Source of the DNA: an uncultured Bacilli bacterium | Lineage (GTDB): Bacteria; Bacillota_I; Bacilli_A; RF39; UBA660 | Direction: 5' to 3' | NCBI GenBank assembly: GCA_947626125.1 | Contig: CANQRA010000002.1 | Location: forward strand, 1-61,435 | Length of the DNA: 61,435 nucleotides | Shown here: positions 1-61,435 of the stretch, in pieces | How the letters are laid out: each line of letters begins with the position of its first letter | Position numbering within the stretch: position 1 is the stretch's first letter | The notes under the pieces: model-generated | What the model saw: only the letters and a program-made list of their open reading frames with translations | Database searches by the model: none | Told to the model about the DNA's origin: nothing | Program-made: the position numbers and the translations under genes

Positions 1-2077
1 ACACCTCCCACACATAGAAATAGCCATCAGACGTTCCGTTATACTCGCGCCTGGTCATGGTCCATTCGGAGTAAACGAACGGATAGTTGGAAGACAGTTT
101 TGGATTTAACCAAGTACCATAGCAGTCATTGGCAATTCCCACTATAGAATACCACGGATCGCAGGTAGTTGTACCATCCCCATTAACAGAATATACAAAA
201 TCATGTATATATATTAACCCAATCTTCGCAGTTACAACACCCTCTTGGTTAGTCTTAAGATACGAATAATATTGACTGGCGCTACTATTCGGCGAATCTA
301 CATGGGAATATATCCAATCGACATTCTTTATCATGTTATACCACTTATTTCCAGTCTGTATGTAATTTACGCCCGGAGTCGTGCTGTTAATGAAAACCTT
401 TACGTCCAGCTCCTGAGGTACACCATATTCGTTATGATAGGAAAAAACCTCACCATGCAACTCTTTGAACAGTAAAGAACTGGGCCACGAAGAATTCCAG
501 GAAGACTTAAACGACCAAGGAAAGAACTCATAATGTCCGGATTCGTTTTTAAGCGGATAATTCTTAATTAACTTAAAATCTCCAGTAATTGGGTCAATCC
601 CTATTATTCTGTACATGTAATCACTATCAATATTTCCAGCACAATCAGCTTTAGGATTCTCTGTCCCAAAACAAACGAAGTTATCAACCTTTCCAGAGCA
701 TCCACCATTCACTGCATTACATGCTCCATAAAATCTATATAAACCTCCTAGAACGCTCTTGCTTAATCCTGCTGGTTGATCATTTATTATTTCAAGACCC
801 GTTTTTTCTGCCATAATAGTTGCATAACTTCCCGATGCAACACTTGATACTCTTCCTGAACCATCTGTCGTTCTTGCTTCTATTGTATATGTTGTTCCAT
901 CTTTTAAACTTGACACTGTACAACTTGTTCCAGCTGCAGTTACCCAACTTGATGTACTTACTCGACATTCTCTTTTTACTATTCCACTTCCACTATCTGT
1001 TCCTCCTATGTTTACTGTGATACTTGTTTCTGTACTTGTATACGAACTAATTGTGGCTGTTGGATTTTCTGTATCTAAAGTTATTGATTTACTTGCTACC
1101 GTTGATACATTTCCTGCTTTATCTTTAATAAAGGCATTGTAACTTTTATTTCCTTGAGTTGTTGTTGTCGTTATTGGTTTTGTGACACTTTGTCCACTTG
1201 CACTTTGCCATTCATTTGTAGAACATGATGAAGATGTTGTTATGCAATAACTTGCTACATTTGCATCTGTCCAAGTTACTTTGGCACTCACACTTGCTGT
1301 ATGGGTATATTTACTACTATCACTTAAACTTGTTCCACTTGCTGTACTTCCTGTTAAGGTAAATCCACTTATCGTCGGTGCTGTTCTATCTAGGATTATG
1401 GTTCTGCTAATAGCTTGTGATATATTCTGTGCTCTATCTTTTAAATATACTGTAATTGTTTTTATTCCATCGCTTTGATTACTATTATTTAATGTGAGAT
1501 TTCCTGTTACACTTTTAGCATTATTTGTTTTTTGATATTCATTACAATTACTACCATCTGTTATACAATATCCCACTACGTCGTCCGCATCCCATGTAAC
1601 TGTATAACTTATACCATAATTATATATATAATCATTTCTTTGTTGGTTATCTTTATCTGTTCCACTTATAGTAAAGCTATCTATTGCTGGTGCTTCATTA
1701 TCTATATCAAAATACATCTGACAATAGATTGATACTGTTGTCTCTAATCTTACTCTTCCTTCATCTGTTTGACTTACTTTACCTGCTTGTTTTACACCAT
1801 GATAATCAAAGCATTCTGTTCTACTTGTATTTAATACATATCCTTGTGTTGGATAGTTATTTGTAGTTTGTTTAACATAATTAGAACTTCCTTTTTCACT
1901 TTGTAAATAAATACCAAAGTCATTGACATTGATATATTGGTTATTTAGTTTATTGGTTTCTAATGTAAAATTATTATTTACTTTATTGTCATGATATTTA
2001 TCTACTTGTAAAATTATTATTGCTATTACTACAAACATTATAGTACTTATTATAAAATATTTCTTTTGTTCTTCCAT
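1..2077 (-). CDS. Large N-terminally membrane-anchored surface protein with Ig-like repeats, paralog A (C-terminus cut by window start)
   Basis: Missing from the ORF track because the frame is open at nt 1. Reverse translation from ATG 2077-2075 reads MEEQKKYFIISTIMFVVIAIIILQVDKYHDNKV... and stays open to the edge, ending ...VYSEWTMTRREYNGTSDGYFYVWEV. It is collinear with the 51245-53506 product: same anchor, repeats ending D[KR]A[GQ]N[VI]S..TI.LD.T.P, and a C-terminal [DE]WTM[ST]R. Confidence 0.8.
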   Translation of the reverse strand, partial: MEEQKKYFIISTIMFVVIAIIILQVDKYHDNKVNNNFTLETNKLNNQYINVNDFGIYLQSEKGSSNYVKQTTNNYPTQGYVLNTSRTECFDYHGVKQAGKVSQTDEGRVRLETTVSIYCQMYFDIDNEAPAIDSFTISGTDKDNQQRNDYIYNYGISYTVTWDADDVVGYCITDGSNCNEYQKTNNAKSVTGNLTLNNSNQSDGIKTITVYLKDRAQNISQAISRTIILDRTAPTISGFTLTGSTASGTSLSDSSKYTHTASVSAKVTWTDANVASYCITTSSSCSTNEWQSASGQSVTKPITTTTTQGNKSYNAFIKDKAGNVSTVASKSITLDTENPTATISSYTSTETSITVNIGGTDSGSGIVKRECRVSTSSWVTAAGTSCTVSSLKDGTTYTIEARTTDGSGRVSSVASGSYATIMAEKTGLEIINDQPAGLSKSVLGGLYRFYGACNAVNGGCSGKVDNFVCFGTENPKADCAGNIDSDYMYRIIGIDPITGDFKLIKNYPLKNESGHYEFFPWSFKSSWNSSWPSSLLFKELHGEVFSYHNEYGVPQELDVKVFINSTTPGVNYIQTGNKWYNMIKNVDWIYSHVDSPNSSASQYYSYLKTNQEGVVTAKIGLIYIHDFVYSVNGDGTTTCDPWYSIVGIANDCYGTWLNPKLSSNYPFVYSEWTMTRREYNGTSDGYFYVWEV

Positions 2078-2211
2078 CTTAAGTAACCCTTTCTATTACA
2101 ACATTCATTGTTTTATTCTCCATATTTTTATTCTATAAAACAATTATACTGGTTATATAGCCAATAGTCAAGTAGCCAGTAGCTTGTTAAAATCTATTAT
2201 GAGAGGCAAAT

Positions 2212-2460
2212 ATGATTAAAGAAATAGAAACTTGTGATGGATATTTTTATTTTAAATTAGGTCAATTATTAAAAGAAAATAACATAAGTATTAATAAATT
2301 AATGCGGGATACCGAAACAGATTTTAAAGTTATAAAAAGATTAATAAGTGGGGATGCTACTAGAATTGATATCTATGTTTTAGGAAGAATTTGCAATTAT
2401 CTTAATTGTTCTATTGAGGATATAATATTTTTTAGTAAAGAAAAAGTACCTACTTATTAA
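2212..2460 (+). CDS. Small XRE/Cro-type helix-turn-helix regulator, divergent from surface protein A
   Basis: 82 aa. HTH pattern LGQLLKENNISINKLMRDTETDFKVIKRLISGD, with a C-terminal LGRICNYLNCSIEDIIFF typical of short Cro/CI-like regulators. RBS GAGAGG lies upstream. Confidence 0.7.
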   Translation: MIKEIETCDGYFYFKLGQLLKENNISINKLMRDTETDFKVIKRLISGDATRIDIYVLGRICNYLNCSIEDIIFFSKEKVPTY

Positions 2461-2544
2461 TTATCAATAAAGTGTTAAGTAAAAACTAATTTTATTTTTA
2501 TTTTACTACTTATTATGATAAACTAATTGTAATGGAGGTTATAA

Positions 2545-2829
2545 ATGGATATTTTTGAAAAAATTGATTTATTAACTCAAAATCTTAATCGAGCAAAGTT
2601 AGATTTAAGTTATTCTATGCGTGTAGCCTGGGGTAATGATGCTGAAACAGAAAAATTCCATATGCAAACACTAATTAACAATGCGAGACTTTTATTTGTT
2701 CAAGGCAGAATTAATCAACTAGATTATGAAGAAAGAGAAAGAGCACGTCGAACCTATATGAATGAACTTGATAAAGCTTTAGCAAGATTTCCTATGGAAA
2801 GAACAGAAGAAACAAAAAGAAGTATGTAA
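2545..2829 (+). CDS. Hypothetical small protein (94 aa, helical, charged)
   Basis: ORF preceded by GGAGG (aatGGAGGttataaATG) and followed by a terminator. No recognisable motif. Confidence 0.5.
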   Translation: MDIFEKIDLLTQNLNRAKLDLSYSMRVAWGNDAETEKFHMQTLINNARLLFVQGRINQLDYEERERARRTYMNELDKALARFPMERTEETKRSM

Positions 2830-2830
2830 G

Positions 2831-2852
2831 CCAACATTTTGTTGGTTTTTTT
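2831..2852 (+). terminator. Intrinsic terminator after the 94-aa ORF (overlaps tex stop)
   Basis: CCAAC-ATTTT-GTTGG hairpin followed by TTTTTTT. Confidence 0.6.
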
Positions 2853-5001
2853 ATACTTCTTTTAAACTTAAAGCTACTTTTTGCTTTTCTAAATTAACAT
2901 CTAAAACATAAACATCAATGATATCACCAACTTGCAATAATTCACTTGGGTGTTTAATAAAACTATTACTCATATTGGATATATGAATTAAGCCATCATT
3001 TTTAATTCCTATATCGACAAAAGCCCCAAAATCAACGACATTTCTAACTGTCCCTTGTAATTTCATCCCTTTTCTTAAATCTTCTAAATGTAAGATATCT
3101 TTTTTAAGTAAAGGTTTTGGTAACATATCTCTTGGATCACGCATAGGTTTTTGTAAAGAATCAATAATATCATCGAGAGTATATTTATCAATATGTAATT
3201 TATTAATAATATCTTCTTTATTAATATTATTTAATTTATTTTCCATTTCTTTAGTACCAATTAAACTTAAATCTATATCTAAATATTTTAATAATGATAA
3301 AGTATGTTCATAACTTTCGGGGTGAATGCTTGTAATATCTAGAACATTATCACCATTTTGAATTCTTAAAAAACCAATAGCTTGTTCATAAACTTTAGCA
3401 CTTAATATCTTTTTATCTAATAATTGTTTTCTATTTTTAAATAAACCAAAAGTATTCCGATAATTAATTATTTTATCGATAGTGCTTTTCGTAAGACCCG
3501 ATATATATTTTAAGATAGAAGGAGATGCTGTATTTAAATTAACCCCAATTTGGTTAACGACTTTTTCCACAATAAAATTTAAACTTTCTTTTAATTTCTT
3601 ATCATTAACATCATGTTGATATAAACCTACTCCTATACTTTCTGGTTCAATTTTAACTAGTTCTGATAAAGGGTCTTCTAATCTTCTTCCAATAGAAATA
3701 GCACTTCTTTCTTCCACATGTAAATCGGGAAATTCCGAAATAGCTAAAGGACTTGCTGAATACACGGAGGCTCCTGCTTCACTTACAATAATATATTCGA
3801 CATTTCTTTTCGCTTCTTTTATTACATCAGCAATAAAGGATTCGGATTCTCTACTCGCAGTTCCATTACCAATGGCAATTACATCAATATTGTATTCATC
3901 AATTAATTTTAAAACAGTATCTTTGCTTTTTTCATATTCGCATTTTGGTTCATGAGGATAAATAACGGTTATTTTAAGAGGTTTACCGGTGGGGTCTAGG
4001 ACGGCTAACTTACAACCCGTTCGATAGGCTGGGTCAAAACCTAAGATAGTTTTTTCTTTAATTGGTGGTTGCATTAATAGTTTCTCTAAGTTATCACTAA
4101 AATTATTAATAGCTATATCTTCCGCTTTTTCTTTTAATTCACTTCTTATTTCTCTTTCAATAGAAGGAGCAATTAATCTTTTATAACTATCTTTAATGGC
4201 ATCTTCCACAATCAAGACTAACTCATTATTAGTATTATTTTTAATAATTTTATTTTTTAAGAAATCTAATATAAGGTTTTCATCAAGAGAAATACTTACA
4301 TTAAGAACATCTTCGCTTTCCCCACGATTAACGGCAAGTACACGATATAATTTGATATATTTAATATTTTCTTGATAATCATAATACATCTCATAAGTCT
4401 TTAAATTATCTTCACTATTCTTTTTCTTTTTACTAACAAGAATTCCATTATTATAAGTTAAGTATCTTATTTTACTTCGGTAGTAAGCATTATCACTAAT
4501 CCATTCGGCAATGATATATTTAGCTCCCATTATGGCATCATCAACAGTTTTAATTTCATTATTTAAATACTTCGTTGCAACATTCTTAATACTTCCTTTA
4601 ACATTAAAACTCATAATTATTTTGGCTAAAGGTTCTAAACCATTTTTTATTGCTTCCGTAGCTTTGGTCTTTTTCTTTTCTTTAAATGGCCGATAAATAT
4701 CCTCAATTTCGACTAGTTTAGAAGCATTATCAATTGCCTTAATTAATTCATCAGTAAGTAGTCCTTTTTCCTCAATTAATCTTTTAACTTCTTCTTTTCT
4801 TTTTTGTAAATTAACGGCATAACTATATTCGGTTTCAATACTTCTTATTTGGACTTCATCAAGTCCTCCCGTTACTTCTTTCCGGTAACGCGCAATAAAA
4901 GGAATAGTATTACCTTCTTCTAATAAATTTAAAGTACTCTTAACACTTTTAACTGTGATATTTAAGCTTTTAGCTAAATTTTCAATTATATTCTCATTCA
5001 T
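2851..5001 (-). CDS. tex: Tex-family transcription accessory protein (S1 RNA-binding domain protein)
   Basis: 716 aa. N-terminal Tex motif IPFIARYRKE, YqgF-like GFDPAYRTGCK, C-terminal S1 domain GTVRNVVDFGAFVDIG...GLIHIS. Confidence 0.9.
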   Translation of the reverse strand: MNENIIENLAKSLNITVKSVKSTLNLLEEGNTIPFIARYRKEVTGGLDEVQIRSIETEYSYAVNLQKRKEEVKRLIEEKGLLTDELIKAIDNASKLVEIEDIYRPFKEKKKTKATEAIKNGLEPLAKIIMSFNVKGSIKNVATKYLNNEIKTVDDAIMGAKYIIAEWISDNAYYRSKIRYLTYNNGILVSKKKKNSEDNLKTYEMYYDYQENIKYIKLYRVLAVNRGESEDVLNVSISLDENLILDFLKNKIIKNNTNNELVLIVEDAIKDSYKRLIAPSIEREIRSELKEKAEDIAINNFSDNLEKLLMQPPIKEKTILGFDPAYRTGCKLAVLDPTGKPLKITVIYPHEPKCEYEKSKDTVLKLIDEYNIDVIAIGNGTASRESESFIADVIKEAKRNVEYIIVSEAGASVYSASPLAISEFPDLHVEERSAISIGRRLEDPLSELVKIEPESIGVGLYQHDVNDKKLKESLNFIVEKVVNQIGVNLNTASPSILKYISGLTKSTIDKIINYRNTFGLFKNRKQLLDKKILSAKVYEQAIGFLRIQNGDNVLDITSIHPESYEHTLSLLKYLDIDLSLIGTKEMENKLNNINKEDIINKLHIDKYTLDDIIDSLQKPMRDPRDMLPKPLLKKDILHLEDLRKGMKLQGTVRNVVDFGAFVDIGIKNDGLIHISNMSNSFIKHPSELLQVGDIIDVYVLDVNLEKQKVALSLKEV

Positions 5002-7192
5002 TATTTTTAACTCTTTCTATTAATTTAATTGTTTCATCATAATTTTCTTCTAATAATTCTATACGATAATTTTTAATACCCATTCCTCTTAATTTATCTA
5101 GGGCATTTAATAAATTAGTTTTCTCATGATTTAAAATAGTTGTACTATGATCTAAAGGATTAGTTTCGATCTTATATAAAGAATTATTTCTGTCTTTTAA
5201 ATAATAATTACTATTTTGACAAGCATGACAAAGACCATCTTTATTAACTAAATAATTAATGGGGCAATATTTCATAATCATTAATTCTACATTACCATAT
5301 AAATATACTTCGATATTATCTTTATTTTGGGTATTATCCACAATATCTTTTATATTATTAATATTACATTCTGGAGAAATAGTTATCTTACTTCCATAAG
5401 TACTTAGATAATCTAAAGTATAATGATTAGTAACATTTAAGAAATAATCAATATAATGTGGATATTTAATGACACTTCCCATGTCAGTAGCAAGTAATTT
5501 ATGATAAGAGTAGTTGTGATTAATATTATCTCGCGGTATGCGACATATAAAATTATCTTGCATTAAATTTTTGTTGATAACTATAATGTTTTCCACATTT
5601 TTATCTAAACAAGCTTGTAATTGTTCCTTTGTTCTTACTAAAACGCTTAATTGTTCTTCTTTTTCTTGATTATTATTTTTAGGTGTATAAGATTTTTCTT
5701 CAAAAGGAATATGAATATTTTCTCTTAATTCTTTTAAACTATTTAAGATATTTCTTCTTTCTTGCTTTAAAATACCTACCGGAATAAAGATATCATCATC
5801 AACACATAAATTAACATTCGTAACTATAAAAGGCGTATTTCCCCCTTTAACTAAAATTTCTTTAATTCTTTCTTTTTTAATCGGGGCATTAATACTTTTA
5901 CTTACAATATAATCAGTAGTATTTTTAATGCTAAATAAATTATCACTGACTTCTATTTGTAATTCTTTATTATTTTTTGCAATTAAACTCATTGTAATTG
6001 GAATTTTTTTCGTTATTTCTTCTTCAACTTTTAGGTAAGGGTTCGTTAATAAAACTTCATCGTTATTTTTTAAATTAACAAAATTATCTAAATAAATTAT
6101 ATCCCCCTTCCTACCTTTATTTAGTAAGTTATTATTTTTATCATACATAAAATTAATGGTTAAACCAATATCACTATTTTTAAATCTAATGCCATCAAAT
6201 TGATGCAAATCATGACTTAACTTAATTTTAATTTTCTTTTTCGTAACATCCGTTACCATCCCAACAGCTACTCCTTGATGATTAGGAGCCTGAATATTCA
6301 TAATATCAGTATCATTAAATAAATAACCTTTAGTATATTCACGATTAAAAATCGCTTTTAATAAAAATAAATCTTCTTCATTTACTTTTAATTCTTCCTT
6401 ATTTTCATATTGGTTCATTAAAGTCTTATAGATTTTGGTAACCATTCCCACATACAAAGGGCTTTTCATTCTTCCTTCAATTTTAAAACAAGTAACATTA
6501 CTATCCATTAAAGCTTTAAAATCATCAATGCTGCATAAATCTTTGGGACTCAATAAATAATCTCCCGCGGTAGGTATTCTTTCCTTATCTTTATATAAGG
6601 TATAAGGAAGACGACACATACCTGCACATTCCCCACGATTACCGCTTCTTCCTAAAATAAAGGAAGAAAACAAACATTGACCACTGTAAGAGATGCATAA
6701 AGAGCCGTGAATAAATACTTCTTTTTCCAATTTAGTATCAATAGCATTTATATAATCTAAAGATAATTCCCGGGCAAAGACTACCCTTTTAACTCCTAAC
6801 TTTTCTAAAAAAGGTAATGATTCAGCACTATGATTATGCATTTGGGTCGAAGCATGAATAACTAAATTAGGAAATGTTTCATGGACTAAATTAATAAGAC
6901 CTATATCTTGCATAATGAGGGCATCAACCCCCATTTTGTGTAAACTTCTAATATAATCAAGGGCTTCATCTATTTCATCTTCATAAACTAATGTATTAAC
7001 TGTAATATAAATTTTTACTCCGTATAAATGACATAATTTAGTGGCTTTTTCGATTTCTTCTAAAGTAAAATTACTCGCAAAGGCTCTAGCCCCAAATTTT
7101 TTACCCCCTAAATAGACAGCATCAGCCCCATTATTAATCGCCGCGATTAAAGAAAGATAGTCCCCAACTGGCACCAACAATTCATGCTTCAT
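4994..7192 (-). CDS. U32-family protein (collagenase-like peptidase / RlhA-TrhP-type RNA hydroxylation family), long form
   Basis: 732 aa. EVFIHGSLCISYSGQCLFS fits the U32 signature E-x-F-x2-G-[SA]-[LIVM]-C-x4-G-x-C-x-[LIVM]-S. The second half is Cys-containing and U32-like. Overlaps both neighbours, consistent with an operon. Confidence 0.85.
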   Translation of the reverse strand: MKHELLVPVGDYLSLIAAINNGADAVYLGGKKFGARAFASNFTLEEIEKATKLCHLYGVKIYITVNTLVYEDEIDEALDYIRSLHKMGVDALIMQDIGLINLVHETFPNLVIHASTQMHNHSAESLPFLEKLGVKRVVFARELSLDYINAIDTKLEKEVFIHGSLCISYSGQCLFSSFILGRSGNRGECAGMCRLPYTLYKDKERIPTAGDYLLSPKDLCSIDDFKALMDSNVTCFKIEGRMKSPLYVGMVTKIYKTLMNQYENKEELKVNEEDLFLLKAIFNREYTKGYLFNDTDIMNIQAPNHQGVAVGMVTDVTKKKIKIKLSHDLHQFDGIRFKNSDIGLTINFMYDKNNNLLNKGRKGDIIYLDNFVNLKNNDEVLLTNPYLKVEEEITKKIPITMSLIAKNNKELQIEVSDNLFSIKNTTDYIVSKSINAPIKKERIKEILVKGGNTPFIVTNVNLCVDDDIFIPVGILKQERRNILNSLKELRENIHIPFEEKSYTPKNNNQEKEEQLSVLVRTKEQLQACLDKNVENIIVINKNLMQDNFICRIPRDNINHNYSYHKLLATDMGSVIKYPHYIDYFLNVTNHYTLDYLSTYGSKITISPECNINNIKDIVDNTQNKDNIEVYLYGNVELMIMKYCPINYLVNKDGLCHACQNSNYYLKDRNNSLYKIETNPLDHSTTILNHEKTNLLNALDKLRGMGIKNYRIELLEENYDETIKLIERVKNNE

Positions 7193-7832
7193 AAGTAAAT
7201 TCCTCCCATATTCCCGAATGTGGTAATAATTTAAAATCCATTATTTCTTTAGTAACAGGATGGGTAAAACTTAAATGATAAGCATATAAAGCAATTTGTT
7301 TTTTATCTTGCCTACCATATAATTGGTCCCCATATAAAGGATAACCTCTTGTCGCAAATTGTAATCTTATTTGATGATGTCTACCCGTGATTAAATTAAC
7401 TTTAACCAAACTTAAATGACCTTTATTTTGTAAAACCTCATATTCTAACTTAGCATATTTGCCTTCTTTAGAAATAATACTTACTTCATCTTGTTTTAAA
7501 ATATAATCTTCCATAATACCTTTGCCTTTTAAAGAACCATGACATACTAATAAATATTCTTTAGTCATTTGATGTTCATTAATAGCTTTCGATAATCTAC
7601 TGGCCGCTTTACTAGTTTTAGCAAAAACCATAATGCCACCCACCGGTCTATCTAAACGATGAACTAAACCTAAATAAACATTCCCTGGTTTTTGGTATTT
7701 TTCTTTTAAATAACTTTTTATTTGGGTAAGTAAATCTAAATCTTTGGTATAATCACTTTGACATAATACATTAGGCTTTTTCTCTACCACGATTATATGA
7801 TTATCCTCATATAATATATTTAACTTATTCAT
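7182..7832 (-). CDS. RluA-family pseudouridine synthase (no S4 domain)
   Basis: 216 aa. HRLDRPVGGIMVFAKT contains the catalytic Asp motif. Also GRHHQIRLQF. Confidence 0.85.
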   Translation of the reverse strand: MNKLNILYEDNHIIVVEKKPNVLCQSDYTKDLDLLTQIKSYLKEKYQKPGNVYLGLVHRLDRPVGGIMVFAKTSKAASRLSKAINEHQMTKEYLLVCHGSLKGKGIMEDYILKQDEVSIISKEGKYAKLEYEVLQNKGHLSLVKVNLITGRHHQIRLQFATRGYPLYGDQLYGRQDKKQIALYAYHLSFTHPVTKEIMDFKLLPHSGIWEEFTYEA

Positions 7833-8676
7833 GAGTAACTCGCCCAGTTATTCCACAAGGTAAATATAAGTTAGTATTTTCGACGGGTAAACATAAATCA
7901 TCAACTAAAATATTTTCCTTAGGAAAATTAATTTTTAAAATATTTTCTAAAGATACACTTGGTAAATTAGTTGAATAAGTATTAATAATTAAGAAAAGAA
8001 AATCATCAGTTAATAATTCTTTACATAACTTAATTAATTCATCTAAATCATTTTCTAAACTCCATACTTCCCCATTAGCACCTCTTCCATAACTAGGTGG
8101 GTCCATAATAATGGCATCGTATTTATTTCCTCTTCTTATTTCTCTTTTAACAAACTTAAAGACATCATCAACTAAATAACGAACCTTTCTATCTTCTAAA
8201 TGATTTAATTTAACATTCTCTTTTGCCCATTCAATCATTCCCTTAGATGAATCAACATGAGTAACAGATGCCCCTGCAAAAAGACATGCCACGGTTGATG
8301 CACCCGTATAAGCAAATAAATTTAAAACTTTAATTTCTTTATTTATCTTTTTTATTTTAGCCATTTCAAAATCCCAGTTATTTGCTTGTTCAGGAAATAA
8401 TCCCGTATGTTTAAAACCCATTTCTTTAATTAAAAATTTTAAAGAGCCATAGTTTATTATCCAGGATTCCGGGGTTTTTAATTTGTTTTCCCAATGTCCT
8501 CCCCCTTCTTTACTACGATAATATACAGCATTTATCTTATAATCATCAAAGTCACCTAAATCCCAAGTAACCACAGGATCTGGTCTTAATAAAAGTATAT
8601 TTTGCCAACTTTCAAGCTTCATACCTTTACTAGTTTTTAATATTTTATAATCTTGCCAATTATTACTAACTAACAT
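7825..8676 (-). CDS. Class I SAM-dependent (RNA) methyltransferase, RlmI/COG1092-like without PUA domain
   Basis: 283 aa. Motif I LNLFAYTGASTVA, motif IV IIMDPPSYG. Confidence 0.65.
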   Translation of the reverse strand: MLVSNNWQDYKILKTSKGMKLESWQNILLLRPDPVVTWDLGDFDDYKINAVYYRSKEGGGHWENKLKTPESWIINYGSLKFLIKEMGFKHTGLFPEQANNWDFEMAKIKKINKEIKVLNLFAYTGASTVACLFAGASVTHVDSSKGMIEWAKENVKLNHLEDRKVRYLVDDVFKFVKREIRRGNKYDAIIMDPPSYGRGANGEVWSLENDLDELIKLCKELLTDDFLFLIINTYSTNLPSVSLENILKINFPKENILVDDLCLPVENTNLYLPCGITGRVTHE

Positions 8677-8944
8677 AATACCACCAAACTTATTATACTA
8701 ATAAAAGGAGCAAATCTCAATTAGAATTATAGTAGAAAGCATAAATAAAAAGAAAACTCTATCAAAGGACAGAATTTTCTTATACATTTTCATTCGGGAT
8801 AATTTATTACTCGCACCATCTGGGAGCGAGAACATTTTCGATAATTAGCAAGCCATTGCTTGCCGTAATATTATATGTAGTTAAGAACAAAATAATATAA
8901 CAATAACTAGTCCTTTGAACTAGCAATTTACTAGCTACCTCACT

Positions 8945-9007
8945 ATAGGTAACGCTTAATGCGTTCTCCTACTTATAAATTTAACATATATACTTTTTAT
9001 ATACAAT
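8945..9007. repeat. 63-bp direct repeat, copy A (promoter-like box plus hairpin when read on the minus strand)
   Basis: ataggtaacgcttaatgcgttctcctacttataaatttaacatatatactttttatatacaat. Nearly identical to 9347-9409. Minus-strand reading: TTGTAT-17-TAAATT, then hairpin TAGG-AG-AACGC-ATTAA-GCGTT-A-CCTA. Confidence 0.8.
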
Positions 9008-9311
9008 CATCTTTCTTAAAAAATTTATAGCTAAAATTATCGCCTAAAAGAGCTTCCCAAATCTCTAGAAGTTTGGGCAAAAAACTGCAAATTTTTTATT
9101 TTTTTTATGGAAAAACTATTTACAAAAATAATTAAAACTGCTTTAATAAAGCCTAGGAGGACGAATTTAAGTTGTTGCCTAAAACTTTTTTTGAAGAAAC
9201 TCAGGTGGGTTTTGGATAGGAAGGTGGTGGGTGCCAATGAATAAGAAATATCGTGAAACGATACAATTATTTATTGTTTTTATTCTAGCCCTTAGCCTTG
9301 CTAATGCTAAT

Positions 9312-9373
9312 AATAAAAAGCTAACCCCTAAAGGCTAGCGCAAACCATAGGTAACGCTTAATGCGTTCTCCTA
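9312..9373 (-). ncRNA. Candidate short transcript (about 60 nt) from repeat copy B
   Basis: A promoter-like TTGTAT-17-TAAAAT is followed by a 5' hairpin (9372-9347). A second hairpin GCTAGCC-TTTAG-GGTTAGC (9339-9320) follows, with a trailing TTTTT. No experimental support. Confidence 0.35.
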
Positions 9374-9409
9374 TTAATAATTTTAACATATATGTTTTTT
9401 ATATACAAT
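9347..9409. repeat. 63-bp direct repeat, copy B
   Basis: ataggtaacgcttaatgcgttctcctattaataattttaacatatatgttttttatatacaat. Minus-strand reading: TTGTAT (9408-9403), 17 nt, TAAAAT (9385-9380), then the same hairpin. Confidence 0.8.
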
Positions 9410-9410
9410 A

Positions 9411-10301
9411 TTAATTCACAATTTTTGATATATTACTCACGGCATGAATGGCATCTGATGAAGCTGTAACTAATTGATAAATATCTTTTTTAATAACATC
9501 GCCAATAGCATAAATTCCTTCAATTGAAGTTTCAAAATTTTCATCCACTATGATATGGCCATTAAGATTAGTTATGTTTAAATCTTTAAACATGTCGGTA
9601 TTTGGACGATAGCCAATATAAATAAAGACACCTTTAACATTAAGGCTTTTGCCATTATCAAGAGTAATACTTTCAATATGACCATTTATTTCGTTATATT
9701 CTCTTATACTCACACCATAAATTATTTCAATATTTGGGGTATTTTTAACTTTATCAATTAATATATCATCACCTTTAAAACCGGTTTTACGATTTAAAAT
9801 AAAGACCTTAGGACATATTTTAGCTAAATACAATGATTCTTGTAAAGCACTATTGCCACTTCCAACGACCGCCACATCACTACCCACATAACTATTGCCA
9901 TCATTCGTGGCGTCCGTACTGATACCTCTTCCGAGTAGATCTTTTTCATTATCAAGTCCTAAATATTTAGGCTTAGTCCCGGTAGCTATAATAATATTAT
10001 GGGCTTCATAAGTATTCTTATTTGTTATAACTTTTTTTATATCATCTTCTACTGAGACATTTATTACTTCTTCAAAGGTATAAGGAATTTCTAATTCTTG
10101 CACTTGCTTAAATAAGATGTCGGCAAAATCACTACCTTTAATATTAATAAGACCTGGATAATTACTAATTTTTTCAATATTATTTAACATACCACCGGGT
10201 TTACCCTTATCAATAAGGAGTACATTTAAATTACCTCTTTTGGCATAAATACCTGCCGTGATACCACCAATACCCATCCCTATTATTATTAAATCGTACA
10301 T
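9411..10301 (-). CDS. Thioredoxin-reductase-like FAD flavoprotein lacking the redox-active CxxC
   Basis: 296 aa, collinear with TrxB: IIGMGIGGITAG, VVGSGNSALQES, GIYAIGDV. The position of GVSACATCDG reads GISTDATNDG (9897-9920). Confidence 0.8.
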   Translation of the reverse strand: MYDLIIIGMGIGGITAGIYAKRGNLNVLLIDKGKPGGMLNNIEKISNYPGLINIKGSDFADILFKQVQELEIPYTFEEVINVSVEDDIKKVITNKNTYEAHNIIIATGTKPKYLGLDNEKDLLGRGISTDATNDGNSYVGSDVAVVGSGNSALQESLYLAKICPKVFILNRKTGFKGDDILIDKVKNTPNIEIIYGVSIREYNEINGHIESITLDNGKSLNVKGVFIYIGYRPNTDMFKDLNITNLNGHIIVDENFETSIEGIYAIGDVIKKDIYQLVTASSDAIHAVSNISKIVN

Positions 10302-10319
10302 AAATACCCTCTCTATTCT

Positions 10320-11111
10320 TTAATTTTCATTATATAAATCTTCATATTTTCCTTTCCGCGCTAAGAAAATAAATATCACTAAACCTGTTAAAAATAAAAC
10401 AATGGAAACTAGTTGAGCCATTCTAAATCCTCCAAGCATCAAAGAATCGGTTCGCATGGCTTCAATAAAAAATCTCCCCGTAGAATAATACATCATATAT
10501 AAACAAGTCATTTGGCCTTTTTTGATATAACGCATTCTTCTAATAAAAAGAAAAATGATAAAACCAATTAAACAAAACATACTCTCATAGAAGAAAGTTG
10601 GTTCATAATAAACATTACCGATTTTCATTCCATTAATAATAAACTCAGGAATTTTTAACTCTCTTAAATGAGCTAAAGTAGTCGCGGCTCCATGGGCTTC
10701 ACTGTTAAAAAAGTTACCCCATCTGCCAATCGCTTGCGCAAGAATTAAGGGAACAACTACAATGTCGGTCATTCGGAAAGGATCAACATCATGTTTCTTA
10801 CAATAAATATATAAAGTTATTAAACCGGCAAATAAACCACCATGAATGGCTAGTCCTCCCTCCCAAACTTTAAAAATGGAAGTAAAATTCTCGCGATAAT
10901 AAGTAAAATTAAAAATACAATAATAGATTCTTGCCCCAATTAAACCAATAATAATGGTCCAAAAAAATAAATTAATGACAAAATCTTTCGATATATTAAA
11001 TCTTTTAGCTTCTTTTAAAGTAATAAAGAAGCCAATAATCATACCTATTAAAAGCATAATGGAATACCATTTAATTTCCATACCAAATACAGTAAAAGCT
11101 ACAGGATTCAT
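10320..11111 (-). CDS. lgt: Prolipoprotein diacylglyceryl transferase
   Basis: 263 aa polytopic membrane protein with GGLAIHGGL and GRWGNFFNSEAHG motifs. Confidence 0.9.
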   Translation of the reverse strand: MNPVAFTVFGMEIKWYSIMLLIGMIIGFFITLKEAKRFNISKDFVINLFFWTIIIGLIGARIYYCIFNFTYYRENFTSIFKVWEGGLAIHGGLFAGLITLYIYCKKHDVDPFRMTDIVVVPLILAQAIGRWGNFFNSEAHGAATTLAHLRELKIPEFIINGMKIGNVYYEPTFFYESMFCLIGFIIFLFIRRMRYIKKGQMTCLYMMYYSTGRFFIEAMRTDSLMLGGFRMAQLVSIVLFLTGLVIFIFLARKGKYEDLYNEN

Positions 11112-11179
11112 CTAACCACCTCAGTTATTATTATAAAACAAAAAAGATAACTTTCACAATACCTAGTTATCTTTTTATT

Positions 11180-12367
11180 TTAATTTTGAAATAAAGTATC
11201 TTCTTTTTTGTATATTCTACTTATTACTAAGATAATAAGAATAGTATAGATTATTGTCGTTATAAAAGTAATCATTAGATATAAGATATTATATTTACCT
11301 AATAATAAATCTTGTAATAAATAAGTATGATTAACTATTGGAATAAAAGACATACCTAAATTTAATTTCACTCCCGCGGTTGTTAAAAACATCGGAATAA
11401 TGGTTATTAAACTAATCGGGGTTAAACTACTTTGCGCTTCTTTATAAGTCTTACTTTTACTCGATATAGCGATACATAAACCACTTATAAATAAAGAGAA
11501 TGATACTAATATAATAAAGGCAATTAAAATAGATAAGCCATTAACATTTAAAATTGCATTTTTATAAACATTAAATGATTTATAAGATATTAATAAAGAT
11601 AAGACAATGAGAAATATATCAATCATGGAAGTAATAATACAGGAAGTACTAATAGCTAAATATTTACCGGTAATTATTTCATGGCTTTTAATTGGAAAAG
11701 TTAAGAAAGTTTCTAAGGTTCCTCTTTCTTTTTCACCAGCCATTGTATCTGTCGTAGTATATATCGCCGTTAAGCAAATAGACATTACCGCAAAGGTAAA
11801 GCCGATGGATATGAGAGTATTCATCATCATATTAGAACCCTCTAAAGAAACATATTTATAATTTATATTATGATAAACTCGGTCTTTATCAGCATCAATA
11901 CTTTCTAAATATAAATTAGCTAAATAATCATTATATGTACTCAAATAACTTTCAATTAAATTACCGGCAATAGTACTTTCATCATCCATATCATTAACAT
12001 AAATCGTATAATTTTTATCTTCATAAACAATATAAGCGACTATTTCCTCATCTTGATAAGCTTTCTTTAACTCTTCTTCGGTTTCATACTTAACCATATT
12101 AAGATTTAAATTATTTATAATTTGTTCTTCGGTTTCATTTAAGTTATAATTAATTCCCACCTCATATTTAAGAGAATGATTAGTATCAGTATAAGAATTA
12201 TCCACCTCACTCATCATGCCATTAAAAATATAAGAGAAGGCAATAAAATAGAAAGGAATAATAAATGGAGTTAATAACATAATTATCAAAGATTTCTTTT
12301 CTCTTAAAATTGCCCTTATTTCTTTTTTTAAAGTTATTAAAATATTTTTATTCATGGCTACCTCCAA
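11180..12367 (-). CDS. ABC-2 type transporter permease (NatB-like)
   Basis: 395 aa. N-terminal TM, large extracytoplasmic loop, C-terminal cluster of five TM helices. Overlaps the upstream ATPase gene. Confidence 0.75.
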   Translation of the reverse strand: MEVAMNKNILITLKKEIRAILREKKSLIIMLLTPFIIPFYFIAFSYIFNGMMSEVDNSYTDTNHSLKYEVGINYNLNETEEQIINNLNLNMVKYETEEELKKAYQDEEIVAYIVYEDKNYTIYVNDMDDESTIAGNLIESYLSTYNDYLANLYLESIDADKDRVYHNINYKYVSLEGSNMMMNTLISIGFTFAVMSICLTAIYTTTDTMAGEKERGTLETFLTFPIKSHEIITGKYLAISTSCIITSMIDIFLIVLSLLISYKSFNVYKNAILNVNGLSILIAFIILVSFSLFISGLCIAISSKSKTYKEAQSSLTPISLITIIPMFLTTAGVKLNLGMSFIPIVNHTYLLQDLLLGKYNILYLMITFITTIIYTILIILVISRIYKKEDTLFQN

Positions 12368-13097
12368 TTAAAGTAAAGAAAGCATCTCTTAAATTCGTCG
12401 TCTTGGTTAATTTCTTGATTTCTTCAGGTGTACCTATTTTCACAATCTTTCCCTTATTAATAATAACTACCCGATCACAAATATTCTCCGCTTCTTCCAT
12501 ATAATGTGTAGAATATAAAATACATTTTCCTTTATTTCTTTCTTTTTTAATAAAATCTAATACTATTTGACTAAGAATTGTATCAAGACCACTGGTAGCT
12601 TCATCTAAAATATAATATTTCGGACTATGCAAAGTACATCTAGCAATAGCTATTCTTTGATTTTGTCCGGTAGATAACGTACCAATTTTTTGATTAATAA
12701 AATTTTCTAAATTAAACTCTTGGACAATTTCTTTAATAATATCTTCTACATTATCTTTGGGTATATCGTAGTATTCACCACACATTTTTAAAAGTTCATA
12801 ACCGGTTATATCTTTATATAATTTGGTATTACCAGATAAAAAAGCAATCTCTTTTTTTATAGCAATATCATTTTTTTGATAATTCATACCATCAACAGTT
12901 ATTTCCCCTTTAGTTGGTTGCATAATCCCGGCGATTATTCTTAAAAGGGTAGTTTTTCCGGCGCCATTAGGGCCTAAAATTCCTACGATTTCTCCTTCTT
13001 TCGCGGTGAAAGTTATATCATTAACCGCAAGTAAAGATTCTTTTTTCTTCTTTGTTATTTTCGTAAATTCTTTAAAAACATTTTTTACTTCAATCAT
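12348..13097 (-). CDS. ABC transporter ATP-binding protein (NatA-like)
   Basis: Walker A GPNGAGKTT, signature LSTGQNQR, Walker B YYILDEATSGLD. Start moved to ATG 13097 (MIEVKNV...), which is preceded by AGGAGG at 7 nt. The track start at 13145 lacks an RBS. Confidence 0.9.
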   Translation of the reverse strand: MIEVKNVFKEFTKITKKKKESLLAVNDITFTAKEGEIVGILGPNGAGKTTLLRIIAGIMQPTKGEITVDGMNYQKNDIAIKKEIAFLSGNTKLYKDITGYELLKMCGEYYDIPKDNVEDIIKEIVQEFNLENFINQKIGTLSTGQNQRIAIARCTLHSPKYYILDEATSGLDTILSQIVLDFIKKERNKGKCILYSTHYMEEAENICDRVVIINKGKIVKIGTPEEIKKLTKTTNLRDAFFTLIGGSHE

Positions 13098-13185
13098 CAA
13101 AGGCCTCCTAAAAGAAAGATTATCACAATTATATTTTAAATGCAATAAAATGATGTTATAATTACTAAGAGAAAGAAGGCATTTT

Positions 13186-14244
13186 ATGCAAAATAAAAAA
13201 TATTATATTATCTCTTCCCTTATCGGTATATTTGATTTAATTTATGTTTATATAATTAATGTTAAACATTTAATAGAAACAGAGATTGAATACGCTGGTA
13301 ATTTAGTTAATGAAAATGTCTTAGGTATTTTAAATAATCCTGCCTATTACTATATCTTAGGGCTTATTGGCATCCTATTCTATTTAAGCATTATGTTCAT
13401 TATTATTAAAAAGAAAGAAGTAAAATATAAAAATTTTTTATTAACCGCGAATCTTATTTTATTAATTTTCTTTGGCAATAATCTTCTTTTGATTGCTATA
13501 CCTTTAGTCAATGTTTATTTTTGGTGTCGGATTCCTAAACCAACAAAAGAAGAAAAAGAAAGTATGCCGACTCTAGATAGACCTCAAACCAACATTAAAG
13601 AAACCATTAAAGCTCTAAGCGTTATTATCATTTATTTTTTCATTCATTTTCTTTTAGGAAATCTTGTCTTCTCTTTTATTAAAGAAACTAATTCTAATAA
13701 TTTATTATTTAATATTATTACCGATATATTTTTATTAATATTAGTTATAATTTTATTTAGAGAAGAACTAATTTCAGGATTTAAATTATTAATAAAGAAA
13801 TTTAAAGTATATGCTCCTTATATTTTAAGAAATTATGGTTTATTATTACTTGTTAATATTGGGTTCTCTTTGCTTATTGCTTTATTGATGAAAGGATTTC
13901 AAACCAGTCAAAATGAAATTGGTTTAAGTACATTACCGACATGGTATTTACTTCCGGCGGCATCAATATATGCCCCCATCGTGGAAGAAGTTGTTTTTAG
14001 GGGAGCTTTCCGAAGACTAATAAAAAATGATACTTTATTTATTATTGTCTCTGGTTTATGTTTTGGCCTATTGCATACAATTGGGCAAGAAGCCACCATT
14101 GTAAATACTCTAGTATTTGGCCTTCCTTATATCGGGATGGGTATTATTCTAGCTTATACTTATAAAAAGACTAACAACATAACCACTAATATAAGCATTC
14201 ACTTCTTAAATAATTTCTTAGCCACAATTCTTAAAGCATTATAA
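13186..14244 (+). CDS. CPBP-family intramembrane glutamic endopeptidase (CAAX protease/Abi-like)
   Basis: 352 aa multi-TM protein. Motifs EEVVFRG, FGLLH, HFLNN. Confidence 0.8.
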   Translation: MQNKKYYIISSLIGIFDLIYVYIINVKHLIETEIEYAGNLVNENVLGILNNPAYYYILGLIGILFYLSIMFIIIKKKEVKYKNFLLTANLILLIFFGNNLLLIAIPLVNVYFWCRIPKPTKEEKESMPTLDRPQTNIKETIKALSVIIIYFFIHFLLGNLVFSFIKETNSNNLLFNIITDIFLLILVIILFREELISGFKLLIKKFKVYAPYILRNYGLLLLVNIGFSLLIALLMKGFQTSQNEIGLSTLPTWYLLPAASIYAPIVEEVVFRGAFRRLIKNDTLFIIVSGLCFGLLHTIGQEATIVNTLVFGLPYIGMGIILAYTYKKTNNITTNISIHFLNNFLATILKAL

Positions 14245-14265
14245 AATAGGTAAAAATTTTACCTA

Positions 14266-15015
14266 TTATTTTTTTAAATTGCGAACTTGTTCTTGATATT
14301 TTTCTTTATTTTCTTCTAGAAATTTTTCTTCCAGCTCTTTTAATTCTTCCTCGCTTATTTCTTTTAAATCATGTTCTAAACGATAATTAGAAGCATAACA
14401 AATAAAATCTTTAATATATGGAGGTGTATTATTAATCGCGTAAACACTAATCTCCCTAAAATTGAATCTACCTTCTTTTGCATCATATTGGGCAAATTGA
14501 TGAGTTTTCGCAAATTGACTTCTTTTAGCATAAGGCTCACCATTAAGCAGCAATGCTATTTCATCTGGTTTAGGACTTTCAGCAATGAGCCAAGGTTCAG
14601 ATGAACTATTAGAGCTTAAGACTAAAACCTCAAACGAATAAGAAGTATTATATCTATCAATAACTGTACAAGCTGGAGCACGATAGCCATAAATTCCATT
14701 GTCTATATCTTTTGCTATTATTCTTTTAGATATATCCGCTAAGATGGGCATTAAGCTATCAACAACATAAGTACCATATACAGAAGCTTCCTCAAGTTCA
14801 CTTTGACAATCAGCTAAAGCTTCTTTTTCTTCGTTACATAGCCATGTAATCTCATCATTTCTTTTTATTATAATGCTCTCAATTTGTTCTTGTAGCTTTT
14901 GAATTTTTTCTCTTTTATAGGAAATTAATACTTCACTACTTTCTCTAACTTTTGTTATCCTATTTTGAATATCAGTTAATTTACTTTTTAAAGCTTGTAA
15001 TTTTTCAAAAATCAT
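14266..15015 (-). CDS. Hypothetical coiled-coil protein, paralog 1
   Basis: 249 aa. N-terminal heptad-rich segment. C-terminal YASNYRLEHDLKEISEEELKELEEKFLEENKEKY is shared with the 15095-15814 product. Confidence 0.6.
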   Translation of the reverse strand: MIFEKLQALKSKLTDIQNRITKVRESSEVLISYKREKIQKLQEQIESIIIKRNDEITWLCNEEKEALADCQSELEEASVYGTYVVDSLMPILADISKRIIAKDIDNGIYGYRAPACTVIDRYNTSYSFEVLVLSSNSSSEPWLIAESPKPDEIALLLNGEPYAKRSQFAKTHQFAQYDAKEGRFNFREISVYAINNTPPYIKDFICYASNYRLEHDLKEISEEELKELEEKFLEENKEKYQEQVRNLKK

Positions 15016-15094
15016 TTTTAAACTCTCTTTCCAACACGTCTATTTTTTTTGCATTTAATTAGCCTAAATGTAAATATTTCAATCTAAAAAAAGC

Positions 15095-15814
15095 TTATTT
15101 AACAGCTTTTTTTCTTGCTTGTCCATTATATTTTTCTTTATTTTCTTCTAGGAATTTTTCTTCCAATTCTTTTAACTCTTCCCCACTTATTTCTTTTAAA
15201 TCATGTTCTAAACGATAATTAGATGCATAACTAATAAATTCTTTTAAATAAGAAGGGATTCGCTCCATAGAATATAAACAACTTAATTCACAATAAACAA
15301 AAGTGCCTTCATTACAATCGTAGGTAGCAAGTTGATGGTTAACCCCAAAATGAGAGCTAAGGTCATCTTCTTGGGTTGGGGCGGGGCTTTTAGCAAGTAC
15401 ATACTCATTAAGTGGACATTCTAAAACCATTAAATCTAGAGTATACTCTTTTAAATTTGCATTAATCTCTACTATGGCATCACCACTAACAACTCGCAAT
15501 GCAGCTTCCCTATGCCCTATTACTTTCATTAAATCAATTAAAATAGGAACCATATGATAAATATTAAAAGTCCCAAAAACATCAATTTTGGCAAGTTCTT
15601 CCTTATAAGCTTTTAAAGCTTCATCTTCTTGTTCGTTTAAACGCGAAATCTCTCTATTTTTGGCATTTTCTAATTCTTTTATTTCCCTTTTTAAGCGCTC
15701 AATTTCTTCGTTTTTTCCTTGAATTAAATTTTCAGTATTTTCTTCCGTTTCTACTATTTTACTTCCAATATTATTTAATCTTTCATTACAATATTGTAAT
15801 TTTATTGTATTCAT
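15095..15814 (-). CDS. Hypothetical coiled-coil protein, paralog 2
   Basis: 239 aa. Same architecture and almost the same C-terminal 35 aa as the 14266-15015 product. Confidence 0.6.
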   Translation of the reverse strand: MNTIKLQYCNERLNNIGSKIVETEENTENLIQGKNEEIERLKREIKELENAKNREISRLNEQEDEALKAYKEELAKIDVFGTFNIYHMVPILIDLMKVIGHREAALRVVSGDAIVEINANLKEYTLDLMVLECPLNEYVLAKSPAPTQEDDLSSHFGVNHQLATYDCNEGTFVYCELSCLYSMERIPSYLKEFISYASNYRLEHDLKEISGEELKELEEKFLEENKEKYNGQARKKAVK

Positions 15815-15847
15815 TATAAACCTCCCTGTAAACTATATTATAATACA

Positions 15848-18673
15848 TTATTTCTCTTGGTCAAATATTTTTTTTAAAAATTCACCCGTAAATGAGCCTT
15901 GGATATTGCTTACTTCTCTTGGCGTACCTGTAGCAATAACCTCGCCCCCAAATCTTCCACCTTCGGGACCTAAATCAATAACATAATCAGCTTGCTTAAT
16001 AACATCTAAATTATGTTCAATAACAATTACCGTATCGCCATTATCAACAATGCGATTTAAAACCTCCAATAATTTTTTAATGTCAGCAGAATGTAATCCT
16101 GTTGTCGGTTCATCCAAAATAAAGACAGATTTACCTGTTGCTTTCTTTTGTAATTCTTTAGCTAGCTTTACTCTTCCGGCTTCTCCTCCCGATAATGTTG
16201 GCGCTCCTTGTCCAAGTTTAATATAAGAAAGGCCCACATCATACATGACTTGTAATTTATCTCTAACTTTCGGAATATTTTCAAAGAAAGGAATCGCTTC
16301 ACTTACCCGCATATCTAGTATTTCGGCAATATTTTTGCCTTTAAATTTAACATCTAAAGTTTCTTTATTAAAACGCGTTCCTCCACAAACATCACAAGGG
16401 ACATAAACATCGGGTAAAAAGTGCATTTCAATTTTCTTTACCCCATCACCATAACAAGCTTCACATCTTCCTCCTTTAACATTAAAGGAAAATCTACTTT
16501 TATCATATCCCCGCATTTTAGCTTCTTTCATGTTCGCAAAAACATCTCTAATATCATCGAAAACTCCCACATAAGTTGCCGGGTTACTCCTTGGCGTTCT
16601 TCCAATTGCATCTTGGCTAATATTAACGACTTTATCGACATTTTCCATCCCTTTAACACTTTTACATTTACCAGGAATATCCTTAGCTTTATAGATTTCT
16701 TTATGTAATGTTTTATATAATATTTCATTAACTAAAGTGGATTTACCAGAACCAGAAACACCGGTTACGACAATAAATTTATTTAAAGGAAATTTAACAT
16801 TAATATTTTTTAAATTATTTTCACTCGCCCCTTTAACTTCTAAAAATAAGCCATTTCCTTTTCTTGTTTTCTTTGGTATGGCAATTTTTTCTTTGCCACT
16901 TAAGTATCTTCCTGTAATACTCTTCTCATTTTGCATAACTTCTTGTGGGGTTCCAGCCGCCACAATATAACCGCCCTCTTCTCCAGCCCCAGGACCTACA
17001 TCAACTAAGTAATCTGCGGCCAGCATTGTATCTGTATCATGTTCAACGACAATTAAAGTATTACCTAAATCCCGCATTTCCTTTAACGAATTAATTAATT
17101 TTTCATTATCTCTTTGATGTAGACCAATGGAAGGTTCATCTAAAACATATAAAACGCCGGAAAGCTTACTACCTATTTGGGTAGCCAGTCTTATTCTTTG
17201 CGCTTCTCCCCCCGATAAAGTCGCAGCATTTCGCGAAAGCGTTAAATAATTTAAACCCACATTCATTAAAAAATCTAATCTTGCTAATATTTCTTTAATT
17301 AAAAGACGACTTATTTCTTGTTCTTCATTAGTCAATTTTAAGTTTCTTAAAAAATCGGCTAATTCATCGATGGCCATTTCACATAACTCATAAATATTCT
17401 TTTGATTTATTTTAACCGCTAAAATTTCCTCTTTTAGTCTTGTTCCATGACAATTAGGGCAAGTAGATTCAACCATGAAACCTTCAATCCATTCTCTTAT
17501 CCAAGAGCTGGTAGTTTCCATATATCTTCTTTCTAAATTATTTGCTATTCCCTCATAACGGGATTTTGTATCTCTCGTACTACCATTCTTAGCAATATAA
17601 TGAAAGTCCATGATATCTTTTGTCCCATATAAAATGATATCTAAGTCACTTTTTTTCATATCTTTAACCGGAACATCCAAGTCAATATGATAATGTTCAG
17701 CCACAGTTTTTAAACTGCTCATATACATATTATTATCTAAGTTAATAGCTACGATGGCCCCTTTATTAATGCTTTTACTTTTATCCGGAATTAATAAATC
17801 TTCACTAATCGAAAGCTTTGTACCTAAACCTTTACATTCCTCACAAGCTCCATAAGGAGAGTTAAAAGAAAACATTCTTGGTTCTAAACTACTTAAGGAA
17901 AAATTACAATGCGGGCAAGCATAATTTTCACTCATTAATAAATCTTCTTCATCATTAATACGAATGATAACTAGACCATTAGCCATCTTACAACTAGTTT
18001 CAATAGCTTCAAAAATTCGACTTCTTTCATCACTAGAAACAGGCAATTTATCAATTAAAACATAAATATCATCTTTAACATTCTTTTCTAATTTTATTTC
18101 ATCAAAGACATTGTACATAACTCCATTAACTTTGATTTTCGTAAATCCTTTGCTCTTTAAGTCCTCAATCAAATCTTTATGCGTGCCTTTTTCCCCTCTT
18201 ACGATGGGAGCAAAAATCTCAATTTTTACGTCAGGAGTTAAATTTAAGACTTTATTCGTCATCTCTTCAATACTTTGGCTCTTGATAGGTATATGATGGA
18301 TAGGGCAATAGGGAATACCAATTCTAGCATATAAAAGGCGTAAAAAATCATATAATTCAGTAATTGTCCCCACAGTTGAACGAGGATTTTTATTGGTGGT
18401 CTTTTGGTCGATGGATATACTAGGAGATAAACCTTCAATGGAATCAACATCCGGTTTTTCGCCTCCCCCAATAAATTGTCTGGCATAAGCTGATAAGCTT
18501 TCTACATATCTTCTTTCACCCTCAGCATAAATAGTATCAAAGGCAAGACTACTCTTCCCTGAACCAGATACACCCGTCATGACAATTAATTTATTTTTCG
18601 GCAATTCTAAATCCACATTTTTTAAGTTATTTTCCCTTGCCCCTCTAATAATAATCTTATCCATCTTTAACAC
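15848..18673 (-). CDS. uvrA: Excinuclease ABC subunit A
   Basis: 941 aa. Two ABC modules (GVSGSGKSS and GVSGSGKST, LSGGEAQR and LSGGEAGR) and Zn-finger CxxC pairs (CPHC, CEEC, CPNC, CEAC, CDVC). Confidence 0.97.
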   Translation of the reverse strand: MLKMDKIIIRGARENNLKNVDLELPKNKLIVMTGVSGSGKSSLAFDTIYAEGERRYVESLSAYARQFIGGGEKPDVDSIEGLSPSISIDQKTTNKNPRSTVGTITELYDFLRLLYARIGIPYCPIHHIPIKSQSIEEMTNKVLNLTPDVKIEIFAPIVRGEKGTHKDLIEDLKSKGFTKIKVNGVMYNVFDEIKLEKNVKDDIYVLIDKLPVSSDERSRIFEAIETSCKMANGLVIIRINDEEDLLMSENYACPHCNFSLSSLEPRMFSFNSPYGACEECKGLGTKLSISEDLLIPDKSKSINKGAIVAINLDNNMYMSSLKTVAEHYHIDLDVPVKDMKKSDLDIILYGTKDIMDFHYIAKNGSTRDTKSRYEGIANNLERRYMETTSSWIREWIEGFMVESTCPNCHGTRLKEEILAVKINQKNIYELCEMAIDELADFLRNLKLTNEEQEISRLLIKEILARLDFLMNVGLNYLTLSRNAATLSGGEAQRIRLATQIGSKLSGVLYVLDEPSIGLHQRDNEKLINSLKEMRDLGNTLIVVEHDTDTMLAADYLVDVGPGAGEEGGYIVAAGTPQEVMQNEKSITGRYLSGKEKIAIPKKTRKGNGLFLEVKGASENNLKNINVKFPLNKFIVVTGVSGSGKSTLVNEILYKTLHKEIYKAKDIPGKCKSVKGMENVDKVVNISQDAIGRTPRSNPATYVGVFDDIRDVFANMKEAKMRGYDKSRFSFNVKGGRCEACYGDGVKKIEMHFLPDVYVPCDVCGGTRFNKETLDVKFKGKNIAEILDMRVSEAIPFFENIPKVRDKLQVMYDVGLSYIKLGQGAPTLSGGEAGRVKLAKELQKKATGKSVFILDEPTTGLHSADIKKLLEVLNRIVDNGDTVIVIEHNLDVIKQADYVIDLGPEGGRFGGEVIATGTPREVSNIQGSFTGEFLKKIFDQEK

Positions 18674-18731
18674 TTCCAGTTCATTTATATTTTAATATAT
18701 TTTGAAAAATATGCAAGCACTTTAAACTAAT

Positions 18732-18759
18732 AAAAGACCTCCCATGAGGCCTTTTTTTT
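18732..18759. terminator. Hairpin terminator between the sigma-gene operon and uvrA
   Basis: AAAA-GACCTC-CCAT-GAGGCC-TTTTTTTT. On the minus strand the stem has a G-U in place of the A-C mismatch, and it would end the 18839-25770 operon. Confidence 0.55.
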
Positions 18760-18838
18760 CGTAGAGTAAACCTCTACAATAATATTTTAACCAGATATAG
18801 ATGATTTATACTTTATTACAAAAAAATCTTAACTATTC

Positions 18839-19156
18839 TTAATTAAGACTTCTTTTATTAATTGAACTTTGCACAGCCCATAGTAATATTTCTTGGGGAG
18901 TTAATTCAATACCATTATCACGATTGCTAGAGGCTATTTCACAATATTCACGAATATGTTCTAAGTTATTATTGTAAGTTTCTTCTTCTTTTTCATCAAA
19001 GCATCTAACCGTGGCTGTTAATAAAGCATTAGCAACTAAGTTATCATCAAAGGAATGCTTACCCATAATATTTTTAACAAAGATTAAATAGTATTTTCTC
19101 CATGTAGTAAACAATACTGGCTCATTAAGTTCATTAACTATTTTTTCTAAATCCAT
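18839..19156 (-). CDS. Hypothetical protein, last gene of the sigma-paralog operon
   Basis: 105 aa. RBS AAAGGA. No recognisable motif. Confidence 0.5.
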   Translation of the reverse strand: MDLEKIVNELNEPVLFTTWRKYYLIFVKNIMGKHSFDDNLVANALLTATVRCFDEKEEETYNNNLEHIREYCEIASSNRDNGIELTPQEILLWAVQSSINKRSLN

Positions 19157-19204
19157 ATCTATTATCCTTTCATAGTTATTTATTATATAAAGAAATTAAT
19201 AATT

Positions 19205-20554
19205 TTACAATCTTTTTTTGGCATTTTCCATCATTCTTCTTTTTATATTCTCATCTAAATGAAATAATAAACCGTATCCTTTAGCTTCTAAATCTAGTTC
19301 GAGCCTTTGGTCTTCCCTTACTTTATGATAAAATTTACTGATTATTTTATACTGCATTTTATTTAAAGGTATTAAATTTTCTAAAAATAGCTCTACTAAT
19401 TCCGCCAAAGATAAGCTTAAATAAGTATTTTTTAAATATGCATAACTAATTACTACATCATTTCTAATGCCATAAGTTTTATATATTTTTCCTTGTTCCC
19501 TATCTAATAAAGCATTTTTAAATTGGTTAAACTTGCCCTTATCGGCTAAATAATATTTCATTTTTTCCCCTAAACTTAGTTTAATTAAAGGTATATCTTC
19601 TAAACAAACACCAAGAATAACCGCATAATCCATATCACTGTAATAATACTCCCCTAAAAGTTCTAAACCTAATAATTGGGATTCATTATAATCTAAATAA
19701 GGAAGCAAATATATATATTTACAAATATCTTCGGGATATATAGGCGTTCTTTTTAAATAATTAAGTCTCCCTTTTTCTTTTTTTCTGACCTTTTCATAAA
19801 TATTACTAAATAAGTCATTATCTGCATCTAATAACATTCTAATTTTTTCACAAGTTCTTCCATAATGATTTCCTATATTAGCTTTAGTACAATGAATTCT
19901 TGTGGCGATCATTTCTAGTGTACAATGTTCATCACTAATAACATGTTCATAAAAACAATAATAATGAAAAGGAGTTAAATAAATTCTTAAAACTAGTAAC
20001 AAATCATTACTACTTAATTTATCTAAATAGTTATCTTTACTAGGTACCGAAAAACTTTCTTCTAAAGGCACTAATGCAATATTCATATATCTTCTTAAAT
20101 AATTTAAATTATTTAAAGAAATATTTAATATTTGGCATAACTCTTCATCTGAAGGTAAGCTTTGTTCATGAACTTGACAATATTCAATAATTTGCAAGAA
20201 TTTTTTCTTAGCTAAAACAAGATATCTAGGTAATTTAATAAAATTATTCCTACAACTTAAATATTCTCTCATTTTATTAACAATACATACATTAAGATAA
20301 TTATGAAAGTTGCCTTTATCTAAGTTATAATGGTAAATAGCTTCGACTAAAGCCATATTACCCTCACTTATTAATTCTAATATTTCTGGTTCTTTTAAAT
20401 TTTTATTAAAATGCGTAGCTAGATAAAAAACAAGGCCTAAATTACCATGAATTAATTCTTCATAATCATGATTTTCTATATATTGTCTTTCTTCTATTTC
20501 AGATAATTTTCTATAACTACTAATTTCTTGTTTATACTTTTCTAACTCACTCAT
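19205..20554 (-). CDS. Degenerate sigma-70-family paralog with C-terminal extension (449 aa)
   Basis: Region 2-like LISEGNMALVEAIYHYNLDKGNFHNYLNVCIVNKMREYL. Region 4-like LTPFHYYCFYEHV...TLEMIATRIHCTKANIGNHYGRTCEKI. Extension shares the PI.P.DI.KYIYL plus HTH module with the two upstream paralogs. The start overlaps the upstream stop (ATGA at 20551-20554). Confidence 0.65.
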   Translation of the reverse strand: MSELEKYKQEISSYRKLSEIEERQYIENHDYEELIHGNLGLVFYLATHFNKNLKEPEILELISEGNMALVEAIYHYNLDKGNFHNYLNVCIVNKMREYLSCRNNFIKLPRYLVLAKKKFLQIIEYCQVHEQSLPSDEELCQILNISLNNLNYLRRYMNIALVPLEESFSVPSKDNYLDKLSSNDLLLVLRIYLTPFHYYCFYEHVISDEHCTLEMIATRIHCTKANIGNHYGRTCEKIRMLLDADNDLFSNIYEKVRKKEKGRLNYLKRTPIYPEDICKYIYLLPYLDYNESQLLGLELLGEYYYSDMDYAVILGVCLEDIPLIKLSLGEKMKYYLADKGKFNQFKNALLDREQGKIYKTYGIRNDVVISYAYLKNTYLSLSLAELVELFLENLIPLNKMQYKIISKFYHKVREDQRLELDLEAKGYGLLFHLDENIKRRMMENAKKRL

Positions 20555-22569
20555 TTTCTGTCCCTCTTTTTTAACTGTAACATAAGCAGTAAATCTTGCG
20601 TATCTTCATTTAAAGGTTCACCATGTAAATATTTTTCTAATAAACCTTCCTCTTCTAAAGATAAATTATAATTAATAGAATGAAAATAACTTATTAATTC
20701 ATCCAGAGTATATTGTTCAAATTCTCTAAAATTATACTTTAAAATTGGTTCTTCCATAATGGCAAAACGATATAATAACATTTTATAACGGTCTTCGGTC
20801 ATCCTAGCAAAACGAGCAAATATTTTTTCACTAACGAAACTTCCCATTATTTTACTTTGTAAAGAAGCATAAATCTTCTCTACTTCTTCTAACGGTAATT
20901 GAAGTATTTCGGCATACTCATAAATAGAATACTTGTTCATACTAAATAATTTTAAAGCATAAATAGTTCTTTCTTGTTCAGTTAATTGATATTTAACAAA
21001 TAAAAATTGTAAGATAGCTACTTTATCTAGGGGTTGGTCATCTAGGCCTGCAAATTTAACTCCATAGTTATTCTTTAATTCAGCTATTTTTTCTTTTAAA
21101 AGTCTTTGATTATTTTTTAAATATTCTCTTAATTTAGCCATTATTTTAGAACGATGTCGATAAATACTATCTTCATAAGAATTTAAATAGTTAGCAACTT
21201 GACTTAAATCATCAGGTTCATCTTTAAATACACAATTATAAATAATATAATAATCTAAGGGTGAAAGAATACTTTTTAAAAATAAATTAAATTCTCTTCT
21301 TTTTTCTTTATCTTCCGTTCCATCACTAGCTTTATAATAAGACATTGCCACATTTTTAATCGCATTTACATCAGGCATATTATCATCAATCCTAGTTATA
21401 GATTCAACTGTATTTACTTTAGCCCCAATAAAGTTATATATATTCATTCCATATCTTTGTAATAAATCGGTTTTAAAAAGAGTAAACTTATCATAATTAG
21501 CTAAGGCTTCTTCTAATTTTTTATTTAAACTTTCCTGACATTCTCTTACTTCATCTTTCGTTATATGTAATAATTTAGCATAATCTACTAAAGTAAAATT
21601 ATATTGACCAAATAAGCTTAACTGTAACATGTTCTTTTCTAATTCATTTAAATTATGCGCAACATATAAATATTTAATTATATCAATAGGTTCCACTGGT
21701 TCATCTTTAAATGTTCCCTGAAATTTTTCTTGCTTTATTTTCTTTAAAGCCACTTTATACTTATCACTGCTAAAGTCTAAATATTCTTTAATTTTATTTA
21801 ATGCATTTGCTTGTCTTTTACGAACTGACTCATGACTAACATTAAAATAAGAACCCATCGCGGTTAATGTTAAAGGATTATTTCTTAAAATACGGTTATA
21901 AATAATAAAGTATTCTATAGGCGATAAGACATATCTTAAAACTTGGATTAACTCAGCATTATATATATTATTTAAAAGACTATCTTCACTTATATTACTT
22001 TTATCTTCAATTACTTCATATAAAGGTTTACCATTAGAAGTAGAATTATCGATATCAAGAGTTATATTATGCATAATATTCATTAAACCATAATAAGATT
22101 CTTCCGTGATATTTAAAGCTTGGCAAACTTCTTCTTGACTAGGTTTTCCTAAGTGTTGATTGGCTCTATCTTGAAGATATTGCTGATATTTATTTTTTAA
22201 CCAAAATATTTCTGGTGTTTGACTAAATTCGGAATCATATTTAGCTAAATAATGTAAAATTCTTTGTTTTATCCGAAAAAATGCGTAAGTAGAAAAAGCC
22301 CCCTTTTCTGGATCATACTCTCTTGTCGCCGTTATTAAACCTAAATTTCCCTCTTGAATTAAGTCAAAAAAATTAATTACCGAACATCGAGAATAATATT
22401 TTTTGGCAATATTTACCACTAACCGCAAATTAGATTGGATTAATAAATCATATTTCTTTTCCCGCGCTAATTGCTTTTGTTCTTCAATGCTTAATATAGG
22501 GTAAGCCTTAATTTCTTGTAAATAAGCCTTAACACTATCAGACATTAAATAAGTTAAATCTTCCTCCAT
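20551..22569 (-). CDS. Sigma-70-family paralog with duplicated region-4 modules (672 aa)
   Basis: Region 1.2 YLQEIKAYPILSIEEQ. Region 2 NLRLVVNIAKKY...DLIQEGNLGLITATREYDPEKGAFSTYAFFRIKQRI. Region 4 LSPIEYFIIYNRI...LTAMGSYFNVSHESVRKRQANALNKI. A second copy reads LSPLDYYIIYNCV...LSQVANYLNSYEDSIYRHRSKIMAKL. Confidence 0.75.
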   Translation of the reverse strand: MEEDLTYLMSDSVKAYLQEIKAYPILSIEEQKQLAREKKYDLLIQSNLRLVVNIAKKYYSRCSVINFFDLIQEGNLGLITATREYDPEKGAFSTYAFFRIKQRILHYLAKYDSEFSQTPEIFWLKNKYQQYLQDRANQHLGKPSQEEVCQALNITEESYYGLMNIMHNITLDIDNSTSNGKPLYEVIEDKSNISEDSLLNNIYNAELIQVLRYVLSPIEYFIIYNRILRNNPLTLTAMGSYFNVSHESVRKRQANALNKIKEYLDFSSDKYKVALKKIKQEKFQGTFKDEPVEPIDIIKYLYVAHNLNELEKNMLQLSLFGQYNFTLVDYAKLLHITKDEVRECQESLNKKLEEALANYDKFTLFKTDLLQRYGMNIYNFIGAKVNTVESITRIDDNMPDVNAIKNVAMSYYKASDGTEDKEKRREFNLFLKSILSPLDYYIIYNCVFKDEPDDLSQVANYLNSYEDSIYRHRSKIMAKLREYLKNNQRLLKEKIAELKNNYGVKFAGLDDQPLDKVAILQFLFVKYQLTEQERTIYALKLFSMNKYSIYEYAEILQLPLEEVEKIYASLQSKIMGSFVSEKIFARFARMTEDRYKMLLYRFAIMEEPILKYNFREFEQYTLDELISYFHSINYNLSLEEEGLLEKYLHGEPLNEDTQDLLLMLQLKKRDRK

Positions 22570-22611
22570 TAATTCACCCCCAAAAAATATCTTTTATTAT
22601 AACGCTTTTTC

Positions 22612-25600
22612 TTAAAAAAATATACCTCTTTTTATATTTGTGGGAACTCGGCTATAAATATCTCTTTTCTTCATTTCTAAATCTAAATTATATAATAAAT
22701 TATAAACTTGTTTTACTTCCTCTTCCGTCATTAAATCTTCTTTATGAATATCATACATAGCTTCTAAACTTTTCACAGTCTTGCTTTTTAAATATTTACC
22801 ATAACGTTCTAATAATTTCATGGCTTCTTTTTTACTGGTTCTTTCCCAAACAAAAGCCTGTGGGTCCGAAGCTATAATTAAATCATTTAAAATAGTAGTT
22901 GGTAACTTCCCATCTTTATTACCATTATTAAGAAAATTACTATAAATATCTCTCTCTGTTTGTTCCATATATTCAATATTATTAATAAAATAGTCATAAA
23001 CATCCGCCGGAGTATATTGTCTTTTATAAACAATTCCCTCACTATATCTACCAAAAGCAATCTTTACATCGGTAATAATATTTTCTACAAATCTCTGTGG
23101 ACAATTTAAGCCTAATTCTTGGATAATTTTACTTGATGAAAGCTTTTCCCTACCATCCATGCCATAATATAAATCAAATATTTTTTTGGCAAGGACTTTA
23201 TCCCCATAATATGGAATGTCACCATTAGTAAAATTATGAGCATAATAATCATAATCAAAATGAAACCCAGGATTTTCTTTCAAACCTCTTAGTTTTAAAT
23301 GACTTCTTATTAAAATATTATCAATACATTCCCGATTCATATTGTATTTTTTAGCCAGGTCCGAAATACTCATGTCATTTTGATAATAATCGATTAATTT
23401 AGCTCGGTCCGGTGGACAAAAATATCTTAAGTATGGTTCAATATCCCGAGCATAATTTAAATAACCAGCAATTTCTCCTCTTAAATATTTTTGAATATTG
23501 ATGATAGCTTCGTAATAACTTTGCCGTATATTATTGGCTGTTACATCATAATATGTAGCTAAATCATCTATACTCATATAAGGATAACCAAAAAGGGAAA
23601 ATAAATGACATAAAATATCTTTCTCTCTTTTTTTAATTGGCACATGAATATCAGATAAAACTTCACTTAAAAGGGTGGGAGAAATAACTTCTTTAAATTG
23701 GGAAAGTTCAATACCAAAGCGATAACAATCTATGTCAAAGATAGTTTTATCAATAAGGTTATTAACACAAACTTCCGTAGAATGATAAAGCTTGGCAATA
23801 TCACTAACAGACATATTATCATCTAAATAATGCATTAAGATATAATAATTCTTCGCTTCTAAAGGAACTTTACCCTCCTTTATATAAGACAAATAAAGTT
23901 GTTTATTAAGTTCACTTTTATAACCTATTCCACAGTAAATCTTTTTACATTTATAAATTAATTGATAAATAATCCGCCGAACTTCATCTTCAGATATATT
24001 AAAAATCTCGGCAATTTCCCTTCTTGTATGTTCAGGGCCATTAACCCCAAAATATAAATCTAACATTTGAATATTTTGTTCACTAAATTTATCCCTAAAA
24101 TTCGTTTTAATTTCTAGCCATTTTTCTTTAGTAGATACAAATCTATAATCAATATGATAATATAATTTTTCTAATTTATTTATTAAATATTTTCTAATTT
24201 TACTTACCATAGAATTAGGATAAGCTTGGTTAAAGACATCTTTAGGAATAACATTAAAAACGTAAGCTTCTAAATATAGTTGTTGTTCTTCATTAAACTC
24301 TTTTCGATTAGCTAAAAAAGTTTGATATACTTTAGGAGGCAAATAGTTATAATCAGCATAATAAATAGTTGTATTAATATCTTTTTCAATTTCTTTCCCC
24401 GGTAAAATTTGCTCTTTTGGCGTGGAAAAGAACTTTTGCAATAAAGCTAATTCATTTTCTTGAAGGGTATAATTAACATCTTCAAAATATTGTAATACTT
24501 CTTCTAAAGATAAATTAGCATATTTTTCATCTAAATCATTATAGTTTATCGGATTTTCTTGCGCTAAATGTTGACTCATAAAATAATTAGCAAAGATGGC
24601 TGTTTTCCATGTCTTTAGCAAACTATCTTTAAAATCATTGTAAGGAGCAACATCTTGAAACTTAGCATTAATTTTTTGGGTTAGACTAACACATATATCT
24701 TTGGCTTCCTTTACAGTAATGTTTAAATGAAAGGCTACATCATCCATGCTATATGCATAGCCACTTAAAAAAATTAATTTGTACATTTCTTTTTCTAAAG
24801 GAAGTAAATCATTTTCTAAATAAATATATTTAACTATATCATATGGGGAGATTGGTGTAGTTTTATATTTTTCTATAAAGCCTTTTTCTTTTAGCCTTTG
24901 ATAAGCAGCCAAGTAAACAGAACTATCTTCTTTAATATATTTTTTAGCTATGGTTAAGGCTTTTTTCTCAATTTGTCTAACTCTTTCTCTAGTTATATGA
25001 AAAACTTTTCCTACTTCTTCCAAAGTTTTTTCTTCATCACCTAACCACCGTTCATATAAGACATAGTATTCTAAAGGGGTTAAGATGCTTTTTAATACTT
25101 TTTTTAAATCATCGCTAACAATAGTATCAAGAATATTCTCATAATTAGAACTATTTTCATCAGGGATGACATCTGATAATTCTGAATCATTATCATCGTT
25201 AATAGGTAGATTAATACTTATTGTTCTTTGCCCCAGGGCATACATTAAAGATGTATATTGAGCTGGCGTTATTTTTAAAGATGCCATTATTTCTTCTTCA
25301 GTTAAATTGATACCTCTTTGACTTGCATCTTGCATTAAACGTTTATATTTCCCTATTAATAAATTCACATGAATAGGTACCCTAATGGTTTTATCTTGCC
25401 CATATTTCGCCCGAGTAATTGCTTGTCTAATCCACGGAACAGCATAAGTCGAAAAAGCCCCTTTCTCGGGATTATATGTTTCAACCGCGCGCATTAAACC
25501 AATATTACCTTCTTGAATAATATCTAAGATATTTAAATGTTTTAAACTTCGAGCATAATAATAGGCAACTTTAACAACTAAGCGGAGATTACTATTTATT

Positions 25601-25770
25601 AAAGTAGTTCTGTCTCCTTTTGCCCAAGCTTCTCTTTGCTCCTCAGCACTTAATAATGGATATGCCGAAATACTATTAATATACATTCTTAAAGAATCAT
25701 TAGTAAAATAGTTTAGTACTTCTTCATCACTAATATTTTCAATCTCTTCAATCTTTTCAATTTCCATCAT
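22612..25770 (-). CDS. SigA-like sigma-70 factor fused to a C-terminal multi-HTH extension of about 770 aa (1052 aa)
   Basis: aa 20-280 form a complete sigma. Region 1.2: MYINSISAYPLLSAEEQ. Regions 2.1-2.4: NLRLVVKVAYYY...DIIQEGNIGLMRAVETYNPEKGAFSTYAVPWIRQAITRA. Region 3.0: TIRVPIHV. Region 4.2: TLEEVGKVFHITRERVRQIEKKAL. At least six further region-4-like HTH segments follow. Confidence 0.85.
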   Translation of the reverse strand: MMEIEKIEEIENISDEEVLNYFTNDSLRMYINSISAYPLLSAEEQREAWAKGDRTTLINSNLRLVVKVAYYYARSLKHLNILDIIQEGNIGLMRAVETYNPEKGAFSTYAVPWIRQAITRAKYGQDKTIRVPIHVNLLIGKYKRLMQDASQRGINLTEEEIMASLKITPAQYTSLMYALGQRTISINLPINDDNDSELSDVIPDENSSNYENILDTIVSDDLKKVLKSILTPLEYYVLYERWLGDEEKTLEEVGKVFHITRERVRQIEKKALTIAKKYIKEDSSVYLAAYQRLKEKGFIEKYKTTPISPYDIVKYIYLENDLLPLEKEMYKLIFLSGYAYSMDDVAFHLNITVKEAKDICVSLTQKINAKFQDVAPYNDFKDSLLKTWKTAIFANYFMSQHLAQENPINYNDLDEKYANLSLEEVLQYFEDVNYTLQENELALLQKFFSTPKEQILPGKEIEKDINTTIYYADYNYLPPKVYQTFLANRKEFNEEQQLYLEAYVFNVIPKDVFNQAYPNSMVSKIRKYLINKLEKLYYHIDYRFVSTKEKWLEIKTNFRDKFSEQNIQMLDLYFGVNGPEHTRREIAEIFNISEDEVRRIIYQLIYKCKKIYCGIGYKSELNKQLYLSYIKEGKVPLEAKNYYILMHYLDDNMSVSDIAKLYHSTEVCVNNLIDKTIFDIDCYRFGIELSQFKEVISPTLLSEVLSDIHVPIKKREKDILCHLFSLFGYPYMSIDDLATYYDVTANNIRQSYYEAIINIQKYLRGEIAGYLNYARDIEPYLRYFCPPDRAKLIDYYQNDMSISDLAKKYNMNRECIDNILIRSHLKLRGLKENPGFHFDYDYYAHNFTNGDIPYYGDKVLAKKIFDLYYGMDGREKLSSSKIIQELGLNCPQRFVENIITDVKIAFGRYSEGIVYKRQYTPADVYDYFINNIEYMEQTERDIYSNFLNNGNKDGKLPTTILNDLIIASDPQAFVWERTSKKEAMKLLERYGKYLKSKTVKSLEAMYDIHKEDLMTEEEVKQVYNLLYNLDLEMKKRDIYSRVPTNIKRGIFF

Positions 25771-25792
25771 TATATCACCGCGAATGCCTACT

Positions 25793-25801
25793 ATTATAAC
25801 A
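25793..25801 (-). promoter_or_regulatory. Extended -10 promoter element upstream of the giant sigma gene
   Basis: Minus strand reads TGTTATAAT (TGnTATAAT) about 25 nt upstream of the ATG. The -35 is weak. Confidence 0.5.
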
Positions 25802-25837
25802 GATATTAACGAAAAAAAATAGATGTTTTTTTAACAC

Positions 25838-26644
25838 CTACTTATTAACTATTTCCAAATACTCTCCCGGAACTTTTATATCCTTTTTGTCATATTCTTT
25901 TTTTAAATAGCCCAAGAAATCACGACTAATTTGAAAATGGCTTTCTGGTTTACAATCAATTTCCACTTTATAAATATAATTGTTGGCATTTAATTTTTCA
26001 ATGCCTAATAATTTAATATCTTTAACATCTTTTAATTTTAGCATTTCTTTATTAACATTGTTTAGAATTTTTTCCCAAGTATCAATGGCAACACTTTTAC
26101 TTACCGGAATTTCTAAATAAAGAACTGTATCATACATACTATGATTAATAACACTTGTTATCATACTATTATTAATAATCATTACTTCCCCTGTATATGA
26201 TTTTATCTTCGTAGTTTGTAAGCCTAAATCAATTACTTCTCCCCGAAATCCATTAATGGTAACAACATCACCTTGCATATAATGATTATCAAAGATAATG
26301 GCTATCCCCGATAATAAATTTTTTAAGGTATCTTGAAAAGCTAAGCCAATAATAGCACCCGCGATACCTAAGGAAGCAATAATACTTGTTGTTTTAACCC
26401 CATAAACATTAAGAATAGCTAAAATAGTTATAATGGCAATAATATATTTAAGAATACTTTTAAATAAATTAATAATTGTTTGTTCTCTTTTAATTTGCAC
26501 TTCTTTTTTTATCTTCGTTCTTTTATTCATAACTAATACTTTATTGATAATTTTGCATAACAAACCATAAATAATCAGGGCAATTAAAACATAAATAATG
26601 GGTAAATAGACTTCTTTAATTAATATTTTTTTCAACATAGTCAA
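25838..26644 (-). CDS. mscS: Small-conductance mechanosensitive channel (MscS family)
   Basis: 268 aa. Three N-terminal TM helices, then the MscS beta-domain pattern GDVVTINGFRGEVIDLGLQTTKIKSYTGEVMIINNS. Confidence 0.85.
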   Translation of the reverse strand: MTMLKKILIKEVYLPIIYVLIALIIYGLLCKIINKVLVMNKRTKIKKEVQIKREQTIINLFKSILKYIIAIITILAILNVYGVKTTSIIASLGIAGAIIGLAFQDTLKNLLSGIAIIFDNHYMQGDVVTINGFRGEVIDLGLQTTKIKSYTGEVMIINNSMITSVINHSMYDTVLYLEIPVSKSVAIDTWEKILNNVNKEMLKLKDVKDIKLLGIEKLNANNYIYKVEIDCKPESHFQISRDFLGYLKKEYDKKDIKVPGEYLEIVNK

Positions 26645-26658
26645 TTAAAAAAATAGAC

Positions 26659-27312
26659 TTAGCTATTTTTTTTCTTTCCTTTCTTTTTTGTTTCTTTTTT
26701 TTCGATAAATTCTACTTCTTCCACTTCTTCTGGTTTTTCTTTTTCTTTAACTTCTAATTTAGTTTCTATTTCATCATCATCACTTATTTTTACTTCATTA
26801 CTATCATCTTTATAAATAAAGTAGCTAATAATATCAATTAAACCATAAATGACCATAAATAAGCCCAATATTTTAAGGGGTAAATTAGAGTTAACGATTG
26901 TATAAATGCCACATACGATAAAAGCTAAACCAACAACAATTAAAGCATAGAATTTACTGCCTCGGTCAGTTGTATAAAATGTGGCAAATATTTTACTAAT
27001 ACCAATTAATAAAATATAAATACCTATAACAAATCTTAGTATTAATTCAAGAGTACCCGCTAAAAAAATAAATAGAATACCTAAAATAATAGAAGTAACA
27101 CCAAAAGCCATTTCATTACGATTAACTACTTTTAAATTTTTATCTTTAATATAATAATTTGCTACTTTATAAAGACCAATTAAAATTAAAACACCCCCAA
27201 CAACATAAGAAATAGTTTTAACAAATACATCCGGATTAGTAAATAAAATAATACCTACTACTAAAAAAATCAAACCTCCTGTTAACGAAACCTTATTTTT
27301 CATGATAACCAC
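26659..27312 (-). CDS. HdeD/DUF308-like membrane protein with Lys/Glu-rich tail
   Basis: 217 aa. Six TM helices in repeated pairs (GGVLILIGLYKV, GILFIFLAG, GIYILLIGISKIF, VCGIYTIV). Acidic/basic C-terminal tail. Confidence 0.5.
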   Translation of the reverse strand: MVIMKNKVSLTGGLIFLVVGIILFTNPDVFVKTISYVVGGVLILIGLYKVANYYIKDKNLKVVNRNEMAFGVTSIILGILFIFLAGTLELILRFVIGIYILLIGISKIFATFYTTDRGSKFYALIVVGLAFIVCGIYTIVNSNLPLKILGLFMVIYGLIDIISYFIYKDDSNEVKISDDDEIETKLEVKEKEKPEEVEEVEFIEKKETKKKGKKKNS

Positions 27313-27379
27313 CTTTCAGTATTATTATACAATAAATAAAGAGGTAACAAAAGATTTTTTATTTCATTTTATAAATATT

Positions 27380-28234
27380 TTATTTTACTTGCCTTTTAAT
27401 AAGGCGAGCATGAACAACAATTCTAGTTCCCTTATTATCATAACAAGTAGATAAAGTTAATATATTATCATCATTACCCACATAAGTATTAAAATCATAA
27501 ATGCTTCTATTTTTAATGGTATCAATAAAATTAGTAAATAAAGAATCTTTTTTAAAGACGGTGGTTATATAATAACTTTCTTCTTTTATTTTATAAACAC
27601 TAAAAACTTGCCAAATAGTATTTTCTTTTTCATTAGACATTTTAATTAAATGTTTACTTTTATCATTATAATAACCCTTATTAAGTAAATTTTTTAAACT
27701 GGAAAACATGGTACCATCTTTTCTACTATGACCATAGATAATCGTGTTCTTACCAAAGGTATAAGCATCATTCCGATAATCCATAAATACCCAACCTACA
27801 CTATTATAACTTTTATCATAAGAATGATTTAAATAAAATTTATTATCGGTTGTTTGTAAAATAGGATATTGAATTTTGGTACCTAACACATCTATATAGC
27901 CAACAACTTCATCATTTTTTTTCTTTAATTCATCAAAGGCGACATTAATAAATGGCTCTTGAACATAATTATAATAACTATCATTCACATCTTCAGGAGG
28001 ATTTACTAATTCATATTTACCGGCTTCATTAAATACTTGGTCATCTTGCTCATTTGTTATAGTCCCATCTTCTTCCGTTATAATGGTGGAATTCATAATA
28101 TCATTATAGATATCTTTATTTTTTTTATTTTCATATATCCATTTACCAATGTTAAATAAACAAATGATGCCAACGATAATAGAAAAAGATAAAATTATTT
28201 TAAAAATCGTATTTTTCATCATTTCACCTATCAT
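27380..28234 (-). CDS. srtB: Class B sortase
   Basis: 284 aa. N-terminal anchor, IIYGHS (His), TLSTCY (TLxTC Cys), VVHARL (Arg). Confidence 0.8.
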   Translation of the reverse strand: MIGEMMKNTIFKIILSFSIIVGIICLFNIGKWIYENKKNKDIYNDIMNSTIITEEDGTITNEQDDQVFNEAGKYELVNPPEDVNDSYYNYVQEPFINVAFDELKKKNDEVVGYIDVLGTKIQYPILQTTDNKFYLNHSYDKSYNSVGWVFMDYRNDAYTFGKNTIIYGHSRKDGTMFSSLKNLLNKGYYNDKSKHLIKMSNEKENTIWQVFSVYKIKEESYYITTVFKKDSLFTNFIDTIKNRSIYDFNTYVGNDDNILTLSTCYDNKGTRIVVHARLIKRQVK

Positions 28235-28313
28235 TATTATGAAGCAAAAACATTATTCTATTAAATAATAATGATAATTTTTTTAATTTTTGATAAAATA
28301 ATGCTAAGGTGAT

Positions 28314-29444
28314 ATGGTGAAGAAAATGATTATTATAATATTAGTTATTCTTTTAATTGGATTGTATTTTTCATTTAACAAATCTTCTCTTAAACAAAAG
28401 TTAGATGATAATAAAGAACAAGATAAGACGGAAGATATATTTAGTAACTACTATGAACAAGCTGAAAGTTTATTAAATACCTTAACTATCGATAATAAAA
28501 TTAGTCAATTATTATTAGTAAGACATCCCAGTAGTAATGATTTAGAGATTCAAAAAGAATATCAATTTGGGGGTTATGTTTTCTTTGGTAGTGATTTTAA
28601 AAATAAAACCAAAGAAGAAGTTATAAAAATGATTAGTGATTTACAAAATGTTTCTAATATTCCTTTAATTACAGCAATAGATGAAGAAGGAGGAACAGTA
28701 TCTAGAATTAGTAGCAATAAAAATTTAGTTGATACACCTTTTTTATCACCTCAAGATTTATATCAAGATGGAGGATTTCAAAAAATATATGATGATGTTA
28801 TTTTCAAAAGTAGTGTTTTAGAGGCTCTTGGTTTAAATTTAAACTTTGCTCCCGTAGTGGATGTATCTACCAATGTTAATGATTATATGTATAAAAGAAG
28901 TCTAGGCATGGATACAGAACATACAAGTATTTATGCTAAAACCGTTATTGAAGCAAGTAAAAAAGGAAATGTTTCTTATACTTTAAAACACTTCCCTGGT
29001 TATGGCAATAACATCGATACTCATATATCATCTTCCATCGATAAGAAAAGTTATGAAGAAATAATGAAATACGATATACCCCCTTTTATTGAAGGAATTA
29101 AAGCAGGGGCAGAAGCTGTCATGGTTAGTCATAATATCGTGGAAGCCATCGATAAAGAAAATCCCGCGAGCATATCTTTAAAAGTACATGAATTACTTTT
29201 AAATGAATTAAATTTTAAAGGAGTAATTATTACGGATGATATAAGTATGGGAGCTTTAAATAATATTAAAGATATTGAAGTAACCGCGATTAAAGCTCAT
29301 AATAACTTCTTAATTACAAGTGACTATCAAAAAAGTTTTAATAATATCAAAGAAGCTTATAACAATAACATCATTAGTGAAGAAGAAATAGATGCCCTAG
29401 TTTTAAAAAACTTAGCTTGGAAGTACTATAAACACCTTATCTAA
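28314..29444 (+). CDS. Glycoside hydrolase family 3 N-terminal domain protein (beta-N-acetylhexosaminidase-like), membrane anchored
   Basis: 376 aa. AIDEEGGTVSR, KHFPGYG, IITDDISMGA. Confidence 0.8.
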   Translation: MVKKMIIIILVILLIGLYFSFNKSSLKQKLDDNKEQDKTEDIFSNYYEQAESLLNTLTIDNKISQLLLVRHPSSNDLEIQKEYQFGGYVFFGSDFKNKTKEEVIKMISDLQNVSNIPLITAIDEEGGTVSRISSNKNLVDTPFLSPQDLYQDGGFQKIYDDVIFKSSVLEALGLNLNFAPVVDVSTNVNDYMYKRSLGMDTEHTSIYAKTVIEASKKGNVSYTLKHFPGYGNNIDTHISSSIDKKSYEEIMKYDIPPFIEGIKAGAEAVMVSHNIVEAIDKENPASISLKVHELLLNELNFKGVIITDDISMGALNNIKDIEVTAIKAHNNFLITSDYQKSFNNIKEAYNNNIISEEEIDALVLKNLAWKYYKHLI

Positions 29445-29469
29445 CATATCCTTTATTAGGTGATTATAT

Positions 29470-29922
29470 TTGAATTATGTTAAAAAGTGTTTTTATCTTT
29501 TCTTGCCTATTTTAAGTGGTTCTTTAATTGGTTTGCTCACTTCTTCTTTCATTGATTATGGCGTATTAAAAAAACCACCTTTAGCTCCTCCATCTTACTT
29601 ATTTCCCATAATTTGGTCAATTATCTTTATCTTATTAGGGGTCTCTTATTTTCTTTACCGGGAAAAAGATAATAATGAACAAATTAATAAAGTGTATTAT
29701 GGTGGGTTAATTGTAAACTTACTTTGGAGTATTTTCTTCTTTGTCTTCAAATGGCGTTTATTTACTTGCTTATGGACTATTATCTTATTACTTTTAGTTA
29801 TTTATTTACTTAAATTATTTTATGATAATAATCATAAATGGTCATTCTATCTAAATATTCCTTATTTAGTTTGGTTAATCTTTGCAACCTATTTAACCAT
29901 AGGGATTTATTTCTTAAATTAA
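29470..29922 (+). CDS. tspO: TspO/MBR family tryptophan-rich sensory protein
   Basis: 150 aa, five TM helices. KPPLAPPSYLFPIIWSIIFILLG and NLLWSIFFF motifs. TTG start after AGGTGA. Confidence 0.75.
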   Translation: MNYVKKCFYLFLPILSGSLIGLLTSSFIDYGVLKKPPLAPPSYLFPIIWSIIFILLGVSYFLYREKDNNEQINKVYYGGLIVNLLWSIFFFVFKWRLFTCLWTIILLLLVIYLLKLFYDNNHKWSFYLNIPYLVWLIFATYLTIGIYFLN

Positions 29923-29927
29923 GACAT

Positions 29928-29955
29928 AAAAAAAGTAGCGACTTGCTACTTTTTT
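29928..29955. terminator. Bidirectional terminator between tspO and tuf
   Basis: AAAAAA-AGTAGC-GACTT-GCTACT-TTTTT. Confidence 0.7.
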
Positions 29956-29958
29956 AAA

Positions 29959-31128
29959 TTATTTAATTATTTCTGATACTACACCAGCACCAACAGTATG
30001 TCCACCCTCACGAATTGAGAATTGAGTACCGTTTTCAAGAGCTACAGGTGCAATTAGTTCAACTGTCATATCAACATTATCACCAGGCATAACCATTTCA
30101 ACACCAGCAGGTAACTCGATAACACCAGTTACATCGGTAGTACGGAAATAGAATTGTGGACGATAATTTGAGAAGAATGGAGTATGACGTCCGCCTTCTT
30201 CTTTAGATAGAACGTAAACACTAGCTTTAAACTTAGTATGAGGAGTAACACTTCCTGGTTTAGCAAGTACTTGTCCACGTTCAACGTCTTCACGAGCGAT
30301 ACCACGTAGAAGTACACCAGCATTATCTCCAGCTTGAGCATAATCAAGTGATTTACGGAACATTTCAATACCAGTAACAACTGATTTTTGTGTAGGTTTT
30401 AAACCAACAATCTCAACTTCGTCATTAAGACTTAACTTACCACGTTCAACACGTCCTGTAACAACAGTACCACGTCCTGAAATAGTAAATACGTCTTCAA
30501 TACTCATTAAGAATGGTTTTTCAGTATCTCTTACTGGTGCGTCAATATAACTATCAACAGCAGCCATTAAATCACGAATACTTTGAGCAGCAGCTTCATC
30601 ACCTTCAAGAGCTTTAAGAGCACTACCACGAATAATAGGACATTCAGAATCGAAGCCATATTCGCCAAGTAATTCTCTAATTTCCATTTCTACTAAGTCA
30701 AGTAATTCTGGGTCGTCAACTTGGTCACATTTATTCATGTAAACAACAATTTTAGGAACACCAACTTGACGAGATAGTAAAATGTGTTCTCTAGTTTGAG
30801 GCATTGGGCCATCAGCAGCAGATACTACAAGAATAGCACCATCCATTTGAGCAGCACCAGTAATCATGTTTTTAACATAATCGGCATGTCCTGGACAATC
30901 TACGTGAGCATAGTGACGTTTTTCCGTTTCATACTCAACGTGAGCAGTATTAATTGTAATACCTCTTTCCCTTTCCTCTGGAGCTTTGTCGATATTTTCA
31001 TATGAGACAAATTCTTTTCCAAAATATTTTGTGATCGCCGCAGTTAATGTAGTTTTACCATGGTCAACGTGGCCAATAGTACCTATATTAACGTGTTCTT
31101 TAGAACGATCAAATTTTTCTCTTGCCAT
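29959..31128 (-). CDS. tuf: Elongation factor Tu
   Basis: 389 aa. [26 protein letters not shown]. Confidence 0.98.
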
Positions 31129-31161
31129 ATAATATTTTCTCCTTTCATTTCTTACTATTAT

Positions 31162-31190
31162 ATTTTATCTAATGCTTGAATTTTTTTCAA
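31162..31190 (-). promoter_or_regulatory. Internal promoter for tuf
   Basis: Minus strand: TTGAAA, 17 nt, TAAAAT in the fusA-tuf spacer. Confidence 0.5.
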
Positions 31191-31229
31191 GTATTATTCG
31201 AGTTTTATCTGATTATTTTACTAGAAAAA

Positions 31230-33317
31230 TTAATTTGCACTATTTTTCTTAATAATTTCATCAGCAATATTTCTTGGTACTTCTTCATAATGGTCAAGTG
31301 TCATTGTAAATGTACCACGACCTTGAGAATTAGAACGAAGAGTTGTAGCATAACCAAACATTTCTGCTAAAGGAACCATTGCATTAATAGATAAGGCATT
31401 ACCTCTTGATTCATTACCTAAAGGTTTACCACGTCTACTAGTTAAATCGCCCATAACATTACCCATATATTCCTCAGGAACTACTACTTCAACCTTCATA
31501 ATTGGTTCAAGTAATACTGGTTTACATTTTTTAGCAGCTTCTTTTAAAGCTAGAGAAGCAGCAATTTTGAAAGCCATTTCTGATGAGTCGACATCATGGT
31601 AAGAACCATCAAATAAGGTTGCTTTAACATCAACAACTGGATAACCAGCAATCATACCACCAGCCATAGCTTCTTGTAATCCTTTATCAGTAACTGGAAT
31701 GTATTCACGAGGAACAACACCACCAACAATGGCATCGACAAATTCATAGCCTTTTTCGGGATTTGGTTCAAATTTAACCCAAACATGACCATATTGTCCA
31801 CGACCACCAGATTGTTTAATATATTTACCTTCACAATCAGCAGTCGCAGTAATCGTTTCTCTATAAGCAACTTGAGGACGGCCAATATTAGCTTCTACCC
31901 CAAATTCATCTTTCATTCTTCTTACTAATACTTCTAGGTGCAATTCTCCCATACCACTTATAACGGTTTGACCAGTTTCCGCATCAGTTTTATATCTAAA
32001 TGTTGGGTCTTCTTCGGCTAGTTTTTGTAATGCTTGGCCAAGCTTATCTTGGTCAGCTTTACTTTTAGGTTCAATTGCTTCATCAATAACAGGGTCTGGG
32101 AATTCCATACCATTCATGATTACTGGATATTTTTCATCACATAGAGTATCAGCAGTTGTTGTATTTTTTAAACCAACTAAAGCCGCAATTTCACCAGTAT
32201 AAACATCCGTGATTTCTTTTCTTTGGTTAGCATGCATTTGTAAAATACGGCCAACTCTTTCTTTAACATTTTTGGTACTATTTAAAATATAAGAACCACT
32301 AGTTAAATGTCCTGAATAAACACGGAAGAAAGCTAGACGACCAACATATGGGTCAGTCATAATTTTAAATGCCATAGCGGTAAATGGTTCAGAATCACTA
32401 GGATGTCTTTTAACGATATTTCCTTTTTCATCTGTACATTCAATAGCTTCCACATCAGTTGGGGCAGGCATGTAATCTATAACAGCATCTAAAGCTAATT
32501 TAACACCCGTATTAGATAAAGCACTACCACATAGAACAGGGAAGAATTCAGCTTTTAAAACACCTTTTCTAATTGCTCCTTTAATTTCTTCTACAGTTAA
32601 TTCTTCGCCATTTAAGTATTTTTCCATTAATTCATCATCAAATTCAACAGCTTTTTCGATTAATTCTAATCTCTTAGTAGCTACTAAATCTTTTAAATCA
32701 TCGGGAATAGGAATTTCTGTATAATTTTCATGTTGGTCTTCTCTATTAAATGTATAAGCTTTTTGTTCAATTAAATCAACAATACCATGAAATTCATTTT
32801 CAGCTCCAATTGGCCATTGAATTGGGGCATAATTAACACCTAATCTTTTACCAATTGTATCTAGTGAAAATTGGAAATCAGCTCCTAATTTATCCATTTT
32901 ATTAACGAATATCATTCTTGGAACTTTATATTCCGTGGCTTGACGCCATACCGTTTCCGATTGAGGTTCAACCCCAGCATTTCCATCTAATAAACAGATA
33001 GAACCATCTAAAACTCTTAAACTTCTTTGCACTTCAATAGTAAAATCCACGTGTCCTGGGGTATCAATAATATTTAAACGATATCCTTTCCAGTGCGCCG
33101 TAGTTGCGGCACTAGTAATGGTAATACCTCTTTCTTTTTCTTGTTCCATCCAGTCCATTTGCGATTCACCATCGTGAGTTTCGCCTATTTTATGTGTAAT
33201 ACCAGTATGGAATAAAACTCTTTCGGTAAAAGTAGTTTTACCGGCATCGATATGTGCCATTATACCAATATTACGAACTTTATCAATTGTAACATCTCTT
33301 CCCATAGCAATTACCAT
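31230..33317 (-). CDS. fusA: Elongation factor G
   Basis: 695 aa. [21 protein letters not shown]. The real start may be the ATG at 33305 (MGRDV...). Confidence 0.97.
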
Positions 33318-33778
33318 CTATAATGAGCAAATGCTTTATTAGCTTCCGCCATCTTATGGGTATCTTCACGTTTTTTAACGGCTCCACCTACACCATTGGC
33401 AGCATCAATAATCTCATTTGCTAAATTTATAGCCATACCCTTTCCATTTCTTAATTTTGCATAATTAACAAGCCAACGAAGCGCTAAAGTTTGTGCTCTT
33501 TCATCGCTAACTTCCATTGGAACTTGATAGTTTGAACCTCCAACACGACGAGATTTAACTTCAAGTGCTGGACTAATATTTTTTAAAGCCTCGGTATAAA
33601 CTTCCATAGCATCTTTACCAGTTTGTTTTTTTACAATATCAAAGGCTTCATATAATATTTTTTGTGCGGTACCCTTCTTACCATCGACCATAATTGTATT
33701 AACAAGTTTAGTAACAACTTTAGAATTATATATAGGATCTGGTAAGACATCTCTTTTTATTGCTCTTCTTTTACGCAT
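33311..33778 (-). CDS. rpsG: 30S ribosomal protein S7
   Basis: 155 aa. [15 protein letters not shown]... and ...AFAHYRW are canonical S7 termini. Confidence 0.97.
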
Positions 33779-33809
33779 AAACGAATCCTCCTTCTATAAT
33801 ATTTATTTT

Positions 33810-34220
33810 TTATTTACCTTTTTTTGTACCATATCTACTTCTGGCTTGTTTACGATTTTCAACACCATGAGTATCTAAAGTACCACGAACAATGTGATAA
33901 CGTACACCAATTAAATCTTTAACACGGCCACCACGAACAAGGACAACACTGTGTTCTTGTAAGTTATGTCCTTCACCAGGAATGTAAGCATCGATTTCTT
34001 TACCGTTAGAAAGTCTAACACGGGCATATTTTCTTAAAGCTGAGTTTGGTTTTTTTGGTGTCTTAGTTCCTACACGAGTACAAACTCCTCTTTTTTGAGG
34101 ACTTTTTACATCAGTAGTTTTTCTTTCTAATGTATTAAATCCGACATTAAGTACTGGACTCTTACTTTTCTTAGTCTTTTTTGTACGATTCTTCTTAACT
34201 AATTGATTTATTGTTGGCAT
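33810..34220 (-). CDS. rpsL: 30S ribosomal protein S12
   Basis: [10 protein letters not shown]...[10 protein letters not shown]... Start moved to ATG 34220, preceded by GGAGAGGAGAG. The track start at 34244 adds 8 non-conserved aa. Confidence 0.97.
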
Positions 34221-34315
34221 ATTTTCTCTCCTCTCCATTAACACGAATCCAAGTGTGTCAAAATTTCCTTTAAATTAAGTTCTACCAAGGTAGAACCTAA
34301 ATAAAATGCGTTATT

Positions 34316-34345
34316 AATATACCATTTTATTATATGATTTGTCAA
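34316..34345 (-). promoter_or_regulatory. str-operon promoter
   Basis: Minus strand: TTGACA (34345-34340), 18 nt, TGgTATATT extended -10 (ending at 34316). Confidence 0.6.
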
Positions 34346-34381
34346 TACTTTTTATTTTATTTCTAACATATATTAATTTTT

Positions 34382-35278
34382 TCATTTTCCATCAATCATT
34401 ATAAAAGATACCCCATTTTGATTTTCTATAATTTTTACAGCATTTGTATTTTGAAAAGTATGCATAAAACAATGATGTATTGATAAAACTGCATCTTGAA
34501 GTTTGTCATCAGCTTCAAGAGGCTTTACTATAAGTCCGATTTCTTGAGCTTTGTCTATTCCAATATGACGAGAATGCATTTTTGTATGTTCATTATTATT
34601 TAAATAATTCATTATTTTTGCTATCTTTTGAGTTTTTTTAGTATCATCTTTAAACATACTATTATTTTCCAACCATTTTTTTACTACCTCTGAAGATAAT
34701 TCAATCGCTTTATAACATTGTCCAATGAATGTAGGAGGATACTTTCCAATAATAGGTTGCCAAAATGGAATTGAATTTGGATTGCTTATGATTTCCTCTT
34801 TAGCTTGTTCAAATTCTTGAATTACACCATATGCTGGAACACCTCCATATTGTGGATCGATTGGTCCTATACTTGAGTGCTTTCCCATATATATTTCATA
34901 TCCTATGCAAGATAGCATAGTTCCACCAGACATAGCTATTTGGGGAACAAAAACACGAATATTATTTTCAAAAATTTTTATTAGGTAATTTCCTATGGCC
35001 TCCGTAGCAGCTACTTCGCCACCTGGGGAATGAAGTATCAAATCTAGGCCTTTTGATTTATCCATTTCATGAATAACTGTCATAAATCCATTTAAATCTC
35101 TATCGTTAATTGCAGTATCTGGATGATCAGAGTTTGTTAGAAATCCAGAATAGTAACATATAGTATTTCTTCCAGTTAAAGCAGATAAATTCTTTATATA
35201 CTTTTTTCTTACTGTATCTATTGGAGATTGAAATTCTTCATCTTGGATTTCTTTTAAAATTTTATTCCAATCCGCCAT
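34382..35278 (-). CDS. Clp-fold serine protease of the SDH (serine dehydrogenase proteinase)/SppA-like type
   Basis: About 298 aa. LILHSPGGEVAATEAI and QIAMSGGTMLSCIG...GPIDPQ fit ClpP/S49-fold proteases. Start is uncertain: ATGs at 35302, 35287 and 35278. TGA stop. Confidence 0.6.
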   Translation of the reverse strand: MADWNKILKEIQDEEFQSPIDTVRKKYIKNLSALTGRNTICYYSGFLTNSDHPDTAINDRDLNGFMTVIHEMDKSKGLDLILHSPGGEVAATEAIGNYLIKIFENNIRVFVPQIAMSGGTMLSCIGYEIYMGKHSSIGPIDPQYGGVPAYGVIQEFEQAKEEIISNPNSIPFWQPIIGKYPPTFIGQCYKAIELSSEVVKKWLENNSMFKDDTKKTQKIAKIMNYLNNNEHTKMHSRHIGIDKAQEIGLIVKPLEADDKLQDAVLSIHHCFMHTFQNTNAVKIIENQNGVSFIMIDGK

Positions 35279-35465
35279 AATAACCATACCCCGCTCTAAC
35301 ACTAGTTTTATTATCTAAATAGCTTTTTTTATTATTATCATAAATACTTATTTTTTTTGTTGATTCTTTAATTGATTTCGTTATATTATTTGTTCTTCTC
35401 TCAATTTTTAAATCTTTATAAACCTTATTAATTTCTTTCATAATTTCTTTTTCATTTTTTACCAT
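35262..35465 (-). CDS. Small basic hypothetical protein overlapping the protease start
   Basis: 67 aa from ATG 35465 (MVKNEKEIMKEINKVYKD...), which is preceded by GGAGGA at 7 nt. The longer track ORF start at 35543 has no RBS. Confidence 0.5.
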   Translation of the reverse strand: MVKNEKEIMKEINKVYKDLKIERRTNNITKSIKESTKKISIYDNNKKSYLDNKTSVRAGYGYYGGLE

Positions 35466-35634
35466 TTTTATTCCTCCATCATATTTGTTAATACAAAGTA
35501 ATATATATACATATTCATCATTCATAATATTTAATCCTTTCATTAAATATTATGAATAAAAATAGTACTATATAAACATAAAATTAGTTTCTTTTTACGT
35601 CTAATTTTTATGCGATTGCCTTGTTTATTTCTAA

Positions 35635-36021
35635 TCAATAATTTTTAGAAGTATAATTATTACATGATACATAACCATTATAATATTTTTTATTACTTAA
35701 GATGCTTATTAAAGCATAGCCCTCACAATCATTACCACTACTATCTTTTAATTCTCTAATTAAATTAGCTTCTTTTAAAGTCTCATAACTTATTCGATAA
35801 TTACTTGTCACATCAATATTATTTATTCGCACATATATCCGGGCCGCTTCTGCTAACTTGGTTTCTAAATCCATATATACTTTATTGCGCTTAGAATTAT
35901 CAAAAGAGCCATATAAACGCGAAATAAAATAGATAGAAACAATAAGCATAACTAGTAAAGCTAAACTTATTAAGACCATTTCTAATGTTCCCCAACCTTT
36001 ATTATTTAATTTCATACTCAT
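35635..36021 (-). CDS. Type IV pilin-like / pseudopilin-like small protein
   Basis: N-terminus M(SM)KLNNKG-WGTLEMVLISLALLVMLIV matches a class III prepilin signal: Gly cleavage site, Glu at +5, hydrophobic helix. The ATG at 36015 has better RBS spacing. Confidence 0.55.
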   Translation of the reverse strand: MSMKLNNKGWGTLEMVLISLALLVMLIVSIYFISRLYGSFDNSKRNKVYMDLETKLAEAARIYVRINNIDVTSNYRISYETLKEANLIRELKDSSGNDCEGYALISILSNKKYYNGYVSCNNYTSKNY

Positions 36022-36032
36022 TTCCTTTCAAG

Positions 36033-36299
36033 TTAATTTAAGGCATCTTTTACTCTTATAAATATATGCCCAAATTGTTTACCATATATACTTTTTCTTT
36101 CATAAGTAATTGATTTATACCCTAAGCCATAATCAATATAGACATGACCATCTTCATATTCTTTAACATTTTCTTTTAATAATATTAACATTGGTTCATC
36201 GTTTTGATATCTAAAATATTCGATGATTATTAAAGATATATAAGCCGCGACTAAAAAAATTAGAACTGCTTCTAACATTATCCCCAATGTTTTCTTCAT
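36033..36299 (-). CDS. Small membrane-anchored protein, possibly a degenerate pilin-like N-terminus
   Basis: 88 aa. MKKTLG-IMLEAVLIFLVAAYISLIII has Glu at +4 rather than +5. Confidence 0.4.
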   Translation of the reverse strand: MKKTLGIMLEAVLIFLVAAYISLIIIEYFRYQNDEPMLILLKENVKEYEDGHVYIDYGLGYKSITYERKSIYGKQFGHIFIRVKDALN

Positions 36300-36355
36300 A
36301 GTATCACCAAATTAATTATAAAATACCAATTAAAAAAAAGCAATGTTGGAAAACA

Positions 36356-37153
36356 TTATTTGACTCTTTTACGCGTAGTAATTTCTTCATAATTACCATA
36401 TCTATCATATTCATAGGTAACTATACTACCATCGCTTTTTTGAAATTGAATTTGATTATTCACAGCCACTAATAAAGTAGTTTTAACATCTACGCCTCTC
36501 GTTTCGCCAGTTGTTTTATCTTTTATTATTAACCCAACAACACCAGAGATTTTATTTGCCCATACCCCATGGCTCAAATAATCGGACTCTAATCTTCTTT
36601 TTTCAACGATATTACCACCACCGCCTAGTCCTTGGTAAGCATAATATGTTCCTTTAATAAATTCATCATTTTGGCCTTCTATTTCATTGATACCATAGTA
36701 TGAATTTGTATCATCGATAGGGAATCCTATCATGTCTGAGTTATGAATATGGTCATCAACAGTATCTTGTTTAATGCCATTAAATATCGGCTCGGTAGCT
36801 ACCAAAAAAGTATCTATATGGATATTATCGATATATACTTCTTTTTCCGAAGAATTTAAACCCTTAGTTAATATACTCATATGTAAATCTTTATCACTAG
36901 TTACCGTCCAAGAATCTACACCACTCATGTATTGGATTAGTAATTTAAAATCTTCACCAGGCACATCTAATTCTTGGGTGATGCCATTTTGTAAAGAATC
37001 ACTTGCTAAATAATCCCCACTATTAGTATCTAAGATATCGTAATCTAAATCAGAAGATACTAACTCTTGTGGTACACAAGCCGTTAAACTTGTAAGAATA
37101 GCAACAGATAATACTCCTTTAAGTATTTTATTAGTTAAATCGCTTTTTTTCAT
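36356..37153 (-). CDS. Lipoprotein, function unknown
   Basis: Start moved to ATG 37153 (RBS AAGGAGAGG). Signal peptide MKKSDLTNKILKGVLSVAILTSLTAC carries the lipobox LTAC. The upstream part of the track ORF is covered by a promoter. Confidence 0.7.
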   Translation of the reverse strand: MKKSDLTNKILKGVLSVAILTSLTACVPQELVSSDLDYDILDTNSGDYLASDSLQNGITQELDVPGEDFKLLIQYMSGVDSWTVTSDKDLHMSILTKGLNSSEKEVYIDNIHIDTFLVATEPIFNGIKQDTVDDHIHNSDMIGFPIDDTNSYYGINEIEGQNDEFIKGTYYAYQGLGGGGNIVEKRRLESDYLSHGVWANKISGVVGLIIKDKTTGETRGVDVKTTLLVAVNNQIQFQKSDGSIVTYEYDRYGNYEEITTRKRVK

Positions 37154-37178
37154 TGAAAACCTCTCCTTAATAAGCTTT

Positions 37179-37207
37179 ATTTTATAATAATTTATTTTTA
37201 AATGCAA
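37179..37207 (-). promoter_or_regulatory. Promoter of the lipoprotein gene
   Basis: Minus strand: TTGCAT (37207-37202), 17 nt, TAAAAT (37184-37179). Confidence 0.55.
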
Positions 37208-37208
37208 C

Positions 37209-37238
37209 AAAAAAGCTACTAACTTTAATATTAGTAAC
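37209..37238 (-). terminator. rplL terminator
   Basis: Minus strand: GTTACTAA-TATTAAAG-TTAGTAGC followed by TTTTTT. Confidence 0.6.
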
Positions 37239-37260
37239 TTTATAAACTTCTTAAAACTAA

Positions 37261-37629
37261 TTAAGCAAGTTCTACTTCAGCACCAGCTTCAGTTAATTGG
37301 TCAGCAATACTTTTAGCTTCTTCAGCAGGAACATTTTCTTTAATATTTCCGCCATTATCAGCTAAAGCTTTAGCTTCAACTAAACCTAAACCAGTAATTT
37401 CTTTAATAATTTTAATAACTGCAATTTTGTTTCCACCAGCAGATTTTAAAACTACTGTTTTAGTGCTAGGGCCTTCTTCAGCAGCACCTTGAGCTGGAGC
37501 AGCAGCAACAGCAACGGCTGATGGATCAACACCAAATTCTTCTTTCATTGCATCAACTAATTCTTTTACTTCAAGAATAGTCATTTCTTTTAATGCACTT
37601 ATAAATTCATCTTTTGTTAATTTTGCCAT
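37261..37629 (-). CDS. rplL: 50S ribosomal protein L7/L12
   Basis: 122 aa. Ala-rich hinge AVAVAAAPAQGAAEE. C-terminal domain KIAVIKIIKEITGLGLVEAKALAD. Confidence 0.97.
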   Translation of the reverse strand: MAKLTKDEFISALKEMTILEVKELVDAMKEEFGVDPSAVAVAAAPAQGAAEEGPSTKTVVLKSAGGNKIAVIKIIKEITGLGLVEAKALADNGGNIKENVPAEEAKSIADQLTEAGAEVELA

Positions 37630-37632
37630 ATT

Positions 37633-38130
37633 TTATTCCTTCCCTTCTAAATTTTCGGCATAAAGATTTAAAGCTATTGATAAATCTCTAACATATTGAA
37701 TCATACCACCTGCAAGCATAGTAAGTAATCCTTCTCTTGAAGGGATACTTGCATACTCTTTAATAGTATCAATACTTGCAACATCGCCACTTATTATACC
37801 AACACGAATATTTAATTTATCGTGACTTTTAGCATAATCAGCAATAATTTTAATTGGTTCTAACAAACTCTTACCAATTAATAATGCATTTGGTCCTTCT
37901 AAAAATTCATTCATGTCTATCTTTAGTTCATCTAGAGCCCTTTTTAAAAGTGTATTCTTATAAATTTTAACTTTTGAATCGACTTCATTAAGTTTATTTC
38001 TAAGTTCACTCATCTCGGCAACAGTTAAACCTTGATATTCAAATAAGATGACAGATTCGCTATTTTTAATATTATCAATAATCTCACTTACGATAGCTTT
38101 CTTTTCATTAAGAATTTTTTCGCTTGCCAT
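37633..38130 (-). CDS. rplJ: 50S ribosomal protein L10
   Basis: 165 aa. Lies immediately upstream of rplL, with a typical L10 N-terminal region (FEYQGLTVAEMSELR). Confidence 0.95.
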   Translation of the reverse strand: MASEKILNEKKAIVSEIIDNIKNSESVILFEYQGLTVAEMSELRNKLNEVDSKVKIYKNTLLKRALDELKIDMNEFLEGPNALLIGKSLLEPIKIIADYAKSHDKLNIRVGIISGDVASIDTIKEYASIPSREGLLTMLAGGMIQYVRDLSIALNLYAENLEGKE

Positions 38131-38262
38131 TTTTCCTCCTTATTTTATTTTTAAGAAAAGCTTCCGACTAGGGAAGCTTAAAAATTTATTTTTTAAAGTT
38201 CCCCTCGGTAGGATTTTTAAAAGACATCTTCCCTACTGTCTTCGGTTTTTTCTTTTCTTGTC
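38131..38262 (-). promoter_or_regulatory. Structured rplJ leader (L10-leader-like) with attenuator hairpin
   Basis: Minus strand contains CCGAAGACAGTAGGG...CCTACCGAGG pairings. A perfect 8-bp hairpin AAGCTTCC-CTAGTC-GGAAGCTT (38179-38158) is followed by TTTCTT, just before the RBS. Assigning it to the Rfam L10 leader family is an inference. Confidence 0.5.
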
Positions 38263-38267
38263 ACTTA

Positions 38268-38296
38268 TTATATCTTACAACTATAAATTATGCAAG
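38268..38296 (-). promoter_or_regulatory. rplJL promoter
   Basis: Minus strand: TTGCAT, 17 nt, TATAAT. Confidence 0.65.
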
Positions 38297-38304
38297 TAAT
38301 AAAA

Positions 38305-39003
38305 TTAAATATCAAAAGAATTTTTATCTACTTTAATACCTGGACCCATAGTTGTAGAAATAGTAATTTTATCGATAAAAACACCTTTAACGGCTTGTGG
38401 TTTAGCTCTATTAATTGTTCTTACAACATATTCTAAGTTTTCAAGTAATTTATCTTCTTTAAAAGATACTTTACCAATAATAGTATGAACATTACCATAA
38501 GAATCAGTTTTATAAGTTACCATACCACTTTTTAAATCTTTAATAACGTCAGCTACTTTAGTTGTAACAGTACCAGTTTTAGGGTTTGGCATTAAACCTT
38601 TAGGCCCTAAAATATTACCGATTTTTCCAACTTCTGGCATCATATCTGGGGTAGCAACGATAACATCAAAATCAAACCAATTTTCATTTTTGATTTTATC
38701 TAGTAAATCTTTGTCACCAACAAAATCAGCACCAGCATTCTTAGCTTCGGTAGCATAGTCACCTTTAGCAATAACTAATACTTTTTTGCTTTTACCTGTT
38801 CCATTTGGCATAACAAGTGAACCACGTAATTGTTGATCAGTTTTTTTCGCATCAATATTTAGTTTAATTGCTACTTCAACAGTACTATCAAATTTCGTCG
38901 TAGCGGTCTTTTTAACTAGTTTTGTTGCTTCTTCTTTTGTATATAACTGACTATTATCAACAAGTTTAGCAACTTCCACATATTTTTTACTATGTTTTCT
39001 CAT
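38305..39003 (-). CDS. rplA: 50S ribosomal protein L1
   Basis: 232 aa. [16 protein letters not shown] motif. Confidence 0.97.
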
Positions 39004-39049
39004 AATTCCCTCCTAACTGTGGTTAATTAGCGGACTTTTTTCATTTATG

Positions 39050-39649
39050 TTATTCTTCTTCAGAATTTTCTTTATCTTTATCTTCGTCACCAATTACTGG
39101 TACATCAACAGGCATATCAGCTTTAGCTTCTTCTTCCATCGCTTCAAGTTCTGCTTCTCTTTTGGCCATTTCTTTTTCTTCTTCCATAGCCTCTTTAGCT
39201 TGTTCAGCAAGTTCTTTATCGTTTACCCCAGCAATAGCAATTCCCATATTACGAGCAGTACCTTCGATTTCTTTCATTGCTTGTTCAATTGTATAAGCAT
39301 TTAAATCTGGTAATTTAATTTCGGCAATGCTTCTTAAATCGGCTTCACTAATGGTAGCAACGATTTGGTTAGCTCCTTTAGGACTACCTTTTTGAACTTT
39401 AGCAACTTTCTTAAGTAAGAATCCAGCTGGTGGAGTCTTTAATACAAAGTCAAATGTTCTATCATCATAGATAGTAATTTCACAAGGTACTATATCACCC
39501 ATTTTTTCTCTTGTTGCATCATTAAATTTTGTACAAAATTCTTGTAAATTAATACCTGCAGGTCCTAAAACAGTTCCGACTGGTGGTGCTGGTGTTGCTT
39601 TGCCAGCTTCAATTTCAAGTTTAATTTTCTTTACGATTTCTTTTGCCAC
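39050..39649 (-). CDS. rplK: 50S ribosomal protein L11 with an acidic C-terminal extension of about 58 aa
   Basis: GTG start after AGGAGG. KATPAPPVGTVLGPAGIN and GTARNMGI are canonical L11. The protein continues for about 58 Glu/Lys/Asp-rich residues, giving 199 aa against about 141 normally. Confidence 0.93.
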   Translation of the reverse strand: MAKEIVKKIKLEIEAGKATPAPPVGTVLGPAGINLQEFCTKFNDATREKMGDIVPCEITIYDDRTFDFVLKTPPAGFLLKKVAKVQKGSPKGANQIVATISEADLRSIAEIKLPDLNAYTIEQAMKEIEGTARNMGIAIAGVNDKELAEQAKEAMEEEKEMAKREAELEAMEEEAKADMPVDVPVIGDEDKDKENSEEE

Positions 39650-39766
39650 GAAAACACCTCCTAAATATTTTTTTCATGCAATTTTTATGTGTTACGTGTG
39701 CATGTGGTCTTGGGCAAATCCGCATTCCCTCCCACTAAGCATACAATTATTCAAATTGCATGTAAA

Positions 39767-39795
39767 ATCATACCATAAATTTTTCCACTTTGCAA
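39767..39795 (-). promoter_or_regulatory. rplK-rplA promoter
   Basis: Minus strand: TTGCAA, 17 nt, TATGAT. It is followed by a leader of about 110 nt with a locally GC-rich segment (GTGGGAGGGAATGCGGATTTGCCCAAGACC). Confidence 0.5.
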
Positions 39796-39948
39796 GGCAC
39801 CTACTTAAATTTTATCCTATTTTAAGGAAAAATATTATTAATATAGTCAAAAATAACTTGACATTACGGCATAATTTAATTTATTAACTCTCGCTTTTTA
39901 AAGTATAATATGGTATTATTATGTTATATTAAGGATAGAGGTATTATA

Positions 39949-40989
39949 ATGGCAAAGAAATTTTTTTATGATAAAGTACATAATACAAAAAAAACTATAA
40001 CCAATTTAATAATTATTGGGGTTTGTGTAATTGGTATAATTATTTGTTTCATTTTAACATCCCATTTTCAAGCAGAAAGAAAAAAGAATAATGGGGAGTT
40101 AAGCATTAAAAGCGAAGTAACAATCGAAGTAAATGAAGAATATAGTAAGGAACTATTCTTTTCAAAAATTGAAAACACTAATTTAGATAAAGTAGAAATT
40201 AAATATCCTGATAATTTTGATAAAAGTTTACCAGGAGAATATCCAATAACTATCACTATTAATAAAAAAGATTATGAAACTAAATTAATAATAGTTGATA
40301 CCACCAAACCTGAACTAGTTTTAAAAGATTTAGTTATTAAAGAAAAAGCAAAATACAGTGCCAATGATTTTGTTGTAAGCTGTGTAGATAACAGTGGTAA
40401 AGCTTGTGTTATTGATTTTTACCAAGATGCCATCGATGAAGATGGCAATAAAATAGTTTATACTGGTTACGAAAAGACGGGTACTTATTCTATCAAAATT
40501 GCCGCGAGTGATGCCACAGGTAATCAAAATATTTTAGAGACTAATTTAATAATTGAGAAAGAAGGAGAAAATACTGTTCCTCCAGAGTCAGAAAATCCTG
40601 ATAAAGACCCAGTTGAGGTGCCAGTTTGTAAATATGGCGATAACTCTTATGACCAAGATGAATATATCTTAGCCTTAGATGTTACCACGGGAGGATGTGC
40701 CATAAGCTTAGATTTATATTATGATAATAAAGAAATTGAAAAAATTATGGATAACGAACAAACGAGAATAATAAAAGATGCCCAAAAACTAAATTTAACA
40801 GGAATTCCTCACTTAGAAAGAAAACTAGTAGCTATCACCAATTATTCTGGAAAAGGTATTATTGGTTATGAATTGAGAATGATATATAAGGTTAAAAATG
40901 GTGAAGCCTTTGATATTATCGCAGACTATAAACTTAATACAGAAGGCAAAAGAATATTTACAATCAATAAATACAATTTAAGTGCATAA
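39949..40989 (+). CDS. Membrane-anchored protein with Ig-like extracellular domain
   Basis: Start moved to ATG 39949 (MAKKFFYDKVHNTKK..., TM NLIIIGVCVIGIIICFILT). The track ATG at 39910 directly abuts a TATAAT box. A DUF5011/HYR-like segment reads YSANDFVVSCVDNSGK...GTYSIKIAASDATGN. Confidence 0.6.
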   Translation: MAKKFFYDKVHNTKKTITNLIIIGVCVIGIIICFILTSHFQAERKKNNGELSIKSEVTIEVNEEYSKELFFSKIENTNLDKVEIKYPDNFDKSLPGEYPITITINKKDYETKLIIVDTTKPELVLKDLVIKEKAKYSANDFVVSCVDNSGKACVIDFYQDAIDEDGNKIVYTGYEKTGTYSIKIAASDATGNQNILETNLIIEKEGENTVPPESENPDKDPVEVPVCKYGDNSYDQDEYILALDVTTGGCAISLDLYYDNKEIEKIMDNEQTRIIKDAQKLNLTGIPHLERKLVAITNYSGKGIIGYELRMIYKVKNGEAFDIIADYKLNTEGKRIFTINKYNLSA

Positions 40990-41029
40990 AAAAAGGATGT
41001 TTCAGTCCTTTTTTATTTGCCTATTAAAA

Positions 41030-41509
41030 CTAATTACTGTTATATTTTTTATTAAAGTTTTTAATAAAAAGAATAAAGGCACAAATAAACGTTATCGTAT
41101 ATAAAGCTAAGAAACCTAAATTCCATAATACCTCTATGACATGATTAGTAGTTAATATTTTTAAATAATCATAGCCAATATCTCTTATTAAATCAAAAGG
41201 TAATTTAATTAAAGCGAGAATTAAAACTATGTATATAAGTTCCAAAATCATTCTATTTCTCATTTTAGAATCTTTATTTTTAAAGCTTTTACTTAAATCA
41301 TTTAAAGTATCCATTATATTATTGAAAAAGTTTTTGTTTAATTTTTGGTCATCAATTCCTCTTTGCCGATAAATTTCATGAGCTAATTCTTTTATATTAA
41401 CATTTTCATCTGCTAATTTTTGCTCATACTTGAATAATTCTTTATCTCTTTCTTCTTTTAATAAATACTTTAATTCCCTAGCTAATTTCTTTTTTCGTTC
41501 TTCTTTCAT
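41030..41509 (-). CDS. Hypothetical membrane protein
   Basis: 159 aa. Charged helical N-terminal half, two C-terminal TM helices. Confidence 0.5.
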   Translation of the reverse strand: MKEERKKKLARELKYLLKEERDKELFKYEQKLADENVNIKELAHEIYRQRGIDDQKLNKNFFNNIMDTLNDLSKSFKNKDSKMRNRMILELIYIVLILALIKLPFDLIRDIGYDYLKILTTNHVIEVLWNLGFLALYTITFICAFILFIKNFNKKYNSN

Positions 41510-41574
41510 CTTTTTATCAACCCTAAATTAATTATAGCAAAGATTACTCATTAAAAAAAGTAGAACTTTTTATT

Positions 41575-42189
41575 CTACTTCTTACTAATAATAATTAAAC
41601 CTGCAAAACCACCAACTAATACAACCATTACACTAACGAAAATAATTAAATCGTATTTACCGCCTTCATTATTTTCAGCAGGTATAATATCGCAATTCGC
41701 AGCCCCATGAGGTTTAGTCATAGATGATATATAATAATTAGCTTCTTCGGCTAATTCTGCCACAACATCCTTATACTTTTTATCTTTTTTAAAAGCATCT
41801 ATTTTATCATATAATGCATCTAAATCATTGGCTCCAACTTGTAGAAAATCACCAACCATAATTGTAGGTGTTGCAAGTCTAGTTGTATCGCCATCGGCAT
41901 ATTCAATTGCTTTTTGCATTAAATCAAAAGCCTCTTCATTGCCTAAAATCCATTCTGTGTTATTTGGGTTAGTATAGTCAGTTCCACACCAAACTTCAAT
42001 ATTAACAAGTTCAAATTCATCGGGATACTCTTCTAGTCTTTCCTCAAACTCTGTAAATGCATATTCACAAGCGGAACAACCATTTTTCGTAAACATATAT
42101 AACTTTACTTTATTGTCGACAGCCTTAGCAAATGGCATTAATGCAAATAATGCGACTAAAGTAACAAGACTTAATAATATCTTTTTCAT
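41575..42189 (-). CDS. Secreted thioredoxin/glutaredoxin-fold protein with C-terminal membrane anchor
   Basis: 204 aa. Signal peptide MKKILLSLVTLVALFALMPFAKA, then KLYMFTKNGCSACEY (CxxC after a beta strand), and a C-terminal TM LIIFVSVMVVLVGGFAGLIIISKK. Confidence 0.55.
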   Translation of the reverse strand: MKKILLSLVTLVALFALMPFAKAVDNKVKLYMFTKNGCSACEYAFTEFEERLEEYPDEFELVNIEVWCGTDYTNPNNTEWILGNEEAFDLMQKAIEYADGDTTRLATPTIMVGDFLQVGANDLDALYDKIDAFKKDKKYKDVVAELAEEANYYISSMTKPHGAANCDIIPAENNEGGKYDLIIFVSVMVVLVGGFAGLIIISKK

Positions 42190-42233
42190 TTTTACCTCCT
42201 AATGAGTAAATTATAGCAAATATCCATCTTAAT

Positions 42234-42788
42234 TTAAAGTTTTTTTGCTAATGTTTTATAAATTTTCACAATGCGAACAATAATTTCTTTATCATCTATA
42301 TCGATTTTATTAGTGCTTATTAAGGTAGCTAGTCCATTTGCATATAACCAAACATGCATAAATAATTCCTTAGCTTCCGCAAAAGTATAGCCCTGTTTAT
42401 TAACTAAATTGATGATGGCTCCTTGATTCCACTTCTCATTTAAAACATCATCAATGCTTTTCCATTTTAAATTATTGGATAGAAATAAACTAATAAATAA
42501 ATTTTTATAGTATTTAGCAAATTCTACATAAGCTACACATAATGTAACTAAAGCTTTTTTATTATCAACTCGACTAGTTATAAACTCATCATATTCGCGA
42601 TAAATTTCTTTATAAATATCTTCTTTTATTTCATCCATATTATTATATATCCGATACAATGGTTTAGTAGATATCTTTAATTCTTTAGCTAAGTCTCTTG
42701 CGTTAAGAGAATCCCAGCCCCTCTTATTAATCATAACCACAGCTTTTTTAATAATGGCTTCTTTTTCCAACTTACAACTTGCTGGCAT
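42234..42788 (-). CDS. TetR/AcrR-family transcriptional regulator
   Basis: 184 aa. N-terminal HTH WDSLNARDLAKELKISTKPLYRIYNNMDEI. Confidence 0.8.
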   Translation of the reverse strand: MPASCKLEKEAIIKKAVVMINKRGWDSLNARDLAKELKISTKPLYRIYNNMDEIKEDIYKEIYREYDEFITSRVDNKKALVTLCVAYVEFAKYYKNLFISLFLSNNLKWKSIDDVLNEKWNQGAIINLVNKQGYTFAEAKELFMHVWLYANGLATLISTNKIDIDDKEIIVRIVKIYKTLAKKL

Positions 42789-42802
42789 ATTACCACTCCC
42801 CT

Positions 42803-42850
42803 AGTAACTATTGTTACCATAATTATATTATGTTTAATAAGTGTTGTCAA
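42803..42850 (-). promoter_or_regulatory. TetR gene promoter with palindromic operator candidate
   Basis: Minus strand: TTGACA (42850-42845), 18 nt, TATAAT (42826-42821). The perfect inverted repeat GTAAC-tatt-GTTAC (42803-42816) lies between the -10 and the RBS. Confidence 0.6.
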
Positions 42851-42880
42851 ATTAAATTATTCTGCACGTAATTAAAACTC

Positions 42881-42968
42881 TTGACAACCCATTTGTTTTA
42901 TTATATATTTAAGTTACGAAAGGGCGATTGTGGCGCGTTTGGGCTGCAGTCCGTCCTTCGTTTTTTTT
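42881..42968 (+). ncRNA. Candidate small RNA cassette 1 (own promoter, GC-rich hairpin, U-tract)
   Basis: TTGACA (42881-42886), 17 nt, TATATT (42904-42909). Then ACGAAAGGGCG-ATTGTGGCGCGTTTGGGCTGCAGTC-CGTCCTTCG followed by T8. Confidence 0.45.
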
Positions 42969-42990
42969 AGAAAAAGTATTATTATACTTC

Positions 42991-43078
42991 TTGACAACCT
43001 ATTTGTTTTATTATATATTTAAATTACGAAAGGACGATTGTGGCACGTTTGGGCTGCAGTCCGTCCTTTTCTTTTTTT
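42991..43078 (+). ncRNA. Candidate small RNA cassette 2 (tandem copy, 110-bp period)
   Basis: Same TTGACA-17-TATATT. Then AAAGGACG-ATTGTGGCACGTTTGGGCTGCAGTC-CGTCCTTT followed by TCTTTTTTT. Confidence 0.45.
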
Positions 43079-43082
43079 AAAA

Positions 43083-43152
43083 GCCATTTTAAAGAGCCGT
43101 TTTAAGAACCATTTTAAGAGCCGTTGACATTGGAGGTCTTTTGCATTAAAAT
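43083..43152 (+). promoter_or_regulatory. Promoter of J-domain gene 1 with iteron-like direct repeats
   Basis: Four 12-13-bp repeats (gCCAttttaaaga / gCCGttttaagaa / CCAttttaagag / CCGttgaca), the last merging into TTGACA (43124-43129). Then 17 nt and TAAAAT (43147-43152). Confidence 0.55.
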
Positions 43153-43182
43153 AACAATCGTTTATAAAAAAGGGGGACCTTT

Positions 43183-44844
43183 ATGAATTTTTATGAAGCA
43201 TTAAAAGTATTAGATTTAGATAGCAATTACACAGAAGAAGAATTAAATAAGAAGTATCATGCCTTAGCCAAAAAATATCACCCAGATGCTTTAACTAATA
43301 AATCTGCCGAAGAAAAAAAGGCTGCAGAAAACAAAATGAAAAAGATTAACTTGGCTTATGATACTTTAAAAAAAGATAGAAAAAAGAATTATTCAAATAG
43401 ACAAAGTAGTAATAATGATAAACAAAATGGTAAAAAAAGTAATAATAGTAATAATAGTAATAATGATAATGATAATGGCTGGGAATTTAGTTATTGGAAT
43501 AATATACTTAACATTATAAAAAGCTATAATGATGCTAATATTACTAAAAAGCCCGAATTTGCAAGTGTTGCTTCTAGTTTTAAATCGTTCTTCACTAATT
43601 ATTATCTTAATATCGTGATGACTGTTACAAAAAATGAAGTGGATAAATTATTTAGAGAATTTAAAAACGGGGTTAGAGATTGGTATATTAAATTAAAAGA
43701 TATTTATTTTAAAGAACACAATATACCAAGAGATATTAGTTTTACAATTAATGAAAATCGTTCCTTTGATGAATTTTACGAATCATTGGCAAACTTTAAA
43801 CATGGTTATGATAATGTTATAAAAGAAATAGATGATATAATAAATCCTTATAAACTTTATACCGATTATGAAGTAGCCAAAAAAGATATTGAAAAATTAA
43901 GAGAAGAAACAATTAAAAATGTTTGTAGAAATTATAATAACAAAGATTATTTTTATCAATGCTTAAGAACTAATCTTGATAATTTATTTAAATATTATTC
44001 TACTAATATAGCATTATATACAGAATTAGAAAAAATAATAAAAAACAACAATTTACCTTTTCAAAGGAGAATGGAGGACCTCAGAGAAAATGTAAACAAT
44101 CCTTTATTTTATCTTTATTATATTCAATTAAAGTTAGATGTTAATAATTTATTAGATTACCAAAGTCATGAGAGAGAAATCGCCAATATTGAAAATAATT
44201 TAACCCAAAAATATAATGAAACTGTAAAAAATATACAGGATGAAGAAGAAAAAAAGGAGTTGTATTTTTTCTATAAATCCATAGTACATTATTTAAGAAC
44301 GCAAAAAGATGTTAGTTTTCAAAGCCTTAAGCTTCTTAATGAAATTGATTTTAATAATTATGAAGAAGTTTTCAAAATCCACGATAATATTGATAATAAT
44401 TTAATTACTAATAAAAAAGTCGATATTTATATAAATATATCCGCACAAGATGTCATAGCTTCTAGACATATTAAAATTGATGGCGAAGAATATGATATGT
44501 TATTAAATAATGGTGAAAATGTAATTTGTGAAACTTATAATAATATGGATAATAATTTTATTTCTCTAGATGAATTTATGACTGAGGCTTATAAAGACTT
44601 TATAACCTTCGATTGGTATGGCGAAGCTTGTATTGGACTATATCATTATAATGGCTTACTCCTATGTGTCTATAAAGGTCATTTACAATTTTTAAGCTAT
44701 CCTATGATAACCAATGTTGAATGGTATCCAGACCATAAATTTAGTATGTTTCAAAGCAAAGACTATGTTAGAAGCTTACTTATTAATACTTGCTATAGTG
44801 AAATTGAAAAGTTTAAAACCAACAATAACAATTTAAAAAAATAA
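43183..44844 (+). CDS. J-domain protein with large uncharacterised C-terminal domain (553 aa)
   Basis: N-terminal J domain NFYEALKVLDLDSNYTEEELNKKYHALAKKYHPD (HPD at 43279-43287)...INLAYDTL. An Asn/Ser-rich linker follows, then about 450 aa with no recognisable motif and no DnaJ Zn finger. Confidence 0.75.
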   Translation: MNFYEALKVLDLDSNYTEEELNKKYHALAKKYHPDALTNKSAEEKKAAENKMKKINLAYDTLKKDRKKNYSNRQSSNNDKQNGKKSNNSNNSNNDNDNGWEFSYWNNILNIIKSYNDANITKKPEFASVASSFKSFFTNYYLNIVMTVTKNEVDKLFREFKNGVRDWYIKLKDIYFKEHNIPRDISFTINENRSFDEFYESLANFKHGYDNVIKEIDDIINPYKLYTDYEVAKKDIEKLREETIKNVCRNYNNKDYFYQCLRTNLDNLFKYYSTNIALYTELEKIIKNNNLPFQRRMEDLRENVNNPLFYLYYIQLKLDVNNLLDYQSHEREIANIENNLTQKYNETVKNIQDEEEKKELYFFYKSIVHYLRTQKDVSFQSLKLLNEIDFNNYEEVFKIHDNIDNNLITNKKVDIYINISAQDVIASRHIKIDGEEYDMLLNNGENVICETYNNMDNNFISLDEFMTEAYKDFITFDWYGEACIGLYHYNGLLLCVYKGHLQFLSYPMITNVEWYPDHKFSMFQSKDYVRSLLINTCYSEIEKFKTNNNNLKK

Positions 44845-44924
44845 TTAAGAGAAAAGGGAAAAACTTTTCTTTTTTTGGCTTAGCAATACTATTCTAGAGC
44901 GTTTTATGGAGCTTTTAGAGAGCC

Positions 44925-44953
44925 TTGACATTAAGACGCTTTTGTGGTAAAGT
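44925..44953 (+). promoter_or_regulatory. Promoter of J-domain gene 2 (duplicated with the gene)
   Basis: TTGACA (44925-44930), 17 nt, TAAAGT (44948-44953). The downstream leader AACAATCGTTTATAAAAAAGGGGGA is identical to that of gene 1. Confidence 0.55.
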
Positions 44954-44984
44954 AACAATCGTTTATAAAAAAGGGGGAAATATA

Positions 44985-46616
44985 ATGAATTTTGATGAAG
45001 CCTTAAATATATTAGGATTAAATAGTAATTATACAGAAGAAGAATTAAAAAAGAAATATTACGCTTTAATTAACCAATATTATCCAGATACTTTAACCAC
45101 TAAATCAGAAGAGGAACAAAAAGAATCAGCAGAAAAATTAACACAACTAAATAAAGCAAAAGATATTTTAAATAATGCTTTAAAAGGTCAAAAAGGAGAT
45201 TTTGATTTAAAGGAGTATAAGGGGAAAATACTAAGCTTTGTTGAAAAAAACAGAAATGTAAGCCATAATCTCCGTAAAGAATTTATGGGAACAATATATA
45301 ATTTTAATATATTTGTAACTAAATACATAGTGAAAGTTACTAATGCTGATAGTAAAAACGCCGTAGATAATATCTTTGAAGATTATAAAAAAGAATTGAA
45401 AGCTTGGTATGATAGATTTAAAAACATTTATTTTATGAGATATCTTATCCCTAAAAAATTTGATTTTGATACAAATATCAATTTATCGATTGATGAATTT
45501 TATAATGAATTAGAAAAGCGGAAAAAGGAAAGTCTAATGATACAAGATGTACAAAAAGAAGTAGATGATATTATTTCATCTTATATGTCTGTTACTTATT
45601 ATGAAGATGTAAAAGATGAAATTGAAAAATTGAGAAAAGAAATGGTTGAAAATATTTTAAATATTGATTCAAATCTTTATAATTATGAAGATAATAAAAA
45701 TTATTACTTAGCTCAACTTAAAATGGTTATTGAAGTATTACTAAAAAGAATATCCACTAATAAACCACTTTATTTAAATTTATTGGGTTTAGTTACGGAA
45801 AATTCTATACCTTTTAATGTCGAAGAACTTCATGAATCTCTTACCGACTATTTATTTCCAATTTATTATCAAGAATTTAAAGAAAATATTAAGCATTATT
45901 TAGAATTAGATGATTATTATGAAGAAACTCATAATTTGAACAACACTTTAACAAGTAGATATCATGCCGCATTAAAAAGTTCAAATGATGCATCTTTTAA
46001 AGCAAAAATAACAAACCTATATCATAAAATCAAAAACTTCCTTTATAAAGACCATAATTTCAGTACGAAAACTCTTCATTTTCTAAGTAAAATTGATTTT
46101 AATAATTATGATGAGGCAGTAAAAATATTTGATAAAGTAGTAAATAATATTATAACTCTTGATAATGTTGAAATTTATTTATGTAATTTATTAGGAATGC
46201 CTTCAGTATGCATTAAAATTAATGATAAAAACTATGCATTAGCCAATATTGATGGCAAAGATATTATTTGTGAATGTGAAAATGTTAATGGCCCACAAAT
46301 GTCTCTAGATACATTTATGGATAATGCTAGTACTTTCTTTGTTAAATTTATAGAACATAATGAAGAGATAATTGGCCTTTATAGATTTAATAATATCATT
46401 CTTGGTTTATGTAACGGTCGTTTAACATTCTTTAACGATGTAGAGGTAACAAACATAGACATTCCACCAAAAGATAAACTTGGTAAATTTAGAAGCAAAG
46501 ATTATGTTAAAGGCTTATTAATTAATCAATATTATCAATATATAGAGTTATGCAAAAAAGAAAAGAAAATAGTAACTTTAAGTGAATTAGAAAATAGTAA
46601 TAATTTAAAAAAATAA
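44985..46616 (+). CDS. J-like-domain paralog with HPD replaced by YPD (543 aa)
   Basis: Start moved to ATG 44985 (RBS GGGGGA). The track start at 44925 is the TTG of the -35 box. MNFDEALNILGLNSNYTEEELKKKYYALINQYYPD (YPD at 45081-45089). The C-terminal domain is collinear with the 43183-44844 product, and both end in NNLKK. Confidence 0.75.
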   Translation: MNFDEALNILGLNSNYTEEELKKKYYALINQYYPDTLTTKSEEEQKESAEKLTQLNKAKDILNNALKGQKGDFDLKEYKGKILSFVEKNRNVSHNLRKEFMGTIYNFNIFVTKYIVKVTNADSKNAVDNIFEDYKKELKAWYDRFKNIYFMRYLIPKKFDFDTNINLSIDEFYNELEKRKKESLMIQDVQKEVDDIISSYMSVTYYEDVKDEIEKLRKEMVENILNIDSNLYNYEDNKNYYLAQLKMVIEVLLKRISTNKPLYLNLLGLVTENSIPFNVEELHESLTDYLFPIYYQEFKENIKHYLELDDYYEETHNLNNTLTSRYHAALKSSNDASFKAKITNLYHKIKNFLYKDHNFSTKTLHFLSKIDFNNYDEAVKIFDKVVNNIITLDNVEIYLCNLLGMPSVCIKINDKNYALANIDGKDIICECENVNGPQMSLDTFMDNASTFFVKFIEHNEEIIGLYRFNNIILGLCNGRLTFFNDVEVTNIDIPPKDKLGKFRSKDYVKGLLINQYYQYIELCKKEKKIVTLSELENSNNLKK

Positions 46617-46641
46617 AAAAGCTGACCATGGTTTGGGATAA

Positions 46642-46896
46642 TCAGTCTTTTTTATTATTCTTTGATAATGTCCTACTCATAGGTTTTTCTTGTTCTACTT
46701 CTTCACTAGCTCCCACAACAGGTACAGTAATTCCCGAAGTATCATATTCATAATATGGTCTATATCTTCCTGAAGTAACGGGATAATGTTGAAGATAAAA
46801 GCTATTCGTCACTTCTCTTCTTTTTGGGAATGAATCTTGTCTATATTTAAGTTTACTATAATCAATATTTGGTCTTTTGATATCGCTAACTTTCAT
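46642..46896 (-). CDS. Hypothetical small protein downstream of pheT
   Basis: 84 aa, Tyr/Pro/Arg-rich. No motif recognised. Confidence 0.4.
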   Translation of the reverse strand: MKVSDIKRPNIDYSKLKYRQDSFPKRREVTNSFYLQHYPVTSGRYRPYYEYDTSGITVPVVGASEEVEQEKPMSRTLSKNNKKD

Positions 46897-46904
46897 AAAT
46901 CATC

Positions 46905-49304
46905 CTATTTATCTCTAATCGTTGCATTATATTTATGACAAACATTATCAATTATTTTATTAAAGATTGCCATTACTTCTTCTTCAGTTAAAGTTCTGGT
47001 TTTATCTTCAAATGTTAAGTTATACGCGATGGATTTTTTATTCCCATCTATTTTATCACCCGTGTAAACATCAAAAATTTTTATATTAGTTAAAAGTTTA
47101 CCACCATTAGATTTAATATCTTTAACTAAATCTTCCGCTAAAACGGACTTATCAACGACAAAGGCAACATCTTTTTCGATGGTTGGATATTTATTAAGTT
47201 CACTATATTTAATATCACTAGTCTTATGCGTAAATAATTGACTTAAAGATAGTTCACAAACATAAATATCTTCCCTACTAACATTAGGATGTAGTTTACC
47301 AAAATAACCTAGGGCATTACCATCAACAATTATTTCACTATTAATTTTAGGATGAATTTCCTTTGGCAAATTATCACTAAGTCTTAAAGTATAACGATTA
47401 TTTAAGCCTAAATAATCTAATAAATTTTCTACCATTCCCTTTGCTAGATAAAAATCGGCTTGATAATTAAGACTATTCCAAGTATTAGAAATATAATTTC
47501 CACATAAGATGAATGCTAGTTTAACATCTTCCACATATTCATTATCTACTTCACTATAAGTATTAGCTATTTCATATAAATAGATATCTTTATTCTTTTT
47601 ATTTAAATTGTAATTTACAACTTCCATTAAAGAATTAAGTAGGCTTTGTCTTATAACACTTCTTTCTTTTAACATTGGTTTTAAAAGTTTAATGAAATTA
47701 CTAAAATTATAATTATATTTGTCTTTATCTTCTTCACTAACTAAAGTATATGTTCTTATTTCATTAAAGCCTAAGGCCCGCATTCTTTTAGAAACTATTT
47801 TTCTAAATTTAATATTATCCCTATATTCACCTTTTTTCGTTTTAATTAAAGGTAAAGTTGGCATGATATTATCATAACCCATTAATCTTCCTACTTCTTC
47901 AATAATATCTTCTTTTTGGGGATAAATATCTTGTCTTCTATTAGGCACAGTTACTTCATAATTACCATTATTTTCTTGATAAGTAAAACCTAAATTAGTT
48001 AATGTGGTTTTAACATCTTCATCCGTTACTTTCATTCCTAATATAGAATTAAAATCATTTAAAGTAACATTGATTACTTTAGGCGTTTTATCGACTTTAT
48101 CATAAGATACACTGCCCATTACTATTTTAGCATCAGCGTATTTTTCTAATAAATGACAGGCTCTTTGTAATGCTAAAAGACAATATTCATAGTTAAGTGG
48201 TTTTTCGAAACGAAGACTAGCTTCACTCCGAAGTCCTAATCTTATACTTGTATAACGAATGTTATAAGGATTAAACATGGCAGACTCAATTAAAATATTT
48301 TTGGTATTCTCAGTAATCCCTGAATTAAGACCACCCATAACACCCGCGACACATAAAGGGGTATCGCCATCAGTAATTAAAATATCCTCTTTATTTAAAT
48401 CACGCGTCTCTTTATCAAGAGTTACTATTTGTTCATTTTCATGAGCCATGCGAACCACGATATGATTACCTACGACATCTTTATCAAAAAAGTGTAGAGG
48501 TTGCCCATATTCAAGCATAACATAGTTAGATATATCAACAACATTATTAATGCTTCTTACACCAGCTACTTCTAAGCGATGTTTAATAAATTCAGGTGAT
48601 TCTTTAATTTTAACATCTTTGGCAATCATTAAATTATACATATAAACATTATCAGTGGTTACATCTAGAGTTACTTGGTTATCGATGGTCTCTTCAAGAG
48701 TTTTAAAAGTAACATCAGGCATGGTAACTTGTTTTTTTAAGACTGCAGCAACCTCATAAGCAAAAGGAATATGATTATTACAATCTGTTCTATTAGGATT
48801 TAAATCTAAAGTATAAGTAGTATCTTCAACACCTAAATAAGATAAGGCATTAACCCCAACCGGCGCATCACTTGGAAGCTCACAAATCCCTTTACTATAA
48901 GTTTCCTCGTTTTTTTCTTCTAAGCCCAGTTCAAATAAAGCACAAAGCATCCCATTTGATTCAACACCCCGAATTACGCTTTTTTTGATTTCAAATAATT
49001 TATCGCCATCAGGTAATTTACAACCAGGAAGAGCAACAATAACTTTTAAACCTTCCCGTACATTAGGAGCTCCACAGACAATTTGTAAAGTTTCACTACC
49101 CACACTTACCTTACATACATGTAAATGGTCACTATCTGGATGAGCACTACATTCAAGTACTTCCCCCACAACTAAATTATCAATCTTAGTTGTTGTTATT
49201 TTTTCCACATTAATGCCGGCTTTAGTGATTTTATTAGCTAAAGCTACTTTATCTTCATCTTTAACATCAACATAATCATTTATCCAATTTAAACTAATTG
49301 CCAT
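46905..49304 (-). CDS. pheT: Phenylalanine--tRNA ligase beta subunit
   Basis: Start moved to ATG 49304 (MAISLNWINDYV...), with GGGAG at 7 nt, one nt after the pheS stop. tRNA-binding domain (VGEVLECSAHPDSDHLHVCKV), B3/4, B5 and a C-terminal FDX-ACB-like domain. Confidence 0.95.
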   Translation of the reverse strand: MAISLNWINDYVDVKDEDKVALANKITKAGINVEKITTTKIDNLVVGEVLECSAHPDSDHLHVCKVSVGSETLQIVCGAPNVREGLKVIVALPGCKLPDGDKLFEIKKSVIRGVESNGMLCALFELGLEEKNEETYSKGICELPSDAPVGVNALSYLGVEDTTYTLDLNPNRTDCNNHIPFAYEVAAVLKKQVTMPDVTFKTLEETIDNQVTLDVTTDNVYMYNLMIAKDVKIKESPEFIKHRLEVAGVRSINNVVDISNYVMLEYGQPLHFFDKDVVGNHIVVRMAHENEQIVTLDKETRDLNKEDILITDGDTPLCVAGVMGGLNSGITENTKNILIESAMFNPYNIRYTSIRLGLRSEASLRFEKPLNYEYCLLALQRACHLLEKYADAKIVMGSVSYDKVDKTPKVINVTLNDFNSILGMKVTDEDVKTTLTNLGFTYQENNGNYEVTVPNRRQDIYPQKEDIIEEVGRLMGYDNIMPTLPLIKTKKGEYRDNIKFRKIVSKRMRALGFNEIRTYTLVSEEDKDKYNYNFSNFIKLLKPMLKERSVIRQSLLNSLMEVVNYNLNKKNKDIYLYEIANTYSEVDNEYVEDVKLAFILCGNYISNTWNSLNYQADFYLAKGMVENLLDYLGLNNRYTLRLSDNLPKEIHPKINSEIIVDGNALGYFGKLHPNVSREDIYVCELSLSQLFTHKTSDIKYSELNKYPTIEKDVAFVVDKSVLAEDLVKDIKSNGGKLLTNIKIFDVYTGDKIDGNKKSIAYNLTFEDKTRTLTEEEVMAIFNKIIDNVCHKYNATIRDK

Positions 49305-49305
49305 T

Positions 49306-50355
49306 TTAATACTCCCTTCTATCAAAGGTATTTAATGTTCTTATATCATGATTAACATAAAAGGTTCGAATATCATTAATACCATACTTAAGCATAGCTA
49401 GTCTTTCTAAGCCAAAGCCAAAGGCAAAACCATTCCACTTATTTGCATCATAACCACAATTTTTAAGAACAATAGGATTAACCATCCCAGCTCCCCCAAC
49501 TGTTATCCAACCGGTACCTTTACAAAGATTACAGCCTTTACCATTACAGTTAAAGCAACTAATATCCATTTCTACACTAGGTTCCGTAAAAGGATAAAAA
49601 GAAGGTCTAAATCTTGTTTCCCGCGATTCCCCAAATAACATTTTAGCTACAGCTTCAAAAGTTCCTTTTAAGTCTCCTAAAGTTATATTTTTATCAATTA
49701 ATAATCCTTCCATTTGGGTAAATTGATGGGAATGAGTAGCATCATCTTCATCTCTTCGATATGTTTTACCCGGACATATTATTCTTATTGGTTCTTCTCC
49801 CTTACATCTAAGCATTTCTCTTACTTGCACAGGACTCGTTTGACTTCGAAGTAAATACTCATCTCCTCTTATATAAAAAGTATCTTGAGCATCTCTTGCT
49901 GGATGTCCCTTTGGTAAATTTAATAATTCAAAGTTATATAAATCTTTTTCTACTTCTGGTCCTTCCACTACATCATAACCCATACTCATAAGTAAGCTTT
50001 CTAAGCTTTCAATAATTCTTTCTAAAGGGTGAGCACTTCCAACATTTATCTTAGTACCTGGCAAACTAACATCAATGGCTTCTTTATTTAATTTTTCATT
50101 AATTTCTTTTTCTTCTAATTCCCTACTTATTCTTTCATAATTTTCATTAAAGATATTCTTTAATTCATTAACACTCATACCAAAAGCTTTTTTAGCATCA
50201 CTTGGAACATCTTTGATTTTACTACTAAGTTCCGTAATAGAACCATTTTTACCCATATATACTTGTTTAACATTTTCTAGTTTTTCTTTCGTATTAATAC
50301 TAGTAAAAACAGTCTCTAATTTTTTCTTAATTTTGCTAATTTCTTCGTTATACAT
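49306..50355 (-). CDS. pheS: Phenylalanine--tRNA ligase alpha subunit
   Basis: 349 aa. Class II motifs HPARDAQDTFY, RRDEDDATHSHQFTQMEG, GFAFGFGLERLAM. Confidence 0.96.
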   Translation of the reverse strand: MYNEEISKIKKKLETVFTSINTKEKLENVKQVYMGKNGSITELSSKIKDVPSDAKKAFGMSVNELKNIFNENYERISRELEEKEINEKLNKEAIDVSLPGTKINVGSAHPLERIIESLESLLMSMGYDVVEGPEVEKDLYNFELLNLPKGHPARDAQDTFYIRGDEYLLRSQTSPVQVREMLRCKGEEPIRIICPGKTYRRDEDDATHSHQFTQMEGLLIDKNITLGDLKGTFEAVAKMLFGESRETRFRPSFYPFTEPSVEMDISCFNCNGKGCNLCKGTGWITVGGAGMVNPIVLKNCGYDANKWNGFAFGFGLERLAMLKYGINDIRTFYVNHDIRTLNTFDRREY

Positions 50356-50560
50356 TATATCCTCCTTATAATAAAAAACTCATAAACAAAGCAGGTAAAG
50401 GACGACATAGCCGCGGTACCACCTTTATTTATGAATTTATTCATACACTTTAATTCTTAATGTGAATTACTCAGTAAACACTCCTTAATTGAAATTCCAT
50501 TTATTATGTATCTATAAATATTTCCACCATATATATTTATTCTCTTAATTAGATATAATA
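50356..50560 (-). promoter_or_regulatory. T-box leader, Phe-specific (pheST)
   Basis: Minus strand has AGAGA and GGTGGAA stem I elements. The specifier-loop candidate is GGAAT-TTC-A (UUC at 50493-50491). The conserved T-box AAAGGTGGTACCGCGG lies at 50426-50411, followed by a terminator ending in TTTTTT just before the RBS. Confidence 0.8.
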
Positions 50561-50595
50561 AATCTACTTTGATTAATTCTTTGTGTTTCTAACTA

Positions 50596-51135
50596 TTAAT
50601 AATTTTCTGCTTTTCTTTCAAAGAAGCTTTGAGCATGTTTACATACTGGACAAACTTCTGGAGCTTTCTTACCAATAACTATATGACCACAGTTACGACA
50701 AATCCAAATACGATCATCTTCACTTGAGAATACTAAACCTTCATCAATATTACTGATAAGTTTTCTATATCTTTCTTCGTGTTCTTTTTCAATTTTGCCA
50801 ACTTCTTCAAAAAGGTAAGCAATACGTTCAAAACCTTCTTCTTTAGCTACTTTAGCAAATTCTTGATACATATCCGTCCATTCGTAATTTTCCCCAGCAG
50901 CAGCATCTTCTAAGTTAGTATGTGTATCAGGTACTTCACCACCATGTAATTCTTTAAACCATAATTTTGCATGCTCTTTTTCGTTATTAGCGGTTTCTTC
51001 AAAAATAGCTGCGATTTGTTCATAACCATCTTTTCTCGCTTTACTTGCATAATAAGTATATTTATTTCTTGCTTGGCTTTCACCTGCGAAGGCTGCCATT
51101 AAATTAGCTTCTGTTTTAGAGCCTTTTAATTCCAT
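50596..51135 (-). CDS. rbr: Rubrerythrin
   Basis: 179 aa. Ferritin-like diiron motifs ([16 protein letters not shown]) plus a C-terminal rubredoxin-like CRNCGH...CPVCKH. Confidence 0.92.
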
Positions 51136-51171
51136 AATTTCAACTTCTTTCTAAGAGAAATTATAAAGCAT

Positions 51172-51205
51172 AAAAAGTAAAAAGTAAAGATACATTTTCT
51201 TTACT
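51172..51205 (-). terminator. Terminator after surface protein B
   Basis: Minus strand: AGTAAAGA-AAATGTA-TCTTTACT followed by a T-rich tract. Confidence 0.6.
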
Positions 51206-51244
51206 TTCTAAGATTTAATGTTGAAAACTTTAAGGTTATCAACA

Positions 51245-53506
51245 TTAAGGATTAGTTTGGGTCTTAGTTGGCATCGCAACAAATGGGACCTCATAAGTAC
51301 CTGAACCAGTCAGTTTAGATTTTGTGGAATCAAGATAGAAGACGGGACGGATAGAAATAGGAGTGTTAATTGTATGGGAGAATATAGAACCTCCAGTCCC
51401 AGCGTCGGTACCACCAATGAACCATGCGAGGTACCAGTAGGAGGAGTCCAATCCAAATCGAGACATCGTCCAGTCACTGTTGCCAGACGCAACACCATTC
51501 ATATCCACATCTAACCAACTGTATTCACATCCAGCTGAAGTTGTATAACAATTCGTCTTTGATGAATCAATTCCACTTTTGGCATAAGAATAATAAAAAT
51601 CATGTAGATACATTAACCCTACTTTTGCTGGAGTCGAGTTCGCCCATGTAGATGTACCAAAATTCCATCCAGAAACAGTAGATTTGCTTCCCGTTTCTAT
51701 TTGGTATATTTCGTCAGCAGTTTTATCCACTTCATAACTTGAACCATTATACCCTATATCTCCATACTTCCATTCTGTATCTTTTATCATGTCATACCAT
51801 TTATAATTCGGATTAGTTGGATCACTCATTATATATTGTACATTTGACGTTTTACTATCTATAAATATATTCGTTTGTCCCGTTCCACCAGAAGCCTTTC
51901 CATTCAGTCTTTTTATCAAAGAAGTCGATGGCCAGGAAACATTCCCCGCACTACTACTGTACCATGCATATTGATAGCTACCCAACTCGGTAATATATGT
52001 ATTCTTAATTAATTTTAAATCTCCGGTACTTGGGTCTATTCCGATTATGCGATACATGTAATCACTATTAACTTTACCAGTGCAATCATTTGCAGGGTCA
52101 TCTGTCCCAAAACATATGAAGTTATCTACTGTACTCGTGCACCCACCATTTGCTGCATTACATGATCCAACAAATCTGTATAATCCCCCTAATACTTTAG
52201 TTTTATTTAATCCAGCCGGATTTTTTGATTTTACATATTCTCCAGGATTGGTTGTTTTTGTTACTACTGTTTTATTTACTTCTTTATATCTTCCTGATAA
52301 ATCTACCGCTTTTGCATATATTGTATAACTTGTATTTTCACTTAAACCATTTATTGTACATTTATTACTATTTATTGTTCCATTTATTGTTTTACTTCCT
52401 CCTACTGCTCTACAACTTGTTGTAACACTTCCATTACTGTCACTAGCACTTATTGTAAATGTTATAGTATTTTCTGTTGATGTATCTCCACTTATACTTA
52501 CAACTGGATTTGTTTTATCTAGGGTTATAGTTTTACTGGCACTTCCTACATTGCCTGCTTTATCTTTGACATTTATCTTTATTGTTTTTAATCCTTCTGT
52601 ATCATTTACACTTATTCCTACATTAGTAAATGTTTTATTTGTACTATTTATATATGACGTACAATTTCCTTCTCCTATACAATATCCTTCCATATTATCT
52701 TCCGTTATACTTGCTGTATATGTGATATTTTTAGTTTGAGTGTATGTGTCACCATTAATTAATGTTTGACCTGTATCTGCTGTTCCTGTTAAGCTTAATG
52801 TTACTTTCGGTGCTGTTCTATCTACAGTGATTGTTTTACTTGCTACTTGTGATACATTCCTAGCTCTATCTCTTATATATGCATAAATTGTTTTTGGTCC
52901 TTCTGTAGTTACTGTTATTGTTCCATTTTTTGTTGTTGCTCCATTTGTCTTTTGCCAGTCACTTTCATTACATGTAGAACTTCCTTCTTTAACACAATAA
53001 TATACAACATCACTATCTTCCCATGTGACTGTATAACTTATTTTGTAATCATATATATAATTACTATTGGAATTTCCATCCTTATCTGTTCCAATTATAC
53101 TCATACTTGTTATACTTGGGGCATCATCATCTATATCAAAATACATTTGACAATATATTGATACTGTTGTTTCTAATCTTACTCTTCCTTCATCTGTTTG
53201 ACTTACTTTACCTTTTACTTCTCTTCCATGATAATCAAAACACTTTGTTCTACTTGTATTTAATACATACCCTGATGTTGGATAATCGTTACTAGCTTGT
53301 TTATCATATTTAGTTTTATCTTTTTCATTTTGCGAATAAATCCCAAAGTCATTTACATTTATATATTGGTTATTTAGTTTATTGGTTTCTAAAGTATAAC
53401 TATTTCTTACTTTATTGTCATGGTATTTATCTACTTGTAATATTACTATTGCTATTATTACAAACAATATTGTACTTATTATAAAATATTTCTTTTGTTC
53501 TTCCAT
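51245..53506 (-). CDS. Large membrane-anchored surface protein with Ig-like/Fn3-like repeats, paralog B
   Basis: Start moved to ATG 53506 (MEEQKKYFIISTILFVIIAIVILQ...), with AGGAG at 8 nt. The first 16 aa of the track ORF have no counterpart in paralog A. Three or four repeats of about 95 aa end in DRARNVS/DKAGNVG...TITLDKTNP. The C-terminal domain of about 330 aa is Gly/Ser/Trp-rich. Confidence 0.8.
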   Translation of the reverse strand: MEEQKKYFIISTILFVIIAIVILQVDKYHDNKVRNSYTLETNKLNNQYINVNDFGIYSQNEKDKTKYDKQASNDYPTSGYVLNTSRTKCFDYHGREVKGKVSQTDEGRVRLETTVSIYCQMYFDIDDDAPSITSMSIIGTDKDGNSNSNYIYDYKISYTVTWEDSDVVYYCVKEGSSTCNESDWQKTNGATTKNGTITVTTEGPKTIYAYIRDRARNVSQVASKTITVDRTAPKVTLSLTGTADTGQTLINGDTYTQTKNITYTASITEDNMEGYCIGEGNCTSYINSTNKTFTNVGISVNDTEGLKTIKINVKDKAGNVGSASKTITLDKTNPVVSISGDTSTENTITFTISASDSNGSVTTSCRAVGGSKTINGTINSNKCTINGLSENTSYTIYAKAVDLSGRYKEVNKTVVTKTTNPGEYVKSKNPAGLNKTKVLGGLYRFVGSCNAANGGCTSTVDNFICFGTDDPANDCTGKVNSDYMYRIIGIDPSTGDLKLIKNTYITELGSYQYAWYSSSAGNVSWPSTSLIKRLNGKASGGTGQTNIFIDSKTSNVQYIMSDPTNPNYKWYDMIKDTEWKYGDIGYNGSSYEVDKTADEIYQIETGSKSTVSGWNFGTSTWANSTPAKVGLMYLHDFYYSYAKSGIDSSKTNCYTTSAGCEYSWLDVDMNGVASGNSDWTMSRFGLDSSYWYLAWFIGGTDAGTGGSIFSHTINTPISIRPVFYLDSTKSKLTGSGTYEVPFVAMPTKTQTNP

Positions 53507-53644
53507 ATAATATGCTCCTCTATTATTAAATAAATAATAGCACAAAAAAATCAAAATGTCACTATATTTAGAACATATGTCATTTATAATTGGTAGATAA
53601 TCTATTATAAATATAGAATAATTTATTTAAGGTGGATGGTTTTT

Positions 53645-53920
53645 ATGATAACAAATGAAGAATTAGATAGGATTTTTTTAATGATATCAAGAAATATAAA
53701 ATATTTTAGATTGCATAATAATTCGCAATATTGTGATAGATATGGAAAAATTACACAAGAGAAATTGGCAGAACTTTGTGAAGTTTCCCGTTCTCTGATT
53801 TCTAACATTGAAAGCGAAAAAGTAAACCAAACTTTTTCCATAACCACTATTGCGACGATTAGTAAAGTATTAAATATACCATTTGAAGAATTTTTTAAAG
53901 AACATGAATTTACCAAATAA
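53645..53920 (+). CDS. XRE-family helix-turn-helix regulator, divergent from surface protein B and convergent with sipW
   Basis: ITQEKLAELCEVSRSLISNIESEK HTH. The ATG at 53645 sits 9 nt after AAGGTGG, whereas the ATG at 53636 abuts it. Confidence 0.75.
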   Translation: MITNEELDRIFLMISRNIKYFRLHNNSQYCDRYGKITQEKLAELCEVSRSLISNIESEKVNQTFSITTIATISKVLNIPFEEFFKEHEFTK

Positions 53921-53944
53921 AAAAGAATTAGTTGATTATTTTTG

Positions 53945-54649
53945 CTAATTCTTTTTACTTTTTATTTTACTAAGGTCTTCATAAGCTTGTTCTAATTTTA
54001 TTTTATTCTTATCTTTATCTTTACTTTTTTTACTATTCTTTTTCTTATCTTCTTCTTGTTCTTCTTTTACTAATTTAAATATTTTAAGAATATCCTTAAT
54101 TAATATATAAACCGCTGGGATAATAATAATTGTAAGCCATCCTATACCACTGGCAATAAATTTTTGTAAATTACCAAGGCCGGGAATAACAGCTTTAACT
54201 ACCCCAATAACATTGCTACTTTTAACACACCCTTCATCATTTCCCGGATTATTATCGCCTCTAGTAATAAAACAGCGAGACCCATCATCTAGTATTTGCG
54301 TAGCGACAATTCTGTGAGTAACAGTCATTCCATAATTAACTTTCCAAGTGGATTTAAAAGTTATAACATCATTTACTTCTATTTTATCTGGGTTGTTAAC
54401 TTTTACATTAACAACAGCATCCATCACTTTAATGTTAGGTTCCATGCTCTGACTAATAATAGTATATATAGAAAATAATGGTTCAAATTTTTCGCCTTTA
54501 GTTTTATATAATTGTAAAGATATATAGTAATATACTAAAAGAACACCAATTAACATTAACAACACAAAAATAGTCCAACTGATAACGGTGGAAATATAGC
54601 TAAAAAGTCCCTTAAAATTTAAACGTGTGATTTCGTCTTTATCTTCCAT
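53945..54649 (-). CDS. sipW: Signal peptidase I, SipW (ER/archaeal) type, with Lys-rich tail
   Basis: 234 aa. N-terminal TM, catalytic Ser box SQSMEPNI, His box VTHRIV, GDNN, second TM. The C-terminal KKKNSKKSKDKDKNK tail is unusual. Confidence 0.75.
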   Translation of the reverse strand: MEDKDEITRLNFKGLFSYISTVISWTIFVLLMLIGVLLVYYYISLQLYKTKGEKFEPLFSIYTIISQSMEPNIKVMDAVVNVKVNNPDKIEVNDVITFKSTWKVNYGMTVTHRIVATQILDDGSRCFITRGDNNPGNDEGCVKSSNVIGVVKAVIPGLGNLQKFIASGIGWLTIIIIPAVYILIKDILKIFKLVKEEQEEDKKKNSKKSKDKDKNKIKLEQAYEDLSKIKSKKN

Positions 54650-54656
54650 ACTATAC

Positions 54657-55370
54657 CTACAAACTTTCTTTGTATTCTACTTTAAATGCAACATTAATAT
54701 TATTATTAAGATTATCCTTCGTATTTTTGATATATGTTTCACTTTTCCAATATATTGTTTCTGTTTCGGAAGCTTTACTTGTTAATTTATAATTAGTAGC
54801 TACTTTTAAAGTATCTGTAACTCCAGAAATATCATAAAAACCGCCACCTAAAGGAGCAATAGTGTTATTATAGGTAGATATAACATTACTAATATAATTC
54901 CAATTTTCATTATCATATGAATAAGCAAATTTAACTTTTATATCACTATCTTCATTAGAAGAAAAACTTCCCGGAAAAGTATTTTTTAAAATATCATATT
55001 TAACATCAAAAAGAATAGCACCATCTTTCTTATTGTCTTTGCTCATTAAAGAAATTGAACTATGTCTTTCAATCATTATTTCTTCATCATCAGTTTCTTC
55101 AATAATTTTATCTATTTTACTATCATTAGTAACTACAACTGTATTATACATATTATTAATTTCAATAGTTTCTATCCCTTTATCTAACTCTTTTTTATTT
55201 TTATAATATTTACCAATATACATTAATGAATTAAATAAGGTAAAGCCAAAAAGAACTATTAAAACAAATAATAGTAACACTTGTGACGACTTTTTATAAT
55301 GAGCAACATCTCTTATTTCTAAGTCTTCTTTATCATCATATTTAGTTTTTGTCTTAACCTTTTTATTCAT
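54657..55370 (-). CDS. Membrane-anchored/secreted hypothetical protein, first gene of the sipW operon
   Basis: 237 aa. Charged N-terminus, one TM (VLLLFVLIVLFGFTLFNSLMYI), beta-rich remainder. Confidence 0.5.
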   Translation of the reverse strand: MNKKVKTKTKYDDKEDLEIRDVAHYKKSSQVLLLFVLIVLFGFTLFNSLMYIGKYYKNKKELDKGIETIEINNMYNTVVVTNDSKIDKIIEETDDEEIMIERHSSISLMSKDNKKDGAILFDVKYDILKNTFPGSFSSNEDSDIKVKFAYSYDNENWNYISNVISTYNNTIAPLGGGFYDISGVTDTLKVATNYKLTSKASETETIYWKSETYIKNTKDNLNNNINVAFKVEYKESL

Positions 55371-55471
55371 ATTTTCACTCTTATTCTACCTAAAAGTATA
55401 GCATAAGATTTTTTTTAATTCAATAAGTAGTTATTAAATGATATAATAAAATATAGAAAGAGTGTGAGAAT

Positions 55472-56218
55472 TTGAAATTAGATAACAAAGTAGCCATTAT
55501 TACGGGTTCAACTTCTGGGATTGGCTTAAGTATTGCGGAAGCTTACTTACAAAATGGAGCCTGTGTAACTATATGTGGAACCAATACAGATAAATTAGAA
55601 AGAGTTAAAAAGGAATTAATGAATAAATATGATGAGGAAAAATTCTTAATCATAAAAGCTGATGTTTCTAATACTCTTGATGTTGTTAATTTATTTCAAG
55701 AAACAATCAATAAATTTAACCATTTAGATATTTTAGTTAATAATGCGGGAATTGCTCCAAGATGCAGTATAGAAGAAACTTCTGATGAAGAATTTATGAA
55801 AGTCTTAAATATTAATACAGTGGGAGCATTTAAGTGTACGAGAGAAGCCATTAAATATATGCATGATAAAGGAGGAAGTATTATTAACACTAGTTCCTTT
55901 GTATCATTATATGGCTCTCCTTATCAAACGTCTTATTCCGCAAGTAAAGCCGCGGTTAATGGTTTAACAAAAGCTAGTGCCAAAGAATTAGGCAAATACA
56001 ATATTAGAGTTAATGCTGTAGCACCAGGTGTAGTAATGACAGAGATGGTCAAAAATGATTGCAACGAAGATACAATTAATCGTCTTAAAGCTATGACGCC
56101 TTTACAAAGAGGAGCAACCCCAGAAGATTTAGTGGGCATTTACTTATACTTAGCCAGTGATGATTCAGCATTTACAACAGGAACAATCATTAATATTGAT
56201 GGAGGACTAGTCATGTAA
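55472..56218 (+). CDS. Short-chain dehydrogenase/reductase, 3-oxoacyl-ACP reductase (FabG)-like
   Basis: 248 aa. TGSTSGIG, NNAG, YSASKAA (YxxxK). TTG start. Confidence 0.75.
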   Translation: MKLDNKVAIITGSTSGIGLSIAEAYLQNGACVTICGTNTDKLERVKKELMNKYDEEKFLIIKADVSNTLDVVNLFQETINKFNHLDILVNNAGIAPRCSIEETSDEEFMKVLNINTVGAFKCTREAIKYMHDKGGSIINTSSFVSLYGSPYQTSYSASKAAVNGLTKASAKELGKYNIRVNAVAPGVVMTEMVKNDCNEDTINRLKAMTPLQRGATPEDLVGIYLYLASDDSAFTTGTIINIDGGLVM

Positions 56219-56227
56219 AAAGAGTTG

Positions 56228-56851
56228 TTAATTAGATTTTACTCTAGCAACAACTCTTTTTCTTTTTGAATACCGTGGTAAATTTAATACTAAATCTTGA
56301 TTATCGTTTATAATAAATTCCGTAGTTTCTACTTCTGCCGGCATAATAATATCAGTTGGAGAAGTTACCCCTTTATATATTGTATCTCTTTTAACTGCCT
56401 CATAATCACATTTTTGCAAATCTAATCCACAACAACGACATTTTTTATCACTACCAATGTCATGACCAAATATTTTACAAAGCCTAATCTTTAACTGGAT
56501 TAAATATGTAAGATACCCTATTAAATTTTCTAATTTTTGCTCTAAAGTTTCTTCTAAAGTTTTACCTGTTTTACATAATTTATTACCATAAGATTTTTCT
56601 GACACATTATTTATTCTTGCTATTGTTTCGGCTATTTTATTTTTAGTTTCGGCAATTTCTTTTTTTATTTCTTCTAACTTGTTTAATCTTATCTTTTCTA
56701 ATAATTTTCTTCTTTCCTCATTATTCTCTTCTAATGTTCTTAAGGCATTTATATACCTTTGATATAAATCTTTTACTTCACTTTCTTCTTTTTGACAAGC
56801 ATAAATAGTTTCGGCAAATTCACTTCCAAATAAATTAATATCGTCTTTCAC
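56228..56851 (-). CDS. Hypothetical coiled-coil protein with Cys cluster
   Basis: 207 aa. Heptad-rich N-terminal half, then CKIFGHDIGSDKKCRCCGLDLQKC. Confidence 0.45.
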   Translation of the reverse strand: MKDDINLFGSEFAETIYACQKEESEVKDLYQRYINALRTLEENNEERRKLLEKIRLNKLEEIKKEIAETKNKIAETIARINNVSEKSYGNKLCKTGKTLEETLEQKLENLIGYLTYLIQLKIRLCKIFGHDIGSDKKCRCCGLDLQKCDYEAVKRDTIYKGVTSPTDIIMPAEVETTEFIINDNQDLVLNLPRYSKRKRVVARVKSN

Positions 56852-56891
56852 TTTATCTCCTTCTTTAAGTTTTAATTATAGCACTAATAAT

Positions 56892-56923
56892 GAAAAAAGA
56901 ACAGATTTTTCTTATTCTGTTCT
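56892..56923 (-). terminator. Terminator of the ABC transporter gene
   Basis: Minus strand: AGAACAG-AATAAGAAAAAT-CTGTTCT followed by TTTTTT. The 5' arm and loop overlap the last codons and the stop. Confidence 0.55.
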
Positions 56924-59326
56924 TAAAGCTACCACTGGGTCTTTTTTACTAGCTAACTTCGCAGGTATCAAACCACCAATTACTGTAAGTAAAACACTTA
57001 TAATAACAAGGATAATACTACCTACGACAGGTAACTTAGATAAATTACTGATATCAACTAAATTTTTTAAAACAATATTAATTGGAATTGTTAATAAGAA
57101 AGTAATTAAAATACCGAGTAAACCAGCGCATAAACCAATAATAAAGGTTTCGGCATTGAATACGCGAGCAATATCTTTTTTACTAGCCCCAATACTTCTT
57201 AAAATACCAATTTCTTTAGTTCTCTCTAAAACACTTATATAAGTAATAATACCAATCATAATTGATGATACCACAAGGGAAATAGAAACAAAAGCAATTA
57301 ACACATAACTAATAATATCCACGATGGTAGTAACACTACTCATAAGTAAGCCAACATAATCAGTATATTGAATCTTGTTTTCCTCATCTTGTTTATCGTT
57401 ATATTCTTTAATTATTTTTTCTACTTCTTCTTTATCATCAAAACTTTTAGGATAGATATTGATGGCAGATGGTTCATCAATATTAACTACTCCTAGTAAA
57501 GTTAGATTATTCTCATATGTTTCAATACCTTCAAAACTCTTCCCCGTAAATATATTTATTTCTGTATTATTTAATTGTTCTTTAGCTACTTTAGAATTAT
57601 TATTTTTATCAATAATATAATTTGTAAGTTCACTAATATAACCTATACCTCCAGTTGTAGAATTAATGGCAGCTTCTTCATTTGGTTTAATAATACCTAC
57701 TACTTTTATATCTTCGCTTTTATTAATTAAATCTTTCATATAATTAATGTCAGTTTCTTTATTTACCCAAATACCATTCTCTTTTTTATAAAGGTCCGTA
57801 TTCAAAACTAGTTTATATTCTATATCTAATATTTCATCATAAGTATAATCTTTATTCGTGGTTTCATATTTTTCCCCACGCATCGTACTTTGAAATAATT
57901 CATATAATTCTTTTTTATCTTTTAAACCTAAACTATATAAAGCATAATCATTAACAGAATTATTTTCATCAACAATTAAAACTATTTCATTATATTTTTC
58001 GGGAAGTCTACCCGCCAAAATATCATATTGACTATTAAGTAATTTTTGATTATTAGTAAGTTCTGTCCAAACATTATAATTCATCATCATATTACCCAAA
58101 CCTAATTCATTCATAATATTTGATGGATTAATTTTATTAATGGTACTTGTATCTTTACTATAAATATTTAAATCAAAATTATAAACATATTTAATATCAT
58201 TTGTAAGTTCTTTAATTCTTTCATCACTCGTAATAAACTCTTTAAAATCTTTTAAATTATTGGTAGTTACTTCATTAGTTACCATACTCATCATATCGGT
58301 CATAATATTATTCGCATATATTTTGCCATCTTCATGTTTAGTACTATTATCACTAGCGATATTGGTCATGAATGATGCCATATCAACCGTTTGATGTTCA
58401 ATTGTTAATGGATAACTAGTCATGGTATCTTCTTGTACTTTGGCAATATATAATTCAATACCGTTAGATAAAGCCAATATTAAAGAAATACCTATAATAC
58501 CAATACTGCCTGCGAAAGCGGTAATAAAAGTTCTTCCCTTTTTCGTCATTAAATTATTTAAACTTAGCGAAATCGCCGTTTTAAAAGACATACTATTTTT
58601 CTTACTTCTCTTCTTTTTCTTGTCTTCTTTTTCTTTAACAATTACTTCATCATAAGGGTCATTATCACTTTGAATAACACCATCTCTAAGTTCAATTATT
58701 CTTGTAGAATATTTATTAGCTAGTTCGGGATTATGCGTTACCATGATGACTAATCTATCTTTTGCTATTTCTTTTAGTAAATCCATAATTTGAATACTAG
58801 TTTTTGTATCTAGAGCACCACTTGGTTCATCTGCTAAAACTATATCAGGATTATTAACTAAGGCTCTAGCTATAGCTACTCTTTGCATTTGTCCACCTGA
58901 TAATTGATTAGGTTTTTTATTAATATGCTCTTTTAAACCAACGCTTTCTAAAGCTTCAATAGCTCTTTTTCTTCTTTCTTTTTTAGATACCCCACTTAAT
59001 GTTAAAGCAAGTTCTACATTACTTAAAACTGATTGATGAGGGATTAAATTGTAGCTTTGAAAAACAAAACCAATTTTATGATTACGATAATTATCCCAAT
59101 CATAATCACTATAATTCTTCGTAGATACACCATTTATAATTAAGTCACCACTGGTATATTTATCAAGACCCCCAATTATATTTAGAAGGGTTGTTTTACC
59201 TGACCCAGATGGACCTAAAATCGAAACAAATTCACTTTCTCTAAAATTAATACTAACGTTATTTAATGCTTTTTGTTCAAAATTATCTAATTTATATATT
59301 TTAGTAATATTTTTAATTTCTAACAT
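56912..59326 (-). CDS. Fused ABC transporter ATPase/FtsX-type permease (MacB-like)
   Basis: 804 aa. GPSGSGKTT, LSGGQMQR, LADEPSGALD. Then a TM, a large extracytoplasmic domain and a C-terminal FtsX-like three-TM bundle. Confidence 0.88.
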   Translation of the reverse strand: MLEIKNITKIYKLDNFEQKALNNVSINFRESEFVSILGPSGSGKTTLLNIIGGLDKYTSGDLIINGVSTKNYSDYDWDNYRNHKIGFVFQSYNLIPHQSVLSNVELALTLSGVSKKERRKRAIEALESVGLKEHINKKPNQLSGGQMQRVAIARALVNNPDIVLADEPSGALDTKTSIQIMDLLKEIAKDRLVIMVTHNPELANKYSTRIIELRDGVIQSDNDPYDEVIVKEKEDKKKKRSKKNSMSFKTAISLSLNNLMTKKGRTFITAFAGSIGIIGISLILALSNGIELYIAKVQEDTMTSYPLTIEHQTVDMASFMTNIASDNSTKHEDGKIYANNIMTDMMSMVTNEVTTNNLKDFKEFITSDERIKELTNDIKYVYNFDLNIYSKDTSTINKINPSNIMNELGLGNMMMNYNVWTELTNNQKLLNSQYDILAGRLPEKYNEIVLIVDENNSVNDYALYSLGLKDKKELYELFQSTMRGEKYETTNKDYTYDEILDIEYKLVLNTDLYKKENGIWVNKETDINYMKDLINKSEDIKVVGIIKPNEEAAINSTTGGIGYISELTNYIIDKNNNSKVAKEQLNNTEINIFTGKSFEGIETYENNLTLLGVVNIDEPSAINIYPKSFDDKEEVEKIIKEYNDKQDEENKIQYTDYVGLLMSSVTTIVDIISYVLIAFVSISLVVSSIMIGIITYISVLERTKEIGILRSIGASKKDIARVFNAETFIIGLCAGLLGILITFLLTIPINIVLKNLVDISNLSKLPVVGSIILVIISVLLTVIGGLIPAKLASKKDPVVALRTE

Positions 59327-59473
59327 TTATAAGCCTCCTTTAAATAATATTATTATTAAAAATAATTAAGACAATTAAAATTATATTGAAATATAGTTAA
59401 ATATGCAAGTAAAACGACAATATTTCACAATAATTTCACTAATATTTTCAATTATAAAAAAAGAAGAAATATT

Positions 59474-60847
59474 TCATTCTTCATACAATTTGTTATAATT
59501 AATTAAATTTTCATTTAACTTATTATAATTATCTTTACTTATATGTACTTTTATTTGATACCACTTATCCATATCTGTTAATAAGGTTTTATTTTTAATT
59601 TGATTTAAAAAATCATTAACTACTGCACTAATATTATTACTATCGGTATATAAATTATATATATGATAATGGGTATGAATATAATTACTTTCATCTATGT
59701 CATAAACATCAAGATTACCATCCATTTTCTCAGAGCCATAAAGTTCCACTAGAATATCACTTCTGTCTTCAAAGATAACTTCAACATTATCATTATAAAA
59801 TATTTGAGCCATAACTAAATTATTTTTCATGTTAATATTTACTTCACTCATTTTATAATTATATTCTCTTTCTTCTATACGGTAAGTAGTAATTTCACAT
59901 ATAGATAGGCCAATAGATATACCTAGAACAATTAATGATGTTATAAACATTATATATAATTTTTTACTTTTAATAGTTAGGCTAAAGACTAATTTAACAA
60001 TTATCTCTAATATTATGTAACATATGATAATTAATGAAAGTAAAATTAAAGCAAAATAAACTAGTAATAAACCATAGTAAATAAAGTAAATATCAAACAT
60101 TAACATTGTACATAATAAAACAAATATAAAAGCGACAAATAATGATAAAACTAAACAAATAGCTTTCATAAATATAATAAGAGCTTTATATATATAATGA
60201 AAAGGATTAAAGCTTTTAACATCTCGAATAATGATTTTTTCTTTTTGGTTATTTACTTCTTTTATATTATCATTGAAAGTATCTTTAGTATCCTCTTTCT
60301 CTTTATAATAATCATAACAATCTAAATATCTTACTTTATATAATTTAATTAACAATACTAAAGTTATTATAAAATAGAAGGCTAGTAAAACACCTTGAAA
60401 CATGGAGAATATAGTATCCTTAATATCATATGGTAAAATATAGAGAATACTTTCTAAGACTTCATTAAATATAGCATGAAAGATAAATATTAGAAAGATA
60501 ATAATAACTAAATAAATCGCCATTTCTAATAAACACAAGATTTTGGTTTTAAAATTAAAATTGATAAATAATCTAATTGATTTAAGAAAATTATCACACC
60601 AGGAATTAATAATATTAATTAGTTTATTATTCTTTTTTTCTGTTTTAACTACTTTTAATCCCATTAATTCATCCATGCTTACATCAAATAGTTTACAAAT
60701 AGCTAATATCTTCTCTGTTTCTGGATAAGCATTATTTGATTCCCATTTCGACACTGCCTGCCTAGAGACATTTAACTCACTTGCCAAGTCTTCTTGACTT
60801 AACCCCTTACTCTTTCTTAAGTTTGAAAGCTTTTCGCCAAAACTCAT
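59474..60847 (-). CDS. Membrane-integral XRE-family regulator (N-terminal HTH, polytopic C-terminal part)
   Basis: 457 aa. LRKSKGLSQEDLASELNVSRQAVSKWESNNAYPE HTH, followed by at least six TM helices and an extracytoplasmic C-terminal domain. Confidence 0.7.
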   Translation of the reverse strand: MSFGEKLSNLRKSKGLSQEDLASELNVSRQAVSKWESNNAYPETEKILAICKLFDVSMDELMGLKVVKTEKKNNKLINIINSWCDNFLKSIRLFINFNFKTKILCLLEMAIYLVIIIFLIFIFHAIFNEVLESILYILPYDIKDTIFSMFQGVLLAFYFIITLVLLIKLYKVRYLDCYDYYKEKEDTKDTFNDNIKEVNNQKEKIIIRDVKSFNPFHYIYKALIIFMKAICLVLSLFVAFIFVLLCTMLMFDIYFIYYGLLLVYFALILLSLIIICYIILEIIVKLVFSLTIKSKKLYIMFITSLIVLGISIGLSICEITTYRIEEREYNYKMSEVNINMKNNLVMAQIFYNDNVEVIFEDRSDILVELYGSEKMDGNLDVYDIDESNYIHTHYHIYNLYTDSNNISAVVNDFLNQIKNKTLLTDMDKWYQIKVHISKDNYNKLNENLINYNKLYEE

Positions 60848-60882
60848 AATACCACCTCACAAGTCCATTTTATAATATAACA

Positions 60883-60938
60883 GTTAATTGCAACCACCAA
60901 CTTTCGGTGGAAATATAGCAAATTTTAGTTGCAATTAC
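60883..60938. promoter_or_regulatory. Inverted repeat (operator candidate) upstream of the XRE-membrane regulator
   Basis: GTTAATTGCAAC (60883-60894) and GTTGCAATTAC (60928-60938) flank an inner hairpin CCACC-AACTTTC-GGTGG. Confidence 0.4.
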
Positions 60939-61046
60939 TACTTTAGTATAACCAAAATTGTTTATTTTGTATAGAAAAGATTAATTTTAAAGAAATTTTA
61001 TTTTTTATCTGCTAAGTTTTGTTATATAATTATTTATGGTGATAGT

Positions 61047-61394
61047 ATGAAAAGAACAAAAAAATTTATTCTCTTCTTAATGGTGCTCATTCCTTTTAAT
61101 GTTTATGCTTTTACCTTACCAGATTTATATTCCGAGAATGTTTTAATCTATGATCCCGAATTAAATCGTATATTGTATGAAGATAACGCAAGAGAAGTAA
61201 AGCACATTGCTAGTCTAACTAAAATAATGACAACAATCGTTGCGATAGAAAATATTAAAGACTTGGATGAGACAATAACTATTACGAATACCATGCTATC
61301 AGAAATTCCTTCGGATGCTTCCGTCGCTGGTTTAAGAGTGGGTGATGTTGTTACTTATCGTGATTTACTTTATGCCTCAATGTTACCATCGGGT
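61047..61394 (+). CDS. D-alanyl-D-alanine carboxypeptidase (S11, PBP5-like), 5' part only
   Basis: Signal peptide MKRTKKFILFLMVLIPFNVYA. SxxK active-site box ASLTKIMT. The reading frame leaves native-looking sequence inside the expected SGN box (LPSG then ARA-stop). Confidence 0.7.
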
Positions 61395-61435
61395 GCTCGG
61401 GCATGACGCATTCCGCCGCCATGGCCGCGGAAATT
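61395..61435. other. GC-rich terminal tail, probably non-native (polylinker-like)
   Basis: gctcgggcatgacgcattccgccgccatggccgcggaaatt has abutting NcoI (CCATGG) and SacII (CCGCGG) sites. Its composition is unlike the rest of the window. Confidence 0.5.

Follow-up and report, generated by a model that had tools for sequence, protein, structure and literature searches.

The two adjacent genes described here encode members of what appears, by sequence comparison, to be an undescribed family of class C J-domain proteins, and the second of them has most likely lost the use of its J domain while keeping the function of the rest of the protein. We put the probability of this reading at roughly 60%, and see the second copy not as a conserved regulator but most likely as a case of subfunctionalisation at an early stage, or of partial functional loss. 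The genes lie in a 61,435-nucleotide stretch of DNA from an uncultured Bacilli bacterium of the rabbit gut, analysed whole and referred to as the window, which is housekeeping chromosome (tuf, fusA, rplK/A, uvrA and pheST); no Hsp70 gene was found among the larger open reading frames of these 61 kb. The parts of the gene pair are as follows.

43183 to 44844, plus strand: copy 1 gene, encoding a 553-residue class C J-domain protein with HPD (open reading frame call; AlphaFold pLDDT 85.3)
43183 to 43386, plus strand: J domain of copy 1, residues 1-68, with HPD and with Lys53 kept (Pfam DnaJ, 44.6 bits)
43387 to 43476, plus strand: Asn/Ser-rich disordered linker of copy 1, residues 69-98 (pLDDT about 30)
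43477 to 44394, plus strand: all-helical region of copy 1, residues 99-404, with no known relative (pLDDT about 90)
44419 to 44841, plus strand: beta-rich domain and C-terminal part of copy 1, beta residues 413-514, with a conserved ISLDEFM
44985 to 46616, plus strand: copy 2 gene, 543 residues, with the architecture of copy 1 but a short linker; reading frame intact
44985 to 45182, plus strand: J domain of copy 2, residues 1-66, with YPD and Thr53 (Pfam DnaJ, 37.3 bits)

The first-pass annotation of this DNA had described two neighbouring collinear paralogs of about 550 residues on the plus strand, and the two proteins do align over their full length, at 35% identity (E = 2e-91). Its further statement that the first 35 residues are almost superimposable caught a real likeness but overstated it, as 24 of the 35 are identical, and 36 of 66 across the J domain. 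The mechanical reading frame of copy 2 opens at a TTG at 44925, inside the copy's own promoter. The true start is the ATG at 44985, which sits 7 nt past a GGGGGA Shine-Dalgarno sequence, and MNF or MDF begins every homolog.

Each protein opens with a J domain, as had been proposed, and both domains exceed the gathering score of Pfam PF00226 (27.8 bits); in Foldseek, the N-terminal helices of the copy 1 model match solved J-domain structures with probability 1.0. The reported difference in the tripeptide also stands at the codon level, copy 1 reading CAC CCA GAT (HPD, 43279-43287) and copy 2 TAT CCA GAT (YPD, 45081-45089) at the same position. A functional J domain carries His-Pro-Asp between helices II and III; copy 1 has it and copy 2 does not, and since YPD stands in its place, copy 2 would be filed as ‘J-like’ and not as a functional J protein. 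Three outcomes had been named as fatal to the original description, namely N-termini below J-domain HMM thresholds, a C-terminal part from an already characterised family, and HPD in both copies; all were looked for and none was found.

Orthologs of copy 2 carry CAT at this codon, such that a single C-to-T change, CAT to TAT, accounts for H33Y. The window reads TAT here, and so do the sister strain, as four independent assemblies of it show (L017-L020), and P0072, which is a third allele. A sequencing error is ruled out, because three distinct intact alleles (window, L017 and P0072) from independent assemblies of independent samples carry it. HPD stands in each of the 17 further complete copies examined in the loci, the nearest copy-2 ortholog among them, and in the copy-2 orthologs P0011-P0015. 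The YPD change is thus real, inherited and recent, and belongs to one species-level lineage.

A second substitution accompanies it. Thr53 of copy 2 (45141-45143) replaces a lysine that is otherwise invariant in the family, and the threonine occurs only in the YPD lineage; helix III reads KLTQLN in copy 2 vs K[MLF]K[KEG]IN in the other copies. In alignment to E. coli DnaJ, Lys53 falls on K48, which is a DnaK contact (PMC8215388). A general loss of basic charge from helices II and III was considered and rejected: the totals for copy 2 are not outliers (5-6 vs 6-8), so only the position-specific K53T stands. [quoted passage not shown] By extrapolation from such mutants, of the H33Q type, the YPD domain would be inactive, and the copy 2 J domain looks functionally degraded.

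Substitution patterns suggest that the J domain of copy 2 is under relaxed constraint while its body is still constrained. Values of dN/dS for the J domain are 0.04-0.20 in copy 1 and 0.43-0.51 in copy 2, and the YPD lineage has accumulated five nonsynonymous changes vs one synonymous change there. The J domains of the two copies differ by Fisher test (p = 0.011), with small substitution counts in a domain of 66 codons; on similarly small counts in the same 66 codons, the copy 2 J domain does not differ significantly from the body of the same protein (p = 0.51). The body of copy 2 outside the J domain has dN/dS of 0.23-0.31, that is, purifying selection. The J domain of an HPD-bearing ortholog, L021_c2, is also fairly fast-evolving. 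Between the two copies dS is about 1.0, with synonymous sites saturated, and this value holds for the J domain and the body alike, which rules out recent gene conversion between them.

The remaining 450 or so residues had been said to have no recognisable relative, and every search bears this out. Pfam finds no known domain in the body of the two window proteins or of 37 family members, NCBIfam matches are confined to the J domain and fall far below their cut-offs, PHROG matches cover the J domain only, and PADLOC gives no match. Against the PDB, a sequence-profile search of the body reached E = 0.14 at best, with no relative, and Foldseek searches with the full and J-less models gave the body a best probability of 0.25 (TM < 0.2). 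Foldseek matches in BFVD were to the J domain only, and no phage or plasmid match was found. Scattered low-probability likenesses to an LG/galectin sandwich, DH-PH or BAR-PH are not counted as evidence. The Gly/Phe region and Zn finger of DnaJ, noted as missing, and its C-terminal domain are likewise absent from Pfam and NCBIfam results. The models themselves are confident, with a pLDDT of 85 for the full copy 1 protein and 89 for its J-less part. The Asn/Ser-rich linker was correctly assigned to copy 1 alone, copy 2 showing a 29-residue alignment gap. After the beta domain, copy 1 continues as a long C-terminal helix and then a basic tail (residues 517-553). Such tails are enriched across the family, with 3.7 Lys or Arg in the last 10 residues vs 1.5 expected, a level reached in 0 of 2000 permutations; by composition, the tail might bind an anionic surface.

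Close homologs are few: a search of 5.8 billion proteins yielded 16, every one of them from a rabbit-gut (‘Lapin’) MAG or metagenome, and the two window proteins align over their whole length with 15 of these. A profile of the J-less body recovered 46 clusters among 1.84 billion representatives (E <= 1e-3), nearly all of 500-620 residues and with the match beginning past residue 75-125. Pfam DnaJ and nothing else was found in 35 of 37 scanned members. The body motifs I(D/T)FxN and (I/V)(S/P)L(D/E)E(F/L), which the window proteins share, are retained in distant members. Together these sequences make up a small, unnamed, metagenome-only class C (type III) J-protein family of about 46 clusters from very AT-rich uncultured gut Bacilli. 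A mobile or viral origin is rejected: tblastn found no match in phages or plasmids, IMG/VR holds no loci, and the window is ordinary chromosome. A link to DNA replication was also dropped. Genes for dnaB, polC or topA adjoin family members in three of the first five contexts, but two further loci show NAD-synthesis and cell-wall neighbours, with no conserved neighbourhood; iscS/nifU is nearby in only one of seven contexts, which leaves no conserved isc link.

Established J-protein models match the N-terminus at most. Class A proteins have a G/F-rich region, four CxxCxGxG zinc-finger repeats and beta-sandwich C-terminal domains; the class A DnaJ model TIGR02349 scores 47.2 bits with copy 1 and 25.0 bits with copy 2, in the J region only and vs a cut-off of 377, and neither copy matches Pfam DnaJ_C or DnaJ_CXXCXGXG. 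For class B (CbpA-type), in which the G/F region and C-terminal domains occur but the Zn finger does not, NF007618 scores 24.3 bits vs 403, N-terminal only, with no DnaJ_C. The DjlA model NF006948 scores 26.7 bits vs 162 over profile positions 200-265 only, and the J domain of the window proteins is N-terminal, whereas DjlA has a transmembrane/TerB part there and its J domain at the C-terminus. HscB/Hsc20, a class C co-chaperone with a J domain, serves the assembly of Fe-S clusters. The window proteins resemble it in having an N-terminal J domain that leads straight into a helical region, with neither a G/F region nor a Zn finger. Weak Foldseek alignments continue past the J domain into helices of HscB, and the proposed division of labour, with a J domain that fires Hsp70 and a body that presents one specific client, would be similar. 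However, HscB is a protein of about 170 residues with a three-helix bundle, whereas the window proteins have about 550 residues, with a helical region of about 300, a beta domain and a basic tail. TIGR00714 scores 30.7 bits vs 46.75 over residues 18-64 only, and NF003449 30.9 bits vs 189.

TopJ/MG200 of the Mycoplasma terminal organelle is likewise a large, lineage-restricted class C protein in which a J domain at the N-terminus precedes a long unique body, from AT-rich hosts of Bacilli/Mollicutes type. The body of TopJ includes a proline-rich, acidic stretch and an EAGR box. The TopJ models NF037946 and TIGR03835 do not match the window proteins at E <= 0.001; several distant members match them over residues about 9-62 only (40-53 bits vs cut-offs of 300-512), and neither model matches a family protein past the J domain. 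Copy 2 fits the operational definition of type IV or ‘J-like’ proteins, a J-HMM match with a non-HPD tripeptide, of which human DNAJB13 and the Plasmodium type IV Hsp40s are examples. That is a descriptive category and not a homologous family, however, and the change in copy 2 is a single recent transition with HPD in its orthologs.

The pair sits in a tandem array of variable copy number, which in related MAGs from rabbit gut is flanked by a TetR-like gene and by pheT/pheS. One copy was detected in L001, and the array holds two in the window, L009, L014 and L017, three in L021, at least three in L007 and five in L005. The combinations of paralog types differ between genomes, and the bodies of paralogs within one genome are only 37-64% identical. 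Copies c2 and c3 of L005 are 97% identical in the J domain and 45% in the body, which suggests that the 5' end encoding the J domain is now and then subject to gene conversion in the family. Independent tandem pairs also occur in distant relatives. Because copy number varies from one to five and every other copy keeps HPD, we read YPD as a recent change in one lineage, and the earlier idea that an active and a crippled copy form a module by design does not hold.

Expression signals are repeated at both copies, and the following features lie around them.

42234 to 42788, minus strand: divergent gene for a TetR-family regulator (Pfam TetR_N, 24.6 bits vs a cut-off of 24)
43124 to 43152, plus strand: copy 1 promoter, TTGACA, 17 nt, TAAAAT (11 of 12 positions in a consensus scan), which aligns with the copy 2 promoter
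43153 to 43177, plus strand: copy 1 leader and Shine-Dalgarno sequence, AACAATCGTTTATAAAAAAGGGGGA, 25 nt, identical to that of copy 2
44845 to 44883, plus strand: AT-rich hairpin and T-run between the copies (RNA fold -9.4 kcal/mol, z = -1.7; weak)
44925 to 44953, plus strand: copy 2 promoter, TTGACA, 17 nt, TG-extended TAAAGT
44954 to 44978, plus strand: copy 2 leader and Shine-Dalgarno sequence, AACAATCGTTTATAAAAAAGGGGGA, identical to that of copy 1

The promoter and identical leader had been reported as part of the duplication, and both are present at each copy. As synonymous sites between the copies are saturated, the identity of the leaders is not due to recency and probably reflects constraint or gene conversion; the core CGTTTAT(A/T)AAAA..GGGGGA is retained upstream of the first copies in L001, L007, L009 and L014. 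The hairpin and T-run between the copies are a probable, if weak, terminator of copy 1. The TetR-like gene, with the palindrome GTAACTATTGTTAC in its leader (42804-42817), neighbours the array in all relatives whose contig reaches that far (L001, L005 and L009). Within the 61-kb window TAACAATNGTT, a pattern chosen post hoc, occurs only in the TetR leader and the two J leaders. We rejected it as a common TetR operator, given this choice, the paralogy of the J sites and the loss of the J-leader version in L001 and L009; TetR regulation of the J genes may be kept as a weak lead. No CIRCE-like site, as for HrcA heat-shock control, was found in the window with three mismatches allowed. Pairing of an upstream hairpin RNA with the J leader (CGAUUGU/ACAAUCG) is not conserved in L021 and was judged to be chance.

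Each protein consists of four pieces: at the N-terminus a J domain, next a flexible linker, then a helical region of roughly 300 residues, and last a beta domain of roughly 100 residues that is followed by a helix and the basic tail. In the model that we propose, the copy 1 J domain would dock on ATP-bound DnaK/Hsp70 and trigger ATP hydrolysis through its HPD, and the body would bind a specific client or an anionic surface and so direct Hsp70 there. The family would grow and shrink by tandem duplication at its one chromosomal site. Copy 2, having recently gained H33Y and lost Lys53 in the lineage of the window, most likely cannot stimulate Hsp70 yet would keep the binding function of its body.

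It is tempting to see in the HPD and YPD copies a dedicated two-part module, with the YPD protein as regulator or decoy, for instance in hetero-oligomers such as Pam16/Tim16 forms with Pam18/Tim14. Mitochondria indeed have J proteins with J-like partners; Pam16 and Pam18 are small, membrane-associated and pair through their J-type domains. The likeness is that a functional HPD protein has a J-fold paralog without the histidine at its side. Three intact alleles carry YPD as a stably inherited state, the body of copy 2 is under purifying selection, and a strong promoter for each copy with the same leader makes co-expression plausible. Yet the loss of HPD in Pam16 is ancient and universal, whereas among the orthologs of copy 2 it occurs only in the window, L017 and P0072; the nearest ortholog has HPD, every other pair of paralogs is HPD/HPD, a relative has a single detected copy, and paralog types combine differently from genome to genome. 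We consider such a module unlikely, and a regulatory or decoy role for copy 2 possible but not required by the data. Somewhat less likely still is the broader proposal that the body is a new fold combination which targets Hsp70 to a cellular structure for which no such need was known in bacteria, perhaps a membrane or nucleic acid as the basic tail suggests, with tandem paralogs that diversify this targeting and the YPD copy as a Pam16-like, J-dead subunit that co-assembles with the HPD copy and tunes the recruitment of Hsp70.

About equally doubtful is that the YPD domain still works, with Tyr33 in place of the histidine, possibly alongside a co-adapted or specialised Hsp70 paralog, and that both copies are ordinary co-chaperones. 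Copy 2 retains Pro34, Asp35 and Tyr25 and scores above the Pfam threshold, HSD and HTD occur in distant family members, and natural variants of HPD, such as HPE, are found in about 1% of J domains (PMC10410713). The mutational record of the histidine weighs against this, and the loss of Lys53 together with the raised dN/dS of the J domain points to relaxed and not shifted constraint. Least probable of all, in our estimate, is a fast-diversifying conflict family, anti-phage or inter-bacterial, whose bodies recognise foreign proteins and whose J domain recruits Hsp70 as an effector or hijacks it. Variation from one to five copies at one locus, the divergence of paralog bodies within a genome, recombinant copies and the independent tandem pairs would fit such a family. 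However, the PADLOC and PHROG results and the lack of relatives in phage, plasmid or IMG/VR collections speak against it, the neighbourhoods are housekeeping and not defence islands, and selection on orthologous bodies is purifying (dN/dS about 0.2-0.3).

Class C J-domain proteins determine the sites at which Hsp70 acts, and to our knowledge most bacterial ones have no known role. The contrast between HPD and YPD is a young event of one lineage and not a new regulatory principle. With an uncultured host, the family will be of modest practical use until a client comes to light. The family adds a new architecture: its body of 450 residues is confidently modelled, and Pfam, NCBIfam, the PDB and viral structure sets contain nothing related to it. 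The varying number of tandem copies makes the family a natural series in which to follow the duplication and divergence of Hsp70-targeting modules; conversion of the J-coding end and the loss of a catalytic histidine, caught in the act, are both part of that series.

As the first-pass annotation had described, two collinear paralogs lie side by side on the plus strand; their alignment spans both proteins from end to end (35% identity, E = 2e-91):

43183-44844, plus strand, copy 1, J-domain protein of 553 aa
44985-46616, plus strand, copy 2, J-domain protein of 543 aa, start corrected to ATG 44985

The mechanical ORF of copy 2 opens at TTG 44925, a codon within the gene's own -35 box. ATG 44985 is the real start; it sits 7 nt 3' of a GGGGGA Shine-Dalgarno sequence and the same start is found in all homologs. 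A J domain occupies each N-terminus (Pfam DnaJ, 44.6 bits for copy 1 and 37.3 bits for copy 2, against a gathering score of 27.8). The N-termini are similar, although "almost superimposable", as the first 35 residues had been called, goes too far for an identity of only 24/35. The tripeptide at J-domain residue 33 onward is HPD in copy 1 (CAC CCA GAT, 43279-43287) and YPD in copy 2 (TAT CCA GAT, 45081-45089), and an Asn/Ser-rich linker of 30 residues is present in copy 1 and absent from copy 2, both as first read. The AlphaFold models are confident, with pLDDT 85.3 on the full protein and 89.4 when the J domain is left out, and divide copy 1 as follows.

AlphaFold regions of copy 1
residues 1-68, J domain
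residues 69-98, Asn/Ser-rich linker, disordered
residues 99-404, all-helical region
residues 413-514, beta-rich domain
residues 517-550, long C-terminal helix

The body, the non-J part of about 450 aa, had been reported to match nothing recognised, and this stands. Pfam and NCBIfam searches of the family proteins returned the J domain only, as did PHROGs; a PDB sequence profile search returned nothing; Foldseek against PDB and BFVD found J domains only and, with the J-less model, nothing above probability 0.25. PADLOC, phage and plasmid records and IMG/VR gave no match. Both proteins are class C J-domain proteins by architecture, an extremely heterogeneous class in which the J domain is the sole feature in common with DnaJ (PMC8215388; PMC10410713). 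None of the non-J features that define DnaJ class A, class B, HscB, DjlA or TopJ was detected in these proteins. HscB, with a J domain and a helical client-binding part, is the closest functional analogue, and Pam18/Pam16 the closest analogue of the HPD/non-HPD pairing. Of the large J proteins restricted to one lineage, TopJ/MG200 of AT-rich Bacilli relatives come nearest. The one label that suits copy 2 is "J-like / type IV", which is descriptive.

A body profile searched against 1.84 billion cluster representatives recovered 46 clusters at E <= 1e-3, mostly of 530-620 aa with an N-terminal J domain; 35 of the 37 members scanned pass Pfam DnaJ. None of the 20 clusters that were looked up has a name, and they consist almost wholly of metagenomic proteins; two include MAG assemblies at NCBI. 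Residues conserved across the family are mostly hydrophobic core, with two standout motifs, I(D/T)FxN and (I/V)(S/P)L(D/E)E(F/L), and no catalytic-looking constellation is found among the conserved body residues. The family C-terminus is basic, with 3.7 K/R in the last 10 residues vs 1.5 expected, a total reached in 0/2000 permutations. Among distant members, tandem or near-tandem pairs recur. Seven genomic contexts of the family have no conserved neighbour in common. At one distant locus, L022, a 743-aa member (9788-12019) adjoins a 589-aa paralog between rplI and dnaB; the module "...KFYxENNINESxVKETINYDCTLxEFYxQLL..." is duplicated within the 743-aa protein.

Close homologs are few, with only 16 matches in a search of 5.8 billion proteins. 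The survey of phyletic distribution and gene neighbourhoods that had been proposed, a scan of GTDB species genomes, placed the close relatives in "uncultured Bacilli" MAGs of a rabbit ("Lapin") gut series. Gene order is shared by all these loci: a minus-strand TetR-like gene, one or more plus-strand J-protein genes, and on the minus strand an 84-aa ORF, pheT and pheS. How many J genes are present differs between loci.

J-gene copies at the locus (L-numbers, related loci in other genomes)
1 copy: L001
2 copies: window, L009/L013, L014, L017 (sister strain)
3 copies: L021
at least 3 copies: L007
5 copies, with a fragment on another contig: L005/L012, L016

In neighbour-joining trees, the body falls into several paralog types, combined differently between genomes. 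In the five-copy array of L005/L012 (Lapin-017 bin6) the J-coding 5' ends are homogenised: its second and third copies share 97% protein identity in the J domain and 45% in the body, and 96% vs 66% at the nucleotide level, and their J-coding 5' end underwent gene conversion. One copy of the array, P0004, is visibly chimeric: both of its termini are B type, and the part between them is A type. The window pair has the lowest within-genome J-domain identity, 55% vs 58-82% elsewhere.

The surroundings are those of an ordinary chromosome (GC 28.6%; genes include tuf, fusA, rplK/A, uvrA and pheST), not of a mobile element. The 84-aa ORF (46642-46896, minus strand) lies directly 3' of pheT, convergent with copy 2; it has no Pfam family and is kept at 81-84 aa in every related locus. 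The 240-nt pheS-pheT leader (50356-50595, minus strand) has no T-box or other Rfam match at gathering threshold, and the sole Rfam match in the window is an L10 leader (38145-38263). Elsewhere, three consecutive large minus-strand ORFs (19205-25770; 449, 672 and 1052 aa) each open with sigma-70 regions 1.2/2/(3)/4 and continue into long C-terminal extensions without Pfam match, apart from a single HTH_28 in the 1052-aa ORF; such a group of "giant sigma-like" proteins is unusual.

Each J gene has a near-consensus promoter of its own, and the leader is identical in the two, as had been noted. The copies are saturated with synonymous changes (dS about 1.0), so the identical leaders reflect constraint rather than a young duplication.

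Elements upstream of the J genes
42804-42817, perfect inverted repeat GTAAC-N4-GTTAC
42871-43082, plus strand, two tandem 110-nt units between the TetR-like gene and copy 1
43084-43128 and 44897-44930, plus strand, phased RGCCNTTTTA-type repeats of about 12 nt
43152-43162 and 44953-44963, TAACAATCGTT, related to the inverted repeat
43153-43177 and 44954-44978, identical 25-nt leader AACAATCGTTTATAAAAAAGGGGGA

The phased repeats number four at copy 1 and three at copy 2 and stand immediately 5' of the promoter in each case, the last overlapping the -35 box; a similar arrangement occurs at the third copy of L007 and not in L001 or L009. They could be a UP-like element or activator sites. The inverted repeat lies just 3' of the TetR-like gene's -10 box and is identical in all relatives, and TAACAATCGTT occupies the same position in both J leaders. 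The pattern TAACAATNGTT, chosen post hoc, has only three matches in 61 kb (the TetR leader and the two J leaders) vs 0.5 expected. Each 110-nt unit has a near-consensus promoter (TTGACA-17-TATATT, 42881-42909 and 42991-43019) as well as a hairpin and a T-run. GC content is 60% in the hairpins vs 29% for the window; the hairpins (dG -24 and -22 kcal/mol; z -3.8 and -4.2) have no Rfam match. The unit is single copy in L017 (1-65) and L021 (about 405-480), with stem-compatible G.U/A-U changes, and is absent from more distant loci. The tandem units look like two candidate sRNA mini-genes of roughly 50 nt.

The YPD of copy 2 is real and not a sequencing error. Four samples gave independent assemblies of the sister strain, whose copy 1 is 94% identical to that of the window and whose copy 2 has the sequence ...SQCYPD...; in a third allele, P0072, it is ...NQYYPD.... 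None of the three alleles is interrupted (543 aa each). The first-pass annotation had named three outcomes that would count against it, namely N-termini below the J-domain threshold, a body from a characterised family, or HPD in both copies on resequencing; none applies. The codon is TAT where orthologs carry CAT, a single transition. In the next-closest genome, L021, the copy-2 ortholog P0011 reads HPD. HPD is also present in P0012-P0015 and all remaining copies examined, a set of 17 complete copies in the loci. Other family members occasionally carry a degenerate tripeptide: two HSD, one HTD and one NPI.

By Nei-Gojobori estimates, dN/dS is 0.04-0.20 for the copy 1 J domain, about 0.2 for the copy 1 body and 0.23-0.31 for the copy 2 body; the copy 2 J domain against its HPD ortholog gives 0.43-0.51, with five nonsynonymous changes and one synonymous change in the YPD lineage. 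The J domains of copies 1 and 2 differ significantly (Fisher p = 0.011); between the copy 2 J domain and the copy 2 body the difference is not significant (p = 0.51). In the YPD lineage helix III reads KLTQLN, where every other copy has K[MLF]K[KEG]IN. Lys53, lost in this lineage, corresponds in the alignment to K48 of E. coli DnaJ, which is among the basic residues contacting DnaK (PMC8215388). H33 hydrogen-bonds the DnaK interdomain linker, and replacing the HPD histidine abolished ATPase stimulation in every system tested (PMC8215388). On the selection pattern, the loss of Lys53 and the role of the histidine together, copy 2 remains a functional gene, and its J domain very probably no longer works as one.

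We propose a model where copy 1 would most likely recruit and fire DnaK/Hsp70 at a target bound by its body; the basic tail, by composition only, hints at an anionic surface, membrane or nucleic acid. In the YPD lineage, copy 2 would have kept the body function while its J function was lost. It may work independently of Hsp70, compete against copy 1 for target binding, or join copy 1 in one assembly. The first-pass annotation was correct in its observation and only partly supported in its interpretation, that of an active and a crippled partner as the module's design. A conserved active-plus-decoy module is not favoured by the comparative pattern, with HPD kept in all 17 other complete copies of the loci. 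What that pattern favours is that, in a family prone to duplication, copy 2 recently underwent partial loss or subfunctionalisation.

The pair does not demonstrate a new principle. It belongs to a small, new class C J-protein family whose body is unrecognised and whose genes form a copy-number-variable array, and in the window lineage the J domain of one paralog is decaying. The architecture, together with this natural experiment on the loss of J function, makes the family worth a specialist's look.
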